Positions 1-64,000 of a DNA stretch of 64,000 nt are shown piece by piece. Every line of letters starts with the position of its first letter. Position 1 is the stretch's first letter. Position numbers and translations under genes: made by a program. The stretch comes from Candidatus Latescibacterota bacterium (lineage in GTDB: Bacteria > Latescibacterota > UBA2968 > GCA-2709665): NCBI GenBank assembly GCA_965248435.1, contig OZ252100.1, positions 1,344,001-1,408,000 on the forward strand, given 5' to 3'. Below the pieces are notes generated by a model, which was not told the DNA's origin, did not search any database, and saw only the letters and a program-made list of their open reading frames with translations.

Positions 1-1177
1 GCGCCGCAATAATGCCAGCCAGGATGCCGATGATAGGACCCAAATATGGAATTACGTTCGATATGCCCGCAATCGTCCCGACGACAAGGAAATCTCGTAG
101 ACCGATGATTCTGAGTCCTACGATCGAAAGAAATGAGATCAGGACAACGGAAAGAACGAGCCCCCGGATATAGCCCCCGAGTTGTAAATCGATCCGGTAG
201 AGCAGGTTCAGCACCATTTCGAAATATCGGTTGGGGACAATCTCTATAAACGCCCGCTTGATAGCCCGACCTTCACTCAGCAGGAAAAAAACCACCAATG
301 GCACGATGATCACGAAGGTGAGGCCTGAAATCAGACCGCCCAGAAGGGCCGGCGTCTCTTTCAAGACCTCGGTCGCCGTCGACTGGACCTTCCTGTTGAT
401 CGACCCCGCAAGATCCATGCCCTTGAGCATGGGTACGGCGCTCTCCAGCCTGGGCTGGATCTCCTCCATCTGGGACTTGACTTGGTCCACGTAGCCAGGC
501 CTGACCTGCCCAAACTGGTGGGTCGAGCTGGATAGCCCGAATCGGGCAGATCCCAACACCAGCCTATAGTTGGGTTCCCACGCGGTTTGGGCCGTTTGCT
601 TCTGAAAATTGCCCGTCAAGTACAGGCGTATGGGTCCCACTTCCTCTTCGTTGAGCTTTCCAAAGAGGTCCACGCGGCCAAACCAAGGAGCGGAACTCTT
701 GGGCGTAAACTCAACGAGGAGTGTATCTTGGACACCAGGAGGGATCTCTTTGTCTGGTGGAGAAACGACGACGAATTGCGGATCGCTGCTCTCGACAGAC
801 ACCCGATCGAATTTAATCGGAGCACTGTTCCGGTTCAGGATGACACAGGACCAGGTCGATGTTTCCCCAACAATCCGGTCCTTCATGTCGTCAAGTCCCT
901 TGAGCAGAATTGGAACCACCAGAATGAACAAGGCCACAAATGTCGCAAGCGTGGAGGCGTATATGACCAGGACCCCAATCATTCGATTCAGTCCTCTGGC
1001 CTCCATACGGTCAACCAATGGCATCAATACATAGGAAAGGATGAACGCGACCGCGAATGGGAACAGGGTTCCCCGGATCGTATACAGCAACCACCCAGCG
1101 ACGGCCAGAAAGATCAGCAAAAGCACCATCCTGAGGATTTGTGCCACGCTCATTCCGGTTCGTCTCTCGTCCATCAT
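1..1177 (-). CDS. AI-2E (PerM/TqsA) family transporter, 3' end beyond window edge, with an inserted extracytoplasmic domain
   Basis: Manually translated (absent from ORF track because there is no stop in the window): MDERRTG...LFPFAVAFILSYVLMPLVDRMEARG...LGGYIRGLVL...AGISNVIPYLGPIIG, typical AI-2E motifs; ATGA overlap with the upstream stop. Confidence 0.85.
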   Translation of the reverse strand, partial: MMDERRTGMSVAQILRMVLLLIFLAVAGWLLYTIRGTLFPFAVAFILSYVLMPLVDRMEARGLNRMIGVLVIYASTLATFVALFILVVPILLKGLDDMKDRIVGETSTWSCVILNRNSAPIKFDRVSVESSDPQFVVVSPPDKEIPPGVQDTLLVEFTPKSSAPWFGRVDLFGKLNEEEVGPIRLYLTGNFQKQTAQTAWEPNYRLVLGSARFGLSSSTHQFGQVRPGYVDQVKSQMEEIQPRLESAVPMLKGMDLAGSINRKVQSTATEVLKETPALLGGLISGLTFVIIVPLVVFFLLSEGRAIKRAFIEIVPNRYFEMVLNLLYRIDLQLGGYIRGLVLSVVLISFLSIVGLRIIGLRDFLVVGTIAGISNVIPYLGPIIGILAGIIAA

Positions 1178-1719
1178 TCACCCCCCGATTCGTCCTGGGA
1201 CGTCTCTTCCGCCTCTTGCCTTGCGAACGCCAGCTTCTCACGTGACTCTTTCAATGCACGATTTGTCCGGCGCAGCCTTTCTGCGGCGATCTGAGAAACG
1301 TTCATCAAGATCTTTACGCCCAACTTGGGTCTCTGCTCGGCCAGGGAGAGAAAATCTGAACGACGGAGCACCCCGAGTTCGGTCTCCTCAGTCGCGGCGG
1401 CGGTAGCCGATTGAGGTGTGTCGTCCAAAAGAGCAAGCTCTCCGAAACAGCTTCCCGAGTTCACCCGACTCAATTCAGTCCGTTTCCCGTCGTCGTTCTC
1501 CTGGACGACCTCAACTTCCCCCGAAAGAACGATGTACATAGCAACGCCCGGCCGTTCCTGCTCAAAAATGGCTTCACCTGAGCCGAATGTTCGCCGTTCG
1601 ATAATTCGCTCCACCTCTCGCATCTCACTTCTGCTGAATCCGTTGAAAAACGGAATTCGGGATAACAATGATAGAGCCTGATCCCGGCCGAGCAACCGCA
1701 TCACCAAGTTCGGAAACAC
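1174..1719 (-). CDS. Cyclic-nucleotide-binding domain protein (no HTH)
   Basis: IFEQ..PG..MYIVLSGEVEV and FGELALLD..P.SAT are cNMP-domain motifs. Confidence 0.85.
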   Translation of the reverse strand: MFPNLVMRLLGRDQALSLLSRIPFFNGFSRSEMREVERIIERRTFGSGEAIFEQERPGVAMYIVLSGEVEVVQENDDGKRTELSRVNSGSCFGELALLDDTPQSATAAATEETELGVLRRSDFLSLAEQRPKLGVKILMNVSQIAAERLRRTNRALKESREKLAFARQEAEETSQDESGGE

Positions 1720-1721
1720 TG

Positions 1722-2528
1722 TCAGCTCACCCCCTCTTGGGTCTTCCCCGTACGGTAGGGAGATTCCATGGATTCTGCCGCCAACATCCGGTCCAGAAAC
1801 TCAAAACTTTTGGCCCTATAACCGCCCTCAACGTAGTAGGTCAAGAATGTCCTGAGTGCACGGCGTACCTTGGGATGTTCAACTGCATTGAACTTACTCG
1901 TGTCTATCTCCTCAGGCCGACACCGTTCAAGATTCTGAAGAAAGTCGATCGTAGATCGCTTGAGTTTCAGTTCCCCTGTGGCGCACTTGGCACATACTGT
2001 CCCTCCCTGCTCAGGACTGAAGCAGACCAGATTGCCGGGAAGAGCGCCACCGCATTTCACGCAATCGCTCAGGTGGATCCTGTAACCGAGTGAGGCGACT
2101 GCCTTGAGCTGAAAGGCCCAGAGGGGAAGTTCAACGGCCGAGAGGAGGACGGTCTCCAACCACAAAAGACAGACAACCGCTGAGTTCAGAAGCGTAGGGT
2201 TTCTGTCTTCGTCCGTCGTCGCACCGTTGAGCAGATCGCAAATAACGCTCGCATAAACCAGTCGGCGATACTCGGCCTTGATCCCCGAAAAGGGATTGAG
2301 AATGTCCGCCTCGACCAGCGACTGGAGCTCCCGGCCCTCTCGTCTGAAATAGTCGTAAACGCCCCAGGTAATCGGCTCTAGACTGGCACCAAACTTACTC
2401 TTTGGACGTCGAGCGCCCTTTGCTGCAAATTTAAGCTTCCCTCCCTCCTTCGTGAAAACAACCACAACCTTGCTGCTTCCACTCATCCTGTAGGAACGGA
2501 GGACGAGTCCCTCGGCCCTGCAGATCAT
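1722..2528 (-). CDS. recO: DNA repair protein RecO
   Basis: OB-fold start EGLVLR..., AKGARRPKSKFGASLEP, C4 zinc finger CVKCG...CAKC. Confidence 0.93.
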   Translation of the reverse strand: MICRAEGLVLRSYRMSGSSKVVVVFTKEGGKLKFAAKGARRPKSKFGASLEPITWGVYDYFRREGRELQSLVEADILNPFSGIKAEYRRLVYASVICDLLNGATTDEDRNPTLLNSAVVCLLWLETVLLSAVELPLWAFQLKAVASLGYRIHLSDCVKCGGALPGNLVCFSPEQGGTVCAKCATGELKLKRSTIDFLQNLERCRPEEIDTSKFNAVEHPKVRRALRTFLTYYVEGGYRAKSFEFLDRMLAAESMESPYRTGKTQEGVS

Positions 2529-2866
2529 GGGGCGCTTTCTTGCACGGGTGGATGGGGATACACCATGTAGACGGTTTCATTCTCCTTTACCATCCCGTAG
2601 CGTTCTCGAGCAATGCGTTCGATCGTCTTCAAATCTGATTCCAGAGCGACAGCCTCTTTTTCCAACCGCAGATTGACACCCTTAACCTGTTCTATTTCCT
2701 GAGCCAGCGTCACGATCTGCCGGTCACGATGCCACACATTAAACAGTCCATTGTCGCCGAGGAAGGTCAAATACGAAAAAAGCAAGATGGGCAAAAGCAG
2801 CAGAATCCGCCGTGCCCTCTTCCTTGGACCTGAGGGGCGTTCATAGTTGCCTCTATAGAATCTCAC
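2525..2866 (-). CDS. ftsB: Septum formation initiator FtsB/DivIC family
   Basis: Single TM, GDNGL, coiled coil, IERIARERYGMVKENE. Confidence 0.85.
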   Translation of the reverse strand: MRFYRGNYERPSGPRKRARRILLLLPILLFSYLTFLGDNGLFNVWHRDRQIVTLAQEIEQVKGVNLRLEKEAVALESDLKTIERIARERYGMVKENETVYMVYPHPPVQESAP

Positions 2867-2890
2867 AAGCTTGGCTCCACGGCGCTCAGC

Positions 2891-3271
2891 CTAGGCTCGC
2901 CGATTGGTCTCCTCGGGACGAAAGACGGGTTTGCCGACCTCAACCCAGTCGCCACCTTCGTTTCGCCGGAAAAAGCACGTTCTAAATCCGGTATGGCAAG
3001 CCCCGCCTTTCTGGAGGACTTTGAAGAGGAGTGTGTCTCCATCACAATCGATGCGGAACTCCACAACCTGCTGCGTGTTTCCGGAGGTCTCTCCTTTGAC
3101 CCAGATCTGCTGCCGACTTCGTGACCAATAGGTCATTTTACCCGTCTCCAGGGTGAGACGAAGGCTTTCGGCATTCATGTAGGCCTGCATCAAGACCTCG
3201 CCGTTTTCAGCGTCCTGTGTAATGGCCGGTACGAGCCCCTGCTCGTCGAATTTTATCTGCGTTAGATCCAT
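2891..3271 (-). CDS. hisI: Phosphoribosyl-AMP cyclohydrolase
   Basis: [35 protein letters not shown]; start reassigned to MDLTQ (ATG 3271). Confidence 0.95.
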
Positions 3272-3275
3272 CGCC

Positions 3276-4424
3276 CTACACGTCCGTATCAGAAACCACC
3301 ATGTCATCCCGGTGGATGACCTCGTCTCCCGACCCGACCGCCAAGATCGAGGCGACCTCGGAAGTCTGCTTCCCCAGGATTTTTCGAATCTCCGCCGATC
3401 CATAGCGTGCCAGGCCGCGCGCAACCTCCTTGTGCGCAGGGTCCTCCACACCAATCAATTCTCCGGCGTCAAACTCCCCCACGACCTCCAGGACGCCGGA
3501 AGGGAGCAGGCTCTTTCCACGTTTCCAGATCGCCTCCACGGCGCCGTCATCGACGACAACCGATCCCTTTCTGTTCAGACCGGCGAGCCAAAGCTTCCGG
3601 CTGCGCATCCGCCCCTTCCCTGCAAGAAACAGGGTGCCCACCTCTTTACCCGACAGGAGATCGGTGATCCGAGTCGTCAATCCGTTCGCGATCACCATCA
3701 TACGGCCGCCGAGTGTGACGCTTTCTGCCGCTTGAAGTTTCGTCCGCATCCCCCCCAGGCCCAGGTCGCTCCGTCCCTCCCCGGCACGTTCGATCATCTC
3801 GCTGGTGACCTCATCCACGACCGGGAAGAACTCAGCATCGCGATTCTGGTTCGGATCGTCAGAAAACAACCCATCTACGTTCGTAAAAACCACCAGAAGA
3901 TTAGCGTCGATCAGATGCGCGACCAGAGCAGAGAGCCGATCGTTGTCCCCTACTCTGATCTCCTCGATCGCGACGCTGTCGTTCTCATTCACGATGGGGA
4001 CTGCCCCCAGCCGAAACAGCTCCTCGAGTGTATTACGTACGTTCACGTATCTTTGACGGTCGTCCAGGTCGTCCGCGGTAAGCAGAACCTGCCCGATCGC
4101 TACCCCGTGATCTCGAAAGGCCTGTTTGTAGGCGTTCATCAGCAACCCTTGACCGACGGCCGCCGTCGCCTGAAGTTCGGGTATCCTGGACGGCCGCGCC
4201 TTCAGTCCCAGGCGGCCCATTCCTGCACCCACAGCCCCGGATGACACGATTGCGACCTGCACGCCAGAAGACTTGAGTTCTGCCACGTCTACCGCCAGTT
4301 TCTGAATCGCTGTATGATTCAGTTCGTTCTGATGAACAGTCACAACACGCGTGCCCAGCTTGACGACAACGCGTTTTATATCCTTGAAAAGCTCAGTTCT
4401 TGGCGTGGAGACCATTCTGCTCAC
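3276..4424 (-). CDS. proB: Glutamate 5-kinase with PUA domain
   Basis: [39 protein letters not shown]; C-terminal PUA (GKSLLPSG). Confidence 0.96.
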
Positions 4425-4431
4425 AGACCTT

Positions 4432-5448
4432 CTATAAATGGCGATTTTCGAGTTTGAGGTAGCCCTGGAGTTCTTTCATCAATCCCTCGAACTGTTCGGG
4501 CAGCAGCGATTGCGCCCCGTCGGAAAAGGCCTCCTCGGGGTTTGGATGGACCTCCAATAGCAATCCGTCTGCGCCGGCGGCCACTGCCGCCTTGGACATG
4601 GCTGGAACCAGGTCCCGTACGCCGGTGCCGTGGCTGGGATCCGCGATGACTGGAAGGTGGCTTTGGCTGTGGACAGCAGGAATCGCAGAAAGGTCGAACG
4701 TATTCCGCGTATACGTCTCGAAAGTCCGGATGCCCCGTTCGCAGAGAATCACGCGCATGTTTCCCTCCGAGAAGACGTACTCGGCCGACATCAACCACTC
4801 TTCGATCGTCGTGGACATTCCTCTTTTGAGAATCACCGGCGTTTCCGTCCGTCCCACTTCCTTCAGAAGAGAAAAGTTCTGAATGTTGCGTGCGCCGATC
4901 TGGAGTGCGTCCGCGTAGTTCAGGACCAGTTCGATGTCTCTGGGATTCATGACCTCGGTCACGATTCCCAGTCCGGTTTCTGCCCGAGCTTCTGCCAACA
5001 GTTTCAGCCCCTCTTCGGCCATTCCTTGAAAGCTGTAGGGAGACGTTCGCGGCTTGAAGGCACCTCCTCTCAACAACTGCGCCCCGCCCTTCTTCACGGC
5101 CTTTGCTGTCGCAAGAATCTGGTCCCGGCTTTCCACGGAACAGGGACCAGCGATCACGCCGAACTGACCTCCCCCAAAGGCCACGCCCGCGACCTCCACC
5201 ACGGTTCGTTCAGGATGGACCTCCGAGCCCACCAGCTTGTAGGACTGCAGTATCGGAGTCACCTTCTCAACACCTGGCGCCGATCCCAGCGTCTCGAGCT
5301 GATACTTCCCTCGCTCATCTCCTACTGCGGCAACGACGGTTCGCTCCACTCCGTAGATCGGATGCGGCTCGAAGCCCAGCGCCTCGACCCGCTCGATCAC
5401 GTGTTCGACCTCCGTCGAAGAAGCGCCCTTCTTCATCGTAATGATCAT
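4432..5448 (-). CDS. aroF: DAHP synthase, type I-beta with N-terminal regulatory domain
   Basis: [44 protein letters not shown]. Confidence 0.95.
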
Positions 5449-6248
5449 CCGGGACCTCCCGCGTCCAAAACCACCTTCGTGCGAACCAGAACGCCTCGGT
5501 CAGCGAGATAGCGCTTTACATCCGGAATCGAATACTGTCGGAAATGAAAAATGGAAGCTGCCAGTGCGGCGCTCGCCTTTCCCTGATCGAGAACATCGAC
5601 CATGTGCTCCGGACCACCGCATCCCCCAGAGGCCACAATCGGTACGTCCACCCGCTCGGCTACGGTTCGAGTCAGCTCGACATCGTAGCCATCCTTGGTC
5701 CCGTCCGCATCGATGCTGTTCAATACCAGCTCTCCCGCACCTAGATCCACGAGCTCCTCCGCCCATTCCAGCACGTCACGCCCGGTTGGCGTGCGCCCGC
5801 CGTTGATCACGACCTCCCACTTGACTTGCCCCTCTTCGCCCCCACCCCGCCGAATCGCGTCCAGAGAGCCGACGATGGCCTGAGAACCAAAGAAGTCGGA
5901 TCCCTGCGTGATGATCTCGGGGTTCTCGACCGCAGCGGAATTCAACGAGGCCTTTTCGGCTCCACCCTCGATAATCGTCCGGATGTCCTCCAGGGTTCGC
6001 ACGCCTCCCCCGACGGTAAACGGGATAAACACTTCCTCCGAGACGCGTCGAACCAGCTCCCCGACGATGTCTCGCTTCTCTGCGGAGGCCGTGATGTCGT
6101 AGAAGACCAGCTCGTCCGCGCCCTCGGCGTCGTAGCGGCGGGCAAGTTCGACCGGATCACCTGCATCCTTGTCTGCAGAAAACTTCACACCCCGAACGTT
6201 ACGTCCGTTCTTAACGTCAAGGCAGGGAATGACCCGCTTGGCCAGCAT
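5445..6248 (-). CDS. hisF: Imidazole glycerol phosphate synthase cyclase subunit
   Basis: [51 protein letters not shown]. Confidence 0.97.
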
Positions 6249-6267
6249 CAGAATATATCCTGACGAA

Positions 6268-6870
6268 TCACGACAACTCAGCGAAATTCTTCAAAAGCCG
6301 GAGGCCCAGGTCCTGGCTCTTCTCCGGGTGAAACTGGATACCGTAGGCGTTGTCCCTGGCCGCGATAGAGGCATAGTCCTTGGTGTAATCGGTCGTCGAA
6401 ACAACATCTCCCTCGATCTCGGGATCCACATAATAGGAATGCACAAAGTAGAAGAACGACTCGGAGGGTATTCCCTCCAGGATCGGACTCTGCTTCCGGA
6501 TGTGGATCTGATTCCATCCGATCTGTGGGACCCGCTCACCCTCGGGAAACCTGCGTACCTTGCCGGGCAGAACATCAAAACCAAGGTGCCTTCCCATCTC
6601 CTCGCTTTCGGAAAAAAGGAGCTGTAGACCCAAACAGATCCCCAGGAACGGGCGCCCTGCGGAAATCGATTTCAATATCGGATCGATCAATCCTCTACGT
6701 TCCAGGTTGGCCATCGCATCACCAAACGCCCCGACTCCCGGCAAGACGATCCGCTCCGCATCGGATACAGAGCTGGGATCGTCCGTGACGGTCGCAGCGT
6801 GTCCGACCCGTTCGAAGGCCTTCTGCACACTCCGAAGGTTTCCCATGCCGTAGTCAACGATTACGATCAC
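6268..6870 (-). CDS. hisH: Imidazole glycerol phosphate synthase glutaminase subunit
   Basis: DYGMGNL.SV, LPGVG, GICLG, YFVHSY, QFHPEKS. Confidence 0.97.
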   Translation of the reverse strand: MIVIVDYGMGNLRSVQKAFERVGHAATVTDDPSSVSDAERIVLPGVGAFGDAMANLERRGLIDPILKSISAGRPFLGICLGLQLLFSESEEMGRHLGFDVLPGKVRRFPEGERVPQIGWNQIHIRKQSPILEGIPSESFFYFVHSYYVDPEIEGDVVSTTDYTKDYASIAARDNAYGIQFHPEKSQDLGLRLLKNFAELS

Positions 6871-6871
6871 C

Positions 6872-7708
6872 TCAAGCCCCTAACTCCTTCGAACGCCGCG
6901 TGGCTGCCTCAACAGCTTCGATTACCGCCGATCGGAACCCACCTTGTCCCATCGCCTGAAGCCCCGCGAGTGTCGTGCCCCCTGGAGAAGTCACCCGATC
7001 CCTCAACTCGATCGGGTCTTTGCCGCTTTCCAAAACCATCTTCGCAGACCCGAACACGGTCTGAATCGCGAGCTTCAGGGCGATCTCTTGCGTCAACCCC
7101 GCCTTGACGCCCCCTTCCGCCAGGGCGTCGATCATCTCGTAGACATAAGCCGGACCGCTCCCGGATAGCCCCGTTACCGCGTCCATCTGCTCCTCTCTCA
7201 CCTCCACCGTCTCTCCAACAGACCCGATGACTTCCCGAGCCACACACAGATGTTCTTCCGTCGCGTTTCGGCCCCGGCAGAGCGCCGAGATCGCAGCCCG
7301 AACCTGTGCCAAGATATTCGGCATGACCCGGATCACGGGGACCTTCGCCGTGAACGCACCTTCGATCGCCGATGTGTGCACGCCGGCCATGATGGAGATA
7401 ACGAGCTGCGTGGGCGCCAACAGGGCACTGAACGCCTCTACGACCGACTGCCAGACCTGGGGCTTCACCGCGAGCACAATCACATCGTGGCCGCCCACCA
7501 CCGTCCCCGCCTCCCCGCTGGAATTTATCCCGAATTCCGTTTTGAGCCGCTGCACCAGATCCTCGACGACATCTACTGCCGTGATCCGATCCGGCGGCAG
7601 CAGTCCAGATTGAACCATTCCGGCGACAAGCGCAGATCCCATGTTCCCCGCGCCGATGACGGCAACACCTGTCATCTGATTCGTCTCACCAGCCATAACA
7701 CGATCCAC
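6872..7708 (-). CDS. proC: Pyrroline-5-carboxylate reductase
   Basis: IGAGNMG, LAVKPQ, RVMPN, TGLSGSGPAY, VTSPGGTT. Confidence 0.96.
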   Translation of the reverse strand: MDRVMAGETNQMTGVAVIGAGNMGSALVAGMVQSGLLPPDRITAVDVVEDLVQRLKTEFGINSSGEAGTVVGGHDVIVLAVKPQVWQSVVEAFSALLAPTQLVISIMAGVHTSAIEGAFTAKVPVIRVMPNILAQVRAAISALCRGRNATEEHLCVAREVIGSVGETVEVREEQMDAVTGLSGSGPAYVYEMIDALAEGGVKAGLTQEIALKLAIQTVFGSAKMVLESGKDPIELRDRVTSPGGTTLAGLQAMGQGGFRSAVIEAVEAATRRSKELGA

Positions 7709-7721
7709 TGCACACCACCGC

Positions 7722-8642
7722 TCATACTGGGGTCAGCCATCCGTGTCGGTCCTCCGCCTCTCCGGTGGTGATTGCAAAGAAGGCCTCCTGAAGCGCCTTT
7801 GTGACCGGTCCGCGCTGGCCATCCCCGATCTCGATCTGGTCGATTTTGGCGATAGGCGAAACTTCGGCAGCACTGCCAGTGAAAAACACCTCATCGGCGA
7901 TATACAGAGACTCCCGGGGGATCGGCCGCTGCGTGACCTCATAACCGAGCTCGCGTGCGAGCACGATAACGGAATGCCGGGTAATCCCAGGAAGGATAGA
8001 AGAGCCGGTATCCGGCGTGTAGATCTTGCCGTTCCGTACCATGAAGATATTCTCCCCACCCCCCTCACTCACATAACCCTGAGTATCCAGGGCGATCCCC
8101 TCAACGTATCCGTCGCTCTTCGCCTCCATTTTGATCAACTGAAAATTCATGTAGTTTGAGCCGGCCTTCGCTAAAGCCGGCATGGTATTGGGCGCCAGCC
8201 TGCTCCAGGATGAAAAACGGACCGAAACCCCCTTTTCCAGCGCTTCAGCTCCCAGGTATGCCCCCCATTTCCAGACCGCGATCACGACATCTACCGGGCA
8301 GGCTGTGGGGTCTACGCCCAACTCCCCGTATCCACGGAAGGCAATCGGACGTACGTAGCACGCCTCCAGTTTATTGACCCGGATCGTCTCCAGGCAGGCC
8401 TCAAAGATTTGCTCCTGGCTGTAGGGAATCGGCATCCGATAGATCTTGGCCGAATCGAACAACCGACGAATATGGTCTCCCAGACGAAAGCAGGCGGGGC
8501 CCTGTTTCGTGTCGTAGCACCTCAGCCCTTCAAAAACACTCGACCCGTAGTGTACCACGTGTGAGAGCACGTGGATTTTCGCGTCCGCCCAGTCGACCAT
8601 CTCATTATTGCACCAAATCTTTTCACTCTTCGGAATAGGCAT
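7722..8642 (-). CDS. ilvE: Branched-chain amino acid aminotransferase
   Basis: [14 protein letters not shown] (PLP lysine), [22 protein letters not shown]. Confidence 0.95.
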
Positions 8643-8682
8643 AGGCTGTCCTCACTCACGAAACGAGTTGAAACCCTTCGTG

Positions 8683-9546
8683 TCAGGCCTCAACGGCCGT
8701 TCCATCTTGGCGATGTTTCAAGCAGAGAAGCTTTTGACAAATCCGTTCGTAATGCTCGACAGAAACCGATTCGGGACGAGCTCGTGGATCTACGTCGGCT
8801 TCCAGGAGCAGATTGTTCAGCACCTCCGCGTCTCCCCCCACAAGGTTTACGATCGTATTTTTCAGCATCTTCCTGCGTTGGTTGAACCCCATTCGCACGA
8901 CCTTGAAAAAGAGCGACTCATCCGTCAACCGGATCGGCGGCTCCTGTTGGAATTCGAGGCTCACGACTGACGAATGGACTTTAGGAGACGGGTCGAACGA
9001 TTCTGGAGCCAGGTCGAAAAGCCGCTCGGGGCGCGTCCTGATCTGGACCGCGATCGACAGAATGCCGTAGTCCTTCACGTTGGGGGGTGACACGATCCTT
9101 TTCGCGACCTCTCGCTGTAGCATCACGATCGCACGTTTCAATACCTGTCTCGAGTCGAGGATCTTTTCAACAACCGTGCCTGTGATGTTGTAGGGCAGGT
9201 TGCCCACGAGAACGGCGCGATCAAACCCCTGGGCGTGAATCAACTCAGAGAAATCCACGTCTAATATATCACGGTTGATGACAAGCAAATTTTCCGAGGC
9301 AGCGAACCTTCGCTGCAGCACTTCGCAGAGCCCGTCGTCCAGCTCGATTCCAACCACGAACGAAGCCTGCTCCAGGAGCAAACCTGTCAGCGCGCCTCGC
9401 CCGGGCCCGATCTCCAGGACCAGATCTGTCGGATGAATTCCTGCCGAGGCTACGATGCGTACCGCAGCCGAACTATCCTTCAGAAAGTGCTGCCCGAGGC
9501 GCTTCCTGGCCCTTGTTCTCCTGGTGCCGTTATCGATCGAGCGCAT
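8683..9546 (-). CDS. rsmA: 16S rRNA m6,2A dimethyltransferase (KsgA)
   Basis: KRLGQHFL, LEIGPGRG, GNLPYNI, MLQREVA, F.QRRKML. Confidence 0.96.
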   Translation of the reverse strand: MRSIDNGTRRTRARKRLGQHFLKDSSAAVRIVASAGIHPTDLVLEIGPGRGALTGLLLEQASFVVGIELDDGLCEVLQRRFAASENLLVINRDILDVDFSELIHAQGFDRAVLVGNLPYNITGTVVEKILDSRQVLKRAIVMLQREVAKRIVSPPNVKDYGILSIAVQIRTRPERLFDLAPESFDPSPKVHSSVVSLEFQQEPPIRLTDESLFFKVVRMGFNQRRKMLKNTIVNLVGGDAEVLNNLLLEADVDPRARPESVSVEHYERICQKLLCLKHRQDGTAVEA

Positions 9547-10312
9547 CGTCGGGTATTCCGTAAAGCCGAAGCGCGTTTTGCGTCGTCCGCCGAAATAAGT
9601 CCTCAGCCTGTTCGTGCATCTCTCCAGCTAGGAATTCGGCGATGGTGCGAACATACGCCGGCTCGTTCCGCTGTCCGCGGTAGGGTTGAGGGGCCAGGTA
9701 AGGAGCATCGGTCTCCAGGACCACACGATCGGAACTGACTTTCAATGCCAACGAAAGAGACGCTGACTTCCGATATGTGATCGAGCCCCCGAATCCGATA
9801 AAAAAGCCCAGATCGATACCCCTTTTCGCCTGGTCGAGATCGCCACCAAAGCAGTGCAGGACGCCTCCGACCTCACCCGCCCCCTCCTCTTCCAGGACAT
9901 CCATTACGCGATCCTCGGCCGCACGGCTGTGCACGACCATCGGGAGACCCGTATCTCGGGACAGTCTAATATGCCTGCGAAAACTATCTTCCTGCAAATC
10001 TCTGGGCGAATAGTCTCTGAAAAAGTCGAGCCCGGTCTCCCCGACGGCAACAACCTTCTCGTGAGAGAGGAGGGCCGGGAGTTCTCTGAATCCCTGTTCA
10101 TCCACTTTTTCCACATCGTGAGGATGAAACCCCGCCGTAGCGAAAACAGATGCGAACTGCTCCGCCAGGATCGCCGCCTCTCGGCTGACCGCCGCATCGG
10201 TGCCTATGTTCACGATCAGGGTGACGCCAGCCAGCCGCGCTCGCTCGATCGTCTCTTCTCTATCCTCTGAAAATTGAGGGAAATTCAGATGCGCGTGCGT
10301 GTCAACAAGCAT
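9530..10312 (-). CDS. tatD: TatD family nuclease
   Basis: DTHAH, GFHPH, GETGLD, HSR, HCF, ETDAPYL, RNEP. Confidence 0.95.
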   Translation of the reverse strand: MLVDTHAHLNFPQFSEDREETIERARLAGVTLIVNIGTDAAVSREAAILAEQFASVFATAGFHPHDVEKVDEQGFRELPALLSHEKVVAVGETGLDFFRDYSPRDLQEDSFRRHIRLSRDTGLPMVVHSRAAEDRVMDVLEEEGAGEVGGVLHCFGGDLDQAKRGIDLGFFIGFGGSITYRKSASLSLALKVSSDRVVLETDAPYLAPQPYRGQRNEPAYVRTIAEFLAGEMHEQAEDLFRRTTQNALRLYGIPDDALDR

Positions 10313-10320
10313 GTTTCCGC

Positions 10321-12249
10321 TCAGCTTACTGCTGTGCCATCGGTTACTTCGGAATCGGGCTGAAGCAGGACCGGGTGCCCTTCTTCTGTAGCCGCAAGGA
10401 GCATGCCCTCTGATTCGACCCCGCGTATCTTGGCAGGCTCAAGGTTGGCCACGACCACAATCTGGCGACCGATCAGAGACTCCGGCTCGTAATGCTGCGC
10501 GATGCCGGCAACGAGCTGACGGCTTTCATCTCCCAGGCTGACCTCGAGCCGGAGGAGCCGGTCCGCCCCCTCAACCCTCTCCGCCGCCTTGATCCGGGCG
10601 ATTCGCAGCTTGAGCTTCTGAAAATCCTTGAACGAAACGGAGTCGTCGTGCTCTGTCGACATCGTCTGCTCCTTCTCGATTTGTTCGGTCGAATCCGACG
10701 GCGCTGTATCCGATTCTGTTTCGATTCGGGGGAAGATCGGTCCGGCCGGCTTCACCTTCCCGCCCGCCTCGAGCCCCCCCCAGCATCTCAGACCAGACAG
10801 ACGTTGATCTTCCAGGCGACCCTGAACACCGGCCTGGTTCCAAATCTCGTGCGATTTTTCGGGCATGACAGGGTAAAGCAGGACGGCCAGATATCTCATG
10901 GTCTCCAACAGCCCGTAGATCGTCCCCTCCAGCTCCTGGCGCCCAGCCGGATCCTTCGCCAGATTCCAGGGCGCCTGCGACTCCGCGAACCGATTGCCCG
11001 ACCTCACAAGCTCCCAAATCTTGTCCAGGATCCCGTTGGGGTTCAGATCCCTCAGACAACGCTCGATCTCGTCCACCGCACTGAGAGCGGCGTCTCTCAG
11101 GGGCGCAAGCAGCGGGACGTCGGGCTCGACGGTGGGCACCTCTCCATCAAGATAGCGGGTGGTCATCAGGACGGTCCGGTTCAGAAGATTGCCCAGGTCA
11201 TTCGCGAGTTCTGCATTAAACCGATGGACGAAGGCCGCCTCGCTGAAGTCGCTATCCAGCCCCAGCACCATCTCGCGAGCAAGGAAATACCGGAAGGCAT
11301 CCACACCGTATTTGTCGACAAGGTCCATAGGCCGAACCACGTTTCCCAACGACTTAGACATCTTCTCCTGCTCAAAGATCCACCAGCCGTGAGCGACGAT
11401 GGTTTCTGGAATAGGAAGCCCGATCGCCTTTAGCATCGTGGGCCAGTAGACGCAGTGCGTGGTCACGATATCTTTTCCGATCAGATGGCAGGAGGCAGGC
11501 CACCATCGGCTGAATTCCTCATCTTCGCTCAGATAGCCTGGCACAGTGATGTAATTGATGAGGGCGTCGAACCAGACGTAGCACACATAATCCTCATCGA
11601 AAGGAAGCGGGATACCCCAGGACAACCTTGCCTTCGGCCGAGAAATGCAGAGATCCGAGAGCGGCTTCCTTAAAAATCCCAGGACTTCGTTCCGGCGTGT
11701 CTCTGGACGAATAAAATTTGGATGCGATTCAATATAGTCGACAAGCCACTCTTGATAGGCACTCATCCTGAAAAAATAGTTCTTCTCCGAGATCTTCGTG
11801 ACTTCTCGGCCGCATTCAGGACAGTTGCCGTTCACCAGGTCCTTCTCGGTCCAGAAGCGCTCGTCGGGGATGCAGTACCAACCCTCATAGTTGCCCGCAT
11901 AGACTTCCCCGGCATCGTAAATGCGTTGAAGGATTTCCGTCACAACGCCCTTGTGCCTGGGTTCCGTCGTGCGAATGAAGTCGTCGTTCGAAATGTTGAG
12001 CTTTTCCCATAGCGACTGAAACCGCAAGACCATTTCATCGCAATGCGCTTGAGGGTCCACCCCGCGCTTCCTTGCGGCCTCGTCTACTTTCTGACCGTGT
12101 TCATCCGTACCCGTCGAAAAAAGCACGTCATACCCCGCGACTCGGTAGTAGCGTGCGAGCACATCTGCGAGAATCGTCGGGTAGGCAGTCCCAACGTGCG
12201 GCTCGTCATTCACGTAATAGATCGGAGTTGTGATGTAAAACTTTTCCAT
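10321..12249 (-). CDS. metG: Methionyl-tRNA synthetase with C-terminal tRNA-binding domain
   Basis: ITTPIYYVN..PHVG, GTDEHG, YVWFDAL, KMSKS, C-terminal Trbp111-like domain. Confidence 0.97.
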   Translation of the reverse strand: MEKFYITTPIYYVNDEPHVGTAYPTILADVLARYYRVAGYDVLFSTGTDEHGQKVDEAARKRGVDPQAHCDEMVLRFQSLWEKLNISNDDFIRTTEPRHKGVVTEILQRIYDAGEVYAGNYEGWYCIPDERFWTEKDLVNGNCPECGREVTKISEKNYFFRMSAYQEWLVDYIESHPNFIRPETRRNEVLGFLRKPLSDLCISRPKARLSWGIPLPFDEDYVCYVWFDALINYITVPGYLSEDEEFSRWWPASCHLIGKDIVTTHCVYWPTMLKAIGLPIPETIVAHGWWIFEQEKMSKSLGNVVRPMDLVDKYGVDAFRYFLAREMVLGLDSDFSEAAFVHRFNAELANDLGNLLNRTVLMTTRYLDGEVPTVEPDVPLLAPLRDAALSAVDEIERCLRDLNPNGILDKIWELVRSGNRFAESQAPWNLAKDPAGRQELEGTIYGLLETMRYLAVLLYPVMPEKSHEIWNQAGVQGRLEDQRLSGLRCWGGLEAGGKVKPAGPIFPRIETESDTAPSDSTEQIEKEQTMSTEHDDSVSFKDFQKLKLRIARIKAAERVEGADRLLRLEVSLGDESRQLVAGIAQHYEPESLIGRQIVVVANLEPAKIRGVESEGMLLAATEEGHPVLLQPDSEVTDGTAVS

Positions 12250-12259
12250 GCAACCACCC

Positions 12260-13336
12260 CTAGGCGGAACTGGCCGTGTGGCTTCTCACGCTCCGCCATA
12301 GCGAAACCAGCCCCAGGTGCAGATTCACGTGTCTCCGGCTCTTCTCCCTCAGGGCCTCGATCATCTCGAAGGTTCGCGTGATCGTTTCGGTGTCGAAGGC
12401 TTTCGATAATTCCCGAATTTCTTCACCTTTTTTGAAATGTGAAACCTGTTCCTGGTTCTCGTTCAGAACCAGGAACACATCCCGCAGCCAGAGCTCAGCC
12501 CCCTCCAGAACCTGCCAGACAGCCTGTCGATCCCGAGACAGGTTCTCGAGGGCTGTGTAGGTTGGAAACTCTTCTCCCCAAATCAGAGCGTGCAAAAACC
12601 GATAAGACCGGTCCTGTGCCTCCTGAAAATCTCCGTCGACCATTTCCCGAGCACGCCTGAAACTCCCTCCACACGCACGAGCAACAAACCGCGCCGTTTC
12701 AGCTTCGCCACCTTCCTGTGAGATGAGGGCAGCCTCAACCTCCTGGCTGGAGAGTTGCGAAAACTTCAGATACTGGCACCGAGAAACGATCGTCGGGAGC
12801 AGTGCTTCGAGATTGGACGCCGTGAGAATCAGCAAGCAGCGATCGTGAGGTTCCTCAAGCGTCTTGAGCAGAGCGTTCCCGGCTTCCGGCCGCATCTGAT
12901 CGGCGTGCAATATCACCGATGTTCGCCACTTTCCTTCGTAGGCCCCGTATGAGAACTGCTTTTGAATGCTGCGAATGCGTTCAATGGAAATCGTATGGCC
13001 TTCATCGGGAAGCGGATACCCGTAGGGATCTTCTATCACCTGCTGGGTAAGCGCGTGGTTCGCATCGAGTTCTTTTCGCGCAGGCATCGGAAACAGAACC
13101 GAAAAATCCGGGTGATTCAAGGCCTTCGTTTTTCGGCATCCCTTGCAGGACTCGCACGCCCCCAGACCGCCGCCATGCTCACAATGAAGCGCACGCCCCA
13201 TCTCTATCGCGGCTGCAGCCTTGCCCGTACCCGTTGGCCCAAAAAGAAGAAGGCTATGAGGTGTCCTCCCCTTTTGAATGAGATTCTGGAGAAAGGATAC
13301 CCCACGCCTCTGGCCGACGACGCGTGTCCTAAACAT
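12260..13336 (-). CDS. holB: DNA polymerase III delta-prime subunit
   Basis: HSLLLFGPTGTGK, zinc cysteines, HPD, NALLKTLEEP, LLPTIVSRC; start reassigned to MFRTR (ATG 13336, SD GAGAGG). Confidence 0.92.
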   Translation of the reverse strand: MFRTRVVGQRRGVSFLQNLIQKGRTPHSLLLFGPTGTGKAAAAIEMGRALHCEHGGGLGACESCKGCRKTKALNHPDFSVLFPMPARKELDANHALTQQVIEDPYGYPLPDEGHTISIERIRSIQKQFSYGAYEGKWRTSVILHADQMRPEAGNALLKTLEEPHDRCLLILTASNLEALLPTIVSRCQYLKFSQLSSQEVEAALISQEGGEAETARFVARACGGSFRRAREMVDGDFQEAQDRSYRFLHALIWGEEFPTYTALENLSRDRQAVWQVLEGAELWLRDVFLVLNENQEQVSHFKKGEEIRELSKAFDTETITRTFEMIEALREKSRRHVNLHLGLVSLWRSVRSHTASSA

Positions 13337-13360
13337 GGCCTCTCTCAACCTGTGCGTTCG

Positions 13361-13394
13361 AAAAAGCCGTTGGAACGGATAGATCCCAACGGCT
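13361..13394 (-). terminator. Intrinsic-terminator-like hairpin between rimI and holB
   Basis: Minus strand AGCCGTTGG...CCAACGGCT followed by TTTT. Confidence 0.65.
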
Positions 13395-13423
13395 CCATTT
13401 CCAGAGACCGATTTCGTATCGCA

Positions 13424-13452
13424 ATGATAACGGGAAACCCCAATCTTGTCAA
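13424..13452 (-). promoter_or_regulatory. Sigma70-type promoter upstream of holB-metG
   Basis: TTGACA (13452-13447), 17 nt, TATCAT (13429-13424). Confidence 0.65.
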
Positions 13453-13466
13453 GCCTTTTTGGGCTT

Positions 13467-14006
13467 CTAACCACTGGAAAGTGAACGATTTGCGAGCCAT
13501 TCCGAAAGCACCCCGTAAAGGGCCTTGACCATGACGAAGGCGTCCTCTTTCGGCTTGCTATAATAATCCTTCCGAATCGCAACCGTCTGGAAGCCGGCCT
13601 TTCGATAGAGCGAAATCGCCGATAAGTTGGAGACGCGGACCTCCAGAGTGGCGACGCGGGCTGTCCGCTCCTTGATATGCTCCAGCAGTACGTTCAAAAA
13701 CAGCGTACCCATTCCCCGATTCTGACGATCGGGATGAACCGCGAAGTCAGCCAGATGGAACTCATCCTTCGAGAAAAACCCGACGGAGTAGCCGACCATG
13801 CCCCCATCCACAACAGGCACAAGGCAGAGACTTCCAGGCCTGGCCATGGCGTTCCGAAAATCCTCCCCATGCCACGGATTCGAAAAGACCCTGCGTTCGA
13901 TCTCCAGCACATAGTCCAGGTGCTCCTCGTTCATCTCGTCCAGGTCAAGGGAGACGCTAGGCATCTCGTGCCCGTTCCCGGCCGTCTCCGAGATTGGATC
14001 ATTCAT
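13467..14006 (-). CDS. rimI: Ribosomal-protein N-acetyltransferase
   Basis: IER.VF..PW, AVHP..Q.RG.G, LEVRVSN..AI.LY...GF, RKDYY..P.EDA; follows tsaB. Confidence 0.9.
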   Translation of the reverse strand: MNDPISETAGNGHEMPSVSLDLDEMNEEHLDYVLEIERRVFSNPWHGEDFRNAMARPGSLCLVPVVDGGMVGYSVGFFSKDEFHLADFAVHPDRQNRGMGTLFLNVLLEHIKERTARVATLEVRVSNLSAISLYRKAGFQTVAIRKDYYSKPKEDAFVMVKALYGVLSEWLANRSLSSG

Positions 14007-14693
14007 TCAGAACGCCTCCCAGACCTGCGTGCCTCGCGATCGCATCAAATAGTTGGGCTCTGCGCCCGAGAGATCGGAGATGTCTCCATCTCTCAGGCGG
14101 CCTGCACCCAGGATCGCGATGGGTCCCGCTTCGGGACCCTCGAACGGCTCGCGGACAAACCGGGCCTCCTGACCCAACACGCGTTTTATCTCGCCACGAT
14201 ATTGTAAGGCTCCAGGCCCCGCACAAAATACCGGTCTGGGAAAATCATTGAGCACGTCCTCAAGCGGGCGGGCAGAATCCTCGACAAGGCAAGTGAGTTC
14301 GCCCTTCTGCCAGCCGTAGAGGCCGACATAGACCTCGCCTCTGTAAGCATCCAGCATACTGCATATCGGGAGACCCACATCCGGTGCTCTGAATGCCAGG
14401 CCCTCCAGCGTGGAGATCGTCAAGAGCGGAAGCGAGGCCCCGAGACACAGCCCCTTTGCAGCCCCCATTCCGATCCGCAGACCGGTAAAAGAGCCGGGCC
14501 CGACCGAAACGGCCACACCGTCCAGATCCCTGGGACGGAGCCCCGTATCCTCGAGGACTCGTCGTGTCAACTCCAGCAATCGCTCCGAGTGAAGGGGTCC
14601 CAGATTTTGGGAGCAATGGGCCAGGATCCGATCGGAATCTGAGATCGCCACGCTGCAGATCTGGGTCGCCGTTTCAATTCCAAGGATGCGCAT
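14007..14693 (-). CDS. tsaB: t6A biosynthesis protein TsaB
   Basis: ILGIETAT, HSERL, GPGSFTGLRIG, DA.RGEVY, EPNY. Confidence 0.95.
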   Translation of the reverse strand: MRILGIETATQICSVAISDSDRILAHCSQNLGPLHSERLLELTRRVLEDTGLRPRDLDGVAVSVGPGSFTGLRIGMGAAKGLCLGASLPLLTISTLEGLAFRAPDVGLPICSMLDAYRGEVYVGLYGWQKGELTCLVEDSARPLEDVLNDFPRPVFCAGPGALQYRGEIKRVLGQEARFVREPFEGPEAGPIAILGAGRLRDGDISDLSGAEPNYLMRSRGTQVWEAF

Positions 14694-14703
14694 TGCTCAA
14701 AGA

Positions 14704-15726
14704 CTATAGGAAACGCAGTTGATCAGCTTCAGGGATCTCCAGGCCCAGATGCAGATAGGCCTTCTTCGTCGCCTGCCGCCCACGGGATGTCCGAAGCAAG
14801 TAGCCCTCCTGAATCAGGAACGGCTCGTAAACTTCCTCAATCGTGTCCATCTCCTCGCCGATCGCTGCCGAGAGGTTGTTCAGCCCGACAGGTCCCCCGC
14901 CGAACTTCTCGATCATCGTGGAAAGGAGACGGCGGTCCATCTCGTCCAGCCCACTTTCATCGATATCCAGCAGGTCCAGTGCCTTGACGGCCACATCCAC
15001 GGTAATCACGCCATCCGCACGGGCCAGTGCATAGTCCCGCGCTCTGGCCAGCAATCGAATGGCCACCCTAGCCGTGAAACGTGCGCGCTTCGCGATCTCT
15101 GCCGCACCTTCCGGCTCAATCTCGATATTCAGAATTCGCGCCGAACGCTTGACAATCTCTCCCAGTTCCTCTCCTGAATAAAAGTCAACCCGTTCGATGA
15201 TCCCGAACCGGGACCGCAGCGGCGCAGTCAACAGACCGAATCGAGTCGTGGCGCCGACAAGAGTGAACTTCTCCAATGGAATCCGATACGAGCGTGCGTT
15301 CGGACCGCTGTCGATCATAATGTCCAGACTGAAGTCTTCCATCGCTGAATAGAGATGTTCTTCAACGATCCGGTTCATCCGGTGGATCTCATCTATGAAC
15401 AGGACATCGCTCTCACCGAGGTTGGTCAGGATCCCCGCAAGATCGGCAGCACGTTCCAGGACGGGGCCGGATGTCACGGAGACCTGCACGTCCAGTTCAC
15501 GCGCGATCACGTGTGCAAGCGTTGTCTTCCCAAGTCCGGGCGGCCCATAAAGCAGCGTGTGGTCCATGGCCTCACCCCGTTGCAGGGACGCATCAACGGC
15601 AATCCGAAGCTTTTCCTTGACCTTTTCTTGACCGAACATCTGGTCGAAACGGGCAGGACGCAGCCTCTCTTCGGCTTCGAACTCGTCTTCTTGGCTGATC
15701 TTCGGATCGGTGATGCGCTCAACCAT
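14704..15726 (-). CDS. ruvB: Holliday junction branch migration ATPase
   Basis: [44 protein letters not shown]. Confidence 0.97.
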
Positions 15727-15743
15727 CGCGAGGGCTCTTTGGA

Positions 15744-16310
15744 TCAGATGCGCTTCAGGGCTCGTCGAATAACCTCTTCAACACCAGCGCCGTCCACATC
15801 GGCCTGAATGACGTCTTGCACAGCCCGGCGCGCCTGTAGAGGACTGGCTCCAAGACCGACCAATGCGGCCATGGCCTCCTCGAGTTGGTCGGGCGTCTCC
15901 AGCAGGGGCTGCGAAACTCTATCTTTTAGCTCAACCATGAGCCTCCGTGCCAGCTTTGGGCCGATTCCTTTGATGCTCGTCAGCCCATTTGCGTCTTCAG
16001 AGGCGATCAGTCGTTCAAACCTCTCCACCGGCACTCCGGAAAGGATGTTCAACGCCATCGGAGGACCAATGCCTGAGACTGTGATCAGTATTTGGAAAAG
16101 AGATCGCTCGGCCTGAGTGGAAAATCCATAGAGCATCAGCGCGTCCTCTCGGACGTGGAGATGCGTCAAGATCTTTACCATCGTCCCGACTTTCAAATCC
16201 GGATCGTAGCTCGACAGAGGAATCCGCACGGTCAGACCTATGCCGCCGACCTCGACGACCATGTGGGTTGGCCCCTTTTCTCCCAGCTTTCCGAGCAAAT
16301 AGGAGATCAT
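15744..16310 (-). CDS. ruvA: Holliday junction DNA-binding protein
   Basis: HVREDA..LYGF, VSGIGP, IKGIGPK.A.R...ELK. Confidence 0.95.
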
Positions 16311-16861
16311 CGTCGCGCCAGGCTCCCCTGTGCTGAGTGCGAACTGCGTGAAATCGAAGAGCCGCTTCGACGACTCCGTGGGATTTCGTGGCCGGACCGT
16401 TGATTCAGATGATGAAGGGCCAGGGCCAACGCATCCGTTACATCGTGTGTGACCGGCTTTTCCTCAAGGTTCAACATCCGCCGAACCATGAACTCTACCT
16501 GCTCTTTCGTGGCCCCGCCCCTCCCGACCACGCCCTTCTTGACTTCTCTTGGGGAATACTCAAAGATCGGCAAATGCGATTTGGCAAGGGAAAGCATGAT
16601 GGCACCCCTCGCGTGGCACATCTTCATCACAGTCTGGGCGTTCCGACCGAAAAAAACCGCTTCCAGAGCCACCTCATCCGGCTTGATGTCTTCGATCGCC
16701 TCCAGGAGGCCGTCGTAAATTTCCAACAGACGTTTCTCGAACGGAAGTCTTGCATTCGGACGGAGCGGTTTACACGAAACGAGCCGGATCTCTCTATCTC
16801 GGTGCTCCACCACGCCTATACCGGTGACGGCACTGCCGGGATCGATACCCAGGACAATCAC
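16307..16861 (-). CDS. ruvC: Holliday junction resolvase
   Basis: LGIDPG, ALE.VF, ARG, EY.P.EVK, G.A.KEQV, D..DALA.A. Confidence 0.95.
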   Translation of the reverse strand: MIVLGIDPGSAVTGIGVVEHRDREIRLVSCKPLRPNARLPFEKRLLEIYDGLLEAIEDIKPDEVALEAVFFGRNAQTVMKMCHARGAIMLSLAKSHLPIFEYSPREVKKGVVGRGGATKEQVEFMVRRMLNLEEKPVTHDVTDALALALHHLNQRSGHEIPRSRRSGSSISRSSHSAQGSLARR

Positions 16862-16945
16862 AAACGCTACCCTAGTAGTGTGAGAAAGGGGAAGTGCGTC
16901 AAAATGAGGAGCGTAGAGGGGGAGGGTCGGTCAGAGAGAGTTCAG

Positions 16946-17695
16946 CTACGAGGTCAATGCCGCTAACTCCTGATCTTCCATCTCGAAATTCGCGTAGACT
17001 CTCTGAACATCGTCCTGGTCTTCCAGCATCTCGAGGAGCGTAATCAGCTGCTTGGCCGTCTTGCCCTCCACGGGGACGTTGTTTTGAGGAATACGCGTCA
17101 GCTCCGAGCGCTCGTAGGGAATCTCCCCTGTCTCCAGAGCTTTCCGAACGTGCTCGAACGACTGAAGCGGAGCATAGATTTCGTATAGGGTCTCGTCCTC
17201 GACGATGTCGTCTGCACCTGCCTCAAGAACGACGGTCATCAGCTCATCTTCATCAGCCCGATCCTTCGACACGACGATCAGGCCCTTTTGCTCGAATATC
17301 CAGGCGACAGCCCCACTTTCTGCCATACTACCGTTGTATTTGGTCAAGATGTGGCGTATCTCCGAAACCGTCCGATTCCTGTTGTCCGTCAGGACTTCCA
17401 CAAACAGGGCCACGCCACCCGGGCCGTATCCTTCGTAGATTGCCCCTTCATACGTTTCGCCCGGTAGGTCTCCTATCCCCTTCTTAATCGCACGCTCGAT
17501 GTTGGCCGCGGGCATGTTTTCCGCCTTGGCGCTCAAGACGGCTCCGCGAAGGCGCGGGTTACTCGCCTCATCACCCCCGCTTTCGCGAGCGGCCACTGTA
17601 ATCTCGCGGATCAATTTGGTGAACAACTTCCCCCGCGCTGCATCGTTTCTGCTTTTCTTGTGCTTTATATTAGCCCACTTCGAGTGTCCTGACAT
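16946..17695 (-). CDS. yebC: YebC/PmpR family protein
   Basis: MSGHSKWANIKH, YEGYGPGG, TDNRNRT, DDVQ.VY.N; usual position upstream of ruvC. Confidence 0.96.
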   Translation of the reverse strand: MSGHSKWANIKHKKSRNDAARGKLFTKLIREITVAARESGGDEASNPRLRGAVLSAKAENMPAANIERAIKKGIGDLPGETYEGAIYEGYGPGGVALFVEVLTDNRNRTVSEIRHILTKYNGSMAESGAVAWIFEQKGLIVVSKDRADEDELMTVVLEAGADDIVEDETLYEIYAPLQSFEHVRKALETGEIPYERSELTRIPQNNVPVEGKTAKQLITLLEMLEDQDDVQRVYANFEMEDQELAALTS

Positions 17696-17800
17696 CGAAC
17701 TTCAGGCCCCTTTGTTCGCGGTCCAAACCAATGGAAATAATGCCGTCAACGCTTGTTATTTAAGAAGATACTACTTACCATCAAAAAAATCAAGGGCTTG

Positions 17801-18385
17801 CTAACCGACCTGCTGCGCGCCCCTGCCGATCGACAGGAAAAACTCTCTGTTGCCCCCCGCGCCGGGCAGCTTTGACTCGGCTCGGTCCAGCACCCTGCAG
17901 CTCGATCTTTCCAGTTGATGGATCACTCTGTTTACGACTTTTTCGAGGAATTCCGGTCGAACCACGCCGCCTTCCCGCTCAGATTCCTCCGCCTCGTATT
18001 GAGGTTTCAGAAGAGACACGACCTTTCCACACCTTCCAACCATATGCAAGGCCCGAGGAACGATCAGGTTCAGCGGCGTCCACCCCAAATCTATTACCAC
18101 GAGGTCTACCGGTTCAGGAAGCTCCAGATGCAGGGCATTCCTTCGCTCAATCACCACTACTCTGGGGTCTTGTCGCAACTTCCAATCCAGGACGCCGTAA
18201 GCGGTATCGGCTGAATAGACGCGAGCCGCCCCGCGCTGAAGCAGGCAATCCGTAAACCCACCGATGTGCGCGCCAAGATCGGCAGCTACCTTCTGAGAGA
18301 CGTCGACTTGAAACGCTTCGAGCGCCCCCTCGAGCTTCTCTCCTCCTCTCCCTACGAATCTGCTGCTGTCGCTGCGTTTGGCCAA
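17801..18385 (-). CDS. TlyA-family rRNA methyltransferase lacking the S4 domain (start uncertain: TTG 18385 or 18451)
   Basis: FVGRGGEKL, DLGA..GGFTDCLLQRGA, L.KPQ.E, G..GNREF. Confidence 0.82.
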   Translation of the reverse strand: MAKRSDSSRFVGRGGEKLEGALEAFQVDVSQKVAADLGAHIGGFTDCLLQRGAARVYSADTAYGVLDWKLRQDPRVVVIERRNALHLELPEPVDLVVIDLGWTPLNLIVPRALHMVGRCGKVVSLLKPQYEAEESEREGGVVRPEFLEKVVNRVIHQLERSSCRVLDRAESKLPGAGGNREFFLSIGRGAQQVG

Positions 18386-18492
18386 CCTACCCCCTGAGTG
18401 TCGGTCGAGACAACGGACTGCAGACCGTGGGATGATCGGGCGATTCGTCACTTCCTAACTGGTCTGTCGTCCGTCGTCCACGGTCAAGATTC

Positions 18493-18529
18493 AAAAAAAA
18501 GGCGATGCCCTCACTCGGAGGACATCGCC
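18493..18529 (-). terminator. Intrinsic terminator after the EF-G paralog
   Basis: GGCGATGTCCTC-CGAGT-GAGGGCATCGCC followed by T7 on the minus strand. Confidence 0.8.
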
Positions 18530-18549
18530 CTGTCAAGAAAGAACAGGGG

Positions 18550-20640
18550 TTATACCTCCACGGCCTCCTTTTCCTCCTTGGAAGCCGCAACGATCTTCTG
18601 CGTAACCTCCGCCGGTACGGGTTCAAAGCGAGAGAATGACATCGTATAGTCGCCCGTGCCCTGGGTCATGGATCGGAGAGATGTCGAATACTTGTAGAGT
18701 TCGGCCAGAGGTACCTCCGCGCGAATAAGCTGGAAACTTCCCTCCGTGTCAATCCCCTGAATCCGCCCCCGACGAGAGCTCAGGTCGCCCATCACATCAC
18801 CTACGTACTTCTCCGTTACTGTGGCCTCCAATTCATAAATCGGCTCCAAAAGGATCGGGTTCGAGTCCATAAAGGCCTTTTGAAAAGCCTGAGACCCGGC
18901 AATTTTGAATGCCATGTCTGAAGAGTCGACGTTATGAAACGAGCCGTCATACACAGTCACCTGAGTATCTACAACCTGGTAGCCCGCAAGGACGCCGCGC
19001 TCCATCGCCTCCACGACACCTTTCTCGACCGCTGGGATATACTTGCTTGGGATCGAGCCCCCGACGACCTTGTCTTCAAACTCATACCCCTCCCCGCGGC
19101 CCCTGGAGGCCACCCGCACGTAAACTTCGCCGAACTGCCCCCGGCCCCCGGTCTGTTTCTTGTGCCTGTGGTGGCCCTCCGCATTTCCGGTAATCGTCTC
19201 TCGATAAGGGATCTTCGGCTCGATCACCTCAACATCCACCCCAAAGTTTCCCTTCAGTTTTTGAATTACGACGTCCAGATGAAGTTCACCTTGACCTTCC
19301 ACGATAATCTGGCGCAGTTCCGGATCATAACCTGCGAGGAAGCACGGATCTTCCTCGTGAATCCGCTGCAAACCGGTACTGATCTTATCCTCGTCACCCC
19401 GCGACTTGGGTTGCATACAAATTCGTATCAGCGGGTGGGGAAGTTCGTATGGACTGACGATGGCAGGAGCATTCTTGGCGCAGAGCGTGTCCCGTGTATG
19501 AGTATTCTTCAACTTCACGAGCGCACCAATATCTCCAGGGGACAGGGCTTCGACTTCCTCTTTATCTTTGCCATTTAGCAAGTACACCTGGCCGATGCGC
19601 TCGTTCTCCTTAAGGTTCGCATTAAACGCATCCCCACCCGCCTCTAAAGTCCCTGAAACAACCCTGACAAAAGAGAGGTCGCCCACACTCTCAGAAATAG
19701 TCTTGAAGACGATGGCCGCCATCGGTGCTTCAGCCTTGGGAGCCAATTCAATCGTCTCCTCGGAATCAGGCTTGTGTGCTTTTCGCGGAGGCACTTCTAG
19801 AGGCGCGGGTGCTTTGGCAACCAGGAAATCCAAAAGACGATCCGCCCCAATATTTCCGGAGGCGTCGCCGCACAACACAGGAAAGAGGGTTCGATTTGCG
19901 ATCCCGATCTTGATCCCGCGCGAGACCTCCTCTTCGCTGAGGCCGCCTTCTTCAAGATACTTTTCAGTTAGCGCATCCTCACTTTCCGCGGCAGCTTCGA
20001 TAATCCGCTCCTGCACCTCCCCAGCCTGGCTTTCCAGCTCTGCGGGCACATCCCCTTCCTCTGCCTTCCCCTTCCCACCCAACTGATACGTCAGCAACCG
20101 CCGCTCCTGACCATCCATAATTTGATTGAATCCTGCGCCCGGATTGGCGGGCAGATGAAAAGGCACAATGCCCCGGCCGAAGTGCTCCTGCATTTCCCCC
20201 AGAACCTTTTCGAAATTAGCGAACTCCTTGCCCACATGGTTGATGAAGAAGACGACGGGTCTGCCGTACTCCCTGCAGAATGCCCACGCTTTGTCCGTCC
20301 CCACTTCTACACCGCTGGCGGCATTTATCAGGATCAGCGCGGCATCGACAGCCCAGAGGCCCGCCTTCGCATCACCGACGAAATCGGGATACCCGGGAGT
20401 ATCCAGGATGTTGATCTTTGTGTCGTTCCAAGCACAGTGCAGCACCGACGTGCTGATAGAGATTTGGCGATCGATCTCCGCTTCCGTGTGGTCGGATTTG
20501 GTCGTACCGTCCGTTATGGTTCCAAGGCGATTGGTTTCTCCGGCAGTGTATAACATGGCCTCGGCAAGAGAAGTCTTTCCGGTGCTGCTATGGCCCGCCA
20601 ACGCGACATTTCGGATGCTGTCGGTATCGTATGTATTCAC
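18550..20640 (-). CDS. Elongation factor G paralog (EF-G2-like)
   Basis: Full EF-G architecture (YRETI, HKKQTGGRGQFG, DSSDMAF, LEP) with non-canonical G motifs GHSSTGKT and DTPGY; not in an str operon. Confidence 0.9.
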   Translation of the reverse strand: MNTYDTDSIRNVALAGHSSTGKTSLAEAMLYTAGETNRLGTITDGTTKSDHTEAEIDRQISISTSVLHCAWNDTKINILDTPGYPDFVGDAKAGLWAVDAALILINAASGVEVGTDKAWAFCREYGRPVVFFINHVGKEFANFEKVLGEMQEHFGRGIVPFHLPANPGAGFNQIMDGQERRLLTYQLGGKGKAEEGDVPAELESQAGEVQERIIEAAAESEDALTEKYLEEGGLSEEEVSRGIKIGIANRTLFPVLCGDASGNIGADRLLDFLVAKAPAPLEVPPRKAHKPDSEETIELAPKAEAPMAAIVFKTISESVGDLSFVRVVSGTLEAGGDAFNANLKENERIGQVYLLNGKDKEEVEALSPGDIGALVKLKNTHTRDTLCAKNAPAIVSPYELPHPLIRICMQPKSRGDEDKISTGLQRIHEEDPCFLAGYDPELRQIIVEGQGELHLDVVIQKLKGNFGVDVEVIEPKIPYRETITGNAEGHHRHKKQTGGRGQFGEVYVRVASRGRGEGYEFEDKVVGGSIPSKYIPAVEKGVVEAMERGVLAGYQVVDTQVTVYDGSFHNVDSSDMAFKIAGSQAFQKAFMDSNPILLEPIYELEATVTEKYVGDVMGDLSSRRGRIQGIDTEGSFQLIRAEVPLAELYKYSTSLRSMTQGTGDYTMSFSRFEPVPAEVTQKIVAASKEEKEAVEV

Positions 20641-20751
20641 GCCCTGCCCTCCAGGGTGTCTCGGCCGCGGTCGATTAAGGAAATGCCTGCAAACGAAGCA
20701 AGTAAATATGATCGCCTAGACCTGTCAAGGACTGATTTATTCTCTCCGAGG

Positions 20752-20793
20752 CAAAAGAAAGGCCTGAATTTCGCGAGAAATTCAGGCCTTCTT
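20752..20793 (-). terminator. Terminator of the rRNA operon
   Basis: AAGGCCTGAATTTC-TCGC-GAAATTCAGGCCTT followed by TCTTTT on the minus strand. Confidence 0.85.
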
Positions 20794-20799
20794 CAATAA

Positions 20800-20917
20800 T
20801 CCCGGCGGCGACCTACTCTCCCACAAGGTCTCCCAAGCAGTACCATCGGCGCAGGAGGGCTTAACTGCTCTGTTCGGAATGGGAAGAGGTGTTTCCCCTC
20901 CGCTATAGCTACCGGAA
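20800..20917 (-). rRNA. rrf: 5S rRNA
   Basis: Reverse complement has CCCATTCCGAACAGAGCAGTTAAG, CGCCGATGGTACTG, GGGAGAGTAGGTCGCCGCCGG; ends approximate. Confidence 0.95.
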
Positions 20918-20981
20918 AATTAGGTTGAATATCGGATGTCTATTGCAAAGCACGTTAGCGATCTGCTGAAAAACTGAGAAA

Positions 20982-24013
<3,032 letters not shown>

Positions 24014-24188
24014 AAAATCAGTCTTCCAGCAGATCACTGACGTGCTCTGCTAAAAGTACTGTCGCGAGTTCGGCGTTACAACAGATACCCGACTTCCAAT
24101 ATTCAATTGTCAAAGAACAATTGGGGCGGAACGCCGCCCCGAAATATTACTTATAAATTATGCTGAGTTTTGATCGAAATAGCAAAAC

Positions 24189-24264
24189 TGGTGGAGATAA
24201 CCGGACTCGAACCGGTGACCTCGGCCTTGCAAGGGCCGCGCTCTCCCAGCTGAGCTATATCCCC
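24189..24264 (-). tRNA. tRNA-Ala(UGC)
   Basis: GGGGATATAGCTCAGCTGGGAGAGCGCGGCCCTTGCAAGGCCG...TTCGAGTCC...CTCCACCA. Confidence 0.97.
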
Positions 24265-24303
24265 AGCGGCAATTCCAGTAAGGATTTACCAAGGTCAGTT
24301 TCT

Positions 24304-24380
<77 letters not shown>

Positions 24381-24471
24381 GAGAATCCTAAACAATCGAA
24401 TAGCGCGCACGAGCATGACTGGCAATTGACCTGGAGTAGGCCCGGGCGTCCGAAGACCCCAAGCCATGTCT

Positions 24472-26039
<1,568 letters not shown>

Positions 26040-26132
26040 ATAATATCAAGCCCATACAGGGCATGTATTCTCACTTTTGATCCAACTTACACCTATAGAA
26101 ATACCAGTCACTTGACTCGTGCACGCTATTCG

Positions 26133-26208
26133 GTTGTCAAAGAGCCTTTAAACTTAGATTTCTATTTCCGCAATCATGCAATATACCAGAAAGAGACAGG
26201 CGAGTCAA
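26133..26208 (-). promoter_or_regulatory. rrn promoter and boxA antitermination site
   Basis: TTGACT (26208-26203), 17 nt, TATATT (26185-26180); boxA-like GCTCTTTGACAA near 26134-26145; second boxA-like TGTTCTTTGACAA in the spacer near 24107-24119. Confidence 0.75.
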
Positions 26209-26286
26209 GTAATTTCACCCGATTGACTTTTCTTGGGGTATATTATTAGACATGCTTACTGTATAGTGATTAGAACTTGAATAGGA

Positions 26287-26787
26287 CTATCGTTTGTCCA
26301 CCCAGAAGCTCAGCCCCAGCTCTTTCTTTAGGCGCTCTCCCAGGGACTCGGCCTCCGACACCTTCTCGAAGAACCCGATCCTCACGCGGTAAATGCCCTC
26401 GCCGGGAACCACGCCTGAGGGATACCCCATCAGACGGAGGTCTCCCGCGAGCCTATCGGCCCGGGCCCGGTCCTGGTAGGCCGCAACCTGGATGAGGTAG
26501 CGCCCGTGCGCCGAGAATGAGATTCGCCCTGATCTCTGCGACTCCTCCGTGCCTGGTTTGGAAGACCCTGCAGGTTCTTGCTCGCGAGACCCCCTCAACC
26601 CTGGCTTCGACGCTTCTTCCTGAGTCCCTTCGAGGACTCCCGTCGCAAGTGACTCGGCTTCCACCTCTTCGACCTGGGGTTCGGTCTCCTCGAGGGGAGG
26701 TGCGGACCGTTCTTCGCTGCCACATCCGCTCCACACGGAGACCAACATACTGATGATGACGATTCGCAATCGTTCGTCGGGCAACAT
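26287..26787 (-). CDS. SPOR-domain lipoprotein
   Basis: Signal peptide with lipobox WSGC, acidic linker, SPOR motifs YLIQVAAY...A..L...G...YRVRIG.F; start reassigned to MLPDE. Confidence 0.82.
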   Translation of the reverse strand: MLPDERLRIVIISMLVSVWSGCGSEERSAPPLEETEPQVEEVEAESLATGVLEGTQEEASKPGLRGSREQEPAGSSKPGTEESQRSGRISFSAHGRYLIQVAAYQDRARADRLAGDLRLMGYPSGVVPGEGIYRVRIGFFEKVSEAESLGERLKKELGLSFWVDKR

Positions 26788-26837
26788 CAGATTTCTCCAG
26801 AACCCTGTGCCGGCACCCGTCAGTGCATCGGACAAAT

Positions 26838-28124
26838 TTACGTACACGCCCGGAGCGATTCATAATTCGCTCTGATGGCCTCATCGATATCCGAATCTGA
26901 ATGTGCCAGACCAATGAATGCGGCTTCGAACTGAGAGGGTGCCAGGTAAATCCCCCGGCCCAGCATGGACCGAAAGTAGCGCGCAAACATTCCTTGATCG
27001 CATCGATTCGCGGAGTCGAAATCCACAACGGGTTCGTCTGTAAAGAACAGGGTCATCATCGATCCCACCCGGTTCAGCTGGAGATTCATTCCAAGCGATT
27101 TCAGGTTTTTTCTGAATCCAGCCTCCAGCCGTTCAGACCTGGCTTCGAGGGTCTCATATACGCCCGGCTCATTCAGCCGCTTCAATGTCTCGTAGCCGGC
27201 GGTCATAGCGAGGGGGTTTCCGGACAGCGTCCCGGCCTGTGTGACCTTCTTACCCAAAGGGCTGATCTGTCCCATGATTTTTTTCTTGCCCCCGAATGCC
27301 CCAACGGGAAGTCCTCCACCGATGATCTTACCCAGCGTCGTCAGGTCCGGCGTAATGCCGTAGAGGCCCTGTGCCCCTCCGGGATGGATCCGGAACCCGG
27401 TGATAACCTCATCGAAAATCAGCAGGATGCCAAGGTCGTTCGTCAATTGCCTCAAGCCATTCAAAAAGCCCTCGGAGGGAGGGATCACGCCCATGTTTCC
27501 GGCGACAGGCTCCACGATGATGGCGGCGATCTGGTCCCGGTTCTCTGATACGATTCTCTCTACGCCCTCGAGATCGTTAAATCGTGCGGTCAGGGTATCC
27601 CGGGCCGTGCCTTCGGTTACGCCCGGACTGTCCGGCGCCCCGAGGGTCAACGCAGACGAGCCTGCCTGAATCAGAAAGCTGTCTGCGTGACCGTGCCAGC
27701 ATCCGGTGAATTTGACGATCTTCTGCCGTTCGGTATAGCCCCGGGCGAGTCGTACGGCCGACATCGTCGCCTCTGTCCCCGAATTGACCATCCGGACCAT
27801 CTCTACACCGGGGACCATCTCTGTCACCAGTTTTGCGAGTCTGATCTCCGCTTCGGTCGGCGCCCCGAAGCTGGTGCCCTGTTCGCAGGCCCGTTTGACG
27901 GCCTCCACCACTTCAGGATGGGCATGACCCAGGATAAGCGGCCCCCAGGATGCAACAAAATCTATGAACGCGTCGCCGTCAGCGTCATAGATCCTGGCGC
28001 CCTCACCCCGCTTTATGAAAAGCGGATCGCCCCCGACAGGCCCGAACGCACGCGCGGGGCTGTTGACGCCGCCCGGTATCCAAATCTGTGCCTGGTAAAA
28101 CAGTTCTTTCGAGCGTGTACCCAA
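26838..28124 (-). CDS. hemL: Glutamate-1-semialdehyde 2,1-aminomutase
   Basis: PGGVNSP, SWGPLILGH, NSGTEATM, FDEVITGFR, GKIIGGG.PVG, GTLSGNP. Confidence 0.97.
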   Translation of the reverse strand: MGTRSKELFYQAQIWIPGGVNSPARAFGPVGGDPLFIKRGEGARIYDADGDAFIDFVASWGPLILGHAHPEVVEAVKRACEQGTSFGAPTEAEIRLAKLVTEMVPGVEMVRMVNSGTEATMSAVRLARGYTERQKIVKFTGCWHGHADSFLIQAGSSALTLGAPDSPGVTEGTARDTLTARFNDLEGVERIVSENRDQIAAIIVEPVAGNMGVIPPSEGFLNGLRQLTNDLGILLIFDEVITGFRIHPGGAQGLYGITPDLTTLGKIIGGGLPVGAFGGKKKIMGQISPLGKKVTQAGTLSGNPLAMTAGYETLKRLNEPGVYETLEARSERLEAGFRKNLKSLGMNLQLNRVGSMMTLFFTDEPVVDFDSANRCDQGMFARYFRSMLGRGIYLAPSQFEAAFIGLAHSDSDIDEAIRANYESLRACT

Positions 28125-28293
28125 AAGTTTTCCCCAGTGTTCGAGGTCAATCCTCTGAAGAGATTCTAACGTAATTGTCTTTGTCGTGTCAAGAGTTTTT
28201 CAGGCGACAACCGTGCCCGTCTTTCTGAATCGCTTCCAAGCGGATTCCGTCTTGCCGCCCCGCTTTCCAAACCGTATATTTTGCGTCGAGAGT

Positions 28294-28370
28294 GCGGTAG
28301 TAGCTCAATCGGATAGAGCATCTGGCTTCGGACCAGAGGGTTGGGGGTTCGAGTCCTCTCTACCGCACCA
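28294..28370 (+). tRNA. tRNA-Arg(UCG)
   Basis: Acceptor GCGGTAG/CTACCGC plus ACCA, D-loop with A20, anticodon arm TCTGG-CT-TCG-GA-CCAGA, T-loop TTCGAGT. Confidence 0.93.
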
Positions 28371-28378
28371 GGTCTCAG

Positions 28379-28406
28379 GGCCTCGATTTCGATCGAGGCC
28401 TTTTTT
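28379..28406 (+). terminator. Terminator after tRNA-Arg
   Basis: GGCCTCGAT-TTCG-ATCGAGGCC followed by T6. Confidence 0.85.
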
Positions 28407-28459
28407 ATCCTTCGAGTGCCGTTGACAGCCCATCTATTGTGTGTCTTTACGCCGATTCT

Positions 28460-28555
28460 GGAGTACTTCAGCACTGGAGTGTTGGAGTATTCGGAAAATC
28501 CAGTAGATTAGCCATGGGTTCACACTACTCCGATACTCCATTCCTCCAATCCCCC
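28460..28555. repeat. Imperfect inverted array of GGAGT(A/G)TT octamers
   Basis: GGAGTGTT GGAGTATT ... ACTACTCC GATACTCC ATTCCTCC; same unit at 60627-60710. Confidence 0.65.
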
Positions 28556-28574
28556 AGAACTCGCGCATTCCTCC

Positions 28575-31331
28575 ATGAGACCCGCGAACAAAGACTACAT
28601 CCTCGTACGAGGGGCCAGGCAGCACAATTTGAAGGGGATCGATGTCGATATCCCCAGAAACAGCCTGGTTGTCGTAAGTGGTCCTTCGGGTTCGGGAAAA
28701 TCCTCCCTCGTCTTTGACACCATCTATGCGGAATCCCACCGTCGATACGTAGAGTCTCTTTCCACGTCTGCCCGCCAATTCCTGAACCCCATAGAGAAGC
28801 CGGATGTCGAATATATCGACGGCCTTTCGCCGGCAGTGGCCATAGAACAGCTGAAGGCGAACCGAAACTTTCGATCGACCGTCGCCACGTTGACCGAGAT
28901 CTATGACTTCCTTCGTCTACTCTTTGCTAAAGTGGGGAAACCCTTCTGTACGCTCTGTGGGCGAGCCATTACCCGACATACCGTCGAACAAGTCGTAGAT
29001 TTTGTGTTGGCCATGGAGAAAGGTCTGCGGGTCCAGATTCTGGCCCCGGTTCAGGGGGAGGCCAAGCTTCATCCCGGGAAGATTCTGGATCGTCTTCGAA
29101 AGGAGGGTTACGTTCGTGTCCGAGTGAACGGTGAAATTTTCTCAATTGACGACAAGATCCCGATCGATCGCTCCGTTCAGACCAGTATCGAAGCGGTTGT
29201 GGACCGCCTTGTATCCGGTCCGGAGATCGCGGGAAGACTTGCCGACTCATTGGAGACAGCCCTGGCCCTCTCAGGCGGCGGCCTCATCGTCGATGTGATC
29301 GAACGCGAGCAGCATTTCTTCTCCAACAAATTCGAATGCACAAACTGCGATACCGGGTTTGAGGAGCTTGAGCCTCGGCTCTTCTCGTTCAACAGTCCTC
29401 AAGGGGCGTGCCCGACGTGCAAGGGACTGGGGACACATACCGATCTGGACCCGGAGAAGATTGTCCCGGATCAGGATCGCTCGATCCTGGAAGGTGCGAT
29501 CGCCCCTTGGGGCGTCTCCGGGAGCAGGAGACTGACTCGAAAACTCCAGGACCTCGCCGCGCACTACAAGTTCGATCCTTCAGCACCCTTTCGGTCGATC
29601 CCGAAGGAGGCGCAGCACATCATCCTCTGGGGAAGTGGACCCGACCAACCGGAGTTTCAAGGGGTGATCCCGGCCCTCCGGAAGCGTTCCGGGGAAAAGA
29701 GTGACCGTTTCTCCCAGACCGCAGTTTGTCCAGCCTGCTCCGGAGCGAGACTCCGACGCGAGGCGCTCGCGGTCAGAATCGGGGACCGCAACATAGGAGA
29801 ACTCGTCGCCTTGACGATCTCGCAGGCCCACACCTATTTCAGCGCGTTGAACCTCGATGAGGCGCCCCAACAGGTCATCGGCCCGATCCTGAGAGAGATT
29901 CAAGACCGGCTCGGGTTCCTCCTGGATGTGGGTGTGGGCTACCTCACGCTCGACCGTGCGGTTTCTACGCTGTCCGGGGGCGAGGCACAGAGGATTCGCC
30001 TGGCCACTCAGATCGGCTCCAGGCTCTCGGGTCTCGTCTACGTACTGGACGAACCAAGCGTCGGTCTGCATCCGCGCGACAACCGCTGTCTGATCGATAC
30101 ACTCTGCCAGCTTCGAGACCTCGGGAATACGGTCCTGGTGATAGAGCACGACCGTGACATGATTCGTGCGGCCGACTATCTGATCGATCTTGGGCCCGGA
30201 GCTGGCGAAGCGGGAGGCCGAATCGTAGCCCAGGGCACGCCGTCGGTCGTCGCGGCAGAGGAGGCCTCGCTCACGGCTCAGTACCTCTCGGGGCGCAAGG
30301 CCCTGCGACTCCCCGCAGAGAATCATCACCCCAAAGGAATGCTGAAGCTCAAAGGCGCCCGCGGACACAACCTGAAGTCTGTTGACCTCTCCCTGCCTCT
30401 GGGCACCTTCGTCTGCGTGACGGGAGTCTCAGGGTCGGGAAAGAGCACGTTGATCAACCGAACGCTGGTTCCCATCATAGCCGGGAAACTTCACGGTGCG
30501 ACAGAACAGCCGCTCGACAACGATGGCGTGGAGGGACTGGATGAAATTGACAAAATTATTCGCATCGATCAGTCGGCCATCGGCCGGACGCCGAGGTCGA
30601 ATCCGGCCACATACACGACCCTGTTCACGGCGGTTCGCGAGCTCTTTGCCCAACTGCCGGAAGCCAAAGTTCGGGGCTATACCTCGAGGCGGTTCAGCTT
30701 TAATGTAAAGGGAGGCAGGTGTGAAGTCTGTGAAGGAGAGGGGGTCAAGCGGGTGGAAATGCACTTCATGCCGGATGTCTATGTAACCTGCGAGGCTTGC
30801 AACGGCAAGCGCTACAACCGCGAGACGCTGGAAATCCGCTATAAGGGAAATTCCATCGCAGACATTCTCGATACGACTGTGGATAGAAGCCTTGTCCTCT
30901 TCAGGGATATCCCTCAGTTGGAACGAAAACTCCGGACACTCCAGGAAGTGGGACTCGGCTACATCCGCCTCGGTCAACCCGCCACATCTCTTTCGGGCGG
31001 AGAGGCCCAGCGCGTCAAGCTTGCCACAGAGCTCTCGCGGGTAGATACCGGCAAAACGTTATATGTCCTGGATGAACCTACAACCGGACTCCACTTCGAA
31101 GACATAAGGGTACTGCTCAACCTGCTGGACAGACTGGTTGACAGGGGAAACACGGTTGTCGTTATTGAACATAATCTGGATGTGATCAAACGTGCAGACT
31201 GGGTCATCGATCTGGGGCCGGATGCCGGTGATGCCGGGGGAACCGTCGTCGCGGAGGGGCCGCCGGCCCGAATCGCTTCAGTGCAGTCGTCCCATACGGG
31301 ACAATTTCTAAAAGAGGTGTTGGCGTCATGA
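28575..31331 (+). CDS. uvrA: Excinuclease ABC subunit A
   Basis: GARQHNLK, two Walker A motifs (GPSGSGKSS, GVSGSGKST), two LSGGEAQR signatures, zinc fingers, IGRTPRSNPATY. Confidence 0.97.
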   Translation: MRPANKDYILVRGARQHNLKGIDVDIPRNSLVVVSGPSGSGKSSLVFDTIYAESHRRYVESLSTSARQFLNPIEKPDVEYIDGLSPAVAIEQLKANRNFRSTVATLTEIYDFLRLLFAKVGKPFCTLCGRAITRHTVEQVVDFVLAMEKGLRVQILAPVQGEAKLHPGKILDRLRKEGYVRVRVNGEIFSIDDKIPIDRSVQTSIEAVVDRLVSGPEIAGRLADSLETALALSGGGLIVDVIEREQHFFSNKFECTNCDTGFEELEPRLFSFNSPQGACPTCKGLGTHTDLDPEKIVPDQDRSILEGAIAPWGVSGSRRLTRKLQDLAAHYKFDPSAPFRSIPKEAQHIILWGSGPDQPEFQGVIPALRKRSGEKSDRFSQTAVCPACSGARLRREALAVRIGDRNIGELVALTISQAHTYFSALNLDEAPQQVIGPILREIQDRLGFLLDVGVGYLTLDRAVSTLSGGEAQRIRLATQIGSRLSGLVYVLDEPSVGLHPRDNRCLIDTLCQLRDLGNTVLVIEHDRDMIRAADYLIDLGPGAGEAGGRIVAQGTPSVVAAEEASLTAQYLSGRKALRLPAENHHPKGMLKLKGARGHNLKSVDLSLPLGTFVCVTGVSGSGKSTLINRTLVPIIAGKLHGATEQPLDNDGVEGLDEIDKIIRIDQSAIGRTPRSNPATYTTLFTAVRELFAQLPEAKVRGYTSRRFSFNVKGGRCEVCEGEGVKRVEMHFMPDVYVTCEACNGKRYNRETLEIRYKGNSIADILDTTVDRSLVLFRDIPQLERKLRTLQEVGLGYIRLGQPATSLSGGEAQRVKLATELSRVDTGKTLYVLDEPTTGLHFEDIRVLLNLLDRLVDRGNTVVVIEHNLDVIKRADWVIDLGPDAGDAGGTVVAEGPPARIASVQSSHTGQFLKEVLAS

Positions 31332-31975
31332 TTCGAATCGATTTCGGCTCCCTGTTCGAGTTTGAACGAGAGGACAAAGACAGGAAACAAGACAACCGTC
31401 GAAAAATAAAGGACTTCATTACGCTATGTGAGATAAACAACGCGACGGTGGCGGAACAGAGAGACTGGAATACGCGTGACCTCATTCATTTTGTAGGCAT
31501 AAGTCCACACCTCGCCGTCACGATTACGATTTCAGAAAAATTTCTCAGCGTTCAAGTCAGTCAGATACGAGAAAAGTTCGACACCTTTAGAGCGGAGTAT
31601 GTATCCGTACCGGACCGGCTCGCGGTCTCCGTGGAACAGCCCCCCGCAGAAAAGCTGGGTCTGCACGATGTCATCTCCTGCCCAACGTGTGGGAAGACGA
31701 CGCCTTATGACGGGTTCTTTCAATACTGCGTGAGGTGCGGCGAAAAACTCGATACCCTTGTCAAAGCCTGTACCGCCTGTAACAACGGCGTCGTATACCA
31801 CCCATCCTTCACATTCTGCCCCATCTGCGGCACCGAGATGAGGCCGGACGTCTACAGCAGCCCTCCTCTGAACGAACTCGATCCCAACGGACTGGTATGG
31901 GGTATTCCGAACAAGGAGGAATCGGCCGAAGAGGGTGAGGACCTTCTGCCGGGAACGGGGCCGCCCGCTCCGTGA
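31328..31975 (+). CDS. Hypothetical protein with double zinc ribbon
   Basis: Four CxxC pairs (CPTC, CVRC, CTAC, CPIC); ATGA overlap with uvrA. Confidence 0.7.
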   Translation: MIRIDFGSLFEFEREDKDRKQDNRRKIKDFITLCEINNATVAEQRDWNTRDLIHFVGISPHLAVTITISEKFLSVQVSQIREKFDTFRAEYVSVPDRLAVSVEQPPAEKLGLHDVISCPTCGKTTPYDGFFQYCVRCGEKLDTLVKACTACNNGVVYHPSFTFCPICGTEMRPDVYSSPPLNELDPNGLVWGIPNKEESAEEGEDLLPGTGPPAP

Positions 31976-32138
31976 ATAGCCATTGTCCGATGACCAATAC
32001 CCAAAGGCAATGACCCCGCCTCCTTGATTGTTGGAAATCGGGAGTTGGATATTGCGGTCAATTCTATAGCATATAAAAATACCACGGAACGAGGAGTTGC
32101 TTCCGTGGTATTCGTTTTTGAACGATGCGGTCCAGCTC

Positions 32139-32678
32139 CTATTCTGGAATTTCCTCCCCCGGAATCTCTCTCAGCCTCCGGTTTGTTACGTCGCGGGGCG
32201 ACAGTTCAGGTGACGTTATGCCCCAATCCATCCCGATGTCGGGGTCGTTCCAGGCCACGCCGTATTCGTCCTTTCCATCATAGTAGTTATCGACCAGGTA
32301 GGTCAGTACGACCTCTTCCAGGGTCAGAAATCCGTGGGCGACGCCGACCGGGATAAAGAGTCCAGTCGCGTTCTCATCCGACATCTCGAAGGTTTCGTTT
32401 GCCAGACGTGTAGATGATGACCGACGAAGGTCCAAGAGGCCCACTCGGATCCGGCCCTTGGCGACGAACCAGTAGTCGATCTGTCTGAAGTGATAATGCA
32501 GTCCGCGTAAGACGCCCGGGGCGGAGTAAGAAACGTTCGCCTGCAGGCGATCCCAGGTTCGGTCGGGGAACCAGTCCCTGCGAAAGGTCTCCACGAATCG
32601 GCCCCGCTCGTCGCCGAAAGGAGTCAGGGCAACGTGTTGAACACCTTCGATCTTACTCGATTCCTCTAGATTCCCCAT
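32139..32678 (-). CDS. rmlC: dTDP-4-dehydrorhamnose 3,5-epimerase
   Basis: DERG.F.E, GVLRGLHY, DLR..S.T, P.GVAHGF, WNDP. Confidence 0.92.
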   Translation of the reverse strand: MGNLEESSKIEGVQHVALTPFGDERGRFVETFRRDWFPDRTWDRLQANVSYSAPGVLRGLHYHFRQIDYWFVAKGRIRVGLLDLRRSSSTRLANETFEMSDENATGLFIPVGVAHGFLTLEEVVLTYLVDNYYDGKDEYGVAWNDPDIGMDWGITSPELSPRDVTNRRLREIPGEEIPE

Positions 32679-32723
32679 ACCTGCTTTCGTGATTCTCTCA
32701 ATTTGTGATTCGGGATCCGGTGG

Positions 32724-33737
32724 TCAGCCCCATTTCCCTTCGTCAACCTGGAGCCTCGTTAGCAGAGGCTCCCACCATTCTCGATTATCCTTATACCATA
32801 GGACCGTCTCCTTGAACCCTTCTTCAAACTGGAACTCCGGCTCCCACCCAAGCTCGCCTCGAATCTTGCTGCAATCGAGCAGGTATCGCCGATCGTGTCC
32901 GGGACGATCCGGCACGTAGATCTTGAACGACGCGTCAAGGTCCAGGATGCTCAAAATCGTGTCGGCCACGGTCTCGATGTCGACCTCCACTCCGCTACCT
33001 ACATTGTAGGTCTCCCCGATCCTCCCATCTTTCAGGATGAGCTCTATTGCTTTGCAGTGATCGATGGCGTGTAGCCACTCCCGCTTGTTCCGGCTGCTCT
33101 TGTAGAGCGTCATCTTCTCGTTTTCCAGAACCCTGATCGTGAAGTGCGGGATAAGTTTCTCGGGAAATTGGTAAGGTCCGTAATTATTCGAGCAGTTCGA
33201 GATCGTTATCGGCAGGTCAAATGTTTCGTGATACGCTCGAACCGCCAGGTCAGCAGATGCCTTCGAGGCGTTGTAGGGTGTTCTAGGAAGGTAGGGAGAG
33301 GTTTCCGAAAACTTGGCGTCCGAATCGAGCGGTAAGTCGCCGTAGACTTCGCACGTCGAAATGTGGTGAAACCGGGGAACGCCGGTGTCTACAGCCGCCT
33401 GTAGAAGGCTCTGTGTTCCCATAACATTCGTTTCAAAGAAAAGTCCGGGATCCACGACTGCGCGGCTATTGTGAGATTCGGCCGCAAAATTTACGACGTA
33501 GTCGGGTTCGTGTTTCTCGAAGAGGCGACTCGTGAGCTCAAGATTCCCGATGTCTCCCTGATGGAAGGTGTATCGATCCGCGTGGGCCCTCTCGACATCT
33601 CTCAGACTGTCCAGATTTCCCGCGTAGGTAAGCGAATCATAGTTGACGACGGAATCATCCGGGTGTGTGGACAGCCAGTAGCGGATGAAATTCGAACCGA
33701 TGAATCCCGCCCCACCGGTGACGAATAGCGTAGCCAT
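32724..33737 (-). CDS. rmlB: dTDP-glucose 4,6-dehydratase
   Basis: VTGGAGFIGSNF, LTYAGN, NFAAESH, PYNASKA, CSNNYGPYQFPEKLIP, DRPGHD.RY. Confidence 0.94.
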   Translation of the reverse strand: MATLFVTGGAGFIGSNFIRYWLSTHPDDSVVNYDSLTYAGNLDSLRDVERAHADRYTFHQGDIGNLELTSRLFEKHEPDYVVNFAAESHNSRAVVDPGLFFETNVMGTQSLLQAAVDTGVPRFHHISTCEVYGDLPLDSDAKFSETSPYLPRTPYNASKASADLAVRAYHETFDLPITISNCSNNYGPYQFPEKLIPHFTIRVLENEKMTLYKSSRNKREWLHAIDHCKAIELILKDGRIGETYNVGSGVEVDIETVADTILSILDLDASFKIYVPDRPGHDRRYLLDCSKIRGELGWEPEFQFEEGFKETVLWYKDNREWWEPLLTRLQVDEGKWG

Positions 33738-33756
33738 GATTTCGATCGCCCTCCAC

Positions 33757-34743
33757 CTACAGAAAAAGCTTTCCGGCCAGCACCAGGTAAGCGCAGTAGA
33801 AGAGACAGAGAAACAGACCTTCTACCCGGGTCAGACGGTTTCCAGTACGCATCAGCACCAACATCGTGAACACGATGAACAGCATCGCGGGAAAAGAGAA
33901 GTGGATCACCTTTTGCCCAACAATCAGGGGATTAACTGTGGCAGATGCGCCTGCAATCCAGCAGATGTTCAAGATATCCGCACCCAGGATATTGCCCACC
34001 GCAATCGCCCCGTGCCCCTTGCGGGCGGCTATCACCGCCGTAGCGATCTCTGGAAGGGATGTACCGATGGCGACGACTGTCAGCCCGATCACGGCCTCGC
34101 CAACCCCCAGATACTGGGAGATCGCCACCGCGGATTTTACGATGCCCTCACTCGCAATCAGGACACCGACCAATCCAAGACCGAACCAAAGCATCAGCGT
34201 GCTCAGGCCACGCCCGCTGATCGTTTCTTCAATCTCCTCCAAATCTTCTAGTTCAGCTTCTGATTCGGACGATTTCCTTCTCGTGAGATAAGCAAAGAAA
34301 AGGTAGGCCCCAAAGAGGGCAAGGAGAACGGCTCCCTCGGTACGATCGAGCGTGCCATCAAAGGCCATGGCATAGGCGACCAGATCTACGGAAACAAGAA
34401 AAATCCCGGTCGTCTTCAGCAGGTAAGGATTGATAAGGATGGGTGAGTGGGCGAACAAAGCCCCTAAACCGAGCGCCAGGCCGTCATCCGCGATAACAGA
34501 TCCGACCGCGTTTCCGAGCGCGATCTCAGGGTGCCCTGTCATCGCAGATCGAATCGACACAAACAGTTCGGGCGCCGTCGTCGCCAGGCTGACCAGTACG
34601 ATCCCGATCAGAATCTTCGGGACGTTTAAATGCTCGGCAATCCCCACAGCGCCGTCTACAAACCAGGAAGCACACTTGGAAAGAACGAGAAAGCAGACAA
34701 CAAGAAGCCCGAGGGCGACCGGCAGGCTCAATGTTCCCTCCAT
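33757..34743 (-). CDS. CaCA family cation antiporter (YrbG-like)
   Basis: Alpha repeats ATTAPE...GNAVGS and GTSLPE...GNILG; about 10 TM. Confidence 0.92.
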   Translation of the reverse strand: MEGTLSLPVALGLLVVCFLVLSKCASWFVDGAVGIAEHLNVPKILIGIVLVSLATTAPELFVSIRSAMTGHPEIALGNAVGSVIADDGLALGLGALFAHSPILINPYLLKTTGIFLVSVDLVAYAMAFDGTLDRTEGAVLLALFGAYLFFAYLTRRKSSESEAELEDLEEIEETISGRGLSTLMLWFGLGLVGVLIASEGIVKSAVAISQYLGVGEAVIGLTVVAIGTSLPEIATAVIAARKGHGAIAVGNILGADILNICWIAGASATVNPLIVGQKVIHFSFPAMLFIVFTMLVLMRTGNRLTRVEGLFLCLFYCAYLVLAGKLFL

Positions 34744-34750
34744 CAGGGCT

Positions 34751-35530
34751 TCAAACCGCGAAAACCGCGCTTGGCCTGTCCTGCTCCGCCACGGTCAGTC
34801 GTAAATCGGGAAAACCAAGCTGATTCAGGTTTCCCCGGCAAGTCCGCCGGGCCAGGTGAGGTTGATTGTTTTTGTCACTCAGATGGGCAAGTACGGCGTG
34901 CTCCAGGCCATCCTGAGCCAATCGACAAAGAGTCTCTGCCGCCCGATCGTTCGATAGATGTCCCCGGCTTCCGCTGATTCGCCGTTTCAGATTCCACGGA
35001 TAAGGCCCGTTCATCAACAGGTCACGGTCGTAATTCGCCTCTATCACAACCAGATCGGCAATCTTCAGCCGTTCGTAGACGAGATGGGTCACGGTGCCCA
35101 TATCTGTTGCAATCCCCAGAACCTGATCGCCCTCTCTAACCAGAAAATTTACCGGATCGGCTGCGTCGTGAGACAGGGCAAAGGGCTGGAAAGAGAGGTC
35201 GCCTACGTTGAAATTTTCGTCATTTCCAAAGAGGTGAATCCGTTCGCGGCCGCGAAACCATTTCTTACCCGAATTAAACGTGCCTTCGGTCATCCATATC
35301 GGGACTCCAAATCGACGCGCGAGTACACCGACACCTTTGATGTGATCTGTATGCTCGTGTGTTACGACAATCGCCTGGAGTTCAGATGGGTCCACGCCGA
35401 TAGATACAAGCCGTTCTCCGATCCGCTTGCCGACCAGGCCAGCATCGATCAAAACACGCGTCTGCCCCTTGCGCACGTAGATTGAGTTTCCGGAGCTCCC
35501 ACTGCCCAGCACACAGACTTCCATGGACAT
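34751..35530 (-). CDS. Metallo-beta-lactamase fold hydrolase (YycJ/WalJ-like)
   Basis: LGSGSSGN, THEHTDH, SHDA, TD.G, EANYD, GHLSN, HLS..NN. Confidence 0.9.
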   Translation of the reverse strand: MSMEVCVLGSGSSGNSIYVRKGQTRVLIDAGLVGKRIGERLVSIGVDPSELQAIVVTHEHTDHIKGVGVLARRFGVPIWMTEGTFNSGKKWFRGRERIHLFGNDENFNVGDLSFQPFALSHDAADPVNFLVREGDQVLGIATDMGTVTHLVYERLKIADLVVIEANYDRDLLMNGPYPWNLKRRISGSRGHLSNDRAAETLCRLAQDGLEHAVLAHLSDKNNQPHLARRTCRGNLNQLGFPDLRLTVAEQDRPSAVFAV

Positions 35531-35539
35531 CGAACCACC

Positions 35540-36766
35540 CTAGTAGTACGCTACACTCGCAAACGAGACGAGAGACTGCCCCTTTTCATCTATGGTCCGG
35601 TCGTGCTTCAGCACGACACCGCGTTCCGCTTCGATGGCTTGAAGCATGGTGTAGATAGAAGAAGTCCCACAGACCCGGTTCCGATCGCCTTCTCGCACGA
35701 TCGCATCGAAAAACCCTTCCGCATCAACCGCCTCTGCCGCCCTGAGAAGCTCCTGATCCGATTTTTCAACCCGATCGATAAAGGTCTCAGACAGGTCCTC
35801 TTCGTCGCCGAACCGAGCACCGACGTGGCTGAAATCCACGCCCGCGATAAAACAAACGCGGCTTTCCAGCCCTTCGATAGTAAGCCTCAGCGCTTCCAGA
35901 AAGTTCGAAACGGATGAGGATGCCAACGGCGAACACTTTTCAACAACCATTTCGTGAAAAGTTCCGATCAGGACCGGAACAAAAGTGATATCGCGATCCG
36001 GATACAGGTACTTCAAGAAGAGGGTCTGAAACTCGATGGAGTGTTCAGACCGATGCGAAAACTCATCTTCGAACAGATCCTCGGCGGCGTGGTGGGACAA
36101 CCGGTCGATGACCTCCTGGTCCGCCTTCAATGTCCCAAAGGGCGTTTCAAAATCTTTCCTGCTCAGCACAAAGCTGCGTCTCGCAGAATGTCCCGTTCCG
36201 AATACGAAGAAGATGTCTGGCGGCGGTGCCTCGGCAAGGGCCTTGTAGGCCCACGCGAAACAGGGTCCTCCCCGGTTGAAATCGATATGCGGTGCGATCA
36301 GCCCTCGAATCGGCGCTCGGCCGTTGGTTGCTTCAGGGACCCCAGGTCCCTCGGGGGAAAGAAAAAAACCGTCCATCATCTTCCTGAGAGCATCTGCCTC
36401 GTTCGGGTAAGAAGCACCTGCGTGGGCCGCCTGCCTTACGGACGCGGCTCGGAATCCGGCCACTGCGTCTTCCCGAAATTGTCTATAGCGTTCGCTGTCA
36501 AGAAAATAGACCTCGTCCATCTTCAGGACGAGCTCTTCGATTTGCTGTCGATTCACCGTCGACTGATCGAATTTACGATTGAACGCAGCAGCCAGGTCAT
36601 CGATCGAATGCTGCCCGTCGAACAGTGTAAGCAGATAGTAGACGTGATACGGCACGGCGAGGCCCTGATCCGTCAAACCCTCGGGATCCTTCATGTAGAT
36701 CAGCTTCTGCCCCTCGGCCTCGACTGGAACCGCTTCCAGATACCTGATTTTCGGTCTATCGTCCAT
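35540..36766 (-). CDS. MEMO1 family protein (AmmeMemoRadiSam protein B) with extra N-terminal domain
   Basis: R.AAHAG..YP, I.PHID, FETPFG, H.SEHSIEFQ, DFSHVG.RFGD, .VCG, VSFAS. Confidence 0.88.
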   Translation of the reverse strand: MDDRPKIRYLEAVPVEAEGQKLIYMKDPEGLTDQGLAVPYHVYYLLTLFDGQHSIDDLAAAFNRKFDQSTVNRQQIEELVLKMDEVYFLDSERYRQFREDAVAGFRAASVRQAAHAGASYPNEADALRKMMDGFFLSPEGPGVPEATNGRAPIRGLIAPHIDFNRGGPCFAWAYKALAEAPPPDIFFVFGTGHSARRSFVLSRKDFETPFGTLKADQEVIDRLSHHAAEDLFEDEFSHRSEHSIEFQTLFLKYLYPDRDITFVPVLIGTFHEMVVEKCSPLASSSVSNFLEALRLTIEGLESRVCFIAGVDFSHVGARFGDEEDLSETFIDRVEKSDQELLRAAEAVDAEGFFDAIVREGDRNRVCGTSSIYTMLQAIEAERGVVLKHDRTIDEKGQSLVSFASVAYY

Positions 36767-36934
36767 CGTTCACAAAGGTCCTTCTTACCAAAAAAAGCCC
36801 CATCCAAATTCCTCCGGATGGGGCTCCGAAGCACATCGTCGTGCCCTAAATCGAAGGTAGGGTCCAGCAGATGATAAGTCAAGCTATTTCTGAGCAGATA
36901 CTTGATTTAGGCGATTCGGTGCCACTGTTTTTCT

Positions 36935-39235
36935 CTACCTGGCGGCGACCCTGGCGACCCAAATACTGATTTCATAAAGCACGATGAGAGGTACGGCCAT
37001 CATCAATTGAGAAATCGGGTCGGGAGGCGTCAGGAGCGCGGCCAAAACAAACCCGGCCAGGATGGCGTAGCGGCGTCCCGCCCTCATCTTGGCCGCGGTC
37101 AGCAATCCCACCTTACTCAGAAAAAAGGTCGCCACGGGCAGCTCGAACACGACACCGAACGCGAGAAGCAGGCGAAGCACGAAACCGATATACATTCCGA
37201 TATCAAACTGAGGGGTTATTCCAGTGCCGGACGTCATCCCGACGAGGAAAACGAGGGCGATCGGTATCACGGCGAAGTAGGCGACGGCGGCGCCTGCCGC
37301 GAAGCAGAACGCTGAGGAACCGATGATAAAAATCACATAGCGTTGCTCATTTCCGTAGAGCCCGGGCGCGACGAACATCCAGAACTGGTGAAGCACGAGG
37401 GGCAGAGCAAGCAGGAAGCCGCCGACGAGCGCGATGTTAAGCCTGACGACAAACATCCCGATCGGTTTGAGGGTGATGAGTTCGGGACTGACCTTCATTC
37501 CCTGCACGGGCAGTGTCAGAAGTTTTAGAAGCTCATCCGAAAAAACGGCACACAGGATCGCTCCGGCCACGATTGCTGCCAGTGATTTCAAGATGTGCCA
37601 CCTGAGTTCCTCCAGGTGGTCCAGAAACGGCATCGCCTTCTCCCCTTCGGGGATCGAAGGTTCCGGATCCCGCGCAGGAACCTGTCCAACCGCGGCCTTT
37701 GGAAGGATGGTTCGCTCTTCAAACGTGCTGCCTGGAGGGAAAAAAGAAAGCCCGAGCAGCGCGACCGCAAGCAGCCCGCAGACCTGTGAAAATAGATCTC
37801 CGTATTGCGTGTAGAAGGTCATCTGAGTGCGCGCGGCAACCGTTCCAATGAGCAGGGCTTCGTGAAAGATACCCGTGGTCTGGTCCTTCCTTCCCAGTGG
37901 GTCGATCAACGTGGAAACGCCCGTATTCGCACAACGAACGACCGCCCGCCGATTTTCAATTGCCCTGAAAACTGCCGCCTCGGCGTGCTGATACGGACCG
38001 GAGGTCCTTCCAAACCATCCGTCGTTCGTAATTACGACAAGATACTCGGCTCCCCTCGATACCAACTCCCTAACAAAACCTGGGAAAACAGAATCGAAGC
38101 AGATGAGTGCCGAAAACCTGGCTCCTGGTCCATCGAAGACGGTCAGTTGTTTGCCCGAATCAAAATTGCCACTCACGTAGCCGGCTCCCGTAAATCTGAT
38201 CTTACGTAAAAACGGAAGGAGCTCGGGAAAAGGGGCGCGTTCGCCGAACGGGACCAGCTTGATCTTGTCGTACCTCTGCAGGGAAGACTGGCCGGGCGAC
38301 AACAGGAATGAAGAGTTGTAAGATCTAACGGGCGGGCCTGCCTCCACGCGATGTGCGCCCGTGTAGAGATAGACCTGAAGAGAATCCACATAGGCCTGAA
38401 GCCGGTCTCTGTAGCGCCGGTGGAATTCACTCTCCAGGTAGGCCTTCGTGGCTGTCTCTGGCCAGACAACGAGATCGACGCCGCTTTCCACTGCAGGACG
38501 CGTCAGCTCCTGCAGGATGTTGAAATTGTATTCAAATCCCAGGTCCTGCTTGGCGAGGGGCGGGATGTTGGGTTGTACCGCTCCTATTGATACGGGACGC
38601 CCGTCTAGTGGCGTTGAGAGCCGAAGCAGACCGTAAAGCGTGGGAACTCCGAACAGAACGATGAGCGCCACGACACCTGCAGCCAAGCGTAATCGTTGCC
38701 GCACGATCGCGAGCACCGTCAAATTCACGACGACGATCCAGAAGGAAACGCCGAAGACGCCGGTAAACTCGGCATACTGAATCAACGGGAGATACTCCGT
38801 CTGCGTGATTCCGAGCAGTGCCCACGGAAAACCCATGTCGCCGATCGAACTGAAGTATTCGAAGGCCACCCATATGAAGGGCGTGCTCCAAAAGCCCAGG
38901 ACTCCGAACCGCCTAACCACTCTGCTCAGCACCCATAGAAAAAGCCCTCTAAAGAGGGCCATGTAGACAATCGCGCCGGCCATACCGGGGAGCGTGATCC
39001 AGGAAATCCAATAGATCGTCGCGGAATAAAATACGGTGCCCTGGATCACGCCGGCGCCGAATGCGGCTCGCCCCTGCAGCCGCTCCGCCGAAAGCAGGAG
39101 CGGGATCAGCCCGACGTAAGCCAGGAGTCCGAGAGGAAGCGGAGGGAAGGCTGCAGCTAGGATGAGCCCGGAAATCGCCGGATAGACGAGGAGAAGGGGC
39201 AGGGACTTTCGGCCGCCTGGGGCATCATCCGTCAT
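36935..39235 (-). CDS. lnt-tatC: Fusion of apolipoprotein N-acyltransferase Lnt (about aa 1-500) and Tat translocase TatC (aa 535-766)
   Basis: One 766-aa ORF. Lnt: GFPW, VQPNI, WPETA, YDK.KLVPFGE, ICFD, TNDGWFG, RAIE.R, ANTG.S. TatC: MPFLDHLEELR, W.FVAPGLY, FELP, TPPDPISQ, LYE. Confidence 0.93.
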   Translation of the reverse strand: MTDDAPGGRKSLPLLLVYPAISGLILAAAFPPLPLGLLAYVGLIPLLLSAERLQGRAAFGAGVIQGTVFYSATIYWISWITLPGMAGAIVYMALFRGLFLWVLSRVVRRFGVLGFWSTPFIWVAFEYFSSIGDMGFPWALLGITQTEYLPLIQYAEFTGVFGVSFWIVVVNLTVLAIVRQRLRLAAGVVALIVLFGVPTLYGLLRLSTPLDGRPVSIGAVQPNIPPLAKQDLGFEYNFNILQELTRPAVESGVDLVVWPETATKAYLESEFHRRYRDRLQAYVDSLQVYLYTGAHRVEAGPPVRSYNSSFLLSPGQSSLQRYDKIKLVPFGERAPFPELLPFLRKIRFTGAGYVSGNFDSGKQLTVFDGPGARFSALICFDSVFPGFVRELVSRGAEYLVVITNDGWFGRTSGPYQHAEAAVFRAIENRRAVVRCANTGVSTLIDPLGRKDQTTGIFHEALLIGTVAARTQMTFYTQYGDLFSQVCGLLAVALLGLSFFPPGSTFEERTILPKAAVGQVPARDPEPSIPEGEKAMPFLDHLEELRWHILKSLAAIVAGAILCAVFSDELLKLLTLPVQGMKVSPELITLKPIGMFVVRLNIALVGGFLLALPLVLHQFWMFVAPGLYGNEQRYVIFIIGSSAFCFAAGAAVAYFAVIPIALVFLVGMTSGTGITPQFDIGMYIGFVLRLLLAFGVVFELPVATFFLSKVGLLTAAKMRAGRRYAILAGFVLAALLTPPDPISQLMMAVPLIVLYEISIWVARVAAR

Positions 39236-39331
39236 GCCGATCCCTTGACTGCGTGGAGTTAGCGATCAATAAGGCTTCGAGGGTAAGATTTTCCAGGTGG
39301 CTGTGGGCACTTTCCAAGGAGGAATGCGTAG

Positions 39332-39405
39332 AATATAAGCGAGCCCAGAATCCTTGTCAAATCTGGGATCGCGGGTTTGACAAACCGCCCTGGCCCATAT
39401 ATCTT
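39332..39405. promoter_or_regulatory. Back-to-back sigma70 promoters for lnt-tatC (-) and the bioF-like gene (+)
   Basis: Minus: TTGACA (39360-39355), 17 nt, TATATT (39337-39332). Plus: TTGACA (39377-39382), 17 nt, TATCTT (39400-39405). Confidence 0.7.
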
Positions 39406-39538
39406 GCAATTTCGGATCTGGGAATTCGGATTGCTGATTGATGATTCATTGACGCTTCTGTCCTTGTCACCCAAACGTCGCATCGTCATCGGTTCTGCCT
39501 TTCATTCCGCATTCCGCAATCCCCGATCCGCAATCGCC
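39406..39538. repeat. Imperfect inverted array of ATCCGCA-like heptamers
   Basis: TTCGGATCTGGGAATTCGGATTGCTGATTG ... ATTCCGCATTCCGCAATCCCCGATCCGCAATCG. Confidence 0.6.
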
Positions 39539-40693
39539 ATGCTTCCTTCCCTTTCCACAGAGCTTGAGCGCCTCAGGTCCGAAGGCCTCTATCGCAGCCT
39601 CCGTCAAGTCGAGGGTCCTCCGGGACCCCACTGCAGGGTGATGGGGGTCGAGTACCTCAATTTCTGCTCCAACGACTATCTCGGTTTGGCAACTCACCCC
39701 ACACTCAAGGCCGCAGCAGCGAAGGCCCTGGAAGTCTACGGCTGTAGTGCAACCGCGTCGCGACTCCTCTCGGGCAGTATGCCTCCCCACGCGGAACTCG
39801 AGACCCGCCTAGCCGATTTTCTGAACACCGAGGCCGCCCTCACCTTCCCGACCGGCTACATGGCGAACCTGGGCGCCATTACGTCCCTGGCCGGTTCGGA
39901 GGATGTCGTTTTCAGCGATCGGCTCAACCACGCGAGCATCGTGGATGGCTGCCGGCTCTCGAGGGCGAAGATCATCGTCTACGACCACTGCGACCCGAAT
40001 CATCTTGAGGAATTGATGCAATCCGCGTCGAACATCCGCCGACGTGTCATCGTTACGGATGGTCTCTTCAGTATGGACGGGGACGTGGCGCCGCTGCCTG
40101 AGATAATCGAAATCGCACAGCGAAACGACGCGATTCTAATCGTGGACGACGCACACGCAACCGGGGTTCTGGGCCCGAACGGCAGGGGTTCGCCAGAGCA
40201 TTTCGACCTGCCGGGCGTCGACGTCCTGACCTCGTCCGGGAGCATTGCTCTGGGCTCAACAGGAGGTTTCGTGGCTGGCCGACAGGACCTGATCGACCTG
40301 CTGATCAACCGGGCCAGAACTTTCGTGTATACGACCGCCCTTTCCCCGGATGCCTGCGCAGCCACTGCGGCGGCCCTGGACCTGATCGATGCAGACCCTT
40401 CGATTCGTGGCCGACTGTGGAGAAATCTACAAATCGCTCGCGAGGGCTTGTGCCGTCTCGGGTTTGATCTCATGAGTTCTCGAACCCAGATTATTCCGAT
40501 CCTCATCGGCGATCCGAATCGAACGATGGCCATCTCGGAAGCCCTCCTCGAACAGAGGATCCTCCTATCCGGGATTCGCCCTCCAACCGTACCGGAAAAT
40601 CAGAGCCGCCTGCGCCTTTCGTTAACTTCCGAGCACAGCCAGGAAGACATCGAACACCTATTGGAAGCACTCGAGACGGTCCGAAGCATTTGA
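39539..40693 (+). CDS. bioF: 8-amino-7-oxononanoate synthase homolog (PLP lysine apparently substituted)
   Basis: NFCSNDYLGL, SRLLSG, GYMAN, NHASIVDG, FSMDGD, DDAHA, IRPPTVP, RLR; start reassigned to MLPSL. Confidence 0.85.
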   Translation: MLPSLSTELERLRSEGLYRSLRQVEGPPGPHCRVMGVEYLNFCSNDYLGLATHPTLKAAAAKALEVYGCSATASRLLSGSMPPHAELETRLADFLNTEAALTFPTGYMANLGAITSLAGSEDVVFSDRLNHASIVDGCRLSRAKIIVYDHCDPNHLEELMQSASNIRRRVIVTDGLFSMDGDVAPLPEIIEIAQRNDAILIVDDAHATGVLGPNGRGSPEHFDLPGVDVLTSSGSIALGSTGGFVAGRQDLIDLLINRARTFVYTTALSPDACAATAAALDLIDADPSIRGRLWRNLQIAREGLCRLGFDLMSSRTQIIPILIGDPNRTMAISEALLEQRILLSGIRPPTVPENQSRLRLSLTSEHSQEDIEHLLEALETVRSI

Positions 40694-40730
40694 GCCTGAC
40701 CTGCGGGCGGCCATCTGTTCAGGAAGACGT

Positions 40731-41531
40731 ATGAACGAAAAGAAAGTCGATTCGGATCCCCTCGAGCGAATTCGGGTTGTCCTGGTCGAGCCCAAAGAGC
40801 CGGGCAATGTCGGATCGGTCGCACGCGCCATGAAGAACATGGGCTTGGCCAAACTCTACCTGGTCAATCCACCTGACTTCGAATCGGGAGATGCTCGGAA
40901 AATGGCTACCGGATCCGGCGACGTCCTCTACGGTGCAACCGTCTCGGACTCTCTGCAGAGCGCGCTCTCCGGGACGGTCCTGTCTGTGGCCACGACCCAC
41001 AGGAGGCGCCAGCACTTCGAGCAACCCTCGAGCCCGCAGGAGGCTGCCCGAAAACTCACTTCCCTGCCGCCCGATGCCGAAGGTGCACTGGTGTTGGGAC
41101 GAGAGGACAGCGGTTTGACGAACGAAGAGCTTCATCTGTGCTCCATGGTGGCAAGGATTCCCACGGCGCAACAGTATCCCTCACTCAACCTCGCCCAGGC
41201 AGCGCTGATCTTCGCCTACGAACTCTCTCGGGCCGCCGCTGCCGGACCCGAGACGCGACGGCAGGACCTCGCTTCGTTCGAACAGGTTGAATCCCTCTAC
41301 GAACACATCGCGTCTGCCCTCGACAAGCTCGGTTTCGTGTCCAGCCAGAGGCCCGAGACCTTCATGCACTCCATAAGACGAACCTTCGGACGCATGGCCC
41401 TGGAACGTGCAGAAATTGCGACCCTGCACAAAATTTTTCGGCAAGTAGACAAGTTCGTGGCGCGCACCGGTTTCCAAAACGAACAAAATAGCAATTCGGT
41501 AACTGTCACAAACAAAAAGCGGACACCATAA
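40731..41531 (+). CDS. trmJ: TrmJ/LasT family SPOUT RNA methyltransferase
   Basis: VVLVEP..PGNVG.VARAMKNMG, GREDSGLTNEEL, YPSLNLAQA. Confidence 0.88.
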   Translation: MNEKKVDSDPLERIRVVLVEPKEPGNVGSVARAMKNMGLAKLYLVNPPDFESGDARKMATGSGDVLYGATVSDSLQSALSGTVLSVATTHRRRQHFEQPSSPQEAARKLTSLPPDAEGALVLGREDSGLTNEELHLCSMVARIPTAQQYPSLNLAQAALIFAYELSRAAAAGPETRRQDLASFEQVESLYEHIASALDKLGFVSSQRPETFMHSIRRTFGRMALERAEIATLHKIFRQVDKFVARTGFQNEQNSNSVTVTNKKRTP

Positions 41532-41587
41532 GGTGTCCGCATAGAAACCACTCCTCGCCCTGGGGGCTTTACGTTCCGGGCTGAGGA

Positions 41588-42100
41588 TCAGGCAGCCGAC
41601 CCAGGCTGCCGCATTTCCACGCCCGCCTTTTCAAGGATATTCACGATCTTGGGAACCGGGCACTTGAAGTGGCCGGCAATCTCAGCCAGTGTCTTCCCCT
41701 CTTGCGTATAGAGGCGGGCGATCTCTTCGCGAGATAGGACCTGCTCATAATCTTTGGTCCCCGTGAATCCGGCGTGTTTCCGAACCACGATATCGCCGGT
41801 CACGGATACTTGACACGAAAGTCTCAGGTTGCCTTTGAGCTGGATGAAGCGGAGGTTTTCCAGGGCTCCCTTTTTCGTAACACCTTCCTGGGGAATCACT
41901 TCGACGGTACAGGTACCGCAGGCGCCGTGCCCCTGGCAATTTACGTATTTTGCCAACCCGTTGTAGAGATCGATGTCGTGCTCGATCGCCAGCTCCCTGA
42001 GGTTGGTAAACGGCTTGCACTCCACCGTTTTGTCACAGTTCGAGAAGGTGACCTTGCACAGAGACTTGCGTTCCGGAAGACTGCCGATGAAGGTTGACAC
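41588..42100 (-). CDS. 2Fe-2S ferredoxin with C-terminal helix-turn-helix-like domain
   Basis: NCQGHGACGTC...RLSCQ (four Cys ligands); tail IARLY..EGKTLAEIA.HF......I...L...G. Confidence 0.8.
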   Translation of the reverse strand: MSTFIGSLPERKSLCKVTFSNCDKTVECKPFTNLRELAIEHDIDLYNGLAKYVNCQGHGACGTCTVEVIPQEGVTKKGALENLRFIQLKGNLRLSCQVSVTGDIVVRKHAGFTGTKDYEQVLSREEIARLYTQEGKTLAEIAGHFKCPVPKIVNILEKAGVEMRQPGSAA

Positions 42101-42243
42101 TGGGTTCTCCGGTGAGTGACGCGTAAGAAAATTCGCGATCTCAAAGTAAGCATATCGCTGTTTCCAGACAAGAGGAAAATCAGTTCAGTAAAGTCTTCGC
42201 ACGACGAGACCGGCTTCATGATCTGACCCTATTGACGAATCCT

Positions 42244-42547
42244 AGAGGCAATTCCCGGTCTGGACCCTTCGACAGGCTCAGGGCAGGGACCGGTCCCACA
42301 AGTTATGTCTGGTTGCCAGTTGAGGAAAAAGTGTCATAGACATGGATTGAGGCAGTTTGATGTCAGGCCCGCACCCTTGGCTGTGGGACCCGACCCCGGC
42401 TTGAGGCACGCCGGGGCACGTCCAGTCGGGGAAGGGCTATCTGCGATCCAATCGAGCCCATTTGTAGGGGTGTTGCTATTCGCCCTCGAGATACCGGCTT
42501 TATGATCTGCCCCTATTATCCAATGCCAGAGGCAGTCCCGGTCTGGA
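42244..42547. repeat. REP-like elements next to the RAYT remnant
   Basis: AGAGGCA..TCCCGGTCTGGA twice (42244-42264, 42528-42547); inverted pair GGTCCCACA (42292-42300) and TGTGGGACC (42382-42390); CCCTTCGACAGGCTCAGGGCAGG at 42265-42287. Confidence 0.55.
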
Positions 42548-42818
42548 GCCGGATCATCTCCACTTAATAGTAATGCTAGGAGAGCATCGATCCCTATCTC
42601 GAGTGGTCGCCTCATTCAGCAAACATACGTCTCGGGAAATCAATCGACATCTCGGTCGCTCTGGCCGTTTGTGGGAAAAGGGCTTTTATGAACGAAAGAT
42701 TCGCAACGAGGCTGAGCTCTTAAACCAACTCGGCTACATTAGAGAGAACCCCGTCAGAAAAGGCTACGTCGAGGGTGCGGGGGCTTGTCCCTATTGCGAT
42801 ATCTATCCAGAGTGGTGA
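42432..42818 (+). pseudogene. REP-associated tyrosine transposase (RAYT, Y1 HUH) remnant
   Basis: In-frame EPDHLH (HUH) at 42546-42563, LW.KGFYERKIR, YI.ENPVR.G; in-frame TAG at 42465 and a shortened N-terminal half. Confidence 0.75.
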
Positions 42819-42858
42819 CCGAGAGAAATCCCAACATGATTGACGATGGAGGAGCCTA

Positions 42859-44478
42859 ATGACCGGTGGTGAAATCCTGATTGAATGTTTGAAGGCACAG
42901 GGCGTGCGCTGTCTGGTCGGAATGCCAGGCGTTCAGAACATCCACGTCTATGACGCGCTGTCCCGAACGGATGAGATCAAGCACTACCTGATCCGGAACG
43001 AGCAGACCTCCACCCTCGTGGCAAACGGTTATGCACGCGCTTCGGGCGAGCCAGGCGTTGCGCTCACAGTCTCCGGCCCGGGGGCGAGCAATGCCGCCAC
43101 GGGGATCGGAGACGCCTATGCGGACTGCGTACCGGTCCTGCTCGTCACGGGGGGAACGGCCGCCTCCTTGGATGGCCGAGATCGGAGCAAGTGTGTTCAC
43201 GGCCTGGACCAGGCCGCGTTCTTCGCGCCGATCACGCGATTCTTCGCACGCCCCAAGCAGGTCCAGGAGATTCCCCAGGCCGTCGTCGGGGCCTTCCGGG
43301 CATTGAGGGCACCGAGGCCGGGTCCGGCGGTCATCGAACTCCCGATCGACATCGTCACCTCCGAAGGAAGCGTCTCCATCCCCGCATTTGTTCCGGGGGA
43401 ACGACCGACTCCGGACACAGACTCAGTCCGACAGGCGGCGCGCGTCTTGCAGGGATGCAAGCGCCCGATTATCCTGGCGGGTGGAAACGTCATCGAGGCG
43501 AATGCGACTGGAGAGCTGTCGGACCTTGCGAAACAGATTCAGGCCCCCGTCATCTCGACTCGATTGGGAAAGGGCGCAGTGCCCGACACGCATCCTCTTT
43601 CCGCGGGCCACTGCAAAGCCAAACTTGCCAAATCCATCCTGAAGGAGGCAGACGGCGTGCTCATCACGGGATGTCGAATGACGGAGACGGACACTTCGGC
43701 CTGGAAGCTCGAGCTGCCTCCGTCTCGGGTGCAGCTGGACCCTGACCCGGAAGAGATCGGGCGGGAATACCCGGTCGATATCGGTGTGGTTGGGGATCTC
43801 AAGCAGTCGATTACGACACTGTCCGAGGGGGTCCGTGAAGGCAAGGCAGGCGCCTCGGAGTGGAACGGGAGGATCGATCAGCTTCGAGGAGAGCTGACGG
43901 CAGGCAGGCCCTCATTGCCGATCATGTCGGAGATGCGTGAGGTTCTTGCGGATGATGCGATTATCTCTGTGGACGTGACTTCAATCGCCTACCGAGCGTT
44001 CGATGAGTTTCCGATCACGGTCCCGCGGACCTTCTTATACCCGTGCCACTACATCACGCTCGGGTTTGCGCTGCCCGCGGCGATCGGCGCAAAGCTGGCG
44101 CATCCGGACCGGCAGGTCGTCGCATTCTGTGGCGACGGCGGATTTCAGATGACGGCCTACGAACTCGCGACGGCAGCTGAGCACGGGATCGACGTCGTGT
44201 TTGTCGTCATCAACGACGGAGGGCTCACTGCCATCCGGGGGGCTCAGGCAAAAGCGTTCAACGGACGCACGACCGATACCGGGATGAACACACCCCACCT
44301 CGCCGATCTTGCTCGGACGATGGGTGCTCGCGGTATCCGGGTTACCCATCCCGAAAAGTTTCAGGCCGTCTTTGCGGATGTCCTGGATCTCGAAGGTCCC
44401 ACCGTCGTCGAAGTTATGATGGAAGACCAGAGAGAGGGGATCATCAACCGTATTCCGTGGCTCTATCCCGACTCATGA
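42859..44478 (+). CDS. Thiamine-pyrophosphate-dependent enzyme (acetolactate synthase/decarboxylase-like), substrate unknown
   Basis: G.PG, RNEQ catalytic Glu, GPG..N, LGFALPAAIGAK, GDGGF...ND. Confidence 0.9.
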   Translation: MTGGEILIECLKAQGVRCLVGMPGVQNIHVYDALSRTDEIKHYLIRNEQTSTLVANGYARASGEPGVALTVSGPGASNAATGIGDAYADCVPVLLVTGGTAASLDGRDRSKCVHGLDQAAFFAPITRFFARPKQVQEIPQAVVGAFRALRAPRPGPAVIELPIDIVTSEGSVSIPAFVPGERPTPDTDSVRQAARVLQGCKRPIILAGGNVIEANATGELSDLAKQIQAPVISTRLGKGAVPDTHPLSAGHCKAKLAKSILKEADGVLITGCRMTETDTSAWKLELPPSRVQLDPDPEEIGREYPVDIGVVGDLKQSITTLSEGVREGKAGASEWNGRIDQLRGELTAGRPSLPIMSEMREVLADDAIISVDVTSIAYRAFDEFPITVPRTFLYPCHYITLGFALPAAIGAKLAHPDRQVVAFCGDGGFQMTAYELATAAEHGIDVVFVVINDGGLTAIRGAQAKAFNGRTTDTGMNTPHLADLARTMGARGIRVTHPEKFQAVFADVLDLEGPTVVEVMMEDQREGIINRIPWLYPDS

Positions 44479-45282
44479 GTCAGATCCTGGAATTTCACGT
44501 CCGCAGTGCGGACAGACCTTCTTCTCTTCCCTCCTTCTCGCGATCTCCTCCGAAAATCCCGATCCCAGAATGCCGGCCGGAAGGGCAAACAAGCCGATCC
44601 CCATAAGGGCGATGACCGCCCCCAGGACCTTCCCGATGGGTGTAATCGGGTAGGCGTCACCATAGCCCACCGTCGTCAGTGTTACCATACCCCACCACAT
44701 GGCCGCTGGGATGCTGGAGAAGGCCTCTGGCTGAGATTTGTGCTCTGCGTAGTACATCAAACTCGAGGCCAAAACGAGCATAATCAGCAGAACAAACATG
44801 GTGACATAGAGCTCTCCCCGTTTGAGTCTGAGCACTCGCCCCAAAGACATCATGGATTCGGAGTATCTGGCCAGCTTGAACAGACGGAAGAGCCTGAACA
44901 GCCGCAGGGATCTCATCACCCGGAGGTCGACAGGAAGGATCTTCAGATAAAACGGCAAAATAGCGATCAGATCGATCAGGGCCATCGGAGTGATCAGGAA
45001 CTTCAACCTGCCGCTGACGGGATGTTTAAAGTCTTCATCCGCGGTAGAGCTCCAAAGTCGCAGCAGGTACTCCACCGTAAAAACGAGAACCGAAAAAATC
45101 TCGAAATATTCGAAGAAGGCGGCATACCTCGACGAAAGCTCTTCCATCGTCTCCAGAATGACCATGACGATGTTGAGGATGATAAGGCAGACGATGAAAA
45201 GATCGACCAGCCTGCTTGTCAAGTCCCCGTCCGATGCCTTTTCTAGAATCTCGTATGTTCGATCTTTTGCGCTTTTGCCCAT
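44473..45282 (-). CDS. 6-TM voltage-gated-type potassium channel
   Basis: S4 RSLRLFRLFRLFK, filter TTVGYGD, C-terminal CPHCG. Confidence 0.93.
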   Translation of the reverse strand: MGKSAKDRTYEILEKASDGDLTSRLVDLFIVCLIILNIVMVILETMEELSSRYAAFFEYFEIFSVLVFTVEYLLRLWSSTADEDFKHPVSGRLKFLITPMALIDLIAILPFYLKILPVDLRVMRSLRLFRLFRLFKLARYSESMMSLGRVLRLKRGELYVTMFVLLIMLVLASSLMYYAEHKSQPEAFSSIPAAMWWGMVTLTTVGYGDAYPITPIGKVLGAVIALMGIGLFALPAGILGSGFSEEIARRREEKKVCPHCGREIPGSDS

Positions 45283-45294
45283 GTTCGAAATCCT

Positions 45295-46062
45295 TTACTC
45301 GCTTGCTGAGGTTTCTCTTTGGGTCGTGGATCGCGATCTGTCCGGGTGCTCGTCCACACCCTCCTGAGTCTGATCCATCTCGCGATTTCCGTCTTCTGTG
45401 ATACTCGACCAAAGAGAGATCTCACGCTTTCCTTGAAGAGACAGCTCGTAGATGCCGAGTGACGCTCTGTCGAACCAGCCGTATACATTCTTATAAAGAA
45501 TATCCCTCGCTTTCGGCTCTCGAAGTTTCTCGGCGACCCGGGAAGCCTTTGTCGGCCCGTTCCCCTCCAGGAGCCGGGCGATCCTCAACGCCCTCTGTCG
45601 GTAGGCCGTCATGAGGCCCCTTCTCCGATCGGCTCCGCCCTGATTCGGGTCGCCCACACGCTGAACGAACTCGCCAAGCAGGCGCTCTCGCCGTTTTTTT
45701 GACCTGCGGGGTCTGTATTCGCCCGGATCGAGAAGTACGTCCACACCACCCGCCTCCAGGCGAGGATCTACCAGGAGTAGACCCAACCCGAGCATTCTGA
45801 GCAGCTTGAGGATCTGTCGCCGTCGCGCCTTGAGGATTGCGTTTCCCGCGGGGATGCCTACATACACCTTCGGGGTCAGGGCGAGTCTCTCAACAGCCTG
45901 CATAACGACGTTGAGATTCAGGGAGAGTTTGAGTTCGACAACGACTGGATCCTCGCACCCACGCACGGCCAGAACATCGCAGTCGTGGACCTCGCCCTTT
46001 ACCTCAAAATTCTGAGATTCAAGGAATCGTTTTACAGGAAGGTATAGATTCGCTTCTTTCAA
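45295..46062 (-). CDS. DUF2161-like putative PD-(D/E)XK protein
   Basis: E.NLY.PVK.FLE..FEVKGEV..CD, VELK, MTAYRQ.AL, N.YGWF.R...G.Y.L; start reassigned to TTG 46062. Confidence 0.78.
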   Translation of the reverse strand: MKEANLYLPVKRFLESQNFEVKGEVHDCDVLAVRGCEDPVVVELKLSLNLNVVMQAVERLALTPKVYVGIPAGNAILKARRRQILKLLRMLGLGLLLVDPRLEAGGVDVLLDPGEYRPRRSKKRRERLLGEFVQRVGDPNQGGADRRRGLMTAYRQRALRIARLLEGNGPTKASRVAEKLREPKARDILYKNVYGWFDRASLGIYELSLQGKREISLWSSITEDGNREMDQTQEGVDEHPDRSRSTTQRETSASE

Positions 46063-46219
46063 ACTTTTATCCAAGGCTTCGAACGCGCGTGGCCGCACGT
46101 CGGCGTCCGATCGATCGTACCAACAACAGAACAGGCGACAGCCACCTTTGGCTGTCGCCCGCTTTCCTAACCCCATAGGGTCACGTTCATTTCATAAGTC
46201 TGGAGAATCTCGCGATTTG

Positions 46220-48064
46220 CTACCGCAGTTCCCGTGACAGACCGCGCCCATCTCTGGCATACGTTTCCAGGATTTCTTCAATTTCACGCTGGAATTTCTC
46301 GAGCGGTTCGCGTACCTGGTTGCGGAACTCTTCCCTCAGCAAGGAGTGGTGCTCCTGTGCAATGGTTTGGAGTTGCCTCGCGGCCTGGTGAAGATCGATG
46401 TGCTCGAGATGCTCGAACCCGCCGTGAAAGGCCTGCATGAGCCGGCTCGCGTAAGCCCCCACGTTTCGCTGGATGGCCTCCCGGTAGCCCTTACAGTGTC
46501 TTTCCAGATACTCCAGAGCTTCAGGGAAAAAGGTCTTCATCTCATCCACGTGCATTGCCTGCTGCGTGGAGACAATCAAGTGATGACCCTGTACGGCCAG
46601 CCGCACTGCGTTTGCGAACGACCGGGGGTGGTACCTCAACGCCTTGTAAAAGTATTTCCAGTAATCCCACTTGTAGTTGCCGGCGAACCCCTGTCTCCAT
46701 AGGGAGCGGAAGAACGCCATGGTCTCCGGGAGTCGAATCGTCGTTTTTCCGAGGGGACGTCTACCCTGGTGTTTGAAAAGTGTCAGGCACCGCTCAAAGA
46801 AGATCTCCGGACTGTTGAGTGTCTCCACAACCCGTCTGTGTCGGTCGAAAAGTTCCTCCGGTTCGATGATCGGAACAAAGCTGAGTTCCCGGCTGAAGAT
46901 GCCGGAGTCTCCGGTGTACTTTACGCCTTCGACCAGACGACCCAAACGACTGAACCGCTTATAGTCTGGTGTGTCTCGAAGCACACCCAAAATGCCCACC
47001 ATGGCAACCGGAATGCCTGCTTCCTGAATAAAGGAGATCATCCGATCTGCAATGTCGTCCGGATCTGTGTCAAGTCCCATGATGAAGCCGGCCTGGACTT
47101 CGAACCCGTACTCCTGAAGGATCTTCACCTTGTCGAGAAGCGAAGTATTTCCCTGCAGGTTCTTCTGGGCACCCATGAACTTCAAGCTCTCCTCGACTGG
47201 AGACTCGATACCGGCGAATACCTTGTCGAACCCGGCCTGATACATCGCCTCCAGCAACGCAGGATCATCGCTCACTCGAATACTCGCCTGGGTATGGAAC
47301 TGAAAGGGGTAACCGCGCGCCTGCTGCCACGGAACGACCTCTTCCTCCAGTCCGATCCTGATCTCGTCCTTGTTCCCGACAAAATTGTCGTCCACCGCCA
47401 TAACAGACCCAATCCACCCGGCATCATACAGTGCGTCCAGCTCCTGGACCATACGGCTCTTGCTCTTGATCCGAGTCATCTTCCCGTAGAGCGAGGGGAT
47501 GTTGCAGAAGGTGCAGCTTTCAGGACATCCCCGCGTCATCTGGACCACCATGCTGCTGTAGTCTTTGAAATCGATGAGATCCCATCTTGGGAGCGGGGTC
47601 TTGCTCAGCTCCAGAAACTGGCCCCTGCGGTCGATATATTCTCGTTTAGAGCTGGCCCCGTTCTTGACCAGGTTTTCCAGGATATCCAGGAACCCGGTCT
47701 CCGCCTCCCCGAGAAAGAAGACGGCGTCTCCTTCGATTTCCTCGTAATACTGTGTCGGGAGGGGTCCCCCATTCAGCACGGGAATCCCGCGGGCGTTACA
47801 CCTGGCCATGACCCTTTCCAGGGAGTGCCAGTGGATGATCATGGTGGAGGTCAGCACGACGTCGGCCCAGTCCAGGTCCTCATCCGTCAGCGGCTTGACG
47901 TTCATATCCACCAGACGGAGTTCGTACTCCTCCGGCATCATCCCCGCGATCGTCAACAGGCCCAGAGGGGGGAACGCGGACTGTTTTCCAACCATCTTCA
48001 GGGCTTCGTCGAAACTCCAGAAGGTGATGGGATTCTCCGGAAAAACGAGCAGTGCTTTCGGCAT
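46220..48064 (-). CDS. B12-binding radical SAM protein (DUF4070-type C-terminus)
   Basis: PPLGLLT, GGP, RGCPESCTFC, VDDNF.GN, GIES, GFI.GLD.D. Confidence 0.88.
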   Translation of the reverse strand: MPKALLVFPENPITFWSFDEALKMVGKQSAFPPLGLLTIAGMMPEEYELRLVDMNVKPLTDEDLDWADVVLTSTMIIHWHSLERVMARCNARGIPVLNGGPLPTQYYEEIEGDAVFFLGEAETGFLDILENLVKNGASSKREYIDRRGQFLELSKTPLPRWDLIDFKDYSSMVVQMTRGCPESCTFCNIPSLYGKMTRIKSKSRMVQELDALYDAGWIGSVMAVDDNFVGNKDEIRIGLEEEVVPWQQARGYPFQFHTQASIRVSDDPALLEAMYQAGFDKVFAGIESPVEESLKFMGAQKNLQGNTSLLDKVKILQEYGFEVQAGFIMGLDTDPDDIADRMISFIQEAGIPVAMVGILGVLRDTPDYKRFSRLGRLVEGVKYTGDSGIFSRELSFVPIIEPEELFDRHRRVVETLNSPEIFFERCLTLFKHQGRRPLGKTTIRLPETMAFFRSLWRQGFAGNYKWDYWKYFYKALRYHPRSFANAVRLAVQGHHLIVSTQQAMHVDEMKTFFPEALEYLERHCKGYREAIQRNVGAYASRLMQAFHGGFEHLEHIDLHQAARQLQTIAQEHHSLLREEFRNQVREPLEKFQREIEEILETYARDGRGLSRELR

Positions 48065-48385
48065 TCGGCGCCTACCTTACAGTTTTCGGAACTACCAGAC
48101 AAAAAAATGCCCCGGAAGGCTAGGGGAGCCAAATAGATGATCCGTCCCTCCCGTTACGGCATCCTTCCCCCGACGAATGACCTTCCTGGGATGTTAGCTG
48201 TCAATATAAGTCATTTTTTCGACGCACCCAACAAAAAAGACTCCATCTCGTCTCCTCCAGCAGGGCCCCTGAATCTGATTCGACCGGGTAAATTTGAGAA
48301 TAATCCTGCACAGAAGGGGTGAGGTAACACATTGTTATTATTGACAGATAAATCGAATCCCTACGTTTTTGGGACGAAATGCTCC

Positions 48386-48727
48386 CTATCGGCTGATGGT
48401 TTCAGGCGCCAGAGGGTATTTCCCGTACTTTTGCCCGGCACGAACCATCGCCAGGTAATTCTCGGGATCGACGGACGAGTGTATGCTGTCGCTGGAACTG
48501 AGCATGAGGCCGCCGCCCATCCCCGCGTCCGCGACGCACTTGGCAACCGCGTCTTCAACAGACTCCAGCGATCCGTGGCTGAGCAATTCACCACAATCGA
48601 TGTTTCCGATCAGGCGAACGCGGTCACCGTACTTTCGCTTGACCTCTCCGATGTCCATCCCTACGATCGGCACCTGGTCTGGTTCTTCCCCTTTCATCGC
48701 CGCAAAGACCCGCTCTGCAGAATCCAT
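48386..48727 (-). pseudogene. Uroporphyrinogen decarboxylase-family gene with a large in-frame internal deletion
   Basis: Family N-terminus (ERV..A..GEEPD.VP) joined directly to the C-terminus (MDI.EVK..YG....GNID, GG..LSS...I....PENY.A); only 113 aa. Confidence 0.72.
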
Positions 48728-48829
48728 GACACACCTCCTGGATGATTTCCTTCAACAATGATTCCGTATCTCGTGAAACGTATCTCATCCGCAATCCACA
48801 ATCCGGAATCGATCACCGATCCACACGTT

Positions 48830-50044
48830 TCAGGATTTCGACTCCGCCGCTTCCGGTGCCGTCGATAGATCCAGGCCTGTTTGTTCGCGCTTTCGCATAA
48901 CCTCCGGCTTTACCCACTGGCTCACGATCAGTGAGATCACGGCCATAACCGAACCACTGAAGAAGATGATCTCGTAACCGAAGTAATGCCACGCCAGACC
49001 TCCCGTGACCGGGCCGATCACCGCGGCGATGTGGTTCATCGTCACGCCCATCGAAAGCGTCGGACCGAGGTCGCCCTTGTCTGCAATCTTGTGAATGTAG
49101 GTCGTGAGGGCGATCCCGCCGATAAAGAGGAGGTTATCGATGCAATAGATCACATAAAGCGTAGGCCTGTGTTGAACGATCGCATAACCCGCAAACACGA
49201 ACGCGAGGCCGAGGTAGCTGTAGCTCAACATCAAACGTTCCCCATACCGGTCGACGAGCCGGCCCATCAAGGGCGACGTAAGTGTTGACATCACCTGGTT
49301 GATCAACACCAGGATCATCGTCGTCTGCACGGGCATGCCGTGGACCTTTACCAGTGCAAAGATCGCGAAGGTCGTAAACATCTGTCTCCGCCATCCCGAG
49401 AGGACGTGGAGCCCGTAGAAGACCCCGTACCGCCGTTTGAGGACGAACCTCCGATCCGGTACCTCCGGCCGCTTTCGAGAAGCGAACATCAGCACCCCCC
49501 CCCCGAGCACCGTCGCCGTCCCGGCTGCTACATAGAGCCCTTCGTAGTCCATGAAACGGAACGTAAAAATGCAGATCCCGATCGTAATCAGCCATCCCAG
49601 ACTCGTCGCGCTTCGCAGCTCCCCCAGCCATTTTCCTTTCTTTCCCTCCGGAGAAAACGTGAGGGCCATCGTCTGTTCAAGTGGAAGCCAGCAGTGGAAT
49701 CCGAGGCTCCAGATCACGGAGTAGATCGCCAGGGAATAGACGCTCGAGACCTGAGCATAGGCCGCAATCCCCAGGCCCATCACGATCAGAGATACCCCTC
49801 CGACAATCGGGAGAGCCAGCCGGATCATCAGAGCGATGAAGAGGGCGTTCAGGAATCCGGGAACCTCGCGCAGGGATTCGATGGCGCCCAGCTCGTGGGC
49901 CTCGATTCCGAGTCTTTCTACGATGAAGTTGTTGAACAACGTGAGCTGAACGCCGTAGAAGACGCCTACCGAAAAGGCCGCTGATGCCAGCAGCGCGAAA
50001 TTCCGGTTCCAGTCCGAGAACCTTCGCTTTAGGTAGTAGACCAT
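48830..50044 (-). CDS. MFS transporter
   Basis: About 12 hydrophobic segments, motif A GRLVDRYGER. Confidence 0.88.
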   Translation of the reverse strand: MVYYLKRRFSDWNRNFALLASAAFSVGVFYGVQLTLFNNFIVERLGIEAHELGAIESLREVPGFLNALFIALMIRLALPIVGGVSLIVMGLGIAAYAQVSSVYSLAIYSVIWSLGFHCWLPLEQTMALTFSPEGKKGKWLGELRSATSLGWLITIGICIFTFRFMDYEGLYVAAGTATVLGGGVLMFASRKRPEVPDRRFVLKRRYGVFYGLHVLSGWRRQMFTTFAIFALVKVHGMPVQTTMILVLINQVMSTLTSPLMGRLVDRYGERLMLSYSYLGLAFVFAGYAIVQHRPTLYVIYCIDNLLFIGGIALTTYIHKIADKGDLGPTLSMGVTMNHIAAVIGPVTGGLAWHYFGYEIIFFSGSVMAVISLIVSQWVKPEVMRKREQTGLDLSTAPEAAESKS

Positions 50045-50060
50045 TCAGTCTCCGAAAAAA

Positions 50061-50156
50061 GTTTCCGGTTTCGAGTTTTCAGTTTCTAGTCCTATCGTCC
50101 ATTTTTGAGCGACCTTGCATTCCTGCCTTTAACTCGAAACCAGAAACCTGAAACTG
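50061..50156. repeat. Imperfect inverted array of GTTTC(N)2 / (N)2GAAAC heptamers
   Basis: GTTTCCGGTTTCGAGTTTTCAGTTTCTAG ... AACTCGAAACCAGAAACCTGAAAC. Confidence 0.65.
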
Positions 50157-50158
50157 AT

Positions 50159-51100
50159 TCAGTTAGCTAGAGGCTCCCAGATCTCTCCGAAGATGGATCG
50201 CAACCTCACAACGTCTGCATCCGGCAGAGGCGGCCCCAGGATGGCCTCCACATTGTCCTCTAGATGATCGATGTTCGAAGTGCCTGTGAGCACGGTGCTC
50301 ACTGCGGGATGTGCGGCCACATATTTGTAACCCGCCGCAGGCAGTGAGGTCACGTGTCCCTTCACCAGCCAGCCCAGGGGGTCATCGTCCGGCAAAGCGG
50401 TTTTGGCAATCAGACCTTTCGCCTTGGCCTCGGCAATCCGCTTCCGCATGTGCTCCGGCCTGCTGAGCGCCCTCCGGACCGGCATCATGCAGATCGCTCC
50501 GACGTCCTTTCGCTCGCAGATCGGGAGAATGACCTGCTCCGGATTGGGGTTCATCAGGTTATAACCCACCATCACAGTGTCGAACGTGTCATCGGCCAGG
50601 GCCAGACCGAGCGAGTCGTGGCGCCCGTCCTGGGAGTGATTCTCCGTGATTCCTACAAAACGGAATTTCCCCTGCTCCTGGAGTCGGAGCACGGCCGGCA
50701 GGGTCATTTCCACCGCCTCCCGGTACTCCCCGGGCAGTACTCCGTGAAGCTGAAATAGATCGATCGTATCCACGTTCAGGCTCCTGAGACTCCTTTCGAC
50801 GGATTCGATCAGCCCATCTTCGCTCGTGACCTTCCCTTCCCAAACCGGGTGGAACTTGGTCGCCACGATGTAGGCGTCCCTCGGCACGCCCCGAAGCGCC
50901 CGCCCCAGAATCGCTTCGCTCTCTCCATACGCTGCGGCCGAATCGAAAAAATTGATCCCCAGGTCCAGGGCACGCCTGACCAGCCGTGCGATCTCCGACT
51001 CAGAAACCCCCGATGTCTGCCCGAATTGACTCGGTCCACCCGTGCCGATCCCCAGAAGAGACACGCTGAGCCCGGTCCGGCCAAGGATTCGGTAGTCCAT
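50159..51100 (-). CDS. Aldo/keto reductase
   Basis: YR.LGRTGL.VS.LG.G, GINFFDSA..YG.SE, ATK, SLR.L..D.IDL.QLH; start reassigned to MDYRI. Confidence 0.92.
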   Translation of the reverse strand: MDYRILGRTGLSVSLLGIGTGGPSQFGQTSGVSESEIARLVRRALDLGINFFDSAAAYGESEAILGRALRGVPRDAYIVATKFHPVWEGKVTSEDGLIESVERSLRSLNVDTIDLFQLHGVLPGEYREAVEMTLPAVLRLQEQGKFRFVGITENHSQDGRHDSLGLALADDTFDTVMVGYNLMNPNPEQVILPICERKDVGAICMMPVRRALSRPEHMRKRIAEAKAKGLIAKTALPDDDPLGWLVKGHVTSLPAAGYKYVAAHPAVSTVLTGTSNIDHLEDNVEAILGPPLPDADVVRLRSIFGEIWEPLAN

Positions 51101-51329
51101 CAAACCGCCCCTCCGCTCGATTGAAAATGTCGCCAGAAACATCCAGAGGTGATCGAAAACAACCGAACTTGAAACTTCTCTAATTTTTCAGCGTTCATTT
51201 GATTAGGAATATATTAATCAGTCTGGATCAGCAAAGCCCTTTTCGTACGGGTCCTCCTTCACAACTTCTTCCAACATACATAGTTTTAATAGTGTTACTC
51301 TATTTCGAAAGAATTCTCTGAAAACTTCA

Positions 51330-51386
51330 TTGACAAAGGTTAAAACAGTCGTATTTTTAAAACGATCGATTAAATCATGCGTTTAA
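51330..51386 (+). promoter_or_regulatory. Promoter with three PsrA-like operator boxes upstream of tetR
   Basis: TTGACA at 51330; boxes AAAAC-AGTC-GTATT, AAAAC-GATC-GATTA, AAATC-ATGC-GTTTA. Confidence 0.6.
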
Positions 51387-51424
51387 TTCTCTGACGGTTT
51401 ATTCTCCTGATAAGGAGAGATTGG

Positions 51425-52078
51425 ATGAGCACCACCGATACTCGAGACCGATTGCTCGATGCCGCCGAACGGCTCTTTTCAGAACAGGGTCTCGAGGCCA
51501 CCTCGCTTCGATCCATCACGGCCCAGGCCTCTGCGAATCTGGCTTCCATCCACTACCACTTCGGTTCGAAAGAGGCCCTGATCCAGGAAGTCTTTGCGCG
51601 CAGGCTGGGACCCCTGAATGACGAGCGCCTGAGGCTCCTGGACAACGTGGAGAGAGAAGCAGGCGACGCCCCTCCGCCCCTGGAAGCGATCCTGGAGGCT
51701 TTCATCTCGCCCCCACTCAGACTTAGACTGGGACCCAAACGTGAGGGCAGGGACATCTGCAGGCTCATGGGGAGGATCTATTTCGAACCGTCGGAATTGA
51801 CGATGAACATCCTGGAGCAGTTCGACGAAGTCGTTCAACGGTTCACCTCAACCCTTGCTCGCACGCTCCCCGATCTATCTCAGCCAGAGCTCATGTGGAG
51901 ATTCTTTTTCATGATCGGAAGCATGGCCATGATGCTTGTCGGGGCGGACGTCATCAAGGAAAAGACCCACGGTATCTGTGATCCTTCCGATTTGGATGCT
52001 ACGCTCCGCCGCCTCGTCAATTTTGCGTCGGCAGGCATTCGCGACCCTCTCTCCGAACCCGTCGAGAGAACGCTATGA
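51425..52078 (+). CDS. TetR family regulator (PsrA-like)
   Basis: TRDRLLDAAERLF.E.G...TSLR.IT..A..N.ASIHYHFGSKE.L. Confidence 0.92.
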   Translation: MSTTDTRDRLLDAAERLFSEQGLEATSLRSITAQASANLASIHYHFGSKEALIQEVFARRLGPLNDERLRLLDNVEREAGDAPPPLEAILEAFISPPLRLRLGPKREGRDICRLMGRIYFEPSELTMNILEQFDEVVQRFTSTLARTLPDLSQPELMWRFFFMIGSMAMMLVGADVIKEKTHGICDPSDLDATLRRLVNFASAGIRDPLSEPVERTL

Positions 52079-53493
52079 AACATCGAACTCTGCTTCTCAT
52101 TCTCTTGTTGGCAAGCGCGTGCGCCTCCGCGCCCAGGACCCGTCAGCCAGAGCTACGCACCCAGACCCCGGAGCGATGGGCAGTGGGCTCAGAAGCCGCG
52201 GCCCGTGGCGACTCCTTGTGGTGGACCCGATTCGAAGACGAGCAGTTGAGCCTCCTTGTGCAGGAGGCCCTGGGCCACAACTACAACCTGCAGGAGGCGG
52301 CGGCCAGGCTCGAATCCGCCTCGGCCCGAGCGAAGATTGTGGGCGCGCCGCTCTACCCCCAGCTGAATGCCGGATTCTCCAGCTCGCGCCGCAAACAGAA
52401 TTTTATCGGTTTTCCCATCCCTGGAGAAAATGGTGTCGCCACCTCGACGACCAACAGTTTTGGCGTTTCCCTCGACCTCTCCTGGGAAGTCGATCTCTGG
52501 GGCCGTCTCGGTGCAGGAAAGGCGGCGGCCGTGGCCGACCGGCAGGCTGCGATTGCGGACCTGAATGGCGCCAGACTCTCGCTCGCTGCCCAGACCGCCA
52601 AGGCCTGGTTCGCGGCGGCTGAGGCCGGCCGTCAGGTCGAACTGGCGCGCGCGACCGTGGACAATTACGAGACCAGCCTGCAGCAGGTTCGGGCGCGATA
52701 TGAGCGCGGGCTTCGCCCTTCGCTGGACCTTCGGCTCTCGCTGTCCAGCCTGGCCACGGCCGAAGACCTCCTGGAGCAGCGCCTGCAGCTGTTGGACGGG
52801 GCCTTGCGCCAGCTCGAAATCCTGCTCGGCCGATATCCGGGTGCATCTATCACCCCTGCCGAAGATCTTCCTCGTGTCACGAATGAAGTACCGGCCGGCT
52901 TGAAGGCCGACCTCGTGGCCAGGCGTCCCGACTTGATCGCGGCTGAGCGACGATTTGCCGCTTCCTACGCCCGAATCTCCGAGGCCCGGAAGGCCCTCTA
53001 CCCGCGCATCAGTCTGACCTCGTCAGGTGGAACGGCGAGCGATGAACTGGGCGATCTCTTGAGCGGTGACTTCAGCGTCTGGAACCTGTTCGGTAATGTG
53101 GTTCAGCCGCTCTTTCAGGGTGGGCGACTCAGGGCCGGTGTCTCCCTGGCAGAGTCGGAGTCTCAGCGGGCCCTCGCGCGATATGCGCAAAGCGTGCTGC
53201 TTGCGTTCGCGGAAGTCGAGTCTGCGCTCTCAGCGGAGGGGTTTCTGTCCAGACGCCAGGATGCCCTTGAAGCGGCCACTGAACAAGCGGTGTCCGCGCG
53301 CCGGCTCGCCGAAGAAAGATATTTAAGCGGCCTGGCTGACCTGATTACCCTGCTTGAATCCCAGCGGCGCGCCTACGACGCCGAGAGTCGGCTGCTTACC
53401 GTGCGCCGACTCCGACTGGACGCGCGCATCGACCTCCACCTCGCGCTAGGGGGTGGATTCTCTCAGACCAGCGCTGGGGCATCGTCGAACTAA
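52075..53493 (+). CDS. Outer membrane efflux lipoprotein (NodT/TolC family)
   Basis: Lipobox ASAC, WW..F.D..L, SWEVDLWG, RRPD..AAE, L..ALGGG. Confidence 0.93.
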   Translation: MKHRTLLLILLLASACASAPRTRQPELRTQTPERWAVGSEAAARGDSLWWTRFEDEQLSLLVQEALGHNYNLQEAAARLESASARAKIVGAPLYPQLNAGFSSSRRKQNFIGFPIPGENGVATSTTNSFGVSLDLSWEVDLWGRLGAGKAAAVADRQAAIADLNGARLSLAAQTAKAWFAAAEAGRQVELARATVDNYETSLQQVRARYERGLRPSLDLRLSLSSLATAEDLLEQRLQLLDGALRQLEILLGRYPGASITPAEDLPRVTNEVPAGLKADLVARRPDLIAAERRFAASYARISEARKALYPRISLTSSGGTASDELGDLLSGDFSVWNLFGNVVQPLFQGGRLRAGVSLAESESQRALARYAQSVLLAFAEVESALSAEGFLSRRQDALEAATEQAVSARRLAEERYLSGLADLITLLESQRRAYDAESRLLTVRRLRLDARIDLHLALGGGFSQTSAGASSN

Positions 53494-53506
53494 GGAAGGA
53501 AGAAAA

Positions 53507-54712
53507 ATGAAGGCGAATCCCAAGGTCGTCCTCCCGCTCGTCGTCCTCGCCGCCGGCGTGCTGGCGGCCGTTCTGCTAATCAGCGCCCGCCAGGATGTAG
53601 CTACGCAGTCACCTCGCATCCCCCCTCCAGTCGTCCGGGTCCATTCCGTCACGCTCGATAGCCTTAAGCTAAAGGTAATGACGCAGGGCACCGTGACGCC
53701 GCGAACCGAAAGCACCCTCCTTTCTCAGGTCGCCGGCCAAGTCCTGGCCACCTCGCCCGCTTTCGCAAGTGGCGGATTCTTTGAAACCGGGGATCTCCTG
53801 GTCAAGATCGACCCCCGGGACTATGAATTGGCGCTGGCCGAAGCCGAATCCCGGGTCGCGCAGGCCAGACTCCGTCTGGCCCGGGAGGTTGAAGAAGCAG
53901 CAGTGGCCCTGTTGGAGTGGCAACGGGTCGGGCAGGGCCAGGCGACGCCCCTCGTGCTTCGGGAACCGCAGCTGAGAGAGGCCCGCGCTGCGGTGAAGGC
54001 TGCGGCCGCCCGTCTCGAGCGAGCGCGTCTCGACCTGAGCCGAACGCGAATCCGTGCCCCATACGCGGGTCGAATCAGAAGCAAGAGCGTGGACATCGGT
54101 CAGCTCGTGAGCCCGGGCACCCCGCTCGCCAGGATCTATTCCGTGGATTATGCCGAAGTTCGGCTGCCGATTCCGGATCAGCAACTTTCATTCCTCGAGG
54201 TGTCCTTCGATTTCAGGGGTGAAACCGAACTGAAACAGGGGCCCGATGTTATCCTGCGCGGAGAGTTTGCCGGCAGCGAGTATACCTGGTCCGGCCGCGT
54301 CGTCCGGGTTGAGGGAGAGATCGATCCGCACACCCGGATGGTCTACGTCGTGGCTCGGGTTGCAGATCCATATGGACGGGGGGACGATCCGGACCGCCCT
54401 CCTCTGGCCGCCGGACTTTTCGTTCAGGCAGAAGTCCTGGGGCGATCGGTCGAGAACGTCGTCGTGCTTCCTCGCTCAGCTCTGCGAGGGCAAGACCAGG
54501 TCCTGGTGGTCGACGAGGAGAATCGCCTCCGCTTCCGGGAGGTCGCGATCCTCCGCTCGGATACCGACAGGGTAATCCTTCACTCTGGGCTGACCGCCGG
54601 GGAGCGGGTCTGTATCTCACCCCTGGAAGCGGTCGTCGACGGCATGCGGGTCCGCATCCTGGGAGAGAAATCCGAGACTCCCGGCACAAAGACAGAGGGG
54701 GATCCGGCATGA
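53507..54712 (+). CDS. RND efflux periplasmic adaptor (MFP)
   Basis: N-terminal TM, G.V.P, GDLLVKID..DY, L.RT.IRAPY.G; start reassigned to MKANPK. Confidence 0.92.
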   Translation: MKANPKVVLPLVVLAAGVLAAVLLISARQDVATQSPRIPPPVVRVHSVTLDSLKLKVMTQGTVTPRTESTLLSQVAGQVLATSPAFASGGFFETGDLLVKIDPRDYELALAEAESRVAQARLRLAREVEEAAVALLEWQRVGQGQATPLVLREPQLREARAAVKAAAARLERARLDLSRTRIRAPYAGRIRSKSVDIGQLVSPGTPLARIYSVDYAEVRLPIPDQQLSFLEVSFDFRGETELKQGPDVILRGEFAGSEYTWSGRVVRVEGEIDPHTRMVYVVARVADPYGRGDDPDRPPLAAGLFVQAEVLGRSVENVVVLPRSALRGQDQVLVVDEENRLRFREVAILRSDTDRVILHSGLTAGERVCISPLEAVVDGMRVRILGEKSETPGTKTEGDPA

Positions 54713-57700
54713 ACCGCGCAATCGCCTGGTTCGCGAATAACATCGTGGCCGCCAACCTGCTCATGGTCGTGATCCTGGGCGGCGGACTGATGACGATTTC
54801 CCGCCTCAAAATGGAGATCTTCCCAGAATTTTCGTCGGAAGTGATCACCGTCTCCGTGCTGTATCCCGGAGCCGCACCAGAGGAAGTGGAGGAAGGTGTA
54901 TGCATGCGCATCGAAGAGGCGCTGCAGGGGCTCGAAGGAGTGGAAAGGGTGACGGCGACGGCCTCGGAGAACTTTGGTTCCGTCAACATCGAGCTCGTTC
55001 CGGGAGCCGATCCCCGGGAACTGATGGACGACGTCAAGTCCCGGGTGGACGCCATCGAGACCTTCCCGGGGGAGACGGAAAAACCGATCGTCAAGGAGGT
55101 CAACATCCGGAGACAGGTGATCGTCGTCTCTATTTCCGGCAAGGCGGACGAGGCCACGCTCAAGTACCTGGGCGAACAGGTCCGCGACGAGATCTCTACG
55201 ATTCCGGGGATTACACAGACCGAACTGGCCAACGCTCGACCGTATGAAGTGTCCATCGAAGTCTCGGAGACCGCACTTCGCCGATTCGGACTCACCTTCG
55301 ATGAAGTCGCCCGTGCGGTACGCCGCTCATCCCTGGACCTGCCTGGCGGATCCATCAAGACAGAAGGTGGGGAGATCCTCCTGCGCACGAAAGGTCAGGC
55401 CTATCGCGGGCCGGACTTCGAGGACGTCGTTCTGCGCGCGCGTCCGGACGGTACACACCTCACCCTCGGCGAGGTGGCGACCGTCGTAGACGGCTTTGAA
55501 GAGACCGACCAGTCTGCGCGGTTCAATGAGGATCCCGCCGTCCAGGTCCTTGTATTCCGCGTGGGGGATCAGAACGCCCTCCAAATTGCGGAAAAGGTGA
55601 AGGCCTACGTCGGAGAGACACAGGGCCGCATGCCCGAAGGCATCCAGTTGACGACCTGGGCCGACTTCTCTCTGGTCCTCAGAAGTCGTCTCGATCTGCT
55701 CATTCGGAACGGCCGCGCCGGTTTCTCCCTGGTCTTTCTGATCCTCGCACTCTTCCTCAGGCTTCGTCTCGCCTTCTGGGTCGCCCTGGGGATTCCGATC
55801 TCGTTCCTCGGGGCCATCTGGTTGATGCCATCGATGGACGCCTCCATCAACCTCATCTCCCTGTTTGCCTTTATCGTCGTGCTTGGGATCGTCGTGGACG
55901 ACGCGATCATCGTCGGGGAAAACATCTACCGCCACTTCCAGATGGGGAAGGACAGATTGCGTGCCGCGATCGAGGGCGCGCAGCAGGTTTCGGTGCCGGT
56001 CATCTTCGCTGTCCTGACCTCCGTCGCCGCGTTCTCGCCCCTGCTTTCGGTCCCCGGAAACACGGGTAAGATCATGAAACTCATCCCCGAGATCGTGATC
56101 GCGACGCTTTTGTTTTCTCTGATCGAGTCGCTGTTCATCCTGCCGGCCCACCTCGCACATTCCAGGATGAACGGCAAGAAAAGTGGATCCTGGCCGGTCG
56201 GCAGGTGGTGGAATCGATTTCAGGAAGGGTTTACCTCCAGAGTGCGCCACCTCACGGACACGGTCTATCGCCCCATCCTGGAATTTGCTTTGGGGTGGCG
56301 CTATCTCACGATTGCCTGGGGAGTCTCCATGCTGCTGCTGACGTTCGGGATCGTGGGCGGAGGCTGGATCAAGTTTACGTTCTTCCCTCAAGTGGAAGCG
56401 GATTACGTGGTTTCCCTTCTGACGATGCCTCAAGGCACACCGGCCGAGACCACCGCCGAGGCGCTTCGAAGGCTCGAGAAAACGGCCTTGATCCTCGAAA
56501 AAGAAATCGAGGATGAAGCAGGAGAGGAGATCTTCAGACACATGATGACCTCCGTGGCCGAACAGCCCTATCGGGCTTCCCAGAGGGCGAATGCCGGCAG
56601 TGCCGCTACGTTCGCAGCTGCGCACCTCGGAGAGGTCATGATCGAACTCACCCCCTCAGAGACCCGGGACATCAGCAGCCCGGAAATCGCCAAACGCTGG
56701 CGCGAGCTCACCGGCCCGATTCCCGATGCCCTCGAGCTCACCTTTACGGCTTCCTTGTTTTCTACGGGTGAGCCGATCAACGTTCAGCTCTCCGGACCGG
56801 ATAACCGCGAGCTTCAGGAGGTAGCGGAAAAACTCAAGGCCAGGCTGGCGGAATATCCCGGAGTAATCGACATTGCGGATTCCTTTCGCCCTGGAAAGCA
56901 GGAGGTCAGACTCTCCCTCACGCGGGCAGCCGAAACCCTCGGTCTCTCCCTGTCCGACCTCGCCCGCCAGGTCCGCCAGGCCTTCTACGGGGAAGAGGCA
57001 CAACGCATCCAGCGGGGCAGGAATGACGTCAAGGTCATGGTCCGGTACCCCGCTCACGAAAGGCAGTCGCTCGGAAACCTCGAAGAGATGCGCATCCGAA
57101 CCCCCGACGGGAGCGAAGTGCCTTTCTCCATCGCTGCCAGGGCCGAACTGGGTCGCGGCTACGCGTCCATTCGACGCACGGATCGCCAGCGCATCGTCAC
57201 CGTAACCGCCGACGTGGACGAAAAGGCCGCTAACGCGAATGACGTGCTATCCGACCTGACCGCGTCCGCGTTGCCGAAAATGCTCGAAGATCATCCACGG
57301 GTGCGGTTTACGCTTGAAGGGGAGCAGCGCGAGCAGCGAGAAGTGATGGGTGGGCTACAGAGGAGTTTCATGCTTGCACTGCTCGTGATTTACGTCCTGC
57401 TTGCCATCCCCTTCAAGTCCTACGTCCAACCCTTGATCATCATGGCGGCCATCCCGTTCGGGTTGGTCGGCGCAGTCTGGGGACATATCATCATGGGGAT
57501 GAACCTGACTATCCTCTCGATGTTCGGCCTGGTCGCGCTCACGGGCGTCGTGGTGAACGACAGCCTGGTGATGGTCGACTTCATCAACCGAAACAGGTCA
57601 GAGGGTGCGTCGCTCGATGAGGCCATCCGAGAGGCCGGTGTGGCACGATTCAGGCCCATCCTGCTCACCTCATTCACGACCTTTGGCGGACTCACCCCCA

Positions 57701-57903
57701 TCCTGCTGGAAAAGAGCATGCAGGCCCAATTCCTGATCCCCATGGCCATCTCCCTCGGGTTCGGGGTCCTTCTTTCCACCTTTACCACGCTGATCCTGGT
57801 CCCCGTGAGTTACGCCATTCTGGAAGACATTCGGGGGCTGGCCACCAGGATCCTGGGACGAGAAACCGAAGATCTTAAGGGGGATATGGGGCAAGCAGCC
57901 TAG
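54709..57903 (+). CDS. RND efflux permease (AcrB/AcrD/AcrF family)
   Basis: YPGA.PEEVE, GIVVDDAIIVGEN, GVVVNDS, RFRPILLTS.TT; 1064 aa. Confidence 0.95.
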   Translation: MNRAIAWFANNIVAANLLMVVILGGGLMTISRLKMEIFPEFSSEVITVSVLYPGAAPEEVEEGVCMRIEEALQGLEGVERVTATASENFGSVNIELVPGADPRELMDDVKSRVDAIETFPGETEKPIVKEVNIRRQVIVVSISGKADEATLKYLGEQVRDEISTIPGITQTELANARPYEVSIEVSETALRRFGLTFDEVARAVRRSSLDLPGGSIKTEGGEILLRTKGQAYRGPDFEDVVLRARPDGTHLTLGEVATVVDGFEETDQSARFNEDPAVQVLVFRVGDQNALQIAEKVKAYVGETQGRMPEGIQLTTWADFSLVLRSRLDLLIRNGRAGFSLVFLILALFLRLRLAFWVALGIPISFLGAIWLMPSMDASINLISLFAFIVVLGIVVDDAIIVGENIYRHFQMGKDRLRAAIEGAQQVSVPVIFAVLTSVAAFSPLLSVPGNTGKIMKLIPEIVIATLLFSLIESLFILPAHLAHSRMNGKKSGSWPVGRWWNRFQEGFTSRVRHLTDTVYRPILEFALGWRYLTIAWGVSMLLLTFGIVGGGWIKFTFFPQVEADYVVSLLTMPQGTPAETTAEALRRLEKTALILEKEIEDEAGEEIFRHMMTSVAEQPYRASQRANAGSAATFAAAHLGEVMIELTPSETRDISSPEIAKRWRELTGPIPDALELTFTASLFSTGEPINVQLSGPDNRELQEVAEKLKARLAEYPGVIDIADSFRPGKQEVRLSLTRAAETLGLSLSDLARQVRQAFYGEEAQRIQRGRNDVKVMVRYPAHERQSLGNLEEMRIRTPDGSEVPFSIAARAELGRGYASIRRTDRQRIVTVTADVDEKAANANDVLSDLTASALPKMLEDHPRVRFTLEGEQREQREVMGGLQRSFMLALLVIYVLLAIPFKSYVQPLIIMAAIPFGLVGAVWGHIIMGMNLTILSMFGLVALTGVVVNDSLVMVDFINRNRSEGASLDEAIREAGVARFRPILLTSFTTFGGLTPILLEKSMQAQFLIPMAISLGFGVLLSTFTTLILVPVSYAILEDIRGLATRILGRETEDLKGDMGQAA

Positions 57904-58031
57904 GTTTCGAGCCAAAATGAACTCCTTGGCCGTACCAGAAGCCTTGTCAAGACCCGAAATTCTTTTTATCTTAGTTTTCTATAGAAGACCGAAGCCTCGT
58001 TTGTATTAACTGCGCAAGAGGGCTGCTCCGA

Positions 58032-59081
58032 ATGACACTTTTGGCCGAAACGGTCCAGGGAACCTGTGAAGAGATAAGGCGGAAGGTGAACGGCATTGTG
58101 CCGGACATGGAACTCCTCTACAAAGCCGAGCTGGTCTACGAAATCAATCGGCTCAAGGAGGAGCGGGGTGCGGTCATCCTCGGCCACAACTACATGGAAC
58201 CGGTCCTCTACCATACCATTCCGGACTTCGTCGGAGATTCGCTTGAGCTCAGTCGCAGGGCTGCAGAGACCGACTGCGATCCGATCGTCTTCTGCGGGGT
58301 GCGATTCATGGCGGAAACGGCCAAGATCCTGAACCCGGAAAAGACGGTCCTGCTCCCCGCGAAAGAAGCGGGCTGCTCGCTTGCCGCCAGCATTACCGCC
58401 AACGACGTCCGCGATCTGCGCGAAAAACATCCCGGTGTCCCGATCGTGACCTACATCAACACATACGCCGATGTCAAAGCGGAATCGGATATCTGCTGTA
58501 CCTCGAGCAACGCCGCCAGTATCGTGGAAGCGCTGGAGAGCGACCGCGTGATCTTCCTCCCCGATGAATACCTGGCGGCGAACGTCGCTCAGGAAACGGG
58601 CAAGCGGATCATCTTCCCGACAAGGAACGGAAACGGAAGGCATCAGGAGGGTCTTGACTACGAGATGGTCGGCTGGCACGGCCGTTGCGAGGTCCACGAG
58701 CGATTTACGGTGGAAGACGTTGAAAATGTCCGCGCGCAGTTCCCCGAAGTCGTCGTGATCGCCCACCCGGAATGCAGCCCCGAAGTCGTTCAGGCCTCAG
58801 ATTATTCCGGGAGTACCTCCAAAATCATCAAGTACGTCCAGGAAGTGGAAGCTCCAAACTATCTGCTCCTGACCGAGTGCAGCATGGCCGACAACATCAC
58901 CGCAGAGAATCGTGAGAAGGAAATGGTGCGGCTCTGCAGCGTCCGGTGCCCTCACATGAACGAAATCACCCTGGAAGACACCTTGAACGCACTTCAGAAT
59001 GACGTGCAGATCATCGAGATCCCGGAAGACATTCGGGTCAGGGCCAGAAAAGCGGTGGATCGCATGCTTGAATTCACTTGA
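58032..59081 (+). CDS. nadA: Quinolinate synthase
   Basis: ILGHNY, GDSL.L, FCGV.FMAETAKIL, AGCSLA, YINT, CCTSSNA, C.VH, AHPEC, CPHM. Confidence 0.96.
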   Translation: MTLLAETVQGTCEEIRRKVNGIVPDMELLYKAELVYEINRLKEERGAVILGHNYMEPVLYHTIPDFVGDSLELSRRAAETDCDPIVFCGVRFMAETAKILNPEKTVLLPAKEAGCSLAASITANDVRDLREKHPGVPIVTYINTYADVKAESDICCTSSNAASIVEALESDRVIFLPDEYLAANVAQETGKRIIFPTRNGNGRHQEGLDYEMVGWHGRCEVHERFTVEDVENVRAQFPEVVVIAHPECSPEVVQASDYSGSTSKIIKYVQEVEAPNYLLLTECSMADNITAENREKEMVRLCSVRCPHMNEITLEDTLNALQNDVQIIEIPEDIRVRARKAVDRMLEFT

Positions 59082-59102
59082 GATAGATGGGCATGAATGC
59101 AC

Positions 59103-59140
59103 GAAGGGGCGGGTTCCGCGAACCCGCCCCTTCTTATTTT
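59103..59140 (+). terminator. Terminator after nadA
   Basis: GAAGGGGCGGGTTC-CGC-GAACCCGCCCCTTC followed by TTATTTT. Confidence 0.85.
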
Positions 59141-59224
59141 GTTCTTCTCCGAACCATCAATTCCGTCTATGACGAGATGTCAATACCAACCGAACGATTA
59201 AGACGATAGATGATCTACGATTCG

Positions 59225-60580
59225 TCACTTCAGTTCACTCTGGCCCGACTCTCCGTCGTAAACCTCCGTCTGGAATACCTGATCCTGCAGTGAGATGTAC
59301 TCCTCCTTCGAAAACTCCGGCTGATACTCTTCTAAAACCTCCTGCGCCTTCTCAGCCTGGCCGTAGAGCAGGTCTACCGCGAACATGGCCAGTGACTTCG
59401 CCGGGGCCAGGTAACCCATGTCCTTGTCCGAGATGTGCCACTCCGCGCTGTGAAAGCCCCCGGTCGCCCCTCCGATGTAGGGATGGAGAGACGGCATGAG
59501 CAGTGACAGGTCGCCCATATCGGTCGAGCCCGCCTGATGCGGGATCTCGGTGTAATCATCCGCGCTGAAGAGGTCCTCTGCGTTCGTCTTGAAGATCGCT
59601 TTCATGTTCTGATCGTTCCTGAGCGGCATGTAGCCCGGCAGCGTCTCGATCTCCACCTTCGCGCCGAGCCCGAGCGCTCCCGCCCGCAGGGCCCGGTCCA
59701 CCTTGCGATTGGCCTCCAGGATCGCTTCGTTCGTCTTCCCCCGGACAAAGGTCTCCATACGGACCTCTGCCGGAATCACGTTTACGATATCACCGCCCTT
59801 GGTGATGATCGGGTGCACGCGGATGACATCTTCTTCTTTGAACGTCTCCCGCAAGGCGTTGATCGCAGTCATCGCGACCTGTGCCGCGTAGAGGGCATTC
59901 ACGCCCAGATGCGGCCATCCGCCTGCGTGGGCCGCGCGCCCGATGTAGCGGATCAGCTTTACGACGCATCCGTTCGTGGAGTCAGACAGTGCTGCCTTTT
60001 TCATTGTCTCAGGCAAGGAGTGGGTATGGATCATCGCGGCCATGTCTATGTCGTCGAAATGTCCGAGCCGGATCAACTCAGGCTTTCCGCCCAGATAGCC
60101 CAGCTTCCCTTCCCTCACGAGCCCGAGTCTGTACTCCACCTGCACATACTCCTCCGCGGGTACCGCGAAAAAGATCACCGTTCCGGCCAATTCCTCCGCG
60201 GCCTGGCTGTCCACCATGCCCATCATCGCCCCCATCAGGCCGGCGATCTGCGCGTTGTGGCCACAGGCGTGTGCGGCGCCGGTCTCCGGATCCGCGTTCG
60301 GGTGATCGGCCACGACTAGAGAATCGAGCTCGCCGATCAGGGCGACTGTCGGACCGGGTCGTTTACTCTTCAGCACCCCTTTCACACCCGTGATCCCCAG
60401 GCCGGATTCGAACGAAATTCCGAACTCTTCCATGGTATTCGCGACAAGCTTGGCGGTCTTGAATTCGGTGAAGCCCGGTTCGGGATGGGCCATGATATGG
60501 TCTCCAATCCCCTCGATCTGAGACCGCCGAGCATCGATCCGCTCACAGATTCGGCGCTTTAATTCCTCTTTAGTAGCCAT
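59225..60580 (-). CDS. M20 family amidohydrolase
   Basis: HPE.GF.E, GELD, HACGHN, PAEE, G.AAHA, NVIP, GSTDMG. Confidence 0.9.
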   Translation of the reverse strand: MATKEELKRRICERIDARRSQIEGIGDHIMAHPEPGFTEFKTAKLVANTMEEFGISFESGLGITGVKGVLKSKRPGPTVALIGELDSLVVADHPNADPETGAAHACGHNAQIAGLMGAMMGMVDSQAAEELAGTVIFFAVPAEEYVQVEYRLGLVREGKLGYLGGKPELIRLGHFDDIDMAAMIHTHSLPETMKKAALSDSTNGCVVKLIRYIGRAAHAGGWPHLGVNALYAAQVAMTAINALRETFKEEDVIRVHPIITKGGDIVNVIPAEVRMETFVRGKTNEAILEANRKVDRALRAGALGLGAKVEIETLPGYMPLRNDQNMKAIFKTNAEDLFSADDYTEIPHQAGSTDMGDLSLLMPSLHPYIGGATGGFHSAEWHISDKDMGYLAPAKSLAMFAVDLLYGQAEKAQEVLEEYQPEFSKEEYISLQDQVFQTEVYDGESGQSELK

Positions 60581-60626
60581 AGCTCCTCTAGATCTTGATT
60601 TGTAGGCTTACCAGTTTCGCGATTCT

Positions 60627-60710
60627 GGAGTGTTGTATTGGAGTGTTGGGGAATGACCAGCGGTATCTCTGCCCTGGTTTTCCATTACTCCAATACTCCA
60701 ACCCCCCAAC
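60627..60710. repeat. Imperfect inverted array of GGAGT(A/G)TT octamers
   Basis: GGAGTGTT..GGAGTGTTGG ... CCATTACTCCAATACTCCAACCCCC. Confidence 0.65.
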
Positions 60711-60727
60711 CCTACAGCTTTTCTTCC

Positions 60728-61777
60728 TTATCTCACCTTCAACAGAAGCACAAGAAGAATCGGCGTGCCGACCGCCTGCAGCAGCATGAATCTGACGAGT
60801 ACCTGGGTATTCGACCAGCCGCCGCTCTGTCGGAAATGGTCGTGAAGCGGATACCGCACCGTCTTGAAGATCCCGATCTTGAAGAAGCGGAGCAGTCCCA
60901 CCTTCAACAGGCCCGTAGCACCGTTGACCAGGACGACCCCTGCCACGACAAAGATCAGGAAGGGATTCCCGCAGGCGAGCACCAGCATCCCCAGCAGCAG
61001 GCCGATCGGCCGCGAGCCCGCATCGCCCATCAGCACGGCACTCGGAAAGGAATTGTGCCAAAGGTAGCCGGCCATACAGCCAACCATCAGAAAGGCCATC
61101 AGCGCCCATCCCGCACCGTCGTGGTAATGAGGCACGAGCAGGTAGTCGGCGATGACCCTGTGTCCGACGATCCCGTAGAGGATGCCCCCGATATACAGAA
61201 ACGCCAGCGCGCAGAGGCTTCCCGAAAGCCCATCCACGCCGTCTGTACAGTTCGTGGCGTTAATGGAAAGCCAAATCACGACCGCGGCGCAGGGAATGAA
61301 AATCAAGGGTCCGACGACAACGGGCGTCTTGATGAGCGGCAGCCAGAGCTGCACATCGTCGAGCTGGCAGATCACGATTGCACCCAGGACCGAAATCGCA
61401 AGATCGATGCCACCCAACCGGTACTCATTCCATCCCTTTTCGCTCCGGTCATCCATGTATCCGGCAACCATCGCCAGCAGAACACAGACCAGGGCCTGCA
61501 CAAACTTGGCCTCGAGAGGGAGAACGAGGAGACCCACTGCCAGATAAGCCGGGATGAAGATGATTCCGGCGCCGACCGGCTTGCCCTGACTCTGCTCGGC
61601 TTCAACTGCGTATTGCCGGCCTCTGTCCCTGGGCAGGCGTCCCCATAGACGAGGAAGCAGAGACCAGGTCAGTATCGCGCAGAGGGCGGTTCCCAACCCA
61701 CCCAGAAACAGGTATGACGTAAACAGCCGGAGCGGGCCGTAGACTTCAGAAAAGTTATGGCCGATCCAGTTGAGCAT
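60728..61777 (-). CDS. mraY: Phospho-N-acetylmuramoyl-pentapeptide transferase homolog
   Basis: GYMDD, N.TN.TDG.DGL, MGDAGS, PLHDHF...GWS..QV..RF; about 10 TM. Confidence 0.82.
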   Translation of the reverse strand: MLNWIGHNFSEVYGPLRLFTSYLFLGGLGTALCAILTWSLLPRLWGRLPRDRGRQYAVEAEQSQGKPVGAGIIFIPAYLAVGLLVLPLEAKFVQALVCVLLAMVAGYMDDRSEKGWNEYRLGGIDLAISVLGAIVICQLDDVQLWLPLIKTPVVVGPLIFIPCAAVVIWLSINATNCTDGVDGLSGSLCALAFLYIGGILYGIVGHRVIADYLLVPHYHDGAGWALMAFLMVGCMAGYLWHNSFPSAVLMGDAGSRPIGLLLGMLVLACGNPFLIFVVAGVVLVNGATGLLKVGLLRFFKIGIFKTVRYPLHDHFRQSGGWSNTQVLVRFMLLQAVGTPILLVLLLKVR

Positions 61778-61890
61778 AACGGCACTTATCTTTCACTTAG
61801 GCAGGGATTTCAGCGGAAGAGCGTCTGTTGTATCGACAAGGTAATGCCATCGAGTTAAAAGGGCAAGGGTAAGTTAGGCATTGGCCGATC

Positions 61891-61919
61891 TTGACAGCCT
61901 TTGTTATTGCATCTATTAT
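61891..61919 (+). promoter_or_regulatory. Sigma70-type promoter of the HAD gene
   Basis: TTGACA, 17 nt, TATTAT. Confidence 0.7.
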
Positions 61920-61980
61920 TGATCTCCGGTAAAACATAACGCGCAATCTATTTCATCGACCTGAATACGAAGCCACAGGA

Positions 61981-62631
61981 ATGATCAAAGCCCTCATCTT
62001 CGACTTCGACGGCCTGATCCTGGACACTGAAGTCCCAGCCTACGAGGCCTGGAAAAAAATCTATCGTTCATACGGTTTCGATCTGGACGTATCCACCTGG
62101 GTCTCGTGCATCGGGACGAGTGGAGGGTTCGACCCGTACGAGGATCTTCCGAGACGGGTCGGTCGATCGATCGATCAGGGCGAGATCTCAGAGAAGCGCC
62201 AGAAGCTGAGCGCGCTGATGATCGATGGCCAGCCTTTGTTACCCGGCGTAGAGGACAGGATCGAGGAAGCCAAGCGCCTGGGGTTGAAACTCGGCGTGGC
62301 GTCCAACTCCACCGACGAGTGGGTCACAGGACATCTGGATCGATTGGGCCTGGAACACCACTTCGACGCCTTCTCTTTCAGGAACTGGGTTGAGAATCCA
62401 AAACCACACCCCGATATCTATGAGGCGATCATGGACAAACTCGAGATCCACGGCGATCAAGGCCTCGCGCTCGAGGACTCGCCGAACGGGATCCTGTCGG
62501 CCAAGAGGGCAGGGTTGTTCTGCGTCGCCGTCCCCAATCCACTCACGAAGGGGCTGGACCTGAGTAAAGCCGACTTGATGCTGGACTCGCTGGCAGACCT
62601 CTCCCTTGAGAAAAGTCTGGAGAAATTCTGA
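61981..62631 (+). CDS. HAD family phosphatase (beta-PGM/CbbY-like)
   Basis: IFDFDGLILDTE, VASNS, KPHPD.Y, EDS.NG..SA..AG. Confidence 0.93.
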   Translation: MIKALIFDFDGLILDTEVPAYEAWKKIYRSYGFDLDVSTWVSCIGTSGGFDPYEDLPRRVGRSIDQGEISEKRQKLSALMIDGQPLLPGVEDRIEEAKRLGLKLGVASNSTDEWVTGHLDRLGLEHHFDAFSFRNWVENPKPHPDIYEAIMDKLEIHGDQGLALEDSPNGILSAKRAGLFCVAVPNPLTKGLDLSKADLMLDSLADLSLEKSLEKF

Positions 62632-62679
62632 TTCAGGCTTCCCTGCACAGGTCGCAGCTGCAAGTTCGCATTTCTGATC

Positions 62680-62708
62680 TTGACAGTGATGGGCCTCTCG
62701 TTTATCTT
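62680..62708 (+). promoter_or_regulatory. Sigma70-type promoter of a small transcript
   Basis: TTGACA (62680-62685), 17 nt, TATCTT (62703-62708). Confidence 0.6.
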
Positions 62709-62742
62709 CCGACCCGTTCAAGATCCCTATATAGAGGCAACG

Positions 62743-62904
62743 ATGACGACAGTATTGCTTAAAGAGAAATTGGTTGTTTTCAATCCGCGGACGTCCCAGG
62801 CCCTTAACGGGGCGACGTGTGCTCTGTCTGGTAACCACGCCCACGATCATATCACCGGGACCTCGGGTTCTCGACCGCTGGCGGTGGGTATATTGAGGAT
62901 GTGA
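62743..62904 (+). CDS. Putative 53-aa small protein or leader peptide
   Basis: SD-like AGAGG then ATG; lies between a promoter and a terminator; no family recognised. Confidence 0.35.
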   Translation: MTTVLLKEKLVVFNPRTSQALNGATCALSGNHAHDHITGTSGSRPLAVGILRM

Positions 62905-62931
62905 ATCAACCTTTAGATCTTGTCTCAATTG

Positions 62932-62963
62932 CCCGCTGCCGAGTGTTCGGCAGCGGGTTTTTT
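62932..62963 (+). terminator. Intrinsic terminator
   Basis: CCCGCTGCCGA-GTGT-TCGGCAGCGGG followed by T6. Confidence 0.85.
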
Positions 62964-63026
62964 CATTACGAAAGACACGGCGACGGTCGACATGGAAAAC
63001 AAATCCCCCCTGCCCCCCTTTGTAAA

Positions 63027-64000
63027 GGTTCTTCGTCAAATGTTGGGGTAGAAAATAGACGAGACAACGGCATCCGACCTATCTTCAGAGTATCCTCTAT
63101 AAACCTGAAGGTAGAAAGGAGAGCGCGTTGTCTCAGGTGCAAAGTATATCCTTACTGGGTAGGTGGCAAGGGTTTGTGGTAGTTGGCATTCAACGTCAGG
63201 AAGCAGACGTTGTTGGAGTCGAGTTACGTCCCAAGACAGGCCGCCTTCCTCGGTGTGGTGGTTGCGGGAAGAAGGCGTACCGGGTTCATGATTGGGCAGT
63301 GCGATTTGCTCAGGATTTGCCGATCTGGGGGTCTCGAACCAGGCTGATCGTGCACTCCCGGCGCGTCCTATGTCCCCGATGTGGCTGCCGGACGGAGCAG
63401 ATTGACTGGCTGGATCGGTATTCACGGGTCACTCAACGCCTGGCTGAAAGTGTTGTTCGATTGTGCGAAGTCCTGCCCATCCAGCACGTGGCACAGCACT
63501 ATGGGATGAGCTGGAATACCGTGAAGCGCATTCACAAGACCCATCTCCAGCAAGAGCTGGAACCGCCGGATTTTGCCAGGGTCACGGTGATCGGCATGGA
63601 CGAATTTGCGATCCAAAAGGGCCATCGCTACGCCACAGTGATTGTTGACATGGAGACCAAGCGTGTCCTATGGGTGGGTCGCGGCCGAAGTCGAGAGGAC
63701 ATCCGCCCGTTTTTCCACCTCCTTGGAGAAGAAGGCTGCAAGCAACTTGAGGCCGTGGCGATGGACATGAACGGTGCCTACGAAGAGGAGGTGCGATCCC
63801 ATTGTCCGGATGTGGACATCATCTATGACCTGTATCACGTTAAAGCCAAGTACAACCGCGACGTCGTCGAGCGAGTACGCATCGACGAACTGGGTCGGGT
63901 GCGCGGTGGCCGACCCGATCGCAAAGTGACTCAGAACCAACGGTGGTTGCTCCTGCGCAGCAAAGCAAATGTCACGAGCAAAGAAGACAGAGTGTCGCTA
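63027..64000 (+). mobile_element. ISL3 family insertion sequence, left part
   Basis: Candidate left IR GGTTCTTCGTCAAATG preceded by the AT-rich 8-mer TTTGTAAA; transposase follows. Confidence 0.85.
63128..64000 (+). CDS. ISL3 family transposase, 3' end beyond window edge
   Basis: Manually translated from TTG after GAAAGGAG: zinc finger CGGCG...CPRCG, W.TVKRI, IGMDEFA..KGHRY.TV..D, VAMDM..AY, YDLYH. Confidence 0.93.
   Translation, partial: MSQVQSISLLGRWQGFVVVGIQRQEADVVGVELRPKTGRLPRCGGCGKKAYRVHDWAVRFAQDLPIWGSRTRLIVHSRRVLCPRCGCRTEQIDWLDRYSRVTQRLAESVVRLCEVLPIQHVAQHYGMSWNTVKRIHKTHLQQELEPPDFARVTVIGMDEFAIQKGHRYATVIVDMETKRVLWVGRGRSREDIRPFFHLLGEEGCKQLEAVAMDMNGAYEEEVRSHCPDVDIIYDLYHVKAKYNRDVVERVRIDELGRVRGGRPDRKVTQNQRWLLLRSKANVTSKEDRVSL

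Follow-up and report, generated by a model that had tools for sequence, protein, structure and literature searches.

The window analysed here is a 64,000-nucleotide stretch of a Candidatus Latescibacterota genome (contig C1, positions 1344001-1408000), and one of its genes encodes two membrane proteins in a single reading frame. Lnt performs the last of three lipoprotein maturation steps, the genes of the earlier ones being lgt and lspA, and TatC is the twin-arginine signal receptor of the Tat translocase. The encoded chain runs from a complete Lnt through a disordered linker to a complete TatC that starts at M535, with Pfam placing LNT_N at residues 22-172, CN_hydrolase at 217-467 and TatC at 539-749 of the 766-residue product (Table 1). 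Much of this architecture had been read from the nucleotides in the original prediction, and the uninterrupted 766-codon frame, the internal TatC ATG at 37633 and the SD-like GGGGAG just 5' of it were all recovered; in the alignment, the TatC module starts exactly at the native N-terminus of the crystallised Aquifex aeolicus TatC (4B4A), M535 pairing with its residue 1. A Pro/Glu-rich linker is also present; counted from about residue 497, where the last Lnt helix ends, up to M535, it measures about 37 residues and not the proposed 35 or so.

Table 1. Positions of the lnt-tatC fusion gene, its parts and its flanking signals, numbered within the window.
Feature	Position	Strand	Basis or remark
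lnt-tatC fusion ORF	36935..39235	-	766 codons + stop, uninterrupted; Pfam and NCBIfam domains
Lnt module, residues 1-497	37745..39235	-	LNT_N membrane domain and CN_hydrolase periplasmic domain
Span with catalytic residues E260, K324, E332 and C379	38099..38458	-	Alignment to E. coli Lnt
E260; K324; C379	38458-38456; 38266-38264; 38101-38099	-	Codon positions
Cytoplasmic linker, residues 498-534, Pro/Glu-rich, predicted disordered	37634..37744	-	pLDDT
SD-like GGGGAG, -12..-7 from internal ATG	37640..37645	-	Sequence pattern
ATG of M535, ancestral TatC start codon	37631..37633	-	Alignment to Met1 of A. aeolicus TatC
TatC module, residues 535-766	36938..37633	-	HMM, alignment, fold match to 4B4A
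Sigma-70-like promoter TTGACA-17-TATATT, ~97 nt 5' of start codon	39332..39360	-	Consensus match only, 11/12 hexamer positions
Terminator-like hairpin, 15-bp stem and T-run, ~108 nt past stop codon	36794..36827	-	Pattern match only

The Lnt half matches the NCBIfam profile TIGR00546 (lnt) over positions 4-394 of 395 with 343.7 bits (cut-off 132.9), and both LNT_N (PF20154) and CN_hydrolase (PF00795) exceed their Pfam cut-offs. Alignment to E. coli Lnt (8Q2P) pairs the triad E260/K324/C379 and E332 with E267/K335/C387 and E343, whose roles have been reported for the E. coli enzyme (PMC8048626), and all four residues are invariant in 112/112 fused proteins. The originally claimed Glu/Lys/Cys triad exists, but its lysine is K324, within "YDK", and not the lysine of "KLVPFGE". 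Other positions reported as essential in E. coli Lnt, W237, Y388 and E389 (PMC3850990), are not kept in the alignment to that protein, where they face Q230, F380 and D381; since functional mycobacterial Lnts are reported to retain just five of seven essential residues (PMC3850990), these replacements do not exclude Lnt activity. With Foldseek, the predicted model matches the Lnt structures of E. coli and P. aeruginosa at E-values from 2.8e-26 to 1e-23 and TM-scores (target) of 0.79-0.85 over about 510-540 columns, the TM-scores for the E. coli structures being 0.82-0.85. By homology, the Lnt half would consist of eight transmembrane helices and a periplasmic nitrilase-type domain, and is probably active.

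The TatC half covers its whole Pfam profile (PF00902, positions 1-208 of 208, 225.8 bits against a cut-off of 25.1) and scores 205.8 bits with the NCBIfam profile TIGR00945 (tatC; cut-off 132.7), so that the full-length matches of Lnt and TatC agree with the earlier view that both halves are complete. Aligned residues H540, E543, F621, Y627 and E630 correspond to H12, E15, F94, Y100 and E103 of E. coli TatC, described as binding the twin-arginine motif (PMC13323110); H540, F621 and E630 are invariant in the 112 fused proteins, E543 is conserved in 90% or more of them and Y627 in less than 90%. The predicted TatC module superposes on 4B4A with a TM-score (target) of 0.91 and an rmsd of 2.1 over 224 columns (Foldseek), and homology further suggests six transmembrane helices and an active receptor. 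As had been noticed before, tatA and tatB are absent from the window; two PF02416 genes (69.3 and 59.4 bits), both for short TatA-like proteins, lie elsewhere on the same contig, at C1:717858 and C1:4542049. Two N-extended TatC-only proteins, P0114 (428 aa) and P0118 (431 aa), were considered for what they might say on a need for Met at position 535; as they may be over-long gene calls, they are given no weight.

Conservation and origin of the fused gene

The Lnt-TatC fusion is real, conserved and complete in both halves. Its junction is bridged, with no indel, by metagenome contigs from independent work, one of which (X7) spans all 2501 bases, with 76 substitutions and no gaps, and another (X5) positions 36900-38294, with 38 substitutions and no gaps, so an assembly error is discarded; among the 40 listed of 84 substitutions, 25 are synonymous, 15 change an amino acid and none gives a stop. 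In every one of the order's 53 genomes the match extends over both modules without a stop, at identities down to 56-58%, and a private loss of the stop codon is likewise excluded. The fusion is full length in a single frame in 50 of these 53 genomes, the exceptions being two cut by contig ends (G006, G085) and one that matches from residue 82 (G029), and no reversion to separate genes was found among the 53. A whole-genome profile search for further copies, which the original prediction had called for, returned the fusion as the only tatC and the only lnt above cut-off; lgt and lspA are located elsewhere in the genome, unlinked to it. An artefact of assembly or sequencing, or a decaying pseudogene, is so improbable that we reject both: no evidence in favour was found, and the bridging contigs, the order-wide fusion, the mostly synonymous and stop-free listed substitutions, the invariant functional residues and the status of sole lnt and tatC all stand against them.

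In the class, lnt adjoins tatC directly upstream, and this adjacency is conserved. The junctions of relatives take three forms, with lnt and tatC in different frames, in a common frame interrupted by a single stop, or fused; in five of the seven single-stop forms a Met occurs one to three codons past the stop. The fusion arose when a tightly packed ancestral lnt-tatC pair lost the stop codon of lnt. A careful tree needs three changes between the fused and unfused states, and none of 200 bootstrap trees permits a single change. Compared with the unfused pairs of sister Latescibacterota (G078, G098; single-stop G116, G120, G121, G131), gene order, strand and the invariant MPFLDHLEEL start of TatC are the same, and some of these pairs even share one reading frame; the difference is that a stop codon, sometimes together with a frame change, still parts lnt from tatC. 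Separate, single-stop and fused relatives make up a model set for the study of fusion and fission of membrane-protein genes, and of the use of old start codons.

The full-chain AlphaFold2 model has a mean pLDDT of 87.0 and a pTM of 0.69, with pLDDT below 50 for linker residues 504-533. Linker length and sequence differ among relatives. Both Lnt termini are reported to be cytoplasmic (PMC8048626), and together with a TatC module that begins at its native N-terminus (4B4A) this agrees with the initial proposal that the fusion is topologically viable. An uncontrolled complex prediction between the Lnt module (1-500) and the TatC module (535-766) from family alignments scored 0.00 in both runs and is given no weight.

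Functional interpretation of the fusion

With the gene established, together with its conservation, origin and intact functional residues, we give roughly an even chance to a genuine, selectively maintained lnt-tatC fusion, made as one inner-membrane polypeptide of an active Lnt, a tether and a complete TatC. As the genome has no other copies, both modules would carry out their usual functions, and the tether would hold Lnt and TatC at 1:1, next to each other in the membrane. The benefit would most likely be the placement of Lnt beside the Tat receptor in a class where Tat-exported lipoproteins appear to be unusually frequent.

The frequency of such substrates was estimated from TIGR01409 matches read in frame. 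This genome has 12 matches at E<=1, seven over the cut-off (one only together with its frame neighbours); a lipobox-like Cys follows 6 of its 11 clean RR signals. The same Cys follows 11/27 Tat signals in five other fused genomes and 10/25 in five genomes with adjacent, unfused genes, versus 7/56 in ten genomes with lnt and tatC far apart. Linked and distant arrangements thus compare as 27/63 and 7/56, with a naive Fisher p of 2.5e-4 that overstates the enrichment, as one class is set against the rest and the substrates come repeatedly from the same families (MsrP-like, with a candidate Tat lipoprotein at C1:312096, TRAP-type binding protein, Mo-oxidoreductase); the enrichment rests on one phylogenetic contrast. 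It is equally strong whether the adjacent genes are fused or not, and so tracks linkage and not fusion. The unit proposed in the original prediction, in which export and maturation of folded Tat lipoproteins would be coupled, is not borne out by these equal rates; moreover, as the sole lnt and tatC, each half must also serve all ordinary substrates, and the earlier maturation genes are not linked to the fusion.

Several of these observations also weigh against a selected fusion. Fused genomes do not exceed adjacent-unfused ones in their Tat-lipobox rate, the enrichment is that of a single class with recurring families, and Lnt is the last of three steps whose earlier genes are unlinked to tatC, which makes the idea of a coupled station less compelling. 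Furthermore, fusions of Lnt and of TatC with unrelated partners exist as well (SNase, PAP2, LEA_2, NadA), so that fusion alone does not imply shared function. A module of about 500 residues at the N-terminus of TatC TMH1 might hinder (TatBC)3 assembly, as this segment is described as forming the twin-arginine pocket and packing on the TatB amphipathic helix (PMC13323110), and that the ancestral start Met has been so strictly kept fits continued internal initiation.

A less probable but serious alternative is a neutral, opportunistic merger, in which adjacent, co-oriented genes for proteins with cytoplasmic ends lost a stop codon and the halves, working independently, stayed joined since the union was harmless. 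The three changes in the class and the single-stop intermediates show that merging is mutationally easy, and the disordered, poorly conserved linker, the unrelated fusion partners and the equal Tat-lipobox frequencies are all consistent with it. However, fusion in 53/53 genomes of the order, at identities down to 56-58% and with no reversion, argues against a neutral merger, and the conserved lnt-tatC adjacency of the class coincides with many lipobox-bearing Tat signals.

Bolder than a selected fusion as such, and rather doubtful, is a Tat receptor complex built of Lnt-TatC chains, every TatC bringing an N-acyltransferase of its own: an export-and-maturation station that would add the third acyl chain to folded Tat lipoproteins at the translocon and would have been selected three times independently in the class. 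If true, a protein translocase would here, for the first time, be covalently linked to an enzyme that modifies lipoproteins.

We regard as unlikely that, as the original prediction considered possible, two products are made, ribosomes also starting at M535 to give free TatC for the translocase while the full-length chain serves mainly as Lnt. Residue 535 is Met in 112/112 aligned fused proteins and its ATG is kept in 29/30 fused loci, while the positions immediately before it vary and E. coli TatC has Gln7 in its place (alignment). The GGAG of GGGGAG starts at -10, the SD optimum of this genome, and 11/30 fused loci have an SD-like 4-mer at -17..-5, versus 2-7/30 for other linker windows (genome-wide, such a 4-mer precedes 11.7% of internal and 30.2% of first ATGs). 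The fusion point also adjoins the region described as contacting signal and TatB (PMC13323110). On the other side, the SD-like motif is absent from 19/30 fused loci, a consensus scan found no internal promoter, and Met may be kept for structural reasons beside the invariant PFLDHLEEL segment. In one locus (L048) the TatC start codon is ATA, and a single chain would be needed in at least this lineage; overall, a single-chain product seems probable. Very improbable is that the whole chain is made and its linker then cut by a cytoplasmic or membrane protease into normal Lnt and TatC: the linker is exposed and disordered and carries short motifs, such as [ST]ILP or GTVPA, but these are confined to subclades, no motif is shared by all three fused clades, and no known cleavage signal was identified in it.

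Novelty and comparison with known systems

The Lnt-TatC fusion of marine Latescibacterota, extending over a whole order, is apparently undescribed, as first supposed: no published description was found in a search of the open-access literature. The words "fusion" and "fused" are absent from the main text of a survey of TatC diversity (PMC3827258), and Latescibacteria are named in PMC5449189 only in a table on another protein family. Sources annotate the fused proteins solely as "apolipoprotein N-acyltransferase", and reconstructions based on names could score the whole order as lacking TatC. To our knowledge, hardly any work on diderm bacteria has asked how Tat export and lipoprotein processing are connected; a recurrent fusion may be a "Rosetta-stone" hint of such a functional link, and a class seemingly rich in Tat signals with a terminal lipobox is a lead for it. 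Besides, a membrane protein of about 500 residues on the TatC N-terminus is a natural experiment at the signal-binding and TatB-contact site seen in the 2026 (TatBC)3 structures.

Taken singly, both halves resemble well-known proteins. The Lnt half is a full-length member of its family that matches E. coli Lnt (PDB 8Q2P/5N6H) in catalytic residues and fold, and differs in the replacement of W237 by Gln and of Y388/E389 by Phe/Asp, and in its tether to TatC. Similarly, the TatC half is a full-length relative of Aquifex aeolicus (4B4A) and E. coli (9DZZ) TatC in signal-binding residues and fold, but unlike a free-standing TatC it is joined by a disordered tether to Lnt in one polypeptide. In the TatC-NadA fusion (P0117), TatC is also in frame with the product of a neighbouring gene; there, NadA is attached at the TatC C-terminus, whereas Lnt sits at the N-terminus, by the signal-binding site. 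A published parallel in pattern is Ppm1 (Rv2051c / BCG_2070c) of M. tuberculosis and BCG, reported to combine an Lnt domain with a polyprenol-monophosphomannose synthase domain, the two being separate adjacent genes in M. smegmatis (MSMEG_3860/3859) (PMC3850990). Both cases are natural fusions at the Lnt C-terminus with an adjacent-then-fused pattern, but the partner in Ppm1, which belongs to another phylum, is a cytoplasmic glycosyltransferase and not a subunit of a membrane translocase.

The Lnt-TatC gene and its two modules

Lnt-TatC is a real, conserved and recurrent fusion of two well-known proteins. The single uninterrupted frame of 766 codons described in the original prediction was confirmed, both families scoring above their curated NCBIfam cut-offs (343.7 bits for lnt, cut-off 132.9; 205.8 bits for tatC, cut-off 132.7). 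The linker and the catalytic triad were also correctly recognized, except that the linker spans about 37 residues instead of about 35, and that the Lys is K324 in 'YDK', by alignment to E. coli Lnt, and not that of KLVPFGE.

Features of the fusion gene and protein (nucleotide positions in the window; residues of the 766-aa protein)
Feature	Position	Strand	Details
Lnt-TatC ORF	36935-39235	minus	single ORF, 766 codons
LNT_N	residues 22-172		Pfam
CN_hydrolase	residues 217-467		Pfam
TatC, full length	residues 539-749		Pfam, profile positions 1-208 of 208
Internal ATG (M535 codon)	37633-37631	minus
GGGGAG	-12 to -7 relative to the M535 ATG
Promoter-like element	39332-39360	minus	near consensus (11/12), ~97 nt 5' of the gene
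Terminator-like hairpin	36794-36827	minus	15-bp stem and T-run, ~108 nt 3' of the gene

The hairpin is a strong one and stands between the fusion gene and a downstream Memo-like gene. Given the near-consensus promoter on one side and the hairpin with its T-run on the other, the gene looks monocistronic and is probably transcribed alone. No obvious functional link to Lnt-TatC is found among five neighbours (Memo-like protein, MBL-fold hydrolase, Na/Ca exchanger, aminotransferase and SpoU methylase). The host is a Latescibacterota MAG of 5.67 Mb in 2 contigs, 97.5% complete, whose closest named record is 79% identical. The search for further copies suggested originally returned one tatC match and one lnt above the cut-off, both being the fusion ORF itself; two short TatA-like genes and single-copy lgt and lspA lie elsewhere in the genome.

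Both modules look functional from their conserved residues and predicted folds. In the Lnt half, E260, K324, E332 and C379 align with E. coli E267, K335, E343 and C387, described as the catalytic triad or tetrad (PMC8048626), and do not vary among 112 aligned fused proteins. Other positions reported as essential in E. coli Lnt are changed here (W237 to Gln, Y388/E389 to Phe/Asp); functional mycobacterial Lnts likewise retain just five of the seven (PMC3850990). In the TatC half, M535 aligns with the first residue of Aquifex aeolicus TatC as crystallised, and the match reaches its last residue; H540, E543, F621, Y627 and E630 correspond to E. coli H12, E15, F94, Y100 and E103, reported as the twin-arginine-binding residues in core-complex structures of 2026 (PMC13323110). 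M535, F537, L538, H540, L541, F621 and E630 are invariant in the same 112 proteins. The AlphaFold2 model built on that alignment (mean pLDDT 87.0, pTM 0.69) gave TM-scores (target) of 0.82-0.85 against E. coli Lnt structures and 0.91 against TatC 4B4A, with pLDDT below 50 at residues 504-533 of the linker; no solved chain spanning both halves was found in this structure comparison.

An assembly or sequencing artefact was ruled out by mapping contigs from public runs over window 36900-39400. One run holds the identical stretch and is probably the source, the others belonging to other studies. Among these, an 8389-base contig (run X7) crosses the whole stretch with 76 substitutions and 0 gaps, X5, from a third study, spans 36900-38294 and differs by 38 substitutions and 0 gaps, and a fourth (X8) provides a piece across 37534-37748. 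The junction, where read mapping had been proposed, is thus bridged by independent contigs with no indel among the differences listed, and the 40 substitutions listed of 84 comprise 25 synonymous and 15 amino-acid changes, with 0 stops.

Distribution and origin

The original prediction would have fallen if the fusion were a private stop-codon loss, with all relatives encoding separate genes. This is contradicted by the 53/53 genomes of the order (families f1 and f2, the window's own included) that match over both modules without a stop. In 50 the fusion is full length in a single frame (764-841 aa); in the other three it is split on two contigs (G006), starts from a contig edge (G085) or matches from residue 82 on (G029). 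In the sister family f3, two genomes (G078, G079) carry lnt immediately upstream of tatC, unfused. In f4, 73 genomes have a TatC match, and in 31 of them TatC sits in a frame of 801-983 aa; for 30 of the 31, an Lnt match whose frame has equal length is among the matches listed, and nine junctions of these candidates were read directly. Among the matches listed, a single TGA or TAG parts in-frame lnt and tatC in seven genomes, and in others the two genes are neighbours in different frames or are separated by 1.5-30 kb.

No match spanning both modules was found among those listed from other classes (36 genomes), where both genes, when both are listed, are far apart or on different contigs. A clustered-protein search of 5.8 billion proteins, with the TatC part as query and restricted to long proteins, returned 334 matches, of which 114 of the best 120 combine CN_hydrolase and TatC, 109 of these with LNT_N too; source names, where given, are apolipoprotein N-acyltransferase or hypothetical protein. 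Among 1.84 billion 50%-identity representatives, two full fused forms appear in the best 150, the others matching the Lnt part only, and the ESM Atlas holds one fused cluster, mainly Latescibacterota. Fused records labelled Gemmatimonadetes by their submitters group inside these Latescibacterota clades. Taken together, the other classes and the protein databases suggest that the fusion is confined to one class. Separately, two genomes of other classes, with lnt not adjacent, have TatC within an open frame of 653 aa (G042:C452:3882-4511) and of 553 aa (G065:C7:6161-6790); these could represent other fusions or frames that run on upstream.

Fused and unfused forms share the 'MPFLDHLEEL' TatC start, and conservation begins precisely at its Met. 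In 5/7 single-stop forms a Met lies 1-3 codons past the lnt stop, so some TatCs may already have an acidic N-terminal extension, which loss of the lnt stop would turn into a linker. The linker sequence is own to each fused clade, with about 35-110 residues; in the alignment of fused proteins (A1, residues 498-534), subclade motifs stand in a variable background ('[ST]ILP' in f1, 'EGTVPA...PDRELPDxGKP' in f2 and 'DxWLDEPxAPDxD' in a third group). For 41 Lnt+TatC concatenations, a careful maximum-likelihood tree, its root not fixed, requires three fused/unfused changes (bootstrap 5-95% range 3-3), and 0/200 bootstrap trees permit one. These could be three gains from an unfused ancestor, or one gain and two losses.

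One product or two

The gene most likely encodes one bifunctional polypeptide, with a tightly linked lnt-tatC pair as its origin. It is also plausible that ribosomes start at M535, giving free TatC besides the fusion. Met535 is retained in 112/112 aligned proteins and 29/30 fused loci, and its E. coli equivalent is Gln7, so a Met has no general structural need there. The host has a canonical anti-SD tail and uses SD sequences: an SD-like 4-mer precedes 30.2% of 3217 first ATGs vs 11.7% of 19586 internal ATGs, and GGAG/GAGG peaks at -14 to -9, the GGAG before M535 beginning at -10. However, such a 4-mer precedes the Met535 codon in only 11/30 fused loci (2-7/30 in other linker windows), the promoter scan found no internal promoter, and locus L048 (G156:C83) has ATA (Ile) in place of the otherwise invariant ATG. 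The ATA may be genuine or an error of the MAG; a close relative, P0115, retains the Met. The site of fusion adjoins the signal-binding pocket and the contact with TatB as described in PMC13323110, which could favour free TatC, but a flexible tether could equally make it tolerable.

Tat lipoproteins and known fusions

For the proposed count of Tat lipoproteins, Tat-signal matches (TIGR01409; up to seven sampled per genome) were read in frame and scored for a Cys after the h-region, using a loose lipobox pattern. After excluding matches lacking a clean RR signal (1, 3, 1 and 4, respectively), a lipobox-like Cys followed 6/11 signals in the window's genome, 11/27 in five other fused genomes, 10/25 in five adjacent-unfused genomes and 7/56 in ten with lnt and tatC far apart. 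An enrichment is seen for linkage (27/63 vs 7/56; naive Fisher p = 2.5e-4, one class vs the rest, with substrate families recurring between genomes), but not for fusion as such, fused and adjacent-unfused genomes being alike (p = 1). This lead speaks for a functional basis of lnt-tatC linkage and is not evidence that the fusion itself matters. As this ORF provides the genome's sole lnt and sole tatC, neither half can serve Tat lipoproteins exclusively; functional coupling to them is plausible.

Two genomes of f10 (G051, G056) show a large Tat-substrate expansion, with 98 and 79 TIGR01409 matches vs 4-13 in each of the 19 other genomes searched, and a lipobox-like Cys in 0/13 sampled. Outside the window, two MsrP-like paralogues of the host (G000 C1:312096 and C1:3469439; 'RGWEI.EREATPE...RR.FL.') have Tat signals ending in LLGC; in G049 and G050, whose lnt and tatC lie far apart, the same protein likewise bears a lipobox-like Cys.

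The fusion is apparently undescribed so far: no published description was found, supplements and subscription journals being outside the search scope. Other natural Lnt fusions (P0236, P0170, P0250, P0157, P0176) include Lnt-SNase, PAP2-Lnt and Lnt-LEA_2, together with two Lnt proteins with ~340 additional C-terminal residues and no Pfam match. In P0117 and P0120, an N-terminal TatC (19-229) is followed in the same chain by NadA, quinolinate synthase (339-673); a source that gives candidate division KSB1 annotates it as NadA only. The closest documented analogue of Lnt-TatC is mycobacterial Ppm1 (Rv2051c/BCG_2070c), in which, as PMC3850990 describes, an Lnt domain is joined to a Ppm synthase domain, the two being encoded by adjacent genes in M. 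smegmatis.
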